From contig JARDVH010000128.1 of the NCBI GenBank assembly GCA_030324005.1, positions 31,519,565 to 31,583,564 on the forward strand: a DNA stretch of 64,000 nucleotides. Direction: 5' to 3'. Positions 1 through 64,000 of this stretch are shown piece by piece. The stretch comes from Negaprion brevirostris. Taxonomy: Eukaryota. Both the position numbers and the translations under genes were made by a program. The notes beneath the pieces are model-generated. The model did not search any database and was not told the origin of the DNA. It was given only the letters and a program-made list of their open reading frames with translations. Positions within the stretch are counted from its first letter, which is position 1. The number at the start of each line of letters is the position of its first letter.

Positions 1-65
1 TATAGTGTGCAAGAAACAATACTTTTCACTGTATAATACATATGACAATAATAAATCAAATCTTT
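1..65 (+). mobile_element. LINE 3' tail (Rex1/L2-like)
   Basis: gcaagaaacaatacttttcactg...tgacaataataaatcaaat matches the reverse complement of 50730-50790. Confidence 0.55.
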
Positions 66-1479
66 ATTTTATTCACTCACTATTTATTGTAATCCTTTCA
101 TTCTATCATCCTCTGTGCATTGCTGTCACTTTGTGGTTTCTTTCCAGTTCCAGTACGTCTTCAGGCATGTCATTATGCCATTTTGTTAGAGAGTAAAGTA
201 TTACATAAAAAGAAAAGTAGAAGTTGATTATTTCTGAGTCAGTACAGTAGTAAGTTTACCATGTAGATAAACATCTCATTTCATGAATGATTTTGCCTAA
301 TGCTGCTCAGGTCAAATGTTTTAAACCAGCACTGGTATGAATTGAGCTTTGGCTCTTGTCCAACACATGGAACAATGTGGTGCCCAGCTACAATACAATT
401 TGCAACTTGTTGTTTGGTCTCCAGCGCAACCTGCTGACTACTCAGTGTAAATGCATGAGATTCAATACAGCAAAGCTGGTTGTTGCTAGAGTTGGCATTA
501 TTAAAGGAAGTGAAGTAAATGCAGACAGAGTACTTTGTTCAGTCACTAAATAGGCCATCAGCCTTTAAAACTATCTGTAATCAAGATCTACCCTTGGCAG
601 TGGCTAACTCTGCAGGATCACGCAGACTGTTTGAGTGATCACTCGCTTCCCTGTCGATAGAAAAAGATTTCAAGGTTCATGGAGATTTTATCTTTTATTT
701 AGCAAATGCATATCCCTGAGGCCAAGTGATAGTGTTCTTATTTGCTTAATTTAAGGTGACGAGTTGACCACTTAATCCATGGAGGGCATACCCCTCAGTA
801 ATGTGCAGCTTTGTTTGTATCTTGTCACATTTATGGCGTGTTGGGTAACAAAATATCCAATGAAGCTTTACTTGGTAGCTGATGATCCTACTACATTAAG
901 TTATAATATTCAGAGAGCATATTCAATGCCCTAGAAACAGAAGCCTACTCAATGTTGAGACTAGACGAGAGGTTGGGTATTGAGATTCTGCAAGGCAGCT
1001 CTTTTGGAGTCCTTTAATTTATACTTGGAATTCAGACCCTTAAATTCCACAGTTTTCACAAAGCACCTACAAAAGTTTCCAGCATCATATGTGTTTCTTT
1101 TAAAGTTGAGATATAATCATGAAATGGCCATTTGCTATTTAAATTAAATATGTCCAGAAGCTAGACAGATTTCTGTCATTTCTTTCCTTCTCCTTGTCTG
1201 GGAAACCTTTTGATCTGCCTTCCAGCTTAGCCTGAAAACACTTGCTACGCACTGTATTTCAAAAAGATTATTATTAGTGCTGTAACCAAATTACAGTTGC
1301 TGTCATTTGTTTTCAGTGAGGGGGACAAAACCATTCTCATGAAGACTGATACAGCAAAATAAAATCTCACCAATTCAACTTCTGTCTGAAAATGAAATCC
1401 CTAGTTTCTGACCTCCTTCCCCAATTCTTCAACAACTTGTGTTTATAAAGAACCTTGGAAAGCATTTCATCAAAGTTTT

Positions 1480-1800
1480 ATCAAACATATATTAACAACA
1501 AACCCACTAAGATCAAAGAGGTAGGTTTTAAGGACTTTCTCTTAAAGGAAGAAAGAAAGTTACAGAAGTAGAGAAATTTTGGGACATAATTCCAAAGCTC
1601 AGGGCCTTGGCAACTGGAGGTACCAGTGCCAAAGGCACAACAATGGAGATCAGGCATATGCAAGAGACCAGAATTGGAGGAGTGAGGAGATCTTGGAGGG
1701 TGGTTGGACTGGAGAAGATTGGAGAGATGGGGAGTGGTGAGGCTATGGAGGAACTTGAAATCAAGGATAAGAATTAGTTTTATTAGGCATTAGTTGATTG
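1480..1800 (-). mobile_element. L2 LINE 3' fragment
   Basis: Minus-strand ...ssCQGPELWNYVP...LSSFKRKSLKP resembles the L2 ORF2 end (rAFS..aP.lWN.LP...FK..LKT). Related pieces at ~47400-47770 and ~57795-58010. Confidence 0.6.
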
Positions 1801-3313
1801 GGATCCGGGATAGATCAGTGCAGAGAATCTGGTGGGGTAAAAGCAAAATAGTGCGGATGCTAGAGATCTGAAATAGATGCAGAAAGTCGTGGACAAACTC
1901 AGCTAATCTGAAAGCATCTTTGAAGAGAGAAACAGAGTTGACGTTTAAAATCCAATATAACTCCAGTTTGGAACTGCAGGGAGGAAAAAGCCAAAGGGAG
2001 TGGTAATACTTGTAGTGGACAAAGTAAACATTAGTCCAGAATAGCAGAATAAAGTTTAATTCTGTCTGAAAGCAAAAACATGAAAACGAGGCACAAATAG
2101 GCACTTTTGGGGAGACAAAATGGACAGGATTCTTGATCTGAATTTCTTGAACTTAGTTGAGCCCAGAAGGCTCTAAAGAGTCGTATTGGAATATGCGTTG
2201 GTCTTCAGTGGAACAATGCAGCAGGTCGAGGTCCAAAATTGGAGCAAGGTGATAAATTGAAATGGCAAGCAACAAGAAAATTAGGGCCATGCTTGCAATC
2301 TGAGCAGAAGTGTTCCTCGAAAAGGTCACCCAGCTTGGTCTGCCTTTGTGAGCAGTGAATACAGTGGAATCATAGAATCATTGCAACACAGAAGACTTTA
2401 GCCATTGTGTGTGTATTAGCTCTTCTAAGGAGCAACTCACAAGACCATAAGACATAGGAGCCGAATTAGGCCACTCAGCTCATTGAATCTGCTCTGCCAT
2501 TCAATCATGGCTGATATTTTTCTCACCCCCATTCTCCTGCCTTTTCCCCATAACCCCTGATCCCCTTATTAATCNNNNNNNNNNNNNNNNNNNNNNNNNN
2601 NNNNNNNNNNNNNNNNNNNNNNNNNNNNNNNNNNNNNNNNNNNNNNNNNNNNNNNNNNNNNNNNNNNNNNNNNNNNNNNNNNNNNNNNNNNNNNNNNNNN
2701 NNNNNNNNNNNNNNNNNNNNNNNNNNNNNNNNNNNNNNNNNNNNNNNNNNNNNNNNNNNNNNNNNNNNNNNNNNNNNNNNNNNNNNNNNNNNNNNNNNNN
2801 NNNNNNNNNNNNNNNNNNNNNNNNNNNNNNNNNNNNNNNNNNNNNNNNNNNNNNNNNNNNNNNNNNNNNNNNNNNNNNNNNNNNNNNNNNNNNNNNNNNN
2901 NNNNNNNNNNNNNNNNNNNNNNNNNNNNNNNNNNNNNNNNNNNNNNNNNNNNNNNNNNNNNNNNNNNNNNNNNNNNNNNNNNNNNNNNNNNNNNNNNNNN
3001 NNNNNNNNNNNNNNNNNNNNNNNNNNNNNNNNNNNNNNNNNNNNNNNNNNNNNNNNNNNNNNNNNNNNNNNNNNNNNNNNNNNNNNNNNNNNNNNNNNNN
3101 NNNNNNNNNNNNNNNNNNNNNNNNNNNNNNNNNNNNNNNNNNNNNNNNNNNNNNNNNNNNNNNNNNNNNNNNNNNNNNNNNNNNNNNNNNNNNNNNNNNN
3201 NNNNNNNNNNNNNNNNNNNNNNNNNNNNNNNNNNNNNNNNNNNNNNNNNNNNNNNNNNNNNNNNNNNNNNNNNNNNNNNNNNNNNNNNNNNNNNNNNNNN
3301 NNNNNNNNNNNNN

Positions 3314-3767
3314 AGAGGAGATTTACAAGGATGTTGCCTGGATTGGGTGGCATGCCTTATGAGGATAGGTTGAGGGAGCTCGGTCTTTTCCCCTTGGAGA
3401 GACAAGGGATGAGAGGTGACCTGATAGAGGTGTATAAGATGTTGAGAGGTATTGATCAGGTGGATTCTCAGAGACTTTTTCCCAGGGCTGAAATGGCTGC
3501 CACGAGAGGACACCGGTTTAGGGTACTGGGGAGTAGGTACAGAGGAGATGTCAGGGCTAAGTTTTTCACTCAGAGGGTGGTGGATGCATGGAATTGGCTG
3601 CTGGCGGTGGTGGTGGAAGCGGATTCAATAGGGTTTTTTTAAGAGACTTCTGGATGAATACATGGAACTTAATAGGATTGAGGGTTATAGGTAAACCTAG
3701 TAGGTAGAGCTCGGTGCAACTTGTGGGCCGAAGGACCTGTTTGTGCTGTAGTTTTTCTGTGTTCTAA
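3314..3767 (+). mobile_element. CR1 LINE 3' end
   Basis: RRFTRMLPGLGGMPYEDRLRELGLFPLERQGMRGDLIEVYKMLRG...FFTQRVVDAWN, the canonical CR1 ORF2 C-terminus, plus tail. Confidence 0.9.
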
Positions 3768-4796
3768 TACTTCATAGACTATGGACTAAATCTCTGCCCC
3801 CTAGTCATTCACCTTTCCACTATGGGAAATAGGTTCTTCCTTCTATTCAAACCAGATTACTCACAACTTTGTACATCTCAATCAGATCTCCCCTCAGCCT
3901 CCTCTGTTCCAAGGAAAACAACACCAACCTAGTGAATCTTTCCTCATGGCTGCAATTTTCCTGCCCTGGCAACATCCTCATTAATCTCCTCAGCACCCCC
4001 TCTAAGAAAATTGCATTGTTTCTGTAATCAAGTGACTAGAACTGCACAAAGTACTCAAGTTGTAGCCTAATTTTCTTTTCAATAGCTCCAGCATTACCTT
4101 CCTACTCAGCAAATAAAGGAAGACGTTCCATATGCCTTCTTAACCACCTTATCTGTCCTGTTACCTTCAGGGATCTGTGGATATGTATTCCTTTCTTGTT
4201 TGGCCTCCACAAATGCGTCACCTCACACTTTTCCAGGTTGAATTCCATGTGCCACATTTTTGCCCACCATCCAGTTCATTGATATCTTCCTGCAATTTTT
4301 AATTTCCTTCCTCTCAATCAGCCACACAGTCCCTTGCAAACATATTAATCATGCCCTTACATTTAAGAACAAATCATTAATATATACTACAAAAAGCAAA
4401 TGTCCTAGTGCTGAGCCCTGTGGAACCCCACTGGAAACAGCCTTACAGTTGCAAAAACATCTGTCAACCAATACCCTTGTTCCCTGCCATTGACCCATAT
4501 CTGGGAACTGAATATCCAAGGGTGTTTGCTATTTGGGAAGGACAGGCAAAAGGGAAAAGGAGGTAGGATAGTGCACTAATTTCATCCTTAACTAACAACA
4601 CCACCCTCCTTCCTTTTCCCTTTTGCCTGTCCTTCCTAAATAGCAAACACCATTGGATGTTCAATTCCCAGATTTGGCTCAGTGGCATAGAATGTGATAG
4701 AAGGGACAACTAGCAAAGAGCCATCCTCCTGACATACTACCAATTCCATGTGCTTTAATTTTGCACACTGACCTATTGTGTGGGACTTTATCAAAT

Positions 4797-4915
4797 CGTA
4801 GAATCCCTACAGTGCAGAAGGAGGCCGTTTAGCCCATCGAATCTGCACTGACCACAATTCCACCCAGGCCGTATTCCTGTAACCCCCTATGTTTACCCTG
4901 CAAATCCCCCGACAC
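4797..4915 (-). mobile_element. HE1-type SINE, 3' half
   Basis: Reverse complement of the tail seen at 17700-17826. Confidence 0.75.
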
Positions 4916-5275
4916 ATGGAATTAGCAGTTAGATACTGGAATAGATTGAGACTTGGTTATCAGGCAGGAAATGAGAGAGCAGGAATAAATGGGTAGTTTT
5001 TGAAGTGGCAGGAGGTGCTTGCTGGGGTCCCACAAGGATCGGTGTTTGGGCCCCAGTTACAATATACATCAGTGATTTGGATGAGCAAACCAAATGAATA
5101 TTTCCAAGTTTTCTAATGATACAAAACTTGGTGGAAATGACAGTAGCGAGGATGTTAAGAGGCTTCAGGATGATTTAAAGCAAGTGGGCAAATCATAACA
5201 GATGCAGTATAACTTCGGACAGTGAAACAGAATGGCAGAATATTATTTAAAAGATGATAGATTGGGAAATGTTTG

Positions 5276-5530
5276 AAGTTGATTTATTGGTGTCACAAGT
5301 AGGCTAATATTAACACTAATGAAGTTACTGTGAAAATCCTCCAGCTGCCACACTCCGGCACCTGTTCTGGTACACGGAGGGAGAATTTAGCATGGCCAAT
5401 GCACCTAACCAGTATTTCTTTCAGACTGTGGGAGGAAACCGGATCACCTGGAAGAAACCCACACAGACACGAAAAGAACATGCAAACTCCGCACAGACAT
5501 TGTCCCTAGCTGAGGATTGAACCCGGGTTC
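5276..5530 (-). mobile_element. SINE with HE1-like head/core but a different tail (..gcctacttgtgacac..aataaa)
   Basis: Same gagtttgca..ttct and ttggccatgctaaatt core as HE1. The tail matches copies at 8076-8197 and 38456-38603. It interrupts a CR1 RT fragment. Confidence 0.75.
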
Positions 5531-6864
5531 CATTGATGTACAAAGGGATCTGGGTGTCCTTGTATACCAGTTACTGAAAATAAGCATGCAGGTATGGCAA
5601 GCAATTAGGGAGACAAGTGGTATATTGGCCTTTATTGTAAGGAACTTGAATACAAGAGAAAGGATGTCATATTGCAGCTGTACAGGGCCTTGGTGAGATC
5701 ACACCTGGAATATCGTGTGCAATTTTGGTCTCCTTATCTAAGAAAGCCATAGAGGGAGTGCAGCCAAGATTCATCAGAATGGTTCATGGGATGGCAGACT
5801 TATTGTATGAGTAGAGATTGGTTCGACTGGGCCTGTTTTCACTAGAGTTTAGAAGAATAAGAGGGGATATAAATATGGACAGAGTGGATGCAGGGATGTT
5901 GCTCCCTCTGGCAGGGGGTGGGAGGGTTGTCTAGGACAAAGGTTCACAGTCTCAGAATTTGGGATAGGTACTTGGTACTGAAATAAGGAGAAACTTCTTC
6001 ATTTAGAGGGTGTGGAACATGTGGAATTCTCTACCACAGAAGGCTGTGAAGACCAAGTAACTGAATATATTTAAGAAGAAAATAGATAAAGGGGTATGAG
6101 GAGAGTGAACAGTTATGGTGTTCAAGTAGAGGATTAAATGGTGGAGAGGACACGAAAGGCCAGATTTCTGCTCCTGCTCCTATTTCCTATGTCTTCTGCA
6201 AGCTAATTTTGTATCCAGCTTGCTGCATTTTCCTGGGCTTTATGTTTTCTTAACCAATATGCCATGTGGGACCTTGTTAAAGCCTTGCTGAAATCCATGC
6301 AGACCACATGAGTTGTATTACCCTCATTAAACCTCCTTGTTACCTCCTCAAAAAATTCAATGAAGTTGATCTTCGCTTAATAAATCCATGCTGTTTGTCC
6401 TTGATTACTCTGCCGCTCAAAGTGACAGTTTATCCTGTCATTCTAATAATTTGCGTATGACCAAAGTTAGACTGGTCCATAATTATTAGGTCTATCTCTC
6501 ACTCCGTTTTTAGTCAAATGTACAATATTAGCAAACCTCTGGCGCCAAAACTGCATCCAGAGAGGATAGGGAAATAATGGCCTGCTATTTCCTCCCTGTC
6601 TTCCTTTAAAACTGTGGGATAGATTTTATCCAACTCGAGTATTACTTTCAAGGATGCTAATTTCCTTTATACTTCTTCTCTCCCTCTGTTTATCACATTC
6701 AATATTTCATACTCCATCTTGTTAACAACAATGTCTGCATCAGCCCTCTCTTTCGTGAAGATAGACTCAAAGTATTCATTAAGAACAATTCCCATACCCA
6801 CCTCTATACATTGGTTATCTTTTTGGTTTTTTTGGGGCCCTACTCTTTTGTAAATTAAATTGAA

Positions 6865-8070
6865 AGAAGTATCAGTATATTGCTGCATCACTTGAAAGGT
6901 GTGTTTAGACCTTGAATATTGAGAAGAGACAAGGTAAATGGACAAGTGTTACACCTGTGATTGCATGGGAGGATGTTGTGGGAAGGGGATAAGGTGTTGG
7001 GGGTGAAAGAGCTGTGGACTAGGATGTTCTGGGGGAACGGCCCCTTCAGAATGCTGACAGGGGATTGGAAGATGTATTTGGTAGTGGCATCTTTCTAGAG
7101 TTGGCAGAAATGAGGAGGATGTACATGGAGACTGGTGGGATGGAAAATGAGAATCAGGGAAACCCTATTATTCTCAGAGGGAGGGGACAGGGTGAGGGCA
7201 GAAGTATGTGAAATGTATCAGATATGTTTGAGGGGCCTGTCGATCAAAGTGAGGGGGGAAATCCTTGTTTGAGGAAAAAGGAAGTTAGGTTGGAAACACC
7301 TTTGTGGAAGATAGCATCATCAGAATAGGTTCAAGGGAGATTAAGAAACTGGGAGAATGCAATAGAGTATTACAGAAAACAGTGTGTGTAGTCAAAATAG
7401 CAGTGGGAATCAGTGGGCATGTAATGAATATTAGTAGATAGTTTACCCCAGAAATGGACACAGCAAAGTCAAAGAAGGGAAATGTTAATGTTGGACCATG
7501 TGCAGATGAGAACAAGTTGGAAATTGAACGCAAATTTAGTAACTTTTTCCACTTCTGGATGACAGCAGGAGTAGCACTAATGCATCATCAATGTCCTGGA
7601 GAAAGTTGCACAAAGGAATTTGATAAGACTAGAGCAAGGAACATTCTACATACTCTAAAAATACTGACACATCTAAGACCTAGACAGTTGCCATAGCCAC
7701 ACCTTTTACTTAGAGGAAGAATAAATTATTCAATGAGAGAACAAGTTCAGCCTGGCGGAGGAGGGTGATGCTGGATAGGGACTATTCAGGCCTCTGTTCA
7801 AGAAGCAGAAAACTCTCAGACTATTCTGCTGGGGGATAGAGGTGTGGAGGGATTAGACAGTCCATAGTGAAGAGAAGACAGTTATTACCAGGAATTTGGA
7901 AATTTTTGAAATAATGTTGGAGGTCATTAGAATCACAAAGTTAGGTAAGAAGAGACTGGAGAAGGAGAAGAAAAATACGGTCAAGATAGGAAGAAATAAT
8001 TTGAGTGAGTCAGGAACAGGCTGAAGTGATGGGTCTACCAGGACAGTTCTGTTTGTGGATTTTGGGAAGA
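6865..8070 (-). mobile_element. Decayed Penelope-like element (RT to GIY-YIG N-terminus)
   Basis: Minus-strand remnants HRCNTCPF, HTFQVMQQY, ysiafsqfl and a (g)vamat-like RT motif near 7690. Confidence 0.6.
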
Positions 8071-8075
8071 AAGTA

Positions 8076-8197
8076 AAAGTTCATTTATTAGTGTCACAGG
8101 TAGGCTTACATTAACACTGCAGTGAAGTTACTGTGAGAATCCCCTGGTCGCCACACTTTGCCTGTTTGGGTATACTGAGGGAGAATTTAGCATGGTC
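8076..8197 (-). mobile_element. 3' part of the alternative-tail SINE
   Basis: aagttcatttattagtgtcacaggtaggcttacattaacactgc... nearly identical to 5276-5400; runs into an N gap. Confidence 0.7.
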
Positions 8198-8297
8198 NNN
8201 NNNNNNNNNNNNNNNNNNNNNNNNNNNNNNNNNNNNNNNNNNNNNNNNNNNNNNNNNNNNNNNNNNNNNNNNNNNNNNNNNNNNNNNNNNNNNNNNN

Positions 8298-8436
8298 GGT
8301 GAGATACAGAGTAAAGCTCCCTCTACACTGTCCCCCCCATCAAACACTCCCTGGACAGTTACAGCACGGGGTTAGATACAGAGTAAAGCTTCCTCATCGC
8401 TGTCCCCATCAAATTCTCCCAGGACAGGTACAGCAC
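8298..8436. repeat. Tandem ~70-bp repeat (at least 2 units, running into an N gap)
   Basis: Unit ggttagatacagagtaaagctccctctacactgtccccatcaaacactcccaggacaggtacagcac. Degenerate relatives at ~29475-29560 and ~40010-40160. Confidence 0.8.
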
Positions 8437-8439
8437 AGA

Positions 8440-9085
8440 AAAAGCTGGAAAATCTCAGCAGATCTGACATCACCTGTAGAGTAAGAACGGAGCCAACATT
8501 TCAGAGCTTAGAGCAAAGAAAACCAGGGGTCGGGGCTGTAATAGGACATAGGGAATGTGAGTGAGGAAGAATAAGGCTGAGAGAGATGCTAAACATGTCC
8601 ATTTAGTGATGAGAATGCGTGAATGGTTTTCCAGGGGTACAGATGGTGAAGGGAGCTAAAGGAGTGGTGGGGGGGGGTGGTGTAGGGAATGGGGGTGCAA
8701 GTAGGATAGCCAGAATGGAGAAGTGGGAAAGAAGGATGATAAAAATGCATGAATGAATTGAAGAGGAGAAATGGGAATGGGGTAACGGTGGAGGAGCGAG
8801 TCCACGCTCTGAAGTTGTTCAACTCAAGTGTTCAGTCCGGAAGGCTGTAAAGTGCCTAATCAGAAGATGAGGTGCTGTTCCTCCAGTTTGCGTTGGGCTT
8901 CACTGGAACATTGCAGCAGGCCAAGGATGGACATGTGAGCAGGAGAGCAGGGTGGTGTGTGTTGATGTGGCAAGCGACTGGGAGGACTGGGTCCTGCTTG
9001 CGGACAGACTATAGATTTTCAGCAAACTGGTCACCCAGACTGCGTTTAGTCTCCCTGATGTGGAGTAGGCCGCATTGGAAGCAGA
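8440..9085 (-). mobile_element. Penelope-like element, GIY-YIG C-terminus and tail
   Basis: Minus strand reads HIRETKRSLGDQFAENL*SVRKQDPVLPVACH...GLLQCSSEAQRKLEEQHLIF*LGTLQPSGLN. A related, more decayed copy lies at ~1840-2370. Confidence 0.75.
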
Positions 9086-9092
9086 GGTCTAT

Positions 9093-9400
9093 TGCACACT
9101 GCTGCCCCCTCACAGCACCAGGGACTCGGGTTCAATCCCACTCTCGGGTCACTGGCTGCGTGGAGTTTGCACATTCTCACTGTGTCTACGTAGGTTTCCT
9201 CCGGGTGTTCTGGTTTCCTCCTACAGTCCAAAGATGTGCAGATTAGTTGGAACACTTGTCCCTTAGTGTTCTGCGGTTAGGGCAATTAGCAAGGTAAATA
9301 TGTGGGGTTACTGGGATAAGGCCTGGGTGAGATTGTTGTCGATTCAGGCTTGATGGGCTGAATGGCCCCTTTCTGCACTGTTAGGATTTTATGATTCTGT
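9093..9400 (+). mobile_element. HE1-type SINE
   Basis: B-box gggttcaatccc, gagtttgcacattctc core, tail ttctgcactgttaggattttatgattc. Confidence 0.8.
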
Positions 9401-9414
9401 AAGGTAGGACCAAA

Positions 9415-9678
9415 GAATAAGGAACAAAGAGAATTACAGCACAGGAGCAGGTCCTTCGGCCCTCCAAACCTACACTGACCGTGCTACCCGACTGAACTAA
9501 AACTCCCTATCCTTCCGGGGACCATATCCCTCTATTCCCATCCTATTTGTGTATTTGTCAAGACATCCTTAAAAGTCATTGTGTCTGCTTCCACTACCTC
9601 CCCCTGGCAGCAAGTTCCAGGCACCCACCACCCTCTGTGTAAAAAAAAACTTGCCTTGTACATTTCCTTTTAATCCTT
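9415..9678 (-). mobile_element. CR1 LINE 3' tail (younger subfamily)
   Basis: Reverse complement of the tail at 34735-34875 and 23780-23905. Confidence 0.8.
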
Positions 9679-9897
9679 GAAGGTTTCAGCAGCAATCTCC
9701 ACACACTTTCATTAACCTCTGTCAGCGGCTACTAATGAGGTGCATTAGAGCAGCCCAGGTATGCCCAGCCTTTTTCCACCTTGGCATTTCATAATGATGA
9801 CACATTGGAAATGTGGCATCAATATAAGTGTTCAAATAGTAGCTAGTTAGAGATAATATAAATGTAAGCCAATCTGTTTAAATATTGTGTATGGCAT

Positions 9898-10719
9898 TGT
9901 GACAAACTTCACTTCCTTTGAATCACAATTTTGCAAGTCAATATTTAACATTTGTCATGAACTCTGAATTTTACAAGACACCTATGTTTTCAAATATATC
10001 TTTAACTCAAAGTAAAACAGAATTGCAGATAAACGCAGTTGGAGACATGTCCGCATGATCCAGTTGCCATGACCAGAGAACTAAAATAGAAACCCATGGA
10101 AGTATTGGGTACCAATTTTAACACCTTTGCACAGTATCTTAGAGAAAAAAGGACAGCTGCTGTTTGAAATGCAAAGACAAAGAAACTACTGCTGTGGAGA
10201 AGTAGGAGAAATATTTTATGTTGACAATTATACAGGATACTTGTGAGAGTTCAATTTCTGTTGAAAAGGAAGGAAAGAGAATAAGGCTGTTGAAGGGGAG
10301 TCACCGAGGTGTGCCTTACTAGTGATAATTGGATCCAGAAAACTCAAATATGGAGTGGAACAGTTATCAAAGGACAATCTGGAAATTCCAACCCAGCATG
10401 GGGGGAGAAAAGTGAACCCGCTGGAGATCTGAGAGTAACTGTGGGACAGTTCCTGCAATACTAGCTATTTGCCAGAAGTAGGGGGCACAGCAAAAGGATT
10501 TCATGAGACATATCTCAGTTGCGTTGGTTAGTTAATGTGAAAATATCTTTTCTTTCATTTAATGTATGAGTGGCCTGTTAAAGAACACTCATCTATGTTT
10601 GTTTTGGTTTGTTACAGTAAAAGTCTTAAAATATGAAATCATACTCTTGGGTTCTGTCAGTTGCTGGGAGGAATAATTTATCTTTCTTAAAATGATCGGT
10701 CTCTATGGGGATCATAGCA
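9898..10719 (+). mobile_element. Probable solo LTR
   Basis: TGTGAC start, gggatcatagCA end, and an agtaaa-type signal near the 3' end. No matching TSD and no second copy in the window. Confidence 0.4.
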
Positions 10720-11214
10720 TGTTGAAACTGTCTTGTCAACTACAGTGGCAGAAGCCTCCTTAACACACCAACATTTCCATCCCCTATCCCAGGCAAGGAG
10801 GAAACAATGACTGCACTATTTTCAGCCCACTAAGGTTTTCACTTTAACAAGAGGAGGGGCAGTACAGTGCAACTAACAAGCAGGGTGCTGTGATGCCCTT
10901 CCTGGAAGTTTATCAAAAAATTTTAAAATTGCATAATTTCATATTTGATATTTTGTTGGGGTTTTCTTTTTCTTGAATACTGTTTCTATGTGATCTCCCA
11001 TACTGCTGGTGTGACTTGAGCAGACGATGGATGCAAACTTGTTTCTCTAGGGTTTACGTTAATCTCCTGCATTGGGTGTAGCTGAGTGTGGGTTCACAGC
11101 TTCCCTCTAGCACATCTTCCAAAATGGCAATTCTTGTGAGCTTTGTTGTGCTGAGGTTATCCAATAATAGTCAAGAACATGAATCCTACCCTAATTTACC
11201 TTGTCAGCCCATGG

Positions 11215-11977
11215 AAATTATAATTACCACCTCAATTAAAATCAGTAATGCTCAAGAGTAAGTGAACCTTGCTCAACACTACCAAGGCCGCATGGCTGTA
11301 AGACCTCATTGTAACTATGGTCCAAACATGAACGAAAGAGGTGAATTGTAGTTGTGAGGTGAGAGTATTTACTCCTGTCGTCAAAGTAGCATTTTATTTA
11401 GCCTGGCATGAAGGAGCCCTGACAAATTGAAGTCATTGGAAATTGGCAGGTGGGGTAAACTCACTGTTGCTTGGAGTCACCTCTACACCAAGGAATACAG
11501 TTGTGGTTGTTGGAGGCCAATCGCGTAGCCTCAGGACATTGTTGCAGGAGGTCCTCCAGGTAATGTCTCAGGTCCAATTATCTCCAGCTGCTTCAGAATT
11601 ACCTTCCCTCTACCATTAGGTAATGTGTTTGCTGTGTTCAGTACCATTTTCAACTCCTTAGATACTGAAGCAATCTCTGCCCATGTGCAGGAAGACAACA
11701 TTCAAGCTTGGGTCTGATAAGTGGCAAAACATTCGCTTTCCACAAGTGCCAAACAGTAACCTTTTCCAACAAGAGATCCAATCTGGCCATCTCCTCTTGA
11801 GTTCAGTGATATTACCTTCACTGAAAACCCCATCCTTAAGAACCGACAGGTTACCGTTGACATGGACTGCAGCAGTTTAGCAGACAGCTCAGCACTGTCT
11901 TTTCAAAAGCAATTAAGGATGTGTAATAAATGCTGGCATTGCTCACGACGCTCATGTTCCCTGAATGAATTAAAAAA
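11215..11977 (+). mobile_element. Decayed CR1/L2-clade LINE 3' region (RT and tail)
   Basis: RT-like vvvggq/GPIISSCFRITFP remnants and tail aataaatgctggcattgctcacgacgctcatgttccctgaatgaatt. Related pieces at ~57430-57645 and ~60700-61110. Confidence 0.6.
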
Positions 11978-13302
11978 CCCGTAGTACATTTATGAACAGA
12001 TACCAGTTCAGGAACTTTTTGATTTAATTCTTACTGGTTAGTGGATCTTCTCAGGATTCTGCATTCATTTATAATTATTGCACTTTTCATAAGGAATGAA
12101 TAGAAAAACATTCCTCGGATACGTTACAAAGTAGAATTTCCAGAATAATCAGCGGAGATGACATGGGAGACCCAGGAATAAGTGTGCACAGGAAGGATGC
12201 ATTTTATTCTTTAAAAAAAGTTAGTAGGCCTGCTACCTTTAAGACTTAAAAGAAAACTAATTGATTCAATTAAATAAATTTTATTTATGCAAATTCAAGA
12301 GAGAAATTGCAACTCAGAATAACTAAAAACTTCTAAGGACAAAGTGAAATGTTTAAAAATGAGCTTTATTAGAAGGGTCTGCATTGTCTACAAAGTGAAA
12401 TACTGTAAACTTGTCTTTTGATGCTTAACCCCAAAAATTAACAGTAAGAACCTGATCTTAAGATATTCCCAAGATTGCAGGCTTTAACCTGCTTCAAACG
12501 AGCAAACCAAAAAGATGAATTCCAAAACTCAATTTCAACCTATTCAAACCAACTTACATCTTATAAGTAAGAAGGCACCACCAACTAGCCATAAATGTTT
12601 GCACTGGCATGTGACCCATCCTTTTGCTATCTTTATTGATTGAGCTTGTTTGCCTCCTGTCTTGTTAAACCTGGCGTTTTCAGATTCAAAACATAATGTT
12701 TCATTTGTGAGTCAAAAAAGCACAAATTTTCTCACCGTCGATTTAATCCAAGGGGAAGTGACTGAGAATTATACGGCCTGGTTTTACAAATGTTTGCTCC
12801 TAACAATTTTATTTGCATTAAACTTGTGCTAATCCCTGGCCATAATGCCCCAATATGTTTCCAATGGGCAAGATTCCTCATTAAACACTGCATTCATGCA
12901 TTCAACCCTGTAGAGTGTTGACTGCCTTTTTTTTTGCATGGAGTAAGTTTTCTCTGAACATTGAGGAGCCCCCACATACTGGAAATGCAAGGACTCTTCA
13001 CAAAAAACAGTTTCAAAACAACATATTTCACAGGTTAAAGGCAGGCAACTTTTTCTTTGATATACCCAAATGATCCTAATACATACATTCACATATCTAC
13101 TCTATTTGACCAAAATTGTTGTCCTCCCATCAACATCCAGAATTCATGGGTCAGGGACATTGTTATCAGATGCTTAAACGTCCTCACACTCCATCCATAG
13201 AAGATCCTGTGTAGTCTGTATGATAGGACATGGCTAGCTACTGTTCACAACTACAAGGTCAAAAGACCATCAGCTATCTTTTACCACTGTGTAAGTTTTT
13301 GA

Positions 13303-13649
13303 AATGCATTCATGGGATATGGACATCACTGGCTGGCCAGCATTTATTGCCAATCCCTACTTGCCCTTGGAGGCCAGTTGAGAGTCAACCATATTGCTGT
13401 GGTTCTGGAGTCACATGTAGGCCAGACCGGGTAAGGACAGCAGATTTCCTTCCCAAAGAAAAGGGAACCAAAAGGATTTTTCTGACAATTGGCTCAAGGT
13501 CAATAGTAGATTCTTAATTCCAGTTTTTTTTTATTGAATTCAAATTCCACCATCTGCCATGGCAAGATTCGAACCCGCATCCCCAGGACATTATCTGAGC
13601 TTCTGGATTAATAATCTAGCGATTATACCGTTAGGCCATTGCTTCCCCA
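13303..13649 (-). mobile_element. tRNA-derived SINE sharing its tail with the LINE at 11215-11975
   Basis: Minus-strand head tggcctaacggtata...gggttcgaatc. Tail ggcaataaatgctggccagccagtgatgtccatatcccatgaatg is also seen at 29910-30055 (-), ~57590-57645 (+) and ~11925-11975 (+). Confidence 0.65.
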
Positions 13650-14041
13650 TCATTCAAGAATGATTTTTGGAAGAATGTAAAGGTAAAATCTTGAGCACTA
13701 GGAAATACATGTAGAATAGGTCATTCTATGATAGAATACACTATCAGGATCTCCCAATGTAATCATCTTCAGCTATTTTGTTTTACACTTAGCATTTGAA
13801 CCTGTAATTCATATGGACAATTAATGGACAGGCATTAAATCTTAAAGCACGTATGCACAAAATCTGAGGTGCAGCCCACCTCCATGTTAACTGCTCCACT
13901 TTGCTCATTGAATATCACATTAGATTCTTTCTGATCCTCACTTTCCAGTGAACTACTATTACTATACCTTCCCCTCCTATTCCCAGTTCTAGGTACCCAA
14001 TTGTCATGTTGATGAGAATTGGGAGAAATGCAAGACTAAAC

Positions 14042-14289
14042 TGTGATAACTCTCATGACGTCCATGAAGAATTACTATTATTCTTGCTGCGGGACCCATT
14101 GAGTATACATTCCCCTGGTAACAGGCCAGGAACTCATTACCTACACCTTTTATAAGGCAGGCCCCAGACTATGTTGACTGAACTTCAGTATCAGTCAGGG
14201 ACTAGTAAGTGTACACCACGGTAGTGGTTTCAATTTGCATTCTGCAATAAATTGTATACTCCTCCTGTCAGGCTTCCTGAGTCGTTACA
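14042..14289 (+). repeat. 5' LTR of the Gypsy element, followed by a primer-binding site
   Basis: TGTGATAAC...TCGTTACA termini, internal TATAAG and AATAAA, immediately followed by PBS-like TGGTGATGAGG (14291-14301). Shares blocks with 19954-20192. Confidence 0.8.
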
Positions 14290-16417
14290 TTGGTGATGAG
14301 GAACAAGAATTTTCTTTCAATGAACCCGGTAAAATCATGATAGGGAGATATTGAAAATTCCACTGTTTGGGAAACTGGAATCTTATGATGCAGATATGAA
14401 AGATTGGCCCCAGTACTCTGAAAAAAATTAAATATTTCTTCGCGGCAAATGGGATAGAAGGGACAACTGGCAAAAAGCCAACCTCCTGACTGCTTGTGGG
14501 GCTCCAATTTTCAGCATCATAAAACGTTTAACCTACCTGGCAGCCCCAGATTCAAAATCTTTTGACTAATTGATAAATGTGATATCAGACCATTATGATT
14601 CTAACCGTCTGAAATATTGCAAAACTACAGGTTTAACACAGCAAATAGACCGCCTGGGGAACCAATCACTGAATTATTAATGAGATTGTGAAAACTGGGG
14701 GAACACTGAGTACAGGTCACCACTTCCAGAGATGTTAAGGGATCATTTAGTATGTAGAATTAATAACATTGCGACCCAAAGGAAGATACTGAATTAACTC
14801 TGGACCTGAAGAAAGCCATAGAACTGGCTTTCCCATGAAAACGCAGAAAAGGGGGCTCAGGAGCTTCAGGGTACCATTCTCAGCCTTGGGCGACTCCCTT
14901 ACCAAGTCCCCAGGGGATAACACTCACGTCTTCCATTTGCTGTAAGAAAGGGCAATTGGAGTTGGAGGCCATGAGATTCCAGATCCAGTCGGGAATTCTC
15001 CCCATAATACAGTAAGGAGCGAACACATCCGCACTCCACTTGTCATCATAGCGTCTGCCCTAGACAAAGCTACCAAAATAGGCAAAATAAGTACCACCAA
15101 GGCCAAAGGGCATTTGTAAAGCCCTCAGAATAGGGCTTTACAAGTAGACCAACCTAAGAATGAGGAATTGATGCAGCTAAATTGTATTGCCTCACCCAAG
15201 GTGTCTCCAATCAAGACTAAAATCCATGTGAATGACCATCGCTGGACATGGAGGTAGACACACGAGCTGCTTTACCAAGTACTCAGAGTCGGTGCAGACT
15301 TAATGGGCTGAATGACCTTTTCTGTACTGTAGGAATTCCATTCCATTAATCTTGCCTCTAAGCCTGCACGTATCAAGGCTAGATTGGCCACATACACTGT
15401 GGAGCCCTTGCATATTGTTGGCACCACTGTAATCCCAGTTACACAGGGGCTACGGACAGTCCAAATCTCCCTACCAGTGGTGCAAGAACAGGGCCCAGCC
15501 TTTTGAGAAGTGACTGGCAACAGAAAATCTACCTGGATTGGCAACAGACCTTTAAAATGGCAATTTATACAATGCTTTTGGGAAGTATCCCAAAGTGTCC
15601 CAAGAAGCCTCAGGAAAATTAGAAGTGGTAGGGTCAAGATCCATGTGGACCCAGAGGCCGGACCGAAATACTTCAAAGCACAACCAGTTCCCTATGCCCT
15701 ACATACCAATGGCTGAATTGGAATATCCAAAAGAACTTGGCATTACATACTCAGTATAATTTGCTGAACGGGCTGCACCAGTAGTCCCAGTTTTAAAACC
15801 TGGCAATTCAGTCCATCTCTTTGGGGATTATAAATTGATGATCAACAGAGCCTCCCATTTAGACAAATACTCTTTGCCATGCATAGAATATTTGTATGTA
15901 AAAACTGGCTGGGGGTCATGTTTTCTATATTAGACATGAGCCATACCTACCTTCACCTGGAGCTTGAGGTGTCATCCAGATAGTATGTCGTCATAAATAC
16001 TCACAAAAGACTTTGAGTTTGCCCCTTGGAATGTCTTCATATTGCACCATTTATCAAAGGGTGATGGAGAATACCTTTCAAGGGGTGCCCAGAGTGGTAT
16101 TCTATCTGGATGACATTTTAATCTCAGCTACTACACAAGAACGTTTGGAGGAAGTCTGGTGACTTTTTTCTGATGCTGGCATCTGATTTAAAAAGGGAAA
16201 AATGTGTGCTCCAGGTCTGCACTGTAGGAATTCTAGCTTGTAGGTAACATATCTTGCATTCCACTGGCCATGTGCACGCATAGTCCCATCACTCAGCCAG
16301 CTGTGTGCAGGCACGGTTCTCAGACCCCGTCTTCATGCCAGCCATGCGCAAGCGCTGTCCCCAAGTTCCATCACCCCACCAGCTGTGCACAGGCACAATT
16401 CGCAGGCCGAGGGCAAG

Positions 16418-17208
16418 ATGGTGGCCAGGCAGCAGCAGGAGGAAGAGGAGGATGACTACATGTTGGACACTTTTATCAATTTATAGCAAGATTCCAAACC
16501 ATGGCTAGTGATGGTCAGAAGAGTGAAAAAAGAAATCCTGAGGAAAGATCATGCACTGGAAATAATCCTGGAAAACAAGCAGAAGAGCAAAAAGGAAGAA
16601 GAGAAGAAAAGACATGAGACCATGTTACAGAGCTCATTGGGAAGTGAAAAAAAGGGATTTGTGTTACTTCAGAAAATGGGGTATAAGGAAGATTGTGGTC
16701 TTGGAAAAAGTGGAAATGGAATGTCGAACCTATTCCACTACAGATCAAGGTGGGACATGGTGGAATTGGCCATGAGGCTGCTGACAAATGGGAAGCTGAT
16801 GAAATGACAACAGCGCAAATGAATGTCACAAGTGAAAAAACGAGCAGGGGAATTAGCCCTTAATAAATATAGACTGCAGGTCAGACAAAAAAAGGATCAA
16901 CGTCAGATTGAAGGAGATCCAAGGAACAGCCAGCTTACCTGTCAACAGCTAAACACACAGAAGGGTGCAGCTGTCCCACAAGAAACATAGTATATGTTGT
17001 CCACTCCTGTTAAAAATGATGGAACATAGGTGGAAGAAGAATCAAGCAAATGGGATTATAAAACAGTTGCCACAACTGAAGAAAAGCTGCTGAATTTGAC
17101 CGGCTATGCAGAAGCAAATTCTTCTACTGTGTCTGGTGTGTGATTTCTTACCAAGGCAAGGACTTCTCTGATAACTGTCCTGGGTATTTTGCTGCCAACC
17201 ACGGCTGA
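16418..17208 (+). pseudogene. GPATCH11: Intronless (processed-type) pseudogene of G-patch domain protein 11 (CCDC75)
   Basis: Colinear with the whole protein: N-term EEEEDDYMLDTFIN, G-patch LGSEKKGFVLLQKMGYKEDCGLGKSGNG/VEPIPLQIKVGHGGIGHE, EGDPRNSQLTCQQL, C-term FYCVWCVISYQGKDFSDNCPG...HG*. Contains in-frame stops and frameshifts and no introns. Confidence 0.9.
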
Positions 17209-17520
17209 CTGACCCAAGGGCAGTGCAGAACAGAGCCAGTCTGCTGTAACTGGAGCAGACCGAATGCAAACCAATTTGCAAAGTCCAGTTGGCAATTCGA
17301 AGCCAAATGCTGGTTGTGGCATAGTGCGTTATGGCTTGTATTCGGAAGATATCAGATGCCACTTCTACAGTGACCATGGCCATTTTTCATCTTTGCGAGC
17401 TTCTTGACTGACAGGCAACTGTTCACATAAAATATTCGCACTTCCATCACTTAATTTTGAAAGTATCTGTATATTCATTGAGCTGTATTAAGTGTGGCTT
17501 TGTTTACCTGAAAACAACTC

Positions 17521-17826
17521 ATGGCACAGTGGTTAGCACTGCTACCACACACCGCTGGGGACCCAGGTTCAATTCTGGCCTTGGGTCACTGTCTATGTGA
17601 AGTTTGCACTTTCTCCGTGTCTGCCTGGGTTCCCTAAGGGTATTCCAGTTTTCTCCCACAGTCCAAAGATGTGTGGGTTAGGTTGATTGACCATGCTAAA
17701 TTGACCATACTGTCAAGGGATTGACAGGGTAAATGCGTGGGTTGCGGGAATAGAGCCTGGGTGGGATTGTGGTTGGTGTAGATTCAATGGCCTGAATGGC
17801 CTCCTTCTGCACTGTAGGGATTCTAT
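17521..17826 (+). mobile_element. Full-length HE1-type tRNA-derived SINE
   Basis: A-box tggcacagtggttagcactgct, B-box ggttcaattc, central gaagtttgcac...cagtccaaagatgtg, CR1-like tail aatggcctccttctgcactgtagggattcta. Confidence 0.85.
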
Positions 17827-19953
17827 AGGTTACAGAGTTGACAAGGTTGGATTACACCTTGGTGAAAAGAAGGTGAAAGCCACAAAATGGGTTCTAACTG
17901 CAAGAATCACAACAGAGCCGAAGTCTTTCCTAGTCTCACAAATTAATATGGGAAATTCACACTGAATTTGGCTGGTACCCCTCCATATAGTTTTTTTAAA
18001 ACAAAATCAAAAATGGTTGTGGTAAATGCCACAAGCGAGTACCTTTGCAAATATCAAACAACAATTGCTATCAGCAAATATACTAGCCCATTATGGCCCC
18101 ACGACCACTTATTGTAACCTATGACGTCTTCCCCTCTGCGATTGGAGAGGTATTCATCTCACCATTGGGATGATGGCACAGAAGGTCCAATCATGTATGT
18201 AGGGTGAACCCTGGCAGATGCAGTGAAGTATGCCCAGATTGAAGAAGGAGGTTTGGCCATGACGTTTGCAATGATAAAGTTCCATTAGAATGTCTACAGT
18301 TGGCATTTCACCATAGTAACCGATCACAAACCTCTGTGGGCCACTTCAAGGAAGACAAAGTGATTCCTCCCATCACATCAGCCTGGATTCAGTTCTGGAT
18401 ACTGCTGTTAGGTGCCTATGCATATACTTTTGAAACCCATCCAGAGAGACATATAACCAACTTTGAGTTGCCTGCCACTATCCACTAGCCTACCTTCTCC
18501 TCCAAAGATGGATGAAGTTATCATGACTCTGAACTTCATGGACACTCTGCCAGTACCTGCCAAGCAAATCCAAGCATGGGTCCAAAGGGACCCTATGTTG
18601 GTGAAACTACATCACATCGTCCTAAGTGGTGGACCACAATGGCATCCTACGGAGGATTTGAAACCTTATCTCCTAAATATCAGGAGATGAGTATAGAAGA
18701 ATGCATCACCTTGTGGGAGCCCGAGTGATTGTCCTGCATCCAGGCCAGTGACCGATACTTGAAGGATTGCACAATGGTCATCCAAGAATTTCTAAAATGA
18801 AAATGCTCGCATGGAACTACGTCTGGTGGCCTGGCTTAGACAGTGATATCGAAAACCTAGTCAAGCGGTGCAAAACTTGGCTGGAAAACCAAAAGGCCCC
18901 ACCAGCAACCTCATAACATCCTTGGGAATGGCCAGGGAAACACTGAGTGCAAATACGTGCAGATGTTGCAGAGCCATTTACGGGCTCCATGTTTTTAATT
19001 CTCTTTGACACCTATTATAAAAGAAACGAAGTACACCGAATGGCCTGTACCATCTCTAACAATACCATAGCTAAACTCTGTTAATCGTTTAATACATGTG
19101 GTATACCCAAGGTCTTCATGACACATAACAGGACCCTGTTTACCAGCAGGGAGTTTCACATTTTCATGAGTACAAAGTAAGACACATCCGCACACCATCC
19201 CACCACCCGTCCTCAAATGGCCTAGCTGAGCGAGCAGTCCAGACATGCAAAAGTGGCATGAAGAAAAAAACCACAGGTTCTCTGGAAAAAAACTCAAGTT
19301 TCCTTCACAACTATAGGACTGTGCCACGTAAGAAGACAGGAATAGCCCTGGCAGAGCTGTTGATGAGCTGATGCTTCAGACTAGGGTTAGCATGGCGTTC
19401 CCAACATTGGATGGTAACTTTGAGCTAAAACAAGAAGCCCAGAAAAGGGGCCGTGACAATTGAGGCCAGTTAGAAACTTCAAACCAGGAGATACAGTCCA
19501 CGTGAGGAACTTCAACAACAGATCTCTGTGGATTCCAGGAGTTATTCTTGAGAAAACAGGACCAGTGTCTTATAAAGTAAAAACCAGGTAAAAGACCTTA
19601 AAAAAGCTCGTACATCACCTCCATTAGAGAGAATCCTCCGCAAAGGCAACTGTGCCTACGGACACACCACCGTCTGCGTACTTTACACCAGCCTGTGCAT
19701 GGGAAGCCCCACCCTCTAAAAACTCTGACTTGCACATGGAGACAGAGGTGATGGACACCCAGTCAAACGTTGCCACCAAGGATGAGCTCCCATGTAGTGG
19801 CTCTTTGATGCTCTTCATAGAAGAGGCATTCACCTATCCATTACGAGCCCCAAACAGACCATACAAGCAACGAAAATGAGGCCACTGACAAAGAGACAGA
19901 GAAGACTCTATCATCATGGGAAACCTTCGGACTCGGTGGGGGTGGGGGGAATA

Positions 19954-20192
19954 CGGTTTATAACCCCCCACAAGATCCATGGGGAATCACTGATTGATGT
20001 TTGTGTAGGGCTCGGTGAGTATGAGCTCCCTGGGTAGCAGGCAATGGTCAGCTGGAACTTCTTATCAAATGTCTTATAAGGCAGGCAGGACTGGGCCTGC
20101 TGAATTGTTGTGTGAACACCACAGTGGTGGTTTTACTTTGCGTCCTGTAATAAACTATGTTCCTTTTCAGTCGAGCTTTCTGAATCATTACA
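19954..20192 (+). repeat. 3' LTR of the Gypsy element, preceded by a polypurine tract
   Basis: G-rich PPT ggtgggggtggggggaa at ~19935-19951. Shares ttataaggcaggc, acaccac(g/a)gt(a/g)gtggttt, aataaa and terminal TTACA with the 5' LTR, but is strongly diverged. No clean TSD. Confidence 0.75.
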
Positions 20193-21996
20193 TTTCACAA
20201 AAATCAGTTCCGCATCAATTCAATCTGCACAGCAATGATAATGCACTGTCCCTCCCTTCAATAATGCCACTCGTGCAGTCCTTTATACGTGAATCACTTA
20301 AATGTAATTGATCAGAGTGGTCAGCTAATGGCCTGTGTTCTGACATATTTCATCATCGTTGATTCCATTTTACCACAACATTCCTTACAAATCGCCAAGG
20401 CCCATGTTGATTCACCGACACATTGTCTCATAACGTCTTCTCCCTTTCTACTTGCACTCAACACTTTTCTCCAATCATTTCAATGGATTTCTTTGTCCAA
20501 GAAGAGAAACTTTATTATCTTGAACTGAGTCAGGGCACTAATTACTTTGTTTTTTTTGTGGAGGTGGTGAGATTTCAAACTTGAAGCACCTTCTCAAATG
20601 TCACACAATAGGACATAGAGGGAAGCATAATGAGGATTAACTATCCGTTCTCAGATGGACAACTATGGAAGTGGCGTGGGCAAAATATAAAGGGATGCAT
20701 TGAAAAAGGGAATGAAGAACAAGCTGAAGCAACAAACCATCAAAGTAAAATTCACCTTAGCTGTGCTGTGCAGTGAGTCTATGTTTATGCATGCATTTCA
20801 CTTTTGAATTGGCTCAAGTACAGTCAAAAACTTTAGAAGGCCATCATTTAACCTGAATAACCATAAGATTACATCTCAAAGCTACAACGTCAAATTGTGT
20901 TATAGAGATATCAGCATAGAGTACTTGCATCATGCCAATGTTTCTGGAAAAATGTAACACAGAATGCATAACGTGCACAGATAGGACTCAGACACTTTGT
21001 ATCAGTTGATTAGCTGATCATGTTGAGCGGATCAAACAAAAGTTAATTGAAAGAAAAAAGTGAGTGGAAGAGAAATTGAGAAATAGCAACTAGCTGAATA
21101 ACCTGCAAGTTTGCCAGAGCCTATAACTCTAAATACCAAAGCTGGGACATGCATGAACCTATTTAAAGTTTGTACGGATTGTGAAAATGCATTTTAAGAT
21201 GTTGTAATAATAGTTCTTTCCTAATCTGTAATGATTTCAACGACCTACCACCACTTTTTATCCATATCTCTGCTGTACTCTGCACTTGTGATTTCTTAGC
21301 ACAAACAACTGAGAAAAACCTGAATGGTTCAGCATGGAACCAACTGTATTGGTCAGTAAGTTCCAGACAGCCTGAATGTTTTAAAGCATGCATGCCTTTT
21401 TCAGGGTCTGGGTATAGTTGCCCTCCAGATTAATGATTCAAAATGTGGGAGGCAAGCAAGTGAAGCTGGGTTACTTAGCTAACAAATGGGTTGTGCAAAG
21501 GTGGAAAATTGGTTTTAGACACAGCAAGCAATGATTCCTTGATCATTGTAACAAGGAATAACTAATGAGGGATAGGAGGAGAATGAGATAAAAAGGTACA
21601 AGAACAAAATGTTAGCAGCAGCAAGAGTTGAGTAACCATGCTCCAAACAGGGCAGCTGTGTTAACGAAGCTCTATTCTAAACATGCACTGAGAGACACTA
21701 ACCATTTGCTATACTGCAAATAAATTAACCCTCTGAGCCCTTTATAAACCTTCTAAACGGTGTGAAAAATGACCAGGTTGGTACATCTTTGTTCATAGAA
21801 CACTAAAAAATATCTTGTCCTTCATCTTTTGCAATATTCATAGTATAGATTTGATAAAAGTTTTTAATATCCTTTAAGGTATACAACAGATGCCTGGATG
21901 CTGAAAGCTCAGTTCTCAAAGGGTTAATGAACCATGGCTTCTTGGATAGATAAGACATAAGCTATTTCACCCATAAATAATGTACAAGCTCCTTGT

Positions 21997-22839
<843 letters not shown>

Positions 22840-23242
22840 CTATTTTATTCCATATTGGAAAAATCAGATTACTGTGACCTAGAATTGAATGAAGGGGATC
22901 AATTGCTCATACACCCAACTATTTTTAGTGAACTGAATTAAAATACACTCCTCCCTTTTCACATCATGTTCCAAATCTGTTCATGTCATGTGCCTTCTGA
23001 TCACATCTAACCTTAGGTTCCATATCAAGCCTCTTATTCTTGCAGCTGGGACTTAATGTGCTTTCCTTACTCCACACCTCTGCCCTACTTCCTACCTGTG
23101 TACCTGTTGGGCTGAGCTCCAGCACTTAATTGCTGTTGTTTTTCCTCTCAGTGCAATACATTAGAATTATCTCCAACACAAGGGCACTACATTGATACCA
23201 GACTTTTGTTGTATAAGCTTTTTTAAAGTAAACGTGGCAACT

Positions 23243-23905
23243 GAAAGTGGCAACGCAGGTGGAGAAGGTAGTCAAGAAGACATATGGCATGCTTGCCTTC
23301 ATCGGCCAGGGCATTGAGCTTAAAAACTGGCAAGTCATGTTGCAGCTTTATAGAATCTTAGTTAAGCCACACACGGAATATAGTGTTCAGTTCTGATTGC
23401 CACACTACCAGAAGGACGTGGAGGCTTTGGAGAGGGTACAGAAAAGATTTACTAGGATGTTGCGTGGTATGGAGTGCAATAGCTATGAGGAGAGGTTGGA
23501 GAAACTTGGTTTGTTTGCACGGGAACAACAGAGGTTGAGGGGCGACCTGATAGAAGTGTACAAGATTATGAGGGGCATGGACAGAGTGGACAGTTAGGAG
23601 CTTTTTCCCAGGGTGGAAGAATCAATTACTAGGGAGTACAGGTTTAAGGGCCAGTGGCAAGGTTTAAAGGAGATGTACAAGGCAAGTTTTTATTTACACA
23701 GAGGGTGGTGAATGCCTGGAATTTGCTGCCGGGGAGATAGTGGAAGCAGATACGATCGTGACATTTAAGGGGTATCTTGACAAATGCCTGAATAGAACGG
23801 GAATAGAGGGATACGGTCCCCAGAAGGGTAGAGGGTTTTGGTTCAGTGCAGCAGGCTTGGGGGGACCGAAGGGATGTTCTTGTGCTGTAATTTTCTTTTG
23901 TTTTA
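23243..23905 (+). mobile_element. CR1 LINE 3' end in the last SRL intron
   Basis: PHYQKDVEALERVQKRFTRMLRGM...LRGDLIEVYKIMRG, followed by the tail. Confidence 0.9.
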
Positions 23906-24493
23906 TTTTCAAGTTAGTAAACACCCAAAGTAGACTTTCTAACAAAGTTAAAATATCTGAATGGTATTCTTGCAGTTTTACATTTTAAGTCCATGTGTTT
24001 TTATCTCGAATATATTGTGATCGTTATTGTCCTGATTAATAATCTGGGCACTTCCCTCTAAATCATTAACTCACCTACTGGAAACACATGGGGGTCTCTA
24101 CGAGTTCCTAACCTGCGCTTCATTTTAACTGTAGTTATTTTGTTGTGAGACTTCTTACTTCATTTTGACTGCCAGCCCTCACTAAAAGTCCCCCAGTGTG
24201 GAATCAGCCCTACTGTATAGCCAATATAACTTATCTGGTCCTTGTACGTCTTTATCACCATGGGTAGGGGAATCTAAAAGTTTTCTTGCTGTCATTTTTC
24301 CATCTCAACCTGCATCATCGCGGTTTTCCGTTCATTACTGTCCTACTCAGTAACGCTGTTACTTTTAAATGTCATGTCCGCATCCCGTTCCCTAGGTCTG
24401 AGGTAGAGATGGTTATAGTTCCCCAATTATATATTGTCTCACCTCACCCAATTGAATCTTCGGAGCTCTTATTAGCCGACTTTCTGCTATTTA

Positions 24494-24817
<324 letters not shown>

Positions 24818-26282
24818 TCAATCGTGGCTGATCTGCACCTCACTCCATTCAGTTGCCTTTGCTCCCTTCCATGAAAATCTATCTACTGAAGCAAACTACT
24901 GCCGACACTGGAAGTCTGAAATAAAAATGGAAAACAGACGGCAAATGGGGAGAGAAGTCGATTTTACGGTTTAGCCCGACGACCTTTCATGGGAACAAAA
25001 TTTCAGCCTTGAATCTCAAATGTTCCTGGAGAATTCTAGATTTCTACTGGACAAGAAAGGTTGTGCTGCAAGCTAGAGTTCAATGTGTTCAGTTTAGACT
25101 ATATTGGCAGGAAATTTCTGCTTCACTTTTTTTTTATATATATGTATAGACTTAGCCAGTGGACACGCTTTCCCAATCCGTGAGTGCATTCAAAATATAG
25201 ATTTTTGGACAGTGATTATATTATTTTGTTTGAACCAATATGTGACGTTCCGTAGCAAAGTTATGGGTTTGTGACAAATGATATTTATAGGATCAAAATC
25301 TATTTCCACTATTCGTTCAGGCAGTGCGTTCCAGATCGTAACAACTCAGTTGCGTAAAAACAGCAGATAATGCATCTTTAAATCTCTTCAGTTCGCCAAT
25401 CGCTTTTAATGGTGCCCTTCATATTCATTATCGTTACGTTTACGCAACTGAGTTGTTATGATCTGGAATGCACTGCCTGAACGAAGAGTGGAAATAGATT
25501 CAATATTAACTTTCCAAAGAAAGTGGAGTATATTCTTGAAAAAGGAAGTTTTGCAGGGCAATGAGAGAGCAGGGAAGTGGAACTAAATGGGTAGACTGAA
25601 TGGCCGTTGTGTTGAATGACTCTGAGTGCTTGTGAATTAAGCCTCAAAATTAATTAAAGATAGCTGCAAAAGGCAATACTTTAAATACCCATTGATTTTA
25701 GATATTCTCTCACTACTCTGGTAGTGCAGGTTCTGTTAACAAAGCAAATGATACCAAGCTTTCTGAAGGTTCCTGCACTTCAGCTGAGAAATCGTTCATC
25801 TTAATCAATGATTTAAATGAAGTATAAATAACATTGGGTTCATGCAAGTACAGCAGCGCATGAACTCAATTGAACCAGTTGTTCTTTCCAGCCTGGTTTC
25901 CTATCTGATCATAAACTCAAAGTAATTTCTTTTGGAGCTGACTGCCATTGATATGAAGTGAATTAAAACTCATGTGGAATAGATCATTTGACCCTTTGAG
26001 TCTGTTCAATAAGAAGTCAACTCACCATCCCCTACCCCTTGATTCTTAGTACCCAAAAATTTATTAACCTTTCTTGAATATACTCAATGACTAGGATCCA
26101 CAGCTCTGAGATAGAAAATTCCTTCAATTCACAAACCTTTGTGAAGATATATCTTTCATCCCAGCCCTAAATCACCTATCACTTATTTTGAGACTGTGAC
26201 CTTAGTTCCAGAATCCGTAGCCCATCAAACCCCCAAATAATTTTATACATTTCATCAAGTCACCTATCATTCGTCTCAATTA

Positions 26283-26462
<180 letters not shown>

Positions 26463-26650
26463 TTATATACAATAACAGGGAAAAAAACTATTAATTGTAA
26501 CACAAAAGTATAGCGAGTTATTGGTCAGTCCCTGTTAAGCTAAAATAAACTCCTCCCAAGCAGATGATAATGTAGAAGGGTCCTACAAGTAGGTGCAAAT
26601 TCTGAGCTCCTTCCTACACTCTCACTAAAGATTGATGGGTGTTAACCTTT

Positions 26651-27010
26651 TGGCAGTGGTAGTTGTTGAATCAGAAGGGAGTGGGTTCGAGCCCCATTCC
26701 AGAGCACAATTTGGTGCTGATATTCTGATGCAGAAGTGCTGTCTTTCAGATTAGCCTCTAAAACAAGTACCAAGTTGTCCTTTTGAGGTGAAAATTCCAA
26801 GATGTTATATCATTCTTTTGAAGAGGAGCCAATTCTCTTCTCTTTGCCAATACTCTCCACCAACATCCTCACATTGCTATTTATGGAACCTTGATATGCG
26901 CACACTGGCTGCTGTATTTCCACATATTACAAGGAACACCATAACTTAAACAACATTTGATTAACTGTGAAGCTTGTTTGAATCTCCCAAGGACCTGAAA
27001 GACTAATTTT
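26651..27010 (+). mobile_element. Old Deu-domain (SacSINE1/AmnSINE1-like) SINE
   Basis: tRNA-like gggttcgagcccca head, then ctttcagat, tttgaagagg and ttggctgctgtatttcc..attaca core. Relatives at ~37770-38175, ~46320-46740, ~48575-48735, ~54465-54770 and ~54970-55820. Confidence 0.6.
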
Positions 27011-28420
27011 CGTTTCATATCAGTGACTGCCAACATTAATGGGATGTGAAATGACCAAATCAAGGAGCCATATTTCACTGTGACCCAATAATTTTAGAGG
27101 TTAAGTATTTGAATTGTCTGTTTAGAAGACCTCATTCGTGTTGTTGGGAATTGCCTGGTAGGCTGTTAACTAAGGCAGATATCACTCTGATTCCTTGCTT
27201 CGATTAACTGGGTTCTGTTAATTTGAACTCGTGGTTACTGATCAAGGAAAGCGTTTGCGGTATAGGGAAATGAGGGCAGGGTACAAAGGAGTCACTTTGT
27301 CGATTAATTTACTGTATGTGAACAAAGATTCGTACTTTTGAATCATGTTGTCAATCGAGAAGGCCCAAAGGAAGAGGGATCCTAGGAAATGTTCAGACAG
27401 GTATGCAAGGAAATTTAAAGAAACATTAGAGTTAAACAAAACCAAAACATCTTGAAACAAAGGGAACACAACAGAAGTAGAGACTGAAACTGAAAGAAGA
27501 GATCTTGAAACAAAACAAAATATACATTGGAACAATGAGACTAAGACAAGAATGAAATAAACAGAGACTGAAAAAGAATTTCTTCCTATGTTTAGTCAAT
27601 TTACGAAACCTCATTAGAAAGAAAAAGAAATTTGCTTTAATATCGGCCTTTCATGGACTTGGGACCTCCCAAAGTCCGTCCAGTAATGAGTGTGGCATTG
27701 AAGGCTTCGTGACGAATAAGCAGCTCTTGAACCTGCTGTTTCAATTTTGGAGAATATTTGAAGAAGATACGAAGAGAGGGGTCGTGTCACTGAGAGAATT
27801 CCAGAAGATAGATTTTCCAGTTTCTCTCCCAGGACGAATTCCCCATTCTGTTGAAGTGCAGTAAAAAATTCGAGGCAGTTCGCCCATTGAAATCACAGGC
27901 AGAGAGCCGTAATCCTCAAATGGACGAGGATTTCCAGTGTACATGGAAGTTGGAGTTTCATTATTTGGAAGCTATGAAAAGTAGCCGATGATGGAATGAA
28001 TGGTTGCATTCTATGCCGTTGTGAATGTTTTGACAATAATTATAGTTTTCAAGACTTATGAAGGGAATTGAATAAAATGATCGAGTTTTTTAATGCCGTG
28101 ACGAGTTTAATTATCGGGAACATGTGTTTAAAAGTATGTGACGAAATTTTGGGACTACTTCCAACGGGGCAATTTATTGAAGCCGAATTAGGTTCAAGAA
28201 TTGAGGTAGTTATGTAGGGAGAGAGAGGTTTGAGAGCGCATTTTTAAACTCGTGCACAGGGCATCTTGAATGAGCGGAGAATCCGCCTGGTTTGGTCTTA
28301 CAAAGAATGAGTAAGGTGCGGCCCAGAATTGTCCAAGTAATTGGACAACGTGAAGAAATTCACCAGGGAGCTGGTCGGATTTTTCTTTGAATATCGAGAC
28401 TGGTTTGAGTAATAGGTTAA

Positions 28421-28561
28421 ATTAGGTTGATTGGCCATGGTAAATTAGCCCTAGTGTCAGGGGATTAGCAGGGTAAATGAGAGAGGTTACAGGAATAAGG
28501 CCTGGACGGGATTGTGATCGATGGGCCGAATAGGCCTCCTTCTGCACTGGAAGGATTCTAA
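28421..28561 (+). mobile_element. HE1-type SINE, 3' half, inserted in the unclassified CpG-rich segment
   Basis: ttaggttgattggccatggtaaatt...cctccttctgcactggaaggattcta. Confidence 0.75.
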
Positions 28562-31500
28562 GGTATGGTCCTAATAGGGTTTCAAATGCATGTCGCGATC
28601 GTCTCGGATACCTCTCCAGTGAACAGAGTGGTGTGCAGTTTTTGTATGTGGAGGCACATTTCGTATTAGGGCTTCTAGCAGGAGCCTTTGCGCTGCTCTG
28701 TAAACTGGGTACAAACGGACATCGAGGGCACTCGACCGGATCTGTAAGGTTTTATTTCCAGACTTTTTGGGAATTTCCTGCATTATCTATGTTTTAGATA
28801 ACAACAGAGTTCATATATAAAGCATGTCAATATTTTCAAACACGGAAGATTACCAGCTGACCTGCGATTGTCACAGATCATCGGAACAACCTAAAGAGCA
28901 ACGTGCTCCAATATTTTAAATTTTCCTAGGTCTGCGTCCGCTTTCATTGAATAAAAGAGGTGGGAAATTGGACGGGTTCACAGTTATGCCCTCCGATCCA
29001 CTTTTTTTTGGTTTATTGCTGTGGTCAAACAATCCATCGTGCGTGGGTGCAGAGCTAGGAAAATCTCCCGGAACATTTTAATGCAGATGCTAGAGTACAC
29101 ATCCTCCTGACGACCCTTGTCTCACCTATTGTCAAACATGTCGGCTAGTTTCTTGCTCACGTCCGATTTCAGCTGTCAGATACATGCAAATAGTTCCATC
29201 TAGAGAGTGACAGTGCACTTACACACAAACTTCGAGGGTTGAGCAAAAAGGTAACATGCACAGTCCTGCAGCCTGTCATCTGCTGATCAGTGAGCACTAG
29301 TAAACACTAGCATCAAATCCATATCACACCTTCAGAATATGGATTTAATAAATTGGTTCCTCAGATAAATGAAAGGGCTGGAGCATTTATTCATAGAATT
29401 ACAGCCTCTTCCTCACATTCTTGATACTTTGCTATAGCTGTGAGTAATAATGTTCCACTTATTCTAACGTAGTGTCAGTGACAAACTCCTCGGCAGGCAC
29501 AGCTCGGGTTAGATATAGAGCTTCTTCTACACTGCCCCATCAAACGCTTCCAAGATAGATCGGGACTCTGTACTTTCTGACAATGTTCCGTATCCTGAAA
29601 CTCACTGGACTGGTGTGCCAATTAAGTTTCCCATTATAGCCACCTTTATGAATCCCCAGCAAACTTCCTAACCTATCCAAATAGGGGGTCAATTACTGAG
29701 TATTCAATATCTACCTTTGATGGGAAAGGGGGCAGCACAGCATATACCAGTTACCTTTTCGTGCTGGTTCTGGTTAGTGCTACAATTCCGATTTACAGTT
29801 TCCAGCTTCTAATGACATTTATGACCCTCCACTTAACCCACCGACTTGATTGAAGCTCTTGGCGAAATTGCTGTTGATTGGGTTTTGATACAATGTTCGT
29901 GAATGTCCTTTAGGGGAGGAAAACTGCCACTCTTACCTGGTCTGGCATATATGTGACTCCAGAGCCGCAATACAGTTGATTCTCAAGGGCAACTAAGATT
30001 GGGCAATAAATATTGGCCAGCCAGTGATGTCCATATCCCACAAATAAAAAAAATGATGTTATGTTACTGGGATCAGGGAGCTGGTCAATATATTCATTAC
30101 ATATAGTGTTGAGATTGGGTAGGATAAAAGCAAATCCCTCTTGATTGATAGTCAAACTTTGTTCCATCTGTATGTGTTCACTGGACCTGCTTAATATTCT
30201 GAGACTTCAAACCAATATTATTCAAATTTTGGCCGGAACATCAAATTGGTAGGAACCCTGAACATGAACGTAAGTGGAACTGACAGATGTACAGACACCA
30301 AGTAGACTGGAAATGTGATAGATGGAGCCTGAATTAAGCAGAAGCTGTTGGCTGCCAGATGATTAATTTCTGGTCACTTTCCAATGGTGTTTTTCCAACC
30401 AAGTTGCACATACACTCAGTTGTGTTACTGCCTTTTGCCTGGTAATAGTTAGAAGGTTGGGTTTGAGCATGCAAGAGGCAGATAATGTTACCAACCTTGG
30501 AATGAGTTCATGGAACGTCCTGGGTAGGCTGTTAGATGGGAGGGGAAGAAAAAGGCAGAGTGAGTGGAATCAAGCAAAGGGAAAGAAATGAATTCAGTGA
30601 AGAAAGAGAGAGAAGAAGAAAGAGGCAGAAATGGTGACAACAAAACATTAAACAGATACATGGAAGTTGGAAACTCAGACATTTAAACATGCTATTCCTT
30701 TCTGCATGCAAGAGTTATGTGTTTATCATAAATTTTAAAATCTGGCTAGTTTTTGCTCAAAGGATCTACTTGGATCCAAAACAGTTGAAAAATTCAAGTG
30801 AAACATTAGCCTTGATTTAAACTGGGGACAAGGAGTTTTGTGGGTAGCTTAGTGGAGGAATGGGAGGGGGCAGTGTTTTGGTGGATGGGAACCAAGGTGG
30901 GTACCAAACTGTCCACATCTTGGGATTGTGCGGCTTAGGAAATTAAACTTCCAGGTCTTGTCTACAGAGCCTCAATGAGTGCTCCCCACCAACATCCTAC
31001 TGCCCCCCGCCACCCCACCCCAGAAATTGGCTGGGAGGTAGGCGTGCAGTTGCAATGAAGCAATGGCTATTACTGGAGACCAAAGCAAGGGCAGACAGGT
31101 GATATGCGAGAGGAAGTTTCAAGAGGACCTTACGATTTGAAGAGTTGGTGGGGAGGTGCCTGGGGACAGGTAGAGGGAACACCTGGGTAAGGGAACCCTG
31201 AGTTCATGTAGCTTAGAGAAACAGTCCTGCTCCTCATGGATCCCCAGTGAATTTTTAAAATACGTAAGACTTGGCCTTTCAATCACAACACAATTTCTCA
31301 CTTATTCCTGGTGTAAAACCACAACTGCTTTCCCCACCCAGGCTTTGATTAAGACAGCATTCCATTATCCCAATTATGTCTCTTAATCCTAAACTGCATT
31401 TTTAAAGAGGAATTCTGTAAGTTTCCAACGGTTGTCCCCTCACTTGCTCGGAAGACCAGGAATTAGTGTGTGACATCAGTAGGTGAGTCACGTGTGGCAA

Positions 31501-34322
31501 TTCTAACTGCCTGGCCTGTTTCTGTCAATCAGATAATGTTAAAATCGGCCAGGTTGAAGCTGAAATGACCGTGGACAATAATATAACCTGCGAGTCTCTA
31601 ATTTCTTCTATGTGCCTGAGACCAAAAACATAGGGCAATACAGGAGGTAAATATCCATTAAAGCCCACTGACACAGTACATATGCACTGAAGGGGAAAAT
31701 GTTAAGATAATATTCCCAAGTATCTCTGGCCTTCTACAAGAGCATGTTGCTTGTAACTGGGCTGTTTAACCTCATAAGGTCCAGTTTCTCATGTGTCATT
31801 TTCCACCCTGCCCCAATTGGCCAACCACCATTGATTCCAGCCAACCTGGCAGAGTTAGAGAGTTTGTTTCATTGACCATGTGCATGGTCCACAGTATTGG
31901 TCCTTAGATGTTATATAGTATTTAACTGTGGAAAGCATCACATTGTCAAGGCCCATACAGTTCTGTCCACACTTGTATTTTCTAGAAATAGTCACAGAAG
32001 GAACATTGGCTGATATTTCTGTGCCTTCCTATCCCATCCAAATTCCTGAAGATGTACCTAGACCTTGTGGAAATATTTCAAAGTGCTCAAATTCATCAGC
32101 TTGGTATTTAAAATTTTGTATTCCAACACACTTCATGTTCTCGCAGAGTTTGTTATGTTTAAACCTATAAAGTAGTGTCCAGTGATTCCCTCAAAATGTT
32201 GTTACAGGTTCTAGCCATCCAAGCACAAATTTCAGTTGCTCAAGCAACTCCAGCTGTTATTCTGTTTAATCTCAGGTTCTGATTTTAAGGATGCTTAAAA
32301 CTTTATTTTCAGGTATTTCCCCTATTGAAGGGGACACCCACCCATATCGATTGGGTTGTCAAATGGCTGAATGATTGTTCAGGATCATTATGCCATAAAG
32401 ACAGCACCCATGATTGTATCAATGATAAAAATAAATGATGTTTGAACACAGAAAGATCAAAAACAATGTTATTTTCTTTTTTGGCAATCATTTCTATAAT
32501 CAAAGCCTTAGCACCTTACTCTAGATTTTACAATCCCTATTGAACATCAACAGCATTGTATATTTTACCTTGTTTATTTTGCTGCTTTTTTTGTACCCTC
32601 TTGTGAGATTTTCATCCAATGTCCGCACATGTGCATTTTTCAAAATGAGCCATTTTAAAGTAGCATAATATTGAATTATGAGCTAATTCCCACCTTCGTT
32701 CCCTAGCCTAATTAGTTCTCATGCTGTCACCTTGAGTGACATTGACTAAGTCAGCAGGAGTCNNNNNNNNNNATTCAGGTCTGTAGCTCTGCGGTTAGTT
32801 CAACAATTTCAGTTCTGGAAACTATGACAAAGGAACTGGTCACAGGATCAACAGTAACAGTGAGCTAGAGAGTGTAGGGAAATGTGCGTCAGGGATGAGG
32901 CAAACATCTGTGTGCTTCAACATTACATCCCTAAATCATCATTTCTGGAGCGCTTCTTTATAATCAAATAACTCTGATTATAGAAACAGAAGTCATTTGA
33001 CTGCAAACATTGAGTCAGATTGTTCTTGGATTTGCTCCCATATCTAAACTGAAAATAAACAGGTTTCACTGTTACTTTCATCTGTGAAAACCAGAGCACA
33101 CTATTATGATTGGAACTGGTGTTTCACAGAATAAAACATAATACACTCTTCTGCTGCAAACTCAATTCAACTTCAATGGCAAGTAACACATATTTAAAAA
33201 GATTTACAGAAGTAACAGCTGAAAATCCAAAATAAGAGAGTGCAGTAGGAGAAAGAATAAAAGGACAAATTAATGTCTGTTAAAGTCCCTTCATCAGGTC
33301 TGGAAACTGGAAGACAAATAAACTGTTTCCTAAGTTTGAGTAAAATTAAGGGGAAGGATATTATCTGAAATCCCTCAGCCACAAGAACCAGAGGTGTTTG
33401 AATACAGTTCAATCTCATTGGTGAGAAGACATGCCACATATTCTAGACTTATGCTGGTATCCATCCAAAGGTTTTCCCCATTCATCTATATTGTCTCTCC
33501 TTCGCATTTCAGGGCAACATTACTGCTAGCATCAGCAACAGAAACTACTTGGGCACAGACATGCAATATTGAATAAAACTATCTCTTTGAGCTCAAATAT
33601 ATTTAAACAAAAGGGGGCACTAAGAAATTAAATCCCAAATAAGATAGCTTTTGGTTCATTAGTTACTGGCAACATCTTTCTTCTAGTAGACTGCAACATC
33701 GTCTAAACTCCTTGATCAGCCAGTGCCTTAGAATCAATCAATAATGCAAAAGCCAGGCTTTAGAGATGGAGCAGTTAGAAACTCTGTTGCTAATCTTGGC
33801 TAGATCTGATCTTCTTCAAGCATGAATTCCTGTCGTGATGCTGATGGACTGGTCAAGTGATTATATCATAGAATCGTAGACAGTGATGGATATTGAGAAA
33901 TCGTATATAGAACATTCCACTCAACATGGCAGCAATCTCACTGTATATGACTTTACTGGACTTCAGCTTCACGGAATATTTCAGTAGCTAATAACTAACA
34001 ACAGTGCAGGATTTCACAGTATTGCTAATTTTCACAATTAACTCTTTTTCCTTTCAATGGCATTGACTTCAAATGCGAAAATTCTTAGGGTACAAAAAAC
34101 AAGACCAATAGTAAATTATTCCAATAAAATGTTGATTATGCATTTGCCAAGTGGATGATAATGTTCCATTTTAGACACAGTTGTATAATTGAAACTCTGG
34201 TTTCCCCTCTCAAAAGATTTTACAATGTTTGCACCCATGTACAAGCCAATGGTATGAAATGATTAAATTTTTTTTGTTACATTTTTGGGTCTTGTCACAG
34301 NNNNNNNNNNTTAACATCTTCA

Positions 34323-34562
<240 letters not shown>

Positions 34563-34724
34563 TCAATATACCCTCCAATGGACTCCATCTCATTGCTCTG
34601 TATAAATGCTCACTGATCACCAAAGGTATGAAACAAAACTACAGAAATTTCCCATGCCTTGAAAATATTCCTCACATCCTCAGAAGATTCCACATCTCCA
34701 CTAATCAACCTTGTGACTAATTTG

Positions 34725-35597
34725 ACAAGGAAGTATACATGAATAAGATGGGAATAGAAGGATATGGTCCCCGGAAGGGTAGGGGGTTTTAGTTCAGTCA
34801 GACAGCATGGTCGGTGTAGGCTTGGAGGGCCAAAGGGCCTGTTTCTGTGCTGTAATTCTCTTGTTCTTTGTCCTTTGTATTCAGTGTATGACGACACGTA
34901 GGACGTTCTGAGGAATAAAGGGATCTTGGTGTGTTTATCCATAGATCTCTGAATGAGCGGTAGTAGGGTGGTGAAAAAGGCATACAGGAAATTGCCTTTT
35001 ATTAATCTAGACATAGATTACAAAGGCAGCGAAGTCATGTTGGAGTTGTATAGAACTTTGGTGAAGCCCAGCTGGAGTTTGTATGCAGTTCTGATTGCCA
35101 CGTTTATAGGAAGGCTATGATTGCACTGGAGGGGGTGCAGAGGAGATTCACCAGGACATTGCATGGAATGGAACATTTAAGTTGTGGAGAGAGGATGGAC
35201 AGGCTTGGGTAGTTTTCATTAGAGCAGAGCAGACCTGATCGAGGTGTAAAAGATTTTGAGGGGCATGGACAGAGTGTATAGGGAGCAGATGTTCTCCTTA
35301 GTTGAAGAGTCAGCCATGAGGGGTCACAAGTTCGAGGTGAGGGGTAGGAAGTTTAGAGATAATGTGGGACAAAAATCTTTTACCCAGAGGGCGGTGATGG
35401 CCTGGAATGTGCTGCCTGGAAGAGTGGTGGAAGTGGGCTGCCTCACATCCTTTACAAAGTACTTGGCATGTCATAACATTCAAAGCTATGGGTCAAGTAC
35501 TGATAAATGGGAATAGGTAGGTAGGTCAGATGTTTCTCACATGTAGGTGCAGACTCAATGGGCTGAAGAGACTCTTCTGCCCTGTGTAATTCTATGA
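34725..35597 (+). mobile_element. CR1 tail (34725-34875) followed by a CR1 3' end (34885-35597)
   Basis: DLGVFIHRSL, LEGVQRRFTR and FTQRAVMAWNVLPG remnants. Confidence 0.85.
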
Positions 35598-37401
35598 ACA
35601 GCTCTAGAAAAACTGATGACTCTAAAGCAGCCTTCAGTGTTGGTCTGTGACATGTAATTGCACTGAAAAATATTGCTTATCACACCTCACCTACAGGTTT
35701 ACCCAATGTTCAACATTTTGCAAGGGAGTAATTAGTGGTGGATATAAACATTTCTGACAGGGATGTTAGCAGCTGATGATGGGTTTCTTCACTAACTTCT
35801 GAGAAAGTGGGATTTGTGAATGTTCTTGAAAATAAGATTTTCTCAGTATTCTTAATAACAGTAAAGTTGCATCTGCCTGATTTTCCCCAAAAAGGGATGA
35901 GGGGGATTCTGCTCCGTTTCACCGTGCTGATGATGAGACCTCACTCCCATTGCATCCCAAAAAATGTCACACCATCCAAGGAAAGTTGGATCCGATACTA
36001 GCAGAGGTTGTTGAAAAATAATTTATATTGAAACAAATTCAAATGGCCTACGATAATTGGATTTCAAAAAATGTAATGCTAATATGAACTGCAGACTCCA
36101 AAGCACTGAAAAATCACAAACAAAATGTCAGAAACAGCCTTTGGAGTGACTGTGACATCTNNNNNNNNNNNNNNNNNNNNNNNTTCTCCAGGGACACTGT
36201 CCTTGGCAAGAATCATGATGGCCCGTTGAATTGTGAATTAGGCAAAAAGTGGGATTCTCACATCAAACCTGTTGCAAGTCCACCTGCCCACTGCACCAAG
36301 CCCAATCAGGTTCTCAACCAGAGTGGATGGGAACCTAATGAATAATTATAATTGGTCATTTAATTGCAAGGCCCTCCTGTAATGCATCTGCCCCCACAGC
36401 AGGAGGTTCAGTGGACAGGATTTGGCGCAGGTCCTGACAAACATAGACCTGGGACCTTGGACTCTGAGGTCGGGGGGATTGTCAAGAAGTTGGGTTTTGT
36501 GCCCGTGTGCCAAATGACACTGCTGCCAAGCTGGTCCCTAAGGGACTTGGGGTTGGGTCGGCTTGGGCTTAGGGCAAGGCGTTGACCTTGGGACTGTCTC
36601 CTGGATGGGGGTCTCATGACTGGATTGCCCCTTCTTGCCCTGGGAAAACTGGAAATCACTCTTGGCATGGTGATCTCGGGCTTGTTCTAATTTACAAGTC
36701 AAACAGCAGTCAGGAACTTTCACTTTCACTCTTTTCTAACCACAATGTTTATAAACAGGCTTACTATTTGATCTAAAGACCTTGGCTAACTGTTTTTCTC
36801 AAACAACATACTGGAATCACGTGCTTGTGCTGGAGGTGACTTTCAGCCTTAGAAGAGGCTGTCACCATTTCCCTGCCATCCTGGTTGTGTCACTCTGGCA
36901 GTGACACCCTGACTATCTTTAGTTAGAGGATGGGGGTGGCTGTCTCCGAATGTAGAGATTGGGGCACCCTTTAAAATGGCACCCTGATCTCCATGAAGCC
37001 GCCTGTTGGCGTGATTTACGTCTTGCATATTTTTACATGTCAAAGGTGGCTGAATTCCTCCTACCATACACTGCTAGCACCAGCGTAAAACACTCCAGTT
37101 TTCCTGCAGGTAGGAACATTTGGAATAAAAATGGGAGAATCGCACTAAATGATTCTTATGACTTAAAGACACGTATTTCTGCTTGAAACCTTAATGGAGA
37201 AATGTTATGTGTAACTACAACTTAAGTTAAAATTTCATGTGCCATTGTACTTTCAGTGTAGTCTTTTTTGAGTTGTCTGCCTTTCTGAAGCTTTATTTAA
37301 GTTGCAAGTTTTTTTGCGTTTATGTATTTGTGAAAGTTCCAGACCACATTCTAATCTTTGCTCAGAGCCAGAGTCTTTTTCCTTCCCAGCAGTTGACTTA
37401 C

Positions 37402-37527
37402 CCGAGTAGTCATCAGATGAAGTCTTCTCATTCAGCCGAAGAGTTTTATCAATATGATGTCGATCTCTGTAAAGTAGCTGTAGGTCAGGCTGCTCCTCCA
37501 TCTCCGCCTCCACGTCATCTCCTTCAT
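37402..37527 (-). CDS. SRL: Sarcalumenin exon (126 bp), first common exon after the acidic cassette
   Basis: (D)EGDDVEAEMEEQPDLQLLYRDRHHIDKTLRLNEKTSSDDYS, matching the mammalian [23 protein letters not shown] segment. Acceptor tctgtctgcag|AT, donor G|gtaagt. Confidence 0.93.
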
Positions 37528-37769
37528 CTGCAGACAGAGGAAAGAAAACATCAGATATGAACAGCTCTTCTCAATTTTAAATGCTCTGAATCCCCATNNN
37601 NNNNNNNNNNNNNNNNNNNNNNNNNNNNNNNNNNNNNNNNNNNNNNNNNNNNNNNNNNNNNNNNNNNNNNNNNNNNNNNNNNNNNNNNNNNNNNNNNTTC
37701 CAAAAGATTTGCTGGCACAACCTTCACTCTCCCTGTCAACCTTGGATCAATAATAATATTCTCAACTCT

Positions 37770-38176
37770 TGTCCCACTTCAGAGACTTGAGTGCAAAATC
37801 CAGACTCGTACTTCCAGCTTTATACTGAGACACTGTCACTGTCAGAGGTATCATCCTTCAAATAAGATACTAAACTGAAGCCCTGTCTATCCTGTTGAGT
37901 AGATGTAAAAGGTCCCATGTCACTAATTTGAAAAAGAGCTGTGAATTCTTCCCAGTGTCTTGACCAATTTTAATCGTCAACCAACAATGTTAAAACCAGC
38001 TCATGAGGTCATTCATCTTATTGCTGTTTGTGGAAATTTGCCATGAGCAAATTGACTTCTGTATTTTTCTGTATTACAACAATTATTATTTTACAATAAT
38101 TAAAAAAATATTCCGTGAAATGTTCTTGGACATCCTGAGGATTTGAAGAACACCATAAAAATCCAAGTTCTTTCCT
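37770..38176 (+). mobile_element. Old Deu-domain SINE
   Basis: cagagacttgagtgcaaaatccagact...gatgtaaaaggtcccatg...ggacatcctgagg...caagttctttcc tail. Confidence 0.65.
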
Positions 38177-38455
38177 TCCTCTGTACAATGGAAGTAAAAT
38201 TGTATTCTGGGTGCTGGTTATATCTAACTAGATATTGTAATACTGCAACGTGGAATTTTTTCCCAACTTTCTTCCCTTCTGAAGACCCTGATTCCTTGTA
38301 GGAGTCCTATTTCATAAGTATCAGCCATCACTATATTGTGTTGACTGGCTGCTCCACAGTCCTTTAATTTTAAAAAATCTGAAACTTTCCTTGATTTCCA
38401 AACTTTAAAAAAATACTTAAAGGATGTGAAATCAACCAGCCTGCTGTTGGTTTGG

Positions 38456-38603
38456 CCAAAGATGTGCAGGTTAGGTGAATTGGCCATGCTAAAAGTTCTC
38501 CCACAGCGTACCCAAACAGGCGCCACAGTGTCTCACTAGGGGATTTTCACAGTAATTTCATTAGTGTGAATGTATGCCTACTTGTGATGAATAAATAATT
38601 TTA
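38456..38603 (+). mobile_element. 3' part of the alternative-tail SINE
   Basis: ccaaagatgtgcaggttaggtgaattggccatgct...gcctacttgtgatgaataaataat. Confidence 0.7.
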
Positions 38604-40655
38604 ACATTCCTTTAGCCTTCAGGTGGCTACAAAATCAATGTGCAGACCCAGTCCCCCATGCTCAGGGGACAGGTATTTGGCCTACTTCGGTATTTCTGAC
38701 TCCCTTCATTGTGATGGGCCTGGATCTATGTCTGATTTCCCCACAGTAGTGGGTTGTAGAATACTTTCAACCACCGATTTATGGAACCAGCTCACCTCTG
38801 ATGGTTCACTGTCCCTTAATTTTATGTCATTCACATTTAGAATCTTTACAGCCATGGTGCAAAGTCATCTGTTCTTCTCAAGCACGCTACACTTACCATG
38901 TCATGTCTCACCAAAGTATTATTTTCTGAAACAAACCTATACAATTTGCCGTTGAATGTATCAGTATTGGCTTCCACCATCTCCCTTGGGAGCCTGTTCC
39001 ATAGATTGCCTGCGCTAGATCATGAAATATTTCCACAGATTTACTTTAAATTTATCTCCCTTCAAGCATAGACCATTATCTCTGCTTCTGTTGTTCTTAC
39101 CAACTTCTTACTCTATTGTTCTGGACATGGGCTACATTATCTCCAATCCCAAAAGCAGCAATTATATCACTTCTCAATTTTCTGTCTCCAAATCACCTAA
39201 TCTATCATTACCTCTATATACTGTTTACTCTCCTTTCCTTGCATGAAAGTAGATGAAGGAAGACATTATTAAACCAGTAGAGCAAGCAGAAAGCTGGATT
39301 AAAGTAGAAATACATTTCATAGAATGATCTGTTCCCACATGGCCGCCACTCACAATAGCCTGGTTAAATGAAGAGCTCAGTGACTGAAGACTATATCCCA
39401 TCATTCTGTGGAGAAAGACCCTTGAAGCATTTCACCTCCTGTAATCCTTGATCAAGAGTAAACACTGGTCTTTTGAGCGCTTTGGCACCCTGCTTTAGAT
39501 ATGTATTAATGCACAAAGACTACTGAAACATACTATAGTTAACATACTCTCATAATGCACTGTTGCATTAAGAACACTGAACAAACCTTTGGGTATTATG
39601 TCTTCTAATTTATTAACTGGTGGACACTCTGACAAATCAGCATCATTATCCAATGTAAAATGACTAATCCGTAGTTAACTGCGAGTGAAAATCAAACAAA
39701 ACAGTTCAGCTCAGTTATCTGTAATGCAGGACTAAGGGCTATAGAGATATAGAACCTTGTCCTTCTATTTCTGGACCCTCAACTGAATCTGTTTCCAAAA
39801 AGTGTGTTCCAGCTTGCCTGTAAAAGTCTGATATAGAATCCATTCTCCCTGCCTCACCACAGTTCTTAGAGGCATAAACCTAACTTGACACTATTTTGGC
39901 AATCTCCTCCATGCAGCACAGATAATGTAAATGAACATAGTATAGAAAGCTTTTTTGAAGATGCAATTAAGAAAGTTTATTTCAGCATAGTAAAGATAAA
40001 TTTACTTGCACGCAGTGTAGAGATAGATTTACTCTATATCAAACCCATGCTAAACCTGTCCTGGGAGTGTTTAATGGGGCAATGTAGAGGGAACTTTATG
40101 CTATGTTTAATCTGTTCTGGAATGTTTTTGAACAATGTAAAGAGAGTTTTATCTCATGTAAATTTTGGAATTTGCTTGATACTGACTGCACATGTAATTT
40201 CTCTGAACACACAATTCAGTGGACAAACTTATTTGAATGAGCACAGCAGGAGATGACAGAATCATTGATTCTTGGGATTAATTCTATATGGCTCTAATCT
40301 TTTAAATATTTTTTGAGAGTACAGCATCACACTAATAGCACAGAGAGGCATCTCCCGAAGCAAATTTCTGTCCACAAGTATTGGGTAAAGGAGGTAAAAC
40401 CACTCAGAAGCTATGAAGTCATGCAGCATGAGAAGTATATATGTGATGTTATCAATGAATCACACTAGGCATTAATATTGAAATTAGTGGCACCACAAGC
40501 AGAAAGTCCACAAAAGTAGCTCCACTCCATTGGTCAGTCTCACTCATATTAATTGATGTGTTAAATAAAATTGAGGTGGGAAGCCAAAAGAAAATTAAAT
40601 CCCACAACTGAACATGTCAGTGCCTTGTTAAGATGATGAGTCCTCATTGACTCAC

Positions 40656-41795
40656 CGTCTCTGTTCTGCTTCTTCATTTTTAGAGATAGGCTTGGGTTAT
40701 CACTGGTGCTGATGGGTACACTTCCTTCAGAATCAGCAGATTCTTCCTTTCTTATGTTCTCAGATCCTGGGAAGGAAGCAGCTTTATCATGAATGAAGCC
40801 TGGCTCACTAATCCCTTCTTCGGCAACTTCAGATTTTTGATCTGATACTTGCACTTTCTTGGCAAATGCTTTTTTATTATCTTCATCTTTCACAGATCCA
40901 TCGCCACTGTCACTTGTTGAAATCCCTAGAGTTTCCTGACGATCAGAATCTTCAGGTTCCATCAGATTTTCCTCTGTTCCATTTTCATCTGATTTATTGT
41001 CAGTACCCTCATCATTTTGCTCCTGCCCCTCAGGTTCGCCTTTTCTCATACTAGCTTCTTGTTCAGAATCGGCTGCTTTGGTATTCTCTTCCTGACTATC
41101 CAATGCTTCCTCTTCCACATCCTTTGTTTCTTCTTCTGTTTCCTCTGAAGTACCTTCCTTAAGATTCAACTCACCATCAGGATCATCTTGCTCAGACGAG
41201 TGCTGGTTCCTATTGTTGCTGTTTAGCTCAGTTTCTTTGGAAATTGCGGCATGTTCAGGGGCCCCGTTTTGTGTTGGCTGTCTTAGTTCTGTTTCTTCAT
41301 CCTCATGGGATTCATAAATGGCAGTTTCTGCAATTTCATTTGATTCACCTTCCACAGTTGTTTCAATTTCTGTGCTGTTGCGATCCAGTTCTTGAGAATC
41401 GCCAATTTCCTTATCAGTAAGAGCACTAGCTGTGTCCTCCGTACCGTCAGACACTAGATTTTCATTTCTTTCATCATTTACAATCAATTCCTCAGTGTCA
41501 TTTTTGGAGTTGGCTTCATTGCTTTGACATTCTTGATCTTTCACACCTCCATTAATCACATTATCACGTAAAGTAGCACATCTTGAACATGCTGCTGCAC
41601 AACTATCAATTAGTGACTGACCTTTTTCTTCTTTATCATTGGAATCCACTGTGGGACCTTGTGATCCCAAGCCTGAACTACCATCAGATGAATCTGCATA
41701 CAGGGGGGGACTGGCCTTTTCTTCTTGCTGCTTACCATTCATAAACTTCTCATCATTCACATCGATATCTGGGTCTGCAGCCAAGGCTCGATTCC
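40656..41795 (-). CDS. SRL: Sarcalumenin long-isoform acidic (Ca2+-binding) cassette exon, 1140 bp / 380 codons
   Basis: Open D/E/S/N-rich frame in the expected position upstream of the 126-bp exon. Acceptor ttatcattcttgcag|GG, donor GAC G|gtgagt; phase 1-1 and length divisible by 3, so it is skippable, consistent with the known long and short SRL isoforms. The acceptor choice is inferred. Confidence 0.85.
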
Positions 41796-43718
41796 CTGCA
41801 AGAATGATAACATCTTCACTGTTCAGTTTGGTGAAGTCTTGAGCCTGGCTCTAAATGATCAGAACATTATCAGTCAGTTTGAGGCCAGTTTCTCTCTTGA
41901 TGTGTTTCTGGTCAATATAATTCAGAGGGAAAATAAACATTCAAACCAATGCTGTTACAGGCCCAGAAATATATCAAGAGCAGGTGTTATTTCTAGGGAA
42001 GGGGACAGATCGAGCAATTAGGCCTGCATCACTCAATGGTGAATTATTGATTATGTGAGAACTCCATAAAGTAAAGATCAATTTGTGCATCCTTTACTAA
42101 TCTGAATTTGATAATGATTTTTCCAGTAACAGAAGACTTGTCCTGAGTCAGAGATAGGGTAATTGAACTATGATTAGCCCCTCAAATGAAGCTATTTGTC
42201 ATGAAATGCTGTAGATTGCAGTGAACTATAACACTAGCATTGTCCTTGCTGGACAATGAAAATGCGAATTAAGTTCAGGGACCTTCTGATACAAGTCTAT
42301 ACAAATATTGGAAAACAGTTATAGGAGTTGCCTCTAGTTTATTTGGTAAATATGCTGCTCACTGCGTAAATGAGCCCTACAGACCATTTCTCAACAAGGA
42401 AGGCAATAGGTGTACTGAATTTGGGCTAGGGAGTGGTAAAATCACCTCAGCGTTGTTCCTAGCCATCGACCAGCTTCTGGCTTGCATCAGAAAAAAAGCT
42501 GAGAAAATGGCACTGAGAAGTACAGCAAAGCCACAGGCCAGATTAGTCAAAGCTTTTGCTTGATGACAAGCAATTAGTTGAGGAAAATGAATGCAGTGGA
42601 GATAACCCTGTGTGAATACTTCCATGTTTTACAATTACAATGGCCAGCACTGTGATGGTAAGGTGCATATATAAGTACATACTATATATATAGTATCTCT
42701 TGTGGCATTCAACATAAGAACTCAACCAAGTATAGTCCACGTGTGATGGGAAAGTTCAAAAGTGAAGGCATGTAGGCAGAGCTCAGTCCCCATTTGTAAC
42801 TCTTAGATTGTTCATATAACATTTCTTACCTTAACACACACCAGCTGTCAACTTTTTTCACCATAACTACTTCAGCCACTTTTGTAACCCTATGTAAACT
42901 GGTCATGCTGTAATTATTATAAACATTTTCAACATGAGTACTTCATGGGCTGACTCTTTGAGTCAGCAAGACTGTGTGGACATTTAAAAATTGCAGACAG
43001 GACCTGGATAGTGAAGCCCCTCAGTGCCAAGTTCAATCATACCACATTTTGGCTGGTTTGAGGACCTTAACCTGCAGTGTGGGAGTCACAAATCAATGGA
43101 TGTAAACCTTCTTGGAGGGTGGGTAAGGTCTTTATAATTGTCATGATTTGATTTTTTTAAAATGCCTTACTGCTCTCAGGGTCAACCTTCTGCTAGATTC
43201 TTTTGATTGATTATCCCAAGTTAAGAAATAAAGTAGCATCTGGTGGTGCAGTTTCAATTGAGTGTCAACAATCATTAGGCCATAATGAATGCTTGGCTGA
43301 GTTTTAAAAACTACAATTATCTAAACAGGGGTTCTGAGTGCACAGTTTTCTTTTCAGTTTAAATAGACTATTAGTTATTTTTAAAGTGAGGTCTGAACAG
43401 AAGTGTGTTTGCATTTGTAGGAGATCAATTACTTAGGGTAATTTAACAAATTGGATATTATAAATGGGGGTTATTTCATCTTTGAGAGCATAGCAGTGAG
43501 CGCTGTAATAGATTGTTAGAAGTATATAATTTAACTTCTGCATGGCTCCTGTTGTCTGCCCTTGGTGGATATTGGGTGAATGGCTATAGATGTTGCATGG
43601 AGGATATGAGGGGCATTGNNNNNNNNNNNNNNNNNNNNNNNNNNNNNNNNNNNNNNNNNNNNNNNNNNNNNNNNNNNNNNNNNNNNNNNNNNNNNNNNNN
43701 NNNNNNNNNNNNNNNNNN

Positions 43719-43903
43719 TGTATTGGCCATGGTAAATTATCCCTTAGTGTTCCAAGATGTGTAGGTTAGATGAATTGGTCATGGTAAATGTGTGAGGTTA
43801 CGGGGATAGGGCAGGGGAGAGGGCTTGAGTAAGATACTCTGTGGAAAGTCAGTGCAGACTTGAAGGGCCAGATGGCCTCCTCCTGCACTCTAGGGATTAT
43901 GTG
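43719..43903 (+). mobile_element. HE1-type SINE, 3' half, next to an N gap
   Basis: attggccatggtaaatt core and ggcctcctcctgcactctagggattatg tail. Confidence 0.7.
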
Positions 43904-46358
43904 ATTTATTACCAACGGGTCTGGCAAGCTGGGAAAAAATCTGGTCCATGAAGCCAATTAGGGCACAGAAGGAGACCATTCATCAACTGCATACCTATTC
44001 CCTGCAGGGCAATCCAGTCATTCCACTTCTCTGCTTAATTTCATAGCACTGAAAGTTGAAATTACTGATTGTTCCCACTTTCACTATCCTGGTGGGCAGA
44101 GATTTCAAGTCATTACCAGTTACTGAATTAAAAAATTATTCCTCCATTTCCTCTGCATCCACTGCCCAAAATCTTAAATCTGTGTCCCAAAACTAATCCC
44201 ACTGCCCCACACTTTCCCAAAACGCTGTATCTCCTTTTATTTCAATTATATTTCTGAGTTTGCCTTAAAAGTTGTAATAGTCGTTGCCTGAACTATAATA
44301 AATATCCGTAATTTTTAAGAGATCCAACAACAAGATTAGTAACAGCACTTCAGTTCTCATTCACTGATTCATAGTGCAGGCGTCATACCTTACTTAGTCT
44401 GTTGGGAAGAGGTCATCGTAGCTGATTCAGGTGCCAGTTACAGCTCTTTAGCCACTGTCAAACCTTTATTTCCTATCACCTTTGTGCACTATTTTGTGAC
44501 TATCTTAAAATCTTCTCAACCAAAGTTAGCTGCAAACACTCCACAGCTAGAAAGAAAGCCTTATTCAACAATGTATAGCTTGCAAAGTTTAGAGGTCTAC
44601 CTTGCAAACAATTCTGACTAGTTCCATCAATGAAAGTGCCCTTTTTTTAAAAAAGGCAAATAAAGTGGTCACAGAGGCAGATAAAATTAATTAATCAATC
44701 ACTGCTAATGGAGGTTGTGCAGATCAAACTTTGCAAATGGAGGCTAGATATTTTCCTACAGAAAGGAGAGAGAATGATGCAAGTCACCTTCACAAATCTC
44801 TAAACTATTGGATTGTTATATATGGATGTTATAGGTAGCATCCTCTTTGCCAGACATTCAATGGTATTGCCAAACTCAGGCCGAGGCCTGCCATGGCACA
44901 CCTGTGTTGTCCTTTCTCATTCCAGTAAAGAGAATGTGAGAAAACAGTTGAAAAAAAAAATTAGCAGAATAACACTAATCTTCTGGAACTTGTCAGTTCC
45001 ATGCATCTACTCTCAACCATCAGAACCATTTTACCATGCAAACTAAGCATTGACGTTGAACGTTGAGAGACATGAGAATCAGCAGCATACAGGTCCTCTT
45101 GCATTCACCAAGGAGTTCCTCTCCCTGTTGTACACTGTAGCTTCAGCAAAAGAATGCTATTCTACTAAAGCAACGGAGAAGATCCCAAATTGTGTTTTCA
45201 AAGGATTGGCTCCGTGGAGTGAAACAGGCCTCAATTAGTAGCATGAAATGTAATCATGGTCGATTAGCAGACCAGTATATACTACACCAGAGTTTCTTTT
45301 TCATTCAAATCAGTTGGACCCCAGCCTGTACCTCACTTCCAGCAATCTGTTATGTTATTCTGTATATGAACAATATGAACCCCTTGATTAGATTCCAGCT
45401 GACAAGTGGCTTCCAGAGGGCTGCTGTTCCATCTAGCACCCTCCTCTGCACCACACCCCACAAAATCCTTTGAATGGATTTGTGCCTGTAGCACACATTG
45501 ATGTAGCTGTTACTCTGATTATAATCAATTTAACATCTTTGATTAAATCCAACCTGTGACTCACTGGAAGATACTCGTTTTTCTATACATAGACTGCTTG
45601 AAACTCTCCATTACTTTCACTTCTGGATACCCATTATTCTATATATAATCTACCCGAACCCCTCTATTAGATTCCGTAACCTAATTCAGTGTTCTATATA
45701 TAAAGAGACCTTTAAAGAGTATGGGTTTATATGTTGGCATTGCTATCGCAATGCACTGACCTCGCTATCTATTTGAAGAACCACAAAACTGATGTTGGAA
45801 ATCCATGAACACTCTAGCAGAGGCATGCACATGAGATAGGGTGTTCAGATAGACTAACTGTCAAAATGACATGTTCAGAGAATGTCCCTTGCTGTTTTAC
45901 TGGAGCTGTTAATCTGCTTCACCTGGAGAAATGTTCTACAAATATTAGCATCATGAATAGTGATTTCCGGGTTTTTTTTTTGTAAAGGGAGGATTTGAAG
46001 CAGTGACACAGTCTGCTCTTGGTTTTTCATTCTCTGCCTGATATTTCCTCTGCAACGGTTATCATATTTCAAGAATTTACTGATTGTGGTAGAATTGGAA
46101 CACCTCATCCAAGTGGGCAATTCTTCACCTGTGTATCAAGATTCTGAGAATCAGTGAGCTCTTCAATTGTAGGATTATNNNNNNNNNNCCTGTCACATCA
46201 AATGTTTATACACAAACTCCTTGTGATCAGACAGGATTATCTTACTGATTCCATTTTTAAGCTTCGATCCCCCCCATCTCTGAGAACATGAACAATTAAT
46301 TTCAGCTGAAATTTCAATTATGAGAGTGTCAGAGATTCTATCTTTCAGATGAGATAGG

Positions 46359-46485
46359 AAGTCTCAAAACACCAGGTTAAAGTCCAACAGGTTTATTTGG
46401 TGCACAAGCCACAAGCTTTTGGAGCACTGCGCCTTCATCAGGTGAGTGCGAGTTCTGTTCACAAACAGGATATATAAAGACACTT
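46359..46485. mobile_element. Penelope-like terminal fragment inserted in a Deu SINE
   Basis: aagtctcaaaacaccaggttaaagtccaacaggtttatttgg...ccttcatcaggtgag interrupts SINE-like sequence on both sides. Family assignment is from recall only. Confidence 0.45.
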
Positions 46486-49423
46486 TTGAAACAATGGCAT
46501 TATTTCAAAGATGAGCAAGGGAGTACACTCAATATCCTGGGCAACAGGAGTTCCACAACTAACACTGTCAAAAATAGTCTCATTAGTCATTCATCTTATT
46601 ACGTGTGGGATATTGTTATGCACATATTGGCTGTAACATATTCTGTGAAATAGCAGTGACTACACTTCAGAAGTAATCTATTGACCGTGAAATACTTTGG
46701 GATATCCTGAGAACATGAAATGGAGCCATATAAATGTGTGGGGAGGGGTTTCTTGAATTATTCTGGAAATTTTTCGACTGTACATACATTGAGACTCAGC
46801 AAGCGTTGACTGATTGTTGTATGTCTTTGAAATCCAAAGCTGGTTCATCTCCTATAACCCAACACTTAGACTTGTTCATTTCGCCTTGTTCAGTAGGGAT
46901 ATTTGAGTCAGTACATGTTGCAATTGTCACTATTTAGCTGTGATTCTTGTGTAAACCACTTCACTCATGCTTACATTCTCAGTTACCTTACTGAAATGCC
47001 TTTACTTGCAAAGACAGCAGTTTGTGTTTCTACTTGCACGTTTTTCTCATGTAGCTGAATTTGCTGGTATTTGGGTAAAAGCTTTACTTTTCTATGGAGG
47101 TCAGAAGCAGCAATTCGTGCCCTGCACTGTCGTGCTGTCACCTCTCTTGTGACCTTATTATCAATAACTAGTCCCATTGTTTCATTGCTCATATTATCAC
47201 ACACCTGCACCAGAGGGATTTTTATTTTATGAGTTGACACTCCTTCCCACATACCCTTTGCCACTATTTATGCTCCTGCCTCTTGTGCTCTGTCACTAAA
47301 ACCATAATTTATGCCGTTAACCCATCAGAAGTTGACTTTTCAATGTTTCTGCTAACCGCTTGTCCTTCATAAACTTGAATTAATCTAAATCTCTATAGCT
47401 TGTATTCTTTTGAGACACCAGAAAACACAATCCTGGCAGTCTGATCCTTGACAGACTCCACCGATTCCCTATTTACCTCTATTGTTCTACACTTTCCTTC
47501 CCTTATAATTTCCCATTAGACATCCCGGACCTAGTTATCCTGACTTGCTGCTTTCTCCTCACATTTTCGACCATGGTGCCCCCAAACTCTCCACTAAATC
47601 ACTCTGCATCGCTTCACTCACTTTTTTCAAAAGCTTTTAAAATCTGATCATTCTGGCTTTGGTTTCAGATTTCTTCATCTCTCATGGTGCTGAGTCTCCC
47701 TTCCTCATCATCAAAACACCTGAAACTTCCTACAAATAAGGTATGTGGATATAATGTGGTTGTTTGAATAAAACTTTTAACTGTCCCTGTTCACCTTCTT
47801 CCTTCGCATCCCCGCCCACAAGTCAATCGTTGGCCTGGCGATCCCCAGATGCAGAGTGCACAGCCCCCATGTGTTGCCTCCTCTTCAGGCTCTGCCCCTC
47901 TCCTTAAGCACCATCCTTTGGGACTGCCCAAGGGTCACTACCCACCCCTGCCCCTAATCACTCAGAGGTCTCAATGGCCTCCGGTCTCACTGGAGAGGGC
48001 ACCATGTTGCTCGGAACCATACATGATCTTCGTTGGTAAAGACCTCCACCACCTAGGCCATTAAGGAAGTGAATCCGGACAATTGCATCCAGCCTTACTA
48101 ATCACATTAAAATGAGACAATGAATGTTATAATCAACATTGCACCCTTCCCAGGTGTGAGGCTGATTTCAGCAGCAGATTAGGGCCGGTATGATTACAAG
48201 AGGCAAGAAACCTGGCACAATTCCAGTTTTTCGCCTCTGTTCAACTGACGGGACAAGCCAGTAAGAATGCACCTAAGCCTTTATTGCAGTCATATTTGTT
48301 ACATAAATCTTAATTTGTATTCACTCAAATTTAAAAAATTAAGGTGATTAAATTGAGGCGCTTAAAATGTTAAAAGCATTAGAGTAGATACAGTGACATT
48401 ATTTTCTATGGTGGGGGAATCCAGGAGAAGAAATATCATCGTACAATTTGAGCTAGGCCACAGGAGGCAAATTTGGGAAGCTTAATTTTTCGTTCAAAGG
48501 GTAGTGGAAACCTGGAACTGTCTTCATAAGGCTGCTAAAGTTGGAGGAATTTTGAAACTGAGATTGATGGTGCGCTGAGAGTGTGCTGAGATGTCAGGTA
48601 TCAGGTGCAGCGTGCTCCCTCAGGTAGATGTAAAAGAACCAATTTTACTATTTTGAAGAAAAGCAGGGGAGTTGTCCCCACTCTCCTGATCATTATTTAT
48701 CTCTCAATCAACATCACAAAAACAGATATCTAGAAGAGATTCACCAGCCTGACTAGCCACTGGAGAGAATCCTGACATTGCAGCTAAATTAAGAGTCCTG
48801 TTGCATGGCAGACCTGTCATAATTCACCCAGCTCATCCCTGCCACTCCTGTTCCCACACCATTATTATGCAGAACCCCTACTTTAGGAACTGCTAAATGC
48901 AGTCTTTGGTGCAGGCCCTGACAATCATGGACTTGGGGCATTGGACTCCAAGGGGAGTCTTGGAGGTAAGTGCGGTGCCCAGGTGTCCCTCTGTCACTGT
49001 GAGGCTGCAGAGGGAGGGTCCCCCAAGGCACCTGGGGATTGGAGGGGCTCAGGCTGGAAACAGGGAGTTAACCTTAAGACTCTCCCTGGGGTAGGGGTCT
49101 CATGGCTGTACTGCCTTTCCAGCCCTGGAAAACCAGAGGATCACTCTTGATGTTGTGATTTCAGGCAGCTTTCTGATCAAAATCTTTGTTCTTGTCTGTG
49201 TACAGTGAAAACATTGAAGTGGTCTGGGCATACTAATCTCCATGCTCCTGGAAGGCTTCCAATTCACAGCAGCACTCCATTCCACAGAAGCCCCCTTCGA
49301 AGCCCTCTGACTGACAGGAGAAGTCAGTTTCACGAGGGAGAGATTCCCTGCTGCATGATCACTCACTTAGTCCCATTCTTTTAACATTGCATTTTTTTCT
49401 TCCTAGAAAGATCAAAACCTTTG

Positions 49424-49522
49424 GGGCAGAGTTTTACCATCCCAATTGTAGCAGGCGGGACATGGACCAGGCGCAGGTCCATTGACCAGCCTTGGAATGA
49501 GCGCGGCCGGAAAATCCCACCC
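49424..49522. mobile_element. 99-bp MITE, PIF/Harbinger-like
   Basis: Imperfect TIRs gggcagagttttacc / ggaaaatcccaccc, flanked by a 3-bp direct repeat TTG (49421-49423 and 49523-49525). Confidence 0.6.
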
Positions 49523-49849
49523 TTGAAATCCCTCAAAATCCTTCGTTTCTATTCAATTTCATAGTCTAGTACCTTTAACTAAAGTTTGGTTGACAGCTTA
49601 ATGGAATGCGGAAAGACTATTTGACCTGATAACCATATTCTACAAAGGGGTTATCTCTAATGTGTAATGTCAAATATGGCTCCGCTTTTCAGATAAATAT
49701 GGACATATGAATTAGGAACAGGATTAGACCACTCAAGCTTGCTCTACTATTCAATAAGATATGACTGACCTAACTGCAACCTCTCACCTTTCACACCCTC
49801 GCTCATCAAGAATCTTTCAATTTCTGCCTTGAAAACATCCAAAAACTAT

Positions 49850-52800
49850 GAGTGGAATTCTCCCATACGGGACTAAGCCCTTATGGCAGCCACAGGGAGT
49901 GTTTCCCACTGCAGAGGGCAACAGGAAACCACACTATATCTTTCAGCCTCAACATCATTAATTATTCACCCAGGGATTTTGCACTGTCTACCATGGTGGG
50001 GTGTCATATCCAGGCACAATATTTGAAAAGGTGCCCAGACATCCTTATGTCAACACTAAGATGTCAGGAAAGGGAGGTGAAGGTCCAATGCCCAAGTTCA
50101 GTGACATAGACAATAGAACATTACAGCGCAGAACAGGCCCTTCGGCCCATGATGTTGCGCCGACCAATTAAAAAGCAATGACCCTCTAGCCTAAACCAAT
50201 CCCTTTCCATCCATAAACCTATCCGCGGATCTCTTAAACGCCCCCAAACTAGGCGCATTTACAACTGCAGCAGGCAGGGCATTCCAATCCCTCACCACCC
50301 TCNNNNNNNNNNNNNNNNNNNNNNNNNNNNNNNNNNNNNNNNNNNNNNNNNNNNNNNNNNNNNNNNNNNNNNNNNNNNNNNNNNNNNNNNNNNNNNNNNN
50401 NNGCCAAAGTGAATTACCTCACACTTTTCCACATTAAACTCCATCCGCCACCTCTCGGCCCAGCTCTGCAACTTGTCCATCAGCTCTGCAACATCTCCCT
50501 GCACGTCCTCCTTGACCATGTCGAGGTCAGGAGGAATGTACTCTACCCAGCTGATGGGAGAAGAGGCCCAGCAGGAAACCAATGCTACATGAGCATATGG
50601 TGCCAATGCTTAAGTGCCCAGGGGGTGCACAACCCAGTGCCAGAAGATGAATCATCATATTCACTCCTCCAGAGTAAGTCTTAAGAACGGTCGCATAATC
50701 CACAAAGACTCCAAAATGTAAGGATCCAAGAATTTGATTTATTATTGTCACAGGTATTGGTATGCAGTGCAAAGTATCGTTTCTTGCCTGCTATACTTAC
50801 AAAGCATTACCATTCATAGAAAAGGAAAGAAGAGGTTGCAGAATATACTGTTACAGTCATAGTTAGGGTGTAGAGAAAGATCAACTTAATATGAGGTAGG
50901 TCCATTCAAAAGTCCGAAGGCAGCAGGGAAGAAACTGTTCTTGAGTCACTTCGTATGACCAGTGGCAGCAACATGTTCTGTCTCACAGCCCTATCTCAGT
51001 ACATCCATACTGCAATGAAGTGACCATTTTTGTTTCCTTCACTCTTCAGTAGACATGGGATACTCAGGGAATTGGGTGGGTGAGAGGATAGATTGAAACC
51101 TGGCGCAGATGCAGACAGAACTAGCAACCTCCACAAATCAGATGCATCTATAAGCCTTCCCCTTGCATGTGAATATGCTCAGTTCTCCAGAGGACGCTGG
51201 TCCACAACCGTTCTGCCCAATTCATACCAGTGATGATAGTCCACTTGTGTTTGGCCAATCTTATGAGTACATTGTACCAAATTCCAATATTCCAACCAAT
51301 ATAACATGCAACTCCTCTCAAATATTCTCATCTTCGAGTAGGAGAGGTTTAATCATAATTGTGCCAAGCAGGTGAGGGGGGAGGGCACAAGAGCCATTGG
51401 CAATGGGAAACTTGGCCTTAAGCATCCACGAAGTAAGGATTTATTCATTACATGCGAACCTAGCAATCAAATGTGCCTCCGCCTCCATCTTGGAAGCAGC
51501 TGACACTGTCACTTGCATTATCCTTTCTCGCTTCATCATGTGTCCAGGAAGACATCAAGGCAAGGGGAAGAGGACTTTTCCCCCACTCCTTTCAAGCCCT
51601 GACCAGTCCAGAAAGAAGCCAGGAGGAAGCAGAAGAGAAAAACTTCACACCTTTAAAAGTCACAGCGCCCAATTGCACTCTCCCAACAGCTCAGGAACAC
51701 ACACCTCAGTGGGTTTTAGTACTAGCTCAACAAGGTTCTCACAATCTGGTGGGCTCACTATACTGTCCGGAGGAGGAGAAGACTTGTTCAGCTATGCTCC
51801 CCAGAACTCGCTGAACCAGAAGGCATCTGCAAGGTCCCAGTTTGATGAGCGTTGAATTGACTTCCCAACTCAAGGTGGAGAGTCAGCAAGAGGCGGGGCA
51901 ACATCAGACAGAGCTGTTGGATGCCCTGAACAGGGTGGCCCTGAGTCAGAGGAGTCTGTCCGCCTGACCTCTGATGAAGTAGTGATGAAATATACCTACC
52001 TTAAGATCTCCAAGGGGACATTGTGGAGATCCTGGTCTAGCAGAACACCTAGTTTCAGCTGAAGATGCATGCAGAGTTGCATTCCATTGCTATTGCCATG
52101 GGTGAGTTTGTGCAATGGCAACATGACAGCAGGATGGGGCATCTTGCATTCTTCCAGGTGCCCCTTCCCTTCAAAAGGTCAGGCTGAGGCCTTCAAACAC
52201 CCAAAGGGAGTAGGAGATGCAGCTAGAACCCCGGTTCATCCATTCAGGACTCTCAGATGTTGTATGCTTCCTCCAAATCCCCTCAACCTGTGACCCCTTC
52301 AACCTGTGACCCCTTCAACCTCATCCTCTGCAGAAGGAACTGCAGGCCCACCAGTGCAAAAAAAAAGAAATTTTGATTAGCTGTGGTCGCACAGGTGAAC
52401 TCTGTCAATAAATAATGTCTAGTGTTGTCTTTTGGCATTATTATATAGGCTTTGCGAGACCTCCACCATTATCCTCCCACAACATTCGCAGTTCAGCTGC
52501 ACATAGCCACAGCACATATAATTTTGGAGGAAGACGTGACTGTGGCAGGGGCTTACACACCTACCCACATACACACTTAATTTTTATTCCTCCCTCCCTA
52601 ACTCCATCCCCTCACTGAACTCTCTCCCTTACACCTTCCTCCTCCAAACTTGTTCCCTATTACACTTATCTCCCCACTTGCATCTTTCACTCCCATTACC
52701 CCTTCCTCCCTACTGACACCATTTCCGTTTATGGTCTCTATTCCCCGCCAGGTTCACTCTCCCAACACCTTCACCCCCACCTCCCACCTTAATCCACCCT

Positions 52801-53190
52801 TCTTTCACTACATATCATTCATTAGCATCAGAGAAGACTCTGATGTTCCAAAGCAGATCCAACAGCATCAGGCTGCTGCATGGATACACCGCATCTTCAA
52901 GAATTGCTTCACAGCAGAGACATATGATGAAGATCCATCCACTGCATGATGTGTTCTTCCAGGGTCCAGTAGCTGCAGGCCTTCAGCATTATCTTTACTT
53001 CGGATGCCTGTGATCTGAACAGGATCCTTAAGGTATGTTCTGACTTTTGCACACCACATTGCTCCAGACATGTTCTGGATTGGCAAGTTTTCTCTTCGGC
53101 CAACCAATTAGTGGGATGCAAATCGATTTCATGCTGGCCTCCAGCGGGATTCCTGCTCTACCATGGCAAGCACTAGCAGAAAATCCCACT
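49850..53190 (+). mobile_element. Decayed PIF/Harbinger-like DNA transposon with a Myb/SANT-like ORF, carrying nested CR1 (~50105-50480) and Rex1-like (~50730-50950) fragments
   Basis: TIR-like gagtggaattctccc ... agaaaatcccact. MSGKGGEGPMPKFS (50061-50102) resumes after the CR1 as NISLHVLLDHVEVRRNVLYPADGRR...QCQKMN, resembling the Myb/SANT partner protein of Harbinger elements. No intact transposase seen. Confidence 0.55.
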
Positions 53191-53244
53191 ATAAACTCAC
53201 CAGTGTGTAACCAATTTTTGCACCTTCTGCTTTATTCTCCCCCA

Positions 53245-54130
53245 TTTCCAGCTCATCATTGATCCTGCAATGAAATCATGAGGTAATGCCCTATGCTTCC
53301 ACTGCCTTTTGACGAAGGGGGTTTTAAAGTGTCTGAACCCTGAAGAAAAAAAACTCTTTTCATCTTTATCTTAAATGGGTGACCCCTTATTTTTAAACAA
53401 TAACCCCTAGTTGTATATTCTCCCACACAAGGAAACATCCTCTCCACATCCACCCTGTGAAGACCCCTCAGACCTTGTATGTTTCAATCAAGTCGCCTTT
53501 TACTCTTTTAAACGTTAATGGATACAAACCTAGCCTGTCCAAAAAAAGACTATTGCTTTCATTCCTACATAATTGCCCTTTTTTAATTCTTGGGCCCACT
53601 TTTCTGTCCCTCAAACTGAATGTAGTGTTCAAGCACATTATGATCATTGCTACCTACGGGTGCCTTCAACACGAGGTTATCAATTAGTCCTATCACATTG
53701 CACAATATTAAGTCTAGAATGGCCTGTCCTCTAGTTAGTTCCGGAACATGTTGTTCTAAGAAACTATCCCACAAACATTCTATGAACTTCTCATCTCAGC
53801 TACCTTTGCCCATTTGATTTTTGATCTAGATAAACATCCTCCAAGATTATCGCTGTACTTTCCTGACAAGCTCACTTTATCTATACACTATCTTACCATG
53901 TAGTTACAATTAGGGAGGGCTGCACACTACTCCTATAAGACTTCTTGCCTTTATCATTTCCATCTCAACCCACATAGCTTCTACTTCCTGTTTTCCTGAA
54001 CTTGGGTCATCCCTCACTAATGCGCTAATATCATTATTAATTAGTAGAGCCACCCTTCCACCTTTTCCTCACTTCCTGTCCTTCTTTAATGTCATGTACC
54101 CTTCAATATTCAGGTCCCATGCTACGTCAT
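53245..54130 (-). mobile_element. CR1 LINE fragments (3' region and endonuclease region)
   Basis: Minus-strand DSFLEQHVPELTRGQAILDLILCN...VGSNDHN (APE endonuclease end) and DVERMFP..TRGYCLKIRG (ORF2 end). Confidence 0.85.
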
Positions 54131-55237
54131 CCTACAACCATGGTGACTAAACCATGGTGAAACTTCTGGGACAGATGTGACAGTTTTCCACTGAAGCAAC
54201 TGAGTGAAAACTGGGCGATCTAATTCTTGGTTTTTGAACCACATTGTTCAGCCTTGACGGTTTGCATTCCACATTTAGCACTGGCACCAATCCCAATAGT
54301 GCTCAATCATATTATTCAGTGGGAGTATTTAAATCAATTCAAGGCCAGTACATGTCCCTATAACCTTCAAATTTTTGCATGTAAAGTGAAGTGGCTCGTG
54401 CACCAGGATTGTCAGGGCTCTATGTGTCATCATCAATCCATGCATACCCTTGCCTCCAAGTCAGATACGTTCAAGTCTCACTTCAGACTGGAGCACAAAA
54501 TCCAGACTGATACTCCAGAGGGAATGTTGCACTGTATTCAAAGTAAACCAGAATAGTTCTTCTTGATATCCTACCAATAATTATTTCGTAACCAACATCA
54601 CTAAAATGGTTATTATCACATTTCTGTCTTTGGGACCTTGCTGTACAAAATTAGCCAAAGTGTTTCCTAATTACAACAGTCACTACATAAGTAATTAATT
54701 AACCATGAAGCATTTGGGGGATGCCCTGAAGATGTGACAAGAGCTATATCAATGCAAGTTCTTTCTTAATTCTTTCATTCAATTGATATACCTGTTTCTC
54801 AAGCTGGAAATATTAGCAAATCTTGATGCTCCGGTTTGTGAGATAAAAGGGATCAGAACAGCCCATTCCAACTCCAAAATTCAAACAAAAGAAAACAGTC
54901 AATAATATATAGGCCCAGCTTTATAAAAGAGATTTTACTTCAAAAGTATTTTGAGCTAAAAATCTAGGTTGATAATCTAGCACAGTACAAACGGAATTGC
55001 CACCCTTTGGATGTAACACTTAAATGAGACACCATCTGCCTTCTTAGGTAGAAGGAAAAATTGCACTTGTGCTTTTCAAAGAAGAACAGGGGAGTTCTCC
55101 CCTGCGTACTAGGCCAAAATTCACCCTTCAAAGAACACCTAAAACAAATAATCATGTTGTTTTGTGAAAATTGGCTGCAGTGTTTCCTATGTTTCAACAG
55201 TGATTACACTTCAAAAGTATTTAATTAGCTGTAAAGC

Positions 55238-55760
55238 AGACGCAGCACGGATTCGTGAAGGGGAAGTCATGTTTAACAGATTTATTGGATTTCTATGAGG
55301 ATGTGACTATTGCGGTAGACAGAGGGGAACCGGTGGATGTGGTGTTTTTAGATTTCCAGAAGGTGTTTGATAAGGTGTCTCACAAAAGGTTGCTGCAAAA
55401 GGTTAGGGTGCACGGAGTTGGGGGTAAGGTGTTAGCGTGGATAGAGGATTGGCTGNNNNNNNNNNNNNNNNNNNNNNNNNNNNNNNNNNNNNNNNNNNNN
55501 NNNNNNNNNNNNNNNNNNNNNNNNNNNNNNNNNNNNNNNNNNNNNNNNNNNNNNNTGAAGTGGTGGAGGCTACCTCGCTAAATATATTTAAGTCACAGGT
55601 AGATAGATTTCTGATAGACAAGGGAATTAAGGGTTTTGGGGAGAAAGCGGGAAAGTGGAATGATCCACTTCTGTTCAGCCATGATCTTATTGAATGGCTG
55701 GGCAGGCTTGAAGGGCTAGATGGCCTACTCCTGCTCCTTTTTCTTACGTTCTTATGTTCT
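55238..55760 (+). mobile_element. Young CR1 LINE (RT to tail, collapsed across an N gap) inserted into a Deu SINE
   Basis: QHGFVKGKSCLTDLLDFYEDVT...VDVVFLDFQKVFDKVSHKRLL, then a tail ending (ttcttatg)n. SINE sequence resumes at 55761. Confidence 0.9.
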
Positions 55761-58700
55761 AAAGTGCCTTGGGTGACTTGAAGTTGTGAATGTGCTATGG
55801 AAATGCATGTCTTCCTTTCTTCCGTAAGGCTGTGCTACCTGTGGTTAGGCGACTGGTTTTCCAAGACTGGAGATGGTCTTTGGGTTGTAATTCTGCTAAC
55901 TTATTCAGTGATGCTATAAAGAGTACAGACAGACCATTCATCCCATCCTAATAGCCCTTCAACTTTAATTCCCATTTTCCTGTATATTGTCCAAAATTGG
56001 TTATAGTCTTTGTAGGGGATCTTCTACACATAACTGTAGCAGAGATGAATAACACAGGGGAGAGGAGAGGGCAGCCTCCCCGGAAACAACATCGGTATGG
56101 AGCTGACACGTTCCTTGCAGACCTGCCCTGCAGCCGCAAAGCACTGCAGGGCAAACTACTGAGGGTGAAGTGGGACTTCTAACTGCCTCCCCTGCCCTCT
56201 ATATCTACCAGCCAACAGAGTGAGATAACAGGTCCATCAATGCCAGCTTGAGTAGGTAAGGGAGCGGGGAGGGGGTTGGTTTATGGAAAAGGGGGGTTGA
56301 CTTAAGGGGGAGATACCCTGTGATTAGCAAAAGCAGTCCCAAAAAGCAACCATTCCTCCCTTACCACCTTCCCAGCCTTCATGCATTTGAGTGAAAATAA
56401 TCAGCCTTTCTTCTCCTGCCTGGCTGCACACACCAAACATTTTATAGCATGGGCAGCATATTGTCAGAGTCAATTGACTTGACATCAAGCCTGATTCATC
56501 CTTGATTATTCATATGATGGGTGGGCTACCATATTATGGGAGTGAGGTTAGTGGTGGGATGGGCGCCTACCCAATATCTCATAACATTCAGCCCACAATC
56601 CTGCAATCCCCTACAAATATTGACACAATCTTGAGATCCCAAAAAATATTTATACACTTCTGGACCCACGATAAATACTGGCAGACTTCTGGGAGGCCCA
56701 TACTAACATTGGCACTTTCCTGGAAAACCCTTCAAATATTGGCATGCTCCTGGGGATTCCTATCAATATTAACAAGCTGCTAGGAATCACCTATGAATAT
56801 TGGCACATTCCCAGGGAACCCATTCATTTATTGGCACACCCCTGGAATTCCATACCATTATTGCCACATTTCTGAGCACACCTGTTCTAACCTCTAAAAG
56901 ACAGGGTAAGCTCAGAAGACATAGGGCTGAACACATGCAAATAAAGGAAGTACATCATTTAATATTTTTCTCATCCGTTGAACCTTAGCAGTGCTGGCTG
57001 CTGAAAATACGACTGCATTCCTTCTATCCAGAAGTGGTAAAACCAGGGTGATGGGTTTCTTTTACATATTTCAAAAGCTGCTGCATTTTATGCAATTGAC
57101 GGTAGGAGAGTTGAATGCACGGATGTGGGTTAGGGGTTGCTAAAAAGATTATTTTCAGGACTTTCTAATCTAGCCACCATTGGTACCATCTAGAAGGACA
57201 AGGATAGCAGACACTACCTACCTACTTCTAGTTGCCACTCATAACTTTACAAACCATTGCATTGTTATTTTTTCACTTGCTATCGCTGCAATATTATTTT
57301 TTCACTTGCCATCATATCAGTAAAACTTGGGTGAATTACTTTTTTCACCTCTATTCATGTTACTTCATTGTCAAGTTTAAAATTAAAGGAACATTGTATT
57401 TTGTAAGGTTCACTTTAGAAATCCTCAATGCCGTATTACTAGGAGTTCCCTTTCAAGCCACACACCATCCTAACTTGGAACTATATTGCCATTCCTTCAT
57501 TGTCACTGTTCTCCTCATGGGAACACAGAGTATACTTACTGCAGCCGTTCAAGAAGGCAATTCACCACCACTTTCTCGAGGACAGCTGTGGATAGTGAGT
57601 AAATGCTGGCCTAGCCAGCATTGTGCACATCCCATGAATTAATTTTAAAGACTTATTATTGTGGCTGTATTCTGATTCAAGTGGACATATAATAACTAGC
57701 CATCAAATATCACCAAAACAGTTAGGAAAGATTGCCTTATACAATGGATTGTTAGTTTGGAATACTTTGCTAAAGAGGATAGCTGGAATTTTTAAACAAC
57801 AACAATTTGGCTTCCTACAATACCTTTAATGTAAAACATCCCACAGAGCCTTAAAGGAGCGTTATAAAACAAAATATAACACCAAGCTACATTAGGAGAT
57901 ATTAGTGTGACGAACAAAAAGCTTGGTCAGAGAAGTAGATTCAAGATATTTTTTAAAGGAGAAAAACAGTAGAGGCAGAGAGATATGGGGATAATTCACA
58001 AAGCCTTTTAGCATGTCCTTTCCTAAAAGAGGAGTGACTCTTTTAGTGACTAAAAGAGTAATGGGAAACACCTAAAAAGAGCGAACAGTTTACAATGTCA
58101 GCTTGGTGTTTAATGGGAATGTGAGAAGTGGGTCTCATGTACAAGTTGAGAGAGGACACGCAGGGAGCTGGGATAGGTACTGGTGAAAGATGCAAATGCA
58201 AAACTAGATGAGGGGGTAGCATTATCGGAGCTGTGGCCTGGGCCAGGGGAAGGGAGGAATGTGGCAAAGGCAGATGATCCAATGAGCTCCTTGCACTTTT
58301 TGCTGAAGGTGAGGGTGGAGGTGACAGGGGAGAAAGATACATTTAAGCAGACAGTTTGCAATAGAAAAAGAAATGCTGGAAGTTATCTTTGCTTTCCAGG
58401 AAACTCTGAAGAGAAAATTCAATAAATATTTGAAGTAGAGGATGGTGAAAGACAATGGGGAGAGACTAGGACAATGAATAGTTTTGAATCTGCTCTAGCA
58501 AGGTGCCAGTATCAGTAGGAAAGGCCAATCTAACTTGAGATCAGACCTGCTGAGATTTTTCCAGCATTTTCTCTTGTTCCCCAAAGCATTGAGTCCTCTG
58601 AATGACCAAGCTAGGATCCTACTACTACATCACCATCATATTATGTATTACGTACAGTAATAAAAGTTCAAACTCAAAAACTGCCCAGCACACAGAAGCT

Positions 58701-58879
58701 GAGTGACAAATAGACCACCATCCTTAACCACAATTTTGAGTGCTGTGTACATCGTAACTAGATATTGTCTCGTGATTATTCCTTTACTGATCTAGGTTGT
58801 TGTCTTAATCAAGCTCCTCATGCACTGGCAGTTTCCTTTTTTTTGTAAATTCACACCAAAAACCAAGGACCCAACTATA

Positions 58880-59405
58880 ATGTGCATAGTCCTGATCTAG
58901 TTGGACAGTGAACATTCTGGCCTGTATATTACAAAAAAAACATAAAAGCACTGATGAAGCTGCAAAACATATTTATAAGGATGCAATCAGAACTGAGGAT
59001 TGCAAATGTTGCAAAGACTGAAGAGTTTGGGGCTCTTTTCTCTCATCGAGGTGAGGGGTAACCTCATATAGAGGTCTTTAAAATTCTAAAGGAATTATGG
59101 TGTCAATATGGAGGAGATGTTTTAATTTGCGGGATCCAAATTAGAGATCATAAGTAGAAGATGGTCAATAATAATCTAATAAGGTTTTCAGGAGAAACGT
59201 CTTTACCCAGAGTGGTGAAAATATGGAATGTATTACCAAAAAATTTAGTTGAGAGTATTAGCATTTTACAAGGAATAGATAAAGGAGAAAGGACTAGAAC
59301 AATATGTTGGTAAAGTTAAATGAACTAAGGTAGAAAGAGGCTCATGTGGAGCACAAATACTGCCATAGACCAATGGGGCCTGTTTCTGTGCTATGCTTTC
59401 TATGT
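58880..59405 (+). mobile_element. Old CR1 3' end
   Basis: Decayed RG(d)LIEVFKILKG and FTQ..vKiWN motifs with tail. A similar old copy lies at ~62600-63090. Confidence 0.7.
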
Positions 59406-62400
59406 GTAAAGAAATGCCCAATATTGGATGCAGTTAATCAAGCAAATCCACCTGTTGCTCAGAATTCTGAGGAATGTAATTAAATGTAAATAGAGATTCA
59501 CACCAGCTGTATTTAGCTCCAACTCCTGAAAGACTAAGATACTCGACCAAAATATCCTGAGATCATTAGACTTCAGTAATATATGGCAGACAATTAAGAA
59601 TTTTTAAAAACAAATTGTAATTTCATTTGCAGAAAACAAATTTCCTTCTATATTGTATCACTCTTTCCTTCCTATCGCTTCTCCTCAAAATATTGACTTG
59701 TCGCTGGGAAAAATGTTGACTTGTCTGAGATTAGGTTGACCCTGGGCTACTTCTTCACTTGTATAATTCAACCCTCATATCTCAACCCACAGTTGCCTCA
59801 TTTCTGGGGTACCTAACTCATCTAGTATTTCACCCAAGTACCTAGCCCTTCTAGCACATCATCTATCCAGTAACTTATCCCTCAGGCATCTTGTCCCTTT
59901 CCCTGACTTCTGCTCCCTACTTTTATTCTCTCACCCCTTTGGTTCTTCACCCATCCAGTCTCTCATTCCTTCGGTCATATTCCACTTCATTCTTCATCCC
60001 TGTACTCTCTTGCCCTCCAATAATTGCTCAAGAGATCACTTCATGAGTGAGCCTACAAAAAAAAACTTCCCAGGAATTCAACCTTGGAGGAACCACTACT
60101 GAATCTCATTCTGCTGTAATGTCCGCACAGACACACAAGCATGTACAAATCCACACACCTAAATGCTAAAAATCAATTTCTACACAGCACTAACAAGAGT
60201 AAGGAAAGAACCCTAATACCATTTATAGCTTGAGGGTCTGAGCTGTAAATAATTGGGTTCATGATCAGAAGTGCTTTTACAACTTGGCATCAAGTGTCAA
60301 ATTATTGTCAGTCTATACCATAAGTTTATAAAATGGCATAATAGAAGTTGGCCTTTGACCCAGAAGTGACATAACCACGATTATGTTACATGTTATATGA
60401 AGTGATGATCTGGGGATGTTGGAATGTGTTAATTCATTGCAGCATGGGCTAGGCTCCAGTTTTCAACGCTGTTTTCAGTGGTGTCCTTAGATGGCATTTT
60501 GCCATGGTTCGGTAGGAATTAGAAGCAACAAGGAGCAACAGAAGTGCTTTCTGTGGTCACACTTGATCAGTTTTTATTTAAATTCCATAGGCATTCCATC
60601 ATTCAAAAAATCTTCTCCCCAGATCCCAGTGAACACAACAAAATCAATGGCCCATTTCTTGACCACTCTGCCAAGATGTACCAGGCAGGAACTTGATGGA
60701 ATACCGGTTAGGGTTAGTTACAGGAAAAAATCAAGAAGTTTAACACCATCCAAGACAAAACATGTCACTTGATAGGTATCCCTGCCCCTGACTTAATTGC
60801 CAGTCCCTCCATCACCAGTGCACTGTACCTGCCAGATATGGGATTTACAGAATGCATTGCAGAAACTCACCAAAGTCATTTAAGCAATTCCTCCTTTCCT
60901 GCAACCACAATCACTGAGAATACCAATGTTATGGGGTACCATTGTCTCTAGGACGCGCACCATTCTTGGAAATATATTGCAGTTCCTTCATCGCTTTGGA
61001 TCAATATTGTGGAATTCCCAATCTAACAGCAATGTGGTAGTACCTTCATCATACAGACTGCAGCAGTTCAAAGAGGAGGCCCACCACTCAAGGGAAACTA
61101 GCAATGAATAAGAAGTGAACTAAAAGAAAGATCCTTGCAACAGGAAATGAGCTTTCCTAATTCTAGTTGCAATCTGGACATTTGAACGTTTTGCAAACTA
61201 ATCCAGGACCTCCCCCTACTGGCTATACATCAGCAAGACATGATTCTAAATTAGAAAAAGTGAAGTTTAATTTTAACTCGATTCAACTTTAGGGAAATCA
61301 CTGGAAAGCCCACTAAAATTGGACTGTCTGCCCCGAACCAGGCAATGATAACCCCAAATCAAAAGACAAAATTTATAGAAATCAAGGAAGATTTAAGACT
61401 GAATCTGACTGTAATATCTGGTCTCAGTAGAGTATTTTTGGTGACTTCAGTCGATTTAATTTTCACCTTCTTATTAAATGTATTTGTCCTACCTGTATTG
61501 TGGTCTCTTTTCATACCTACAGGAAATATTTCAGCTGTTTGTTGTTCCCTTTGTATCAACAATCACTGAATTTCAGAATATTTCTTTATGTGAAACAGTA
61601 TAAGATATTGTGATCTGGTGATAGTTCATTATTGTGTTCATTAGTAGAATTAATAAATTTGCTTGTTTTACTGTCTGTTAACTGGTTTCTTATACCTCCA
61701 CTTCAATCAATGATTAGCTACAAATCAAAGACTCCTGTCTGTGCTATAAATCTGTATGATAAAAATATATTTAGTTACAATCCTTTCCATTTGTCAATGA
61801 TAAAGGTACTGAGGTGACAATGAATCATCAGTTCAGCCTCTGGTTCAAGATGGTGGACATGGCACCTTTGAATGGAAATCAGCTAATGCAGTAATGAGTA
61901 ATGTAGAGGGCTTTCACAGGCTTTTCAGCTTTCTCACCTGGGCTCAAATCCAGCCTACACAAATAGCTTGAAAGTCTCCACTGTTTTCTGACTTTAAATT
62001 TGTGTATGCGGAATAGGTTTGGCGTACTGGCCCAATTCTGAGTGGGCATAGCCTAATGGAACTGAACCATTATTGATACAGTATAAATCTCACTTAGACA
62101 CACCTAAGAATGGCCAGTATGCCAAATGGGCAAAACAAATGTCACACTGGAATGGAAGCTGCTGTTTGAAGAATGTTATGCAGCCTATAATTGAACATGA
62201 AACCAAGTGACTTGAATCCTTGTAACATCAGTATAGTATTTAGAAAAAAACATGGTTCTTTAAATATGGGAGGATAGGTCAACAACATTTCTGTTTCATG
62301 AAATTTAGTTTTGAATATATTGTGTTCATTCTTAAAGAATAACATATTGGTTTAAGTGCAAGTCCTTCAACCCCCCGCACTATAACCCCATTCCCCACCC

Positions 62401-63310
62401 CCCATATCCTGCAATTCCCAACCTCATCATGTAATTGCAAGTATATGTTTTATGTTTAGAGGCACAGTTATTTTTAATAATGACAAATAGAGTTGATAAA
62501 AGGGTTTTTAAAAAAATTCCAATTAAATCCTGGATTTTATCAATAGGGAAATGAAGCAACAAGGTAAAGAGTCTGTGCCAATGCTGCATAAATCATTGAC
62601 CAGGCCATGGTTAGAATTAATGTTTTCAGTTTTAGGCACCTTTTTGCAAGAATGTCAAGATCATAGAGTGTGTACAGAAAAGATTCACTAACTTAATACC
62701 AGGGATGAAAGGCTTTGATTATGAGGATACCCCAGGAAAACTGGGCTCTTGACAGGAAAAGATTTGAGAGAAGTGCCAAAAATTATGAGAGGAATTTGAT
62801 AATTTGGGAACAACTATTTCCATTAATCAGTCACTCACTAGAAGATGCCAATTTAAAATCATTTAAAGAACAAATGAAGAGATTCAGACAGTTATCTTTA
62901 CATTGAGCAACACTCAACCAGAAACAGTGAGAAGTCAAAACCTATCATAAATTTTAATGGGGAAGCAAATAAATTTTGAAAAATATAATTCAAATTTATA
63001 TGGGAAAAGCTCAGTGGGATGTGACTAAGTGGATAACTTCAGAGAGCTGGCATAAGCACAATGTGCTGAATAGCCTCTTTCTGTAATATATACTTAGGAC
63101 TTGGTGTTGACTATGTTGTGATACTAAACTTGACTCCATTTTGATTTTCCCTTCTCCACTGGGTGTGAACTGCTGCCTGGTACAGTTAAATGAAGGAACA
63201 GGAGTAGGCCATCCAGTCCCTGAAGCTGTTCCAATTCATTACACAACCCATTCATTTCAAATATCCACCCCAGCTATCATAAGGACAGATAATTCACAAA
63301 TTTGACCCAC

Positions 63311-63502
63311 TGGGTGACACAGTAGCACAATTGTTAGCACTGCTGTTTTAGAGCACCAGGGACCCAGTTTCAATTCCTGGCTTGGGCCACTGTCTACAAG
63401 GAGTCTGCACATTCTTCCTGTGTCTGCATGGGTTTCTTCACACAGTCCAAAAGATGTACTGCTTGGGTGCATTGGCCATGCTAAATTCTCCCTCAGTGTG
63501 TC
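63311..63502 (+). mobile_element. HE1-like SINE, 5' part
   Basis: tRNA-like head gttagcactgctg...ttcaattcc, core cagtccaaaagatgt...ttggccatgctaaattctccctcagtgt. Confidence 0.7.
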
Positions 63503-64000
63503 CAAATTGAGCCCATTGGATTCTGGGAGGGATAGGGACACATTATTCAAACCCAATTATTTGTCCTGTGCTCCCAGTGAAATGGCTTATCACAGGGAGA
63601 ACAGGGTCATGAAATTGCTCCCCAGAATTTCAGACAATGACATCATCTGAAGTAAGAGTTCCACAGGCAGGGAAAAGTTATATGGTAAGCTCTGCCCATG
63701 ATCATTAATGGATTTGAAGATAAAAGACCAAGTAGGAGGGAGCAAAAATGTTAATGTTGAAATTGGGCTGCAATAAAGTAAATGCTTTATGCGCATTCCT
63801 TACTATAGTATGAAAACAACTCACATTGATGTTTAAAAACAGCGCACGCTGGGTGTTGGGGAAAACTGAAGAATGTGTGTCCTTACTTTGTAGTCTTGGA
63901 AATAAACCTGTCTAAAGCTGAAGACTAGCTTAGATTCATTCTTTCCCCAATGTACAATTACTGGAATTAACAAATAATGATGTCCAGGCAGGTTGTGTGT

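What the first reader, a model, noticed from the sequence alone, without database searches (positions are those of the whole stretch)
16255..17827. GPATCH11 retrocopy ending in a full SINE instead of poly(A): possible SINE-tail-licensed gene retroduplication by CR1 machinery
Seen in sequence: the Gypsy RT reads ...KREKCV..VTYL (ends ~16254) and resumes exactly as GYRVDK at 17828. Everything in between is 5' leader + intronless GPATCH11 CDS + ~300 bp 3'UTR-like sequence + one complete same-strand HE1 SINE, whose tail forms the right junction. No poly(A) run is visible. Established: CR1-clade RTs prefer their own 3' tail rather than poly(A), and shark HE1 SINEs share their tail with a CR1-like LINE (HER1). 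Inference: the mRNA was mobilised through the SINE tail, either because the parent 3'UTR carries an HE1 copy or through template switching from SINE RNA to mRNA during target-primed reverse transcription. This would give CR1-dominated genomes a route to gene retrocopies.
Basis: partly seen in the sequence, partly recalled or inferred. Interest (0 to 1): 0.8.

Follow-up and report, generated by a model that had tools for sequence, protein, structure and literature searches.

The report
GPATCH11 retrocopy fused to a SINE
A dead, intron-free copy of the GPATCH11 gene in what appears to be a shark genome stops part-way through its untranslated tail and runs straight into a short jumping element that the parent gene lacks, likely because a reverse transcriptase started on that element's RNA and carried on along the messenger RNA, a side route to gene copies that looks rare in this genome.

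Summary
16255-17519 is a processed, dead copy of an 8-exon GPATCH11 gene on another contig. It ends inside the 3'UTR, without poly(A), and joins a same-strand tRNA-headed SINE (17520-17826, about 10 nt short at its 5' end) whose tail abuts the resumed Gypsy sequence with at most 1 nt gained or lost. SINE (10% from its subfamily) and retrocopy (11% at non-synonymous sites) are equally old; the host Gypsy is about twice as old, which argues against LTR capture. Best reading: one CR1-type insertion primed on the SINE tail, joined to the mRNA by template switching or RNA ligation (0.7). The wider claim is weak: of 22 ribosomal-protein retrocopies, 14 reach the poly(A) site and 1 abuts a sense SINE, with its far end in an assembly gap. 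Such chimeras are published for U6 with L2-type SINEs and for mRNA with LINE-1; six searches showed none for mRNA with a CR1-type SINE. This scan noted similar cases in other genomes (unchecked). The locus also seems transcribed.

The parts
14042..14289 (+). 5' LTR of the host Gypsy-type element (approximate start)
   Evidence: 72 of 226 aligned sites differ from the 3' LTR
14290..16254 (+). Decayed Gypsy internal region, up to the insertion point in the RT region
   Evidence: 39 other matches at 74-83%; many stops
16216..16235 (+). Separate 20-nt SINE-tail fragment, 19 nt left of the main insert
   Evidence: 19 of 20 identical to 17806-17825; absent from other Gypsy copies
16255..16417 (+). 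GPATCH11 5' leader (about 41-nt repeats, CpG-decayed)
   Evidence: aligns to the parent's region upstream of the ATG
16418..17208 (+). Intronless, dead GPATCH11 coding sequence (stop at 16484-16486, later frameshifts)
   Evidence: differences by codon position 27/230, 25/230, 30/232
17209..17519 (+). First 311 nt of the parent's 3'UTR; match ends at 17519
   Evidence: 43 of 297 sites differ; parent continues with non-SINE sequence (loose end)
17520..17826 (+). tRNA-headed SINE (HE1-like), about 10 nt short at the 5' end, CR1-type tail at the right junction
   Evidence: 31 of 305 sites differ from the majority of 29 nearest copies; tail resembles a CR1-like 3' end at window 50104-50300, minus strand
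17827..19955 (+). Decayed Gypsy internal region resumes (rest of RT region to integrase)
   Evidence: weak rve_3 match at 19129-19368
19956..20192 (+). 3' LTR of the host element (approximate start)

Best explanation
This is a dead, spliced copy of GPATCH11 joined to a SINE that its parent lacks, likely inserted in one event in which a CR1-type reverse transcriptase primed on the SINE's tail and then continued on the mRNA. Shown: splicing, 3' truncation, direct same-strand join, no poly(A), no target duplication over 1 nt, equal ages, older host element. Inferred: the enzyme nicked an already decaying Gypsy copy, copied the SINE RNA almost to its 5' end, moved to an internal point (or broken end) in the GPATCH11 3'UTR, and copied to the mRNA's 5' end. 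Whether the two RNAs were joined by template switching or were ligated before copying cannot be told from the sequence.
For: Parent has introns and no SINE at the junction or within the next 1 kb; the parent contig in run X15 also continues with non-SINE UTR behind 17519. The SINE fills exactly the interval between the mRNA end and the resumed target. Ages agree: SINE 31/305 = 10.2%, retrocopy 50/445 = 11.2% at non-degenerate sites (Fisher p = 0.72). LTR-LTR 72/226 = 32%, about 21% per side after correction, twice the insert's age. A sense SINE 5' end falls within 10 nt of a given point with probability about 0.0007 (56 such ends, both strands, in 402 kb). Contigs of organisms C, H and E (about 1.5%, 3% and 8% different) run from the retrocopy into the SINE start, by 31, 30 and 17 letters. 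A CR1-like 3' end with a related tail and hairpin lies in the same window. Precedent: U6 chimeras with Mon-1 and AnolisSINE2, with TSDs of only 1-9 bp (PMC4476161, passages); SINE-to-tRNA switch proposed under CR1 (PMC5729268, passages).
Against: No TSD brackets the whole insert, so single-event origin lacks its usual proof. The 0.0007 figure is not a fair p-value, because the case was picked for this feature. 3'-truncated retrocopies are common here (7 of 22), so a two-step history is possible in principle. A second SINE-tail piece sits 19 nt from the left end, so this site took more than one such insertion. Only organism C's contig meets the tool's 31-letter bridging rule. No empty orthologous site was seen. 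No clear microhomology at the mRNA/SINE join (2 nt unassigned). The CR1 label of the 50104-50300 piece rests on recalled motifs; Pfam gave no hit on its 36 aa.
Confidence: 0.7

Rival explanations
1. Lost allele: an ancestral GPATCH11 allele carried this SINE in its 3'UTR, the transcript was copied from the SINE tail, and the allele later disappeared.
For: The join lies in the 3'UTR, where an insertion is tolerated; the copy is full-length at its 5' end; SINE and retrocopy ages agree. Law and Burns leave the same possibility open for LINE-1 chimeras (10.1101/2025.02.02.635956, section 24).
Against: No SINE or scar in the parent of G000 or of run X15; copying would have to start inside the transcript or the transcript end at the SINE tail.
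Confidence: 0.14
2. Two independent insertions: a tailless 3'-truncated retrocopy and a SINE arrived at the same junction one after the other.
For: 7 of 22 other retrocopies stop short of the poly(A) site; a further SINE-tail piece at 16216-16235 shows the site is re-used, and both tails precede a similar 8-nt target word.
Against: Needs a hit within a few bases (about 0.0007 per 10 nt), no age gap, no TSD around either part, both parts together in three relatives.
Confidence: 0.12
3. LTR-mediated capture: the Gypsy reverse transcriptase switched onto SINE RNA and mRNA inside its particle.
For: The copy is flanked by one Gypsy element with two LTRs, is 3'-truncated and lacks poly(A) and TSD; a mouse case combining mRNAs and a SINE-type repeat is described (PMC5131818, passages).
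Against: In the Drosophila cases of that paper part of the element is always replaced; here nothing is lost. The LTRs differ by 32% while the insert is about 11% from its source; the LTR pair could however be a recombinant, since no TSD was found around it. Only one copy of the retrocopy was found.
Confidence: 0.04

Closest known systems
U6-Mon-1 and U6-L2 chimeras of platypus; U6-AnolisSINE2 chimeras of Anolis (Doucet et al. 2015, PMC4476161; passages read)
   Same: Cellular RNA at the 5' side, SINE of a stringent LINE at the 3' side, same strand, little or no TSD, no poly(A).
   Different: The passenger is a 1.26-kb spliced mRNA cut in its 3'UTR, not U6; the partner LINE is CR1-like, not L2.
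Human mRNA/LINE-1 5' chimeras, 17 in hg38 (Law and Burns, 10.1101/2025.02.02.635956; abstract and section 24 read)
   Same: mRNA from its 5' start fused in sense to a near-full-length retroelement that is absent from the parent gene.
   Different: LINE-1 is a relaxed, poly(A)-reading element with 14-17 bp TSDs; six of those joins fall on splice donors, this one falls inside the last exon.
PittSINE origin by template switch from a CR1-mobilised SINE to a tRNA (Suh et al. 2017, PMC5729268; passages)
   Same: Proposed switch off a CR1-type SINE RNA during target-primed reverse transcription.
   Different: Acceptor is a tRNA and the product became a new SINE; here a single dead gene copy.
LTR-mediated retrocopies (Tan et al. 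2016, PMC5131818; passages)
   Same: Partial mRNA inside an LTR element, no poly(A), no TSD.
   Different: No part of the element is replaced and the element is about twice as old as the insert.

Membership tests
Processed pseudogene | Introns of the parent precisely absent | tested here: met
   7 parent exon matches over 17 kb are contiguous in the window; the eighth (16874-16963) was not found in the gapped parent stretch but is an exon-sized match in contigs of three other runs
Processed pseudogene | Unlinked to the parent, decaying neutrally | tested here: met
   C128 versus C25; stop at codon 23, frameshifts; 27/25/30 differences at codon positions 1/2/3
LINE-1-type processed pseudogene | Poly(A) tail and 7-20 bp target duplication | tested here: not met
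Chimeric retrocopy (cellular RNA 5', retroelement 3') | Direct same-strand join, retroelement tail at the 3' junction | tested here: met
   join at 17519/17520, tail to 17826
Chimeric retrocopy (cellular RNA 5', retroelement 3') | Retroelement absent from the parent transcript | tested here: met
   present-day parent only
Chimeric retrocopy (cellular RNA 5', retroelement 3') | One target duplication around both parts | tested here: inconclusive
   0-1 nt; about a quarter of platypus L2-type chimeras also show none
Chimeric retrocopy (cellular RNA 5', retroelement 3') | Both parts arrive together in orthologous loci | tested here: inconclusive
   together in 3 of 4 organisms laid; no empty site seen; equal divergence
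LTR-mediated retrocopy | Part of the LTR element replaced by the mRNA | tested here: not met
   flanks are neighbours in 8 of 9 other copies examined
LTR-mediated retrocopy | Insert at least as old as the element's integration | tested here: not met
   LTR pair 32% apart, insert about 11%
LTR-mediated retrocopy | Microsimilarity at both switch points | not tested
   junctions inspected by eye only
HE1 (V-SINE) paired with HER1 | tRNA-derived head and a 3' tail shared with a CR1-type LINE | tested here: inconclusive
   A- and B-box-like words in 17522-17570 (motifs recalled); related but not identical tail on a CR1-like end; HE1/HER1 pairing listed in PMC3747384, table row seen
HE1 (V-SINE) paired with HER1 | Match to the published HE1 sequence and V-domain | not testable with these tools

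The most novel reading that the evidence does not exclude
SINE- or CR1-tail-primed chimeras are a recurring class of full-length gene retrocopies in cartilaginous fishes (a few percent of all retrocopies), showing that stringent CR1 machinery can duplicate arbitrary protein-coding mRNAs by starting on its own SINE; the RPL30 copy L164 would be a second case in this genome, and this GPATCH11 copy is also read as an antisense RNA from a neighbouring muscle gene.
Probability: 0.35. Interest if true: 0.65.

Novelty: new variant of a known kind. Interest (0 to 1): 0.45.

Why it matters
[quoted passage not shown] A clean mRNA-SINE chimera shows a concrete way for CR1-type machinery to copy a whole coding sequence and gives a countable signature (sense SINE or CR1 tail at the 3' junction, absent from the parent). 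In this genome it looks like a minority route, and this copy is dead.

Tried and rejected
DNA-level duplication: rejected, parent has introns. SINE in today's parent UTR: rejected. Alternative poly(A) signal just before 17519: none seen by eye in the parent. Organism B (run X7): a contig joins 29 letters of SINE tail to the orthologous right Gypsy flank, but no contig covers the retrocopy body at 83% likeness; about 4% of the run was unread and a filter drops records, so this hole is no evidence, only the place to look for a 'SINE-only' state. Run X9 (organism D) gave four short pieces, uninformative for the junctions. Family searches without recognisable retrocopies: RPL3 (10 matches; L113 and L114 are ordinary exons), 14-3-3 (22 matches, judged from the table), NAP (10 matches; L143 is an exon), SLU7 (5 matches), SDS3 (0 matches and a silent control). 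Ras (151 matches, 30 loci) was not evaluated for retrocopies. Rows dropped from the retrocopy count: L161, L163, L166, L167, L169, L170, L173, L180 (parent exons or other genes). L164's right end lies in a gap of about 8.5 kb and no RPL30 remainder was seen in the 19 kb beyond, itself partly gapped; since about 0.8 later sense SINE insertions are expected in 22 retrocopies of about 0.5 kb (from the density), it is a lead, not support. TSD scan: 2 of 13 poly(A)-site copies gave 13-nt repeats above control, with rough boundaries. A search for a longer LINE sharing the SINE's tail in 634 kb of fetched DNA gave no cluster, only the one short piece. Suh 2015 (PMID 26223967) is not held and is cited only through the review.
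Full report
Observation. The window at 16255-17519 matches a gene on another contig in seven exon-sized pieces spread over 17 kb, with GT/AG ends, and no other copy was found. The copy carries a G-patch domain and the parent's exons carry G-patch and DUF4187, the pair I recall for GPATCH11. One 90-nt exon (16874-16963) is missing from the fetched parent stretch, which has several N runs, but appears as an exon-sized match in contigs of three other runs. The copy has the 5' leader, ATG at 16418, a stop at codon 23, later frameshifts, the normal stop at 17206-17208 and 311 nt of 3'UTR. Differences from the parent are even across codon positions (27/230, 25/230, 30/232), as expected for a copy that was dead early.

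The joins. The match to the parent ends at 17519. The parent goes on with ordinary UTR sequence and an AATAAA about 500 nt later; the nearest downstream SINE match is 1 kb away and on the other strand. A parent contig in run X15 shows the same non-SINE continuation behind 17519. In the window two unassigned bases follow, then the SINE from 17522; it lacks about 10 nt of the 5' end, like roughly half of its 29 nearest copies. Its tail ends at 17826. In 8 of 9 other Gypsy copies examined on the plus strand (10 minus-strand loci were not examined) the sequences left of 16255 and right of 17826 are neighbours, so the insert caused no loss and at most a 1-nt duplication.

Ages. SINE against the majority of its 29 nearest copies: 31/305 = 10.2% (a multiple alignment with ragged ends gave 41/313). 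Retrocopy against parent: 82/692 in the coding part (one site is an artefact of my exon boundary), 50/445 = 11.2% at non-degenerate sites, where most change should lie on the pseudogene branch, and 43/297 in the UTR. The first two do not differ (p = 0.72). The host element's LTRs differ at 72/226 sites, about 21% per side after correction, and its other copies are 68-83% alike over longer matches. So the Gypsy copy was likely resident and decaying when the insert arrived; no TSD was found around the LTR pair, so a recombinant pair is not excluded.

Relatives. Twenty runs hold part of the stretch. Contigs of organisms C, H and E run from the retrocopy into the SINE start by 31, 30 and 17 letters, at about 1.5%, 3% and 8% difference; contigs of C, H, E and B join 26-29 letters of SINE tail to the right Gypsy flank. 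Only the first meets the tool's 31-letter rule. No retrocopy without the SINE and no empty site was seen. E's contig over 16188-16468 is 20 letters shorter than the window; if those are the SINE-tail piece (position not shown), that piece came later than the main insert.

Machinery. At window 50104-50300 (minus strand) a CR1-like coding end is followed by a tail that aligns with the SINE's last 55 nt; both are predicted to fold a hairpin. The CR1 label rests on recalled motifs; Pfam gave nothing on 36 aa. A review table lists HE1 of sharks and rays as a tRNA-headed V-SINE partnered with HER1 (PMC3747384, passages and that row); I could not compare sequences.

How common. Eight family searches were meant to collect retrocopies plus one more. 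They gave 22 intronless copies: RPS3A 5, RPL30 8, RPS12 6, RPL7A 1, RPLP1 1, RPLP2 1 (for RPS12, RPLP1 and RPLP2 the parent was not seen, so retrocopy status is inferred, and these gene names are recalled from the translations). Fourteen reach a poly(A) signal, mostly with an A-rich run; 7 stop short; 1 is unclear. One of the 7, an RPL30 copy (L164), ends inside the coding sequence and abuts a sense SINE starting about 19 nt into the majority sequence, with about 3 nt shared at the join, but the SINE runs into a gap of about 8.5 kb, and later SINE insertions inside retrocopies are expected at about that rate (an antisense one sits inside L096). The other six are not directly followed by this SINE. 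So the genome makes ordinary retrocopies by some poly(A)-tolerant route, and the SINE-primed route is at most a minority.

Mechanism. Most likely one target-primed event: priming on the SINE tail at the right junction, copying to near the SINE's 5' end, then continuing on GPATCH11 mRNA from inside its 3'UTR to its 5' end (0.7). Template switching and prior RNA ligation give the same product; ligation of U6 to other RNAs by RtcB is reported (PMC6789731, search listing and start of abstract only). Rivals: lost SINE-bearing allele (0.14), two insertions at one junction (0.12), LTR capture (0.04).

Literature. U6 chimeras with SINEs of stringent LINEs are described in platypus and Anolis (PMC4476161, passages); mRNA/LINE-1 chimeras in human (10.1101/2025.02.02.635956, abstract and section 24); a switch from a CR1-type SINE to a tRNA in birds (PMC5729268, passages); 5' additions to crocodilian SINEU (PMC4494074, passages); LTR capture (PMC5131818, passages). 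Six searches of the open library listed no report of a protein-coding mRNA fused to a CR1-type SINE; subscription papers, Suh 2015 among them, and all supplements were not seen, and the preprint's supplements on shark retrocopies may bear on this. Earlier notes of this scan describe METTL6, MTFR1 and SFR1 cases in other genomes; I did not check them, and they are not independent proof. No note matched this sequence or place.

Transcription. Run X15 (43 million letters of contigs, kind not on record) holds a contig of the spliced parent and also exact copies of the retrocopy locus, one reaching about 2.5 kb left of 16100, past the 5' LTR. It is therefore likely an RNA run in which this locus is transcribed; contigs show neither strand nor level. 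A DUF5600/sarcalumenin-like last exon ends at 21997 on the minus strand, so read-through antisense to GPATCH11 is the likely source (inferred).

Verdict. Real and clean, a new variant of the known chimeric-retrocopy kind; a dead copy made by a probably rare route. Interest 0.45.

Noticed in passing
window 13533-17530 (run X15 contigs): The retrocopy locus, Gypsy included, is present letter for letter in a small contig set that also holds the spliced parent mRNA; likely transcribed, probably as antisense read-through from the sarcalumenin-like gene ending at 21997 (minus).
   Followed up: partly
window 16216-16235: A 20-nt SINE-tail piece 19 nt left of the main insert; both tails precede a similar 8-nt target word. 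Either a second, heavily truncated insertion or a local templated copy of the right junction; possibly absent in organism E.
   Followed up: partly
L164 = G000:C179:7892678-7895857 (minus): RPL30 retrocopy cut inside its coding sequence and joined to a sense SINE that runs into a gap of about 8.5 kb: candidate second chimera.
   Followed up: partly
L097, L098, L099, L154, L156, L165: Six other ribosomal-protein retrocopies stop short of the poly(A) site with no tail: tailless retrocopies seem common in this genome.
   Followed up: partly
L160, L162: 13-nt direct repeats around two poly(A)-site retrocopies, suggesting an L1/Tx1-type enzyme.
   Followed up: no
Retrocopy numbers are uneven: RPL30 8, RPS12 6, RPS3A 5, but none recognised for RPL3, 14-3-3 or NAP.
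   Followed up: no
L009 9367-9706 (parent 5' region): About 41-nt CpG-rich repeats ahead of the ATG and a splice-donor-like word on the opposite strand suggest a shared head-to-head promoter (neighbour recalled as HEATR5B in human).
   Followed up: no
window 50104-50300 (minus): CR1-like 3' end with a tail related to the SINE's; cut by an N run.
   Followed up: partly
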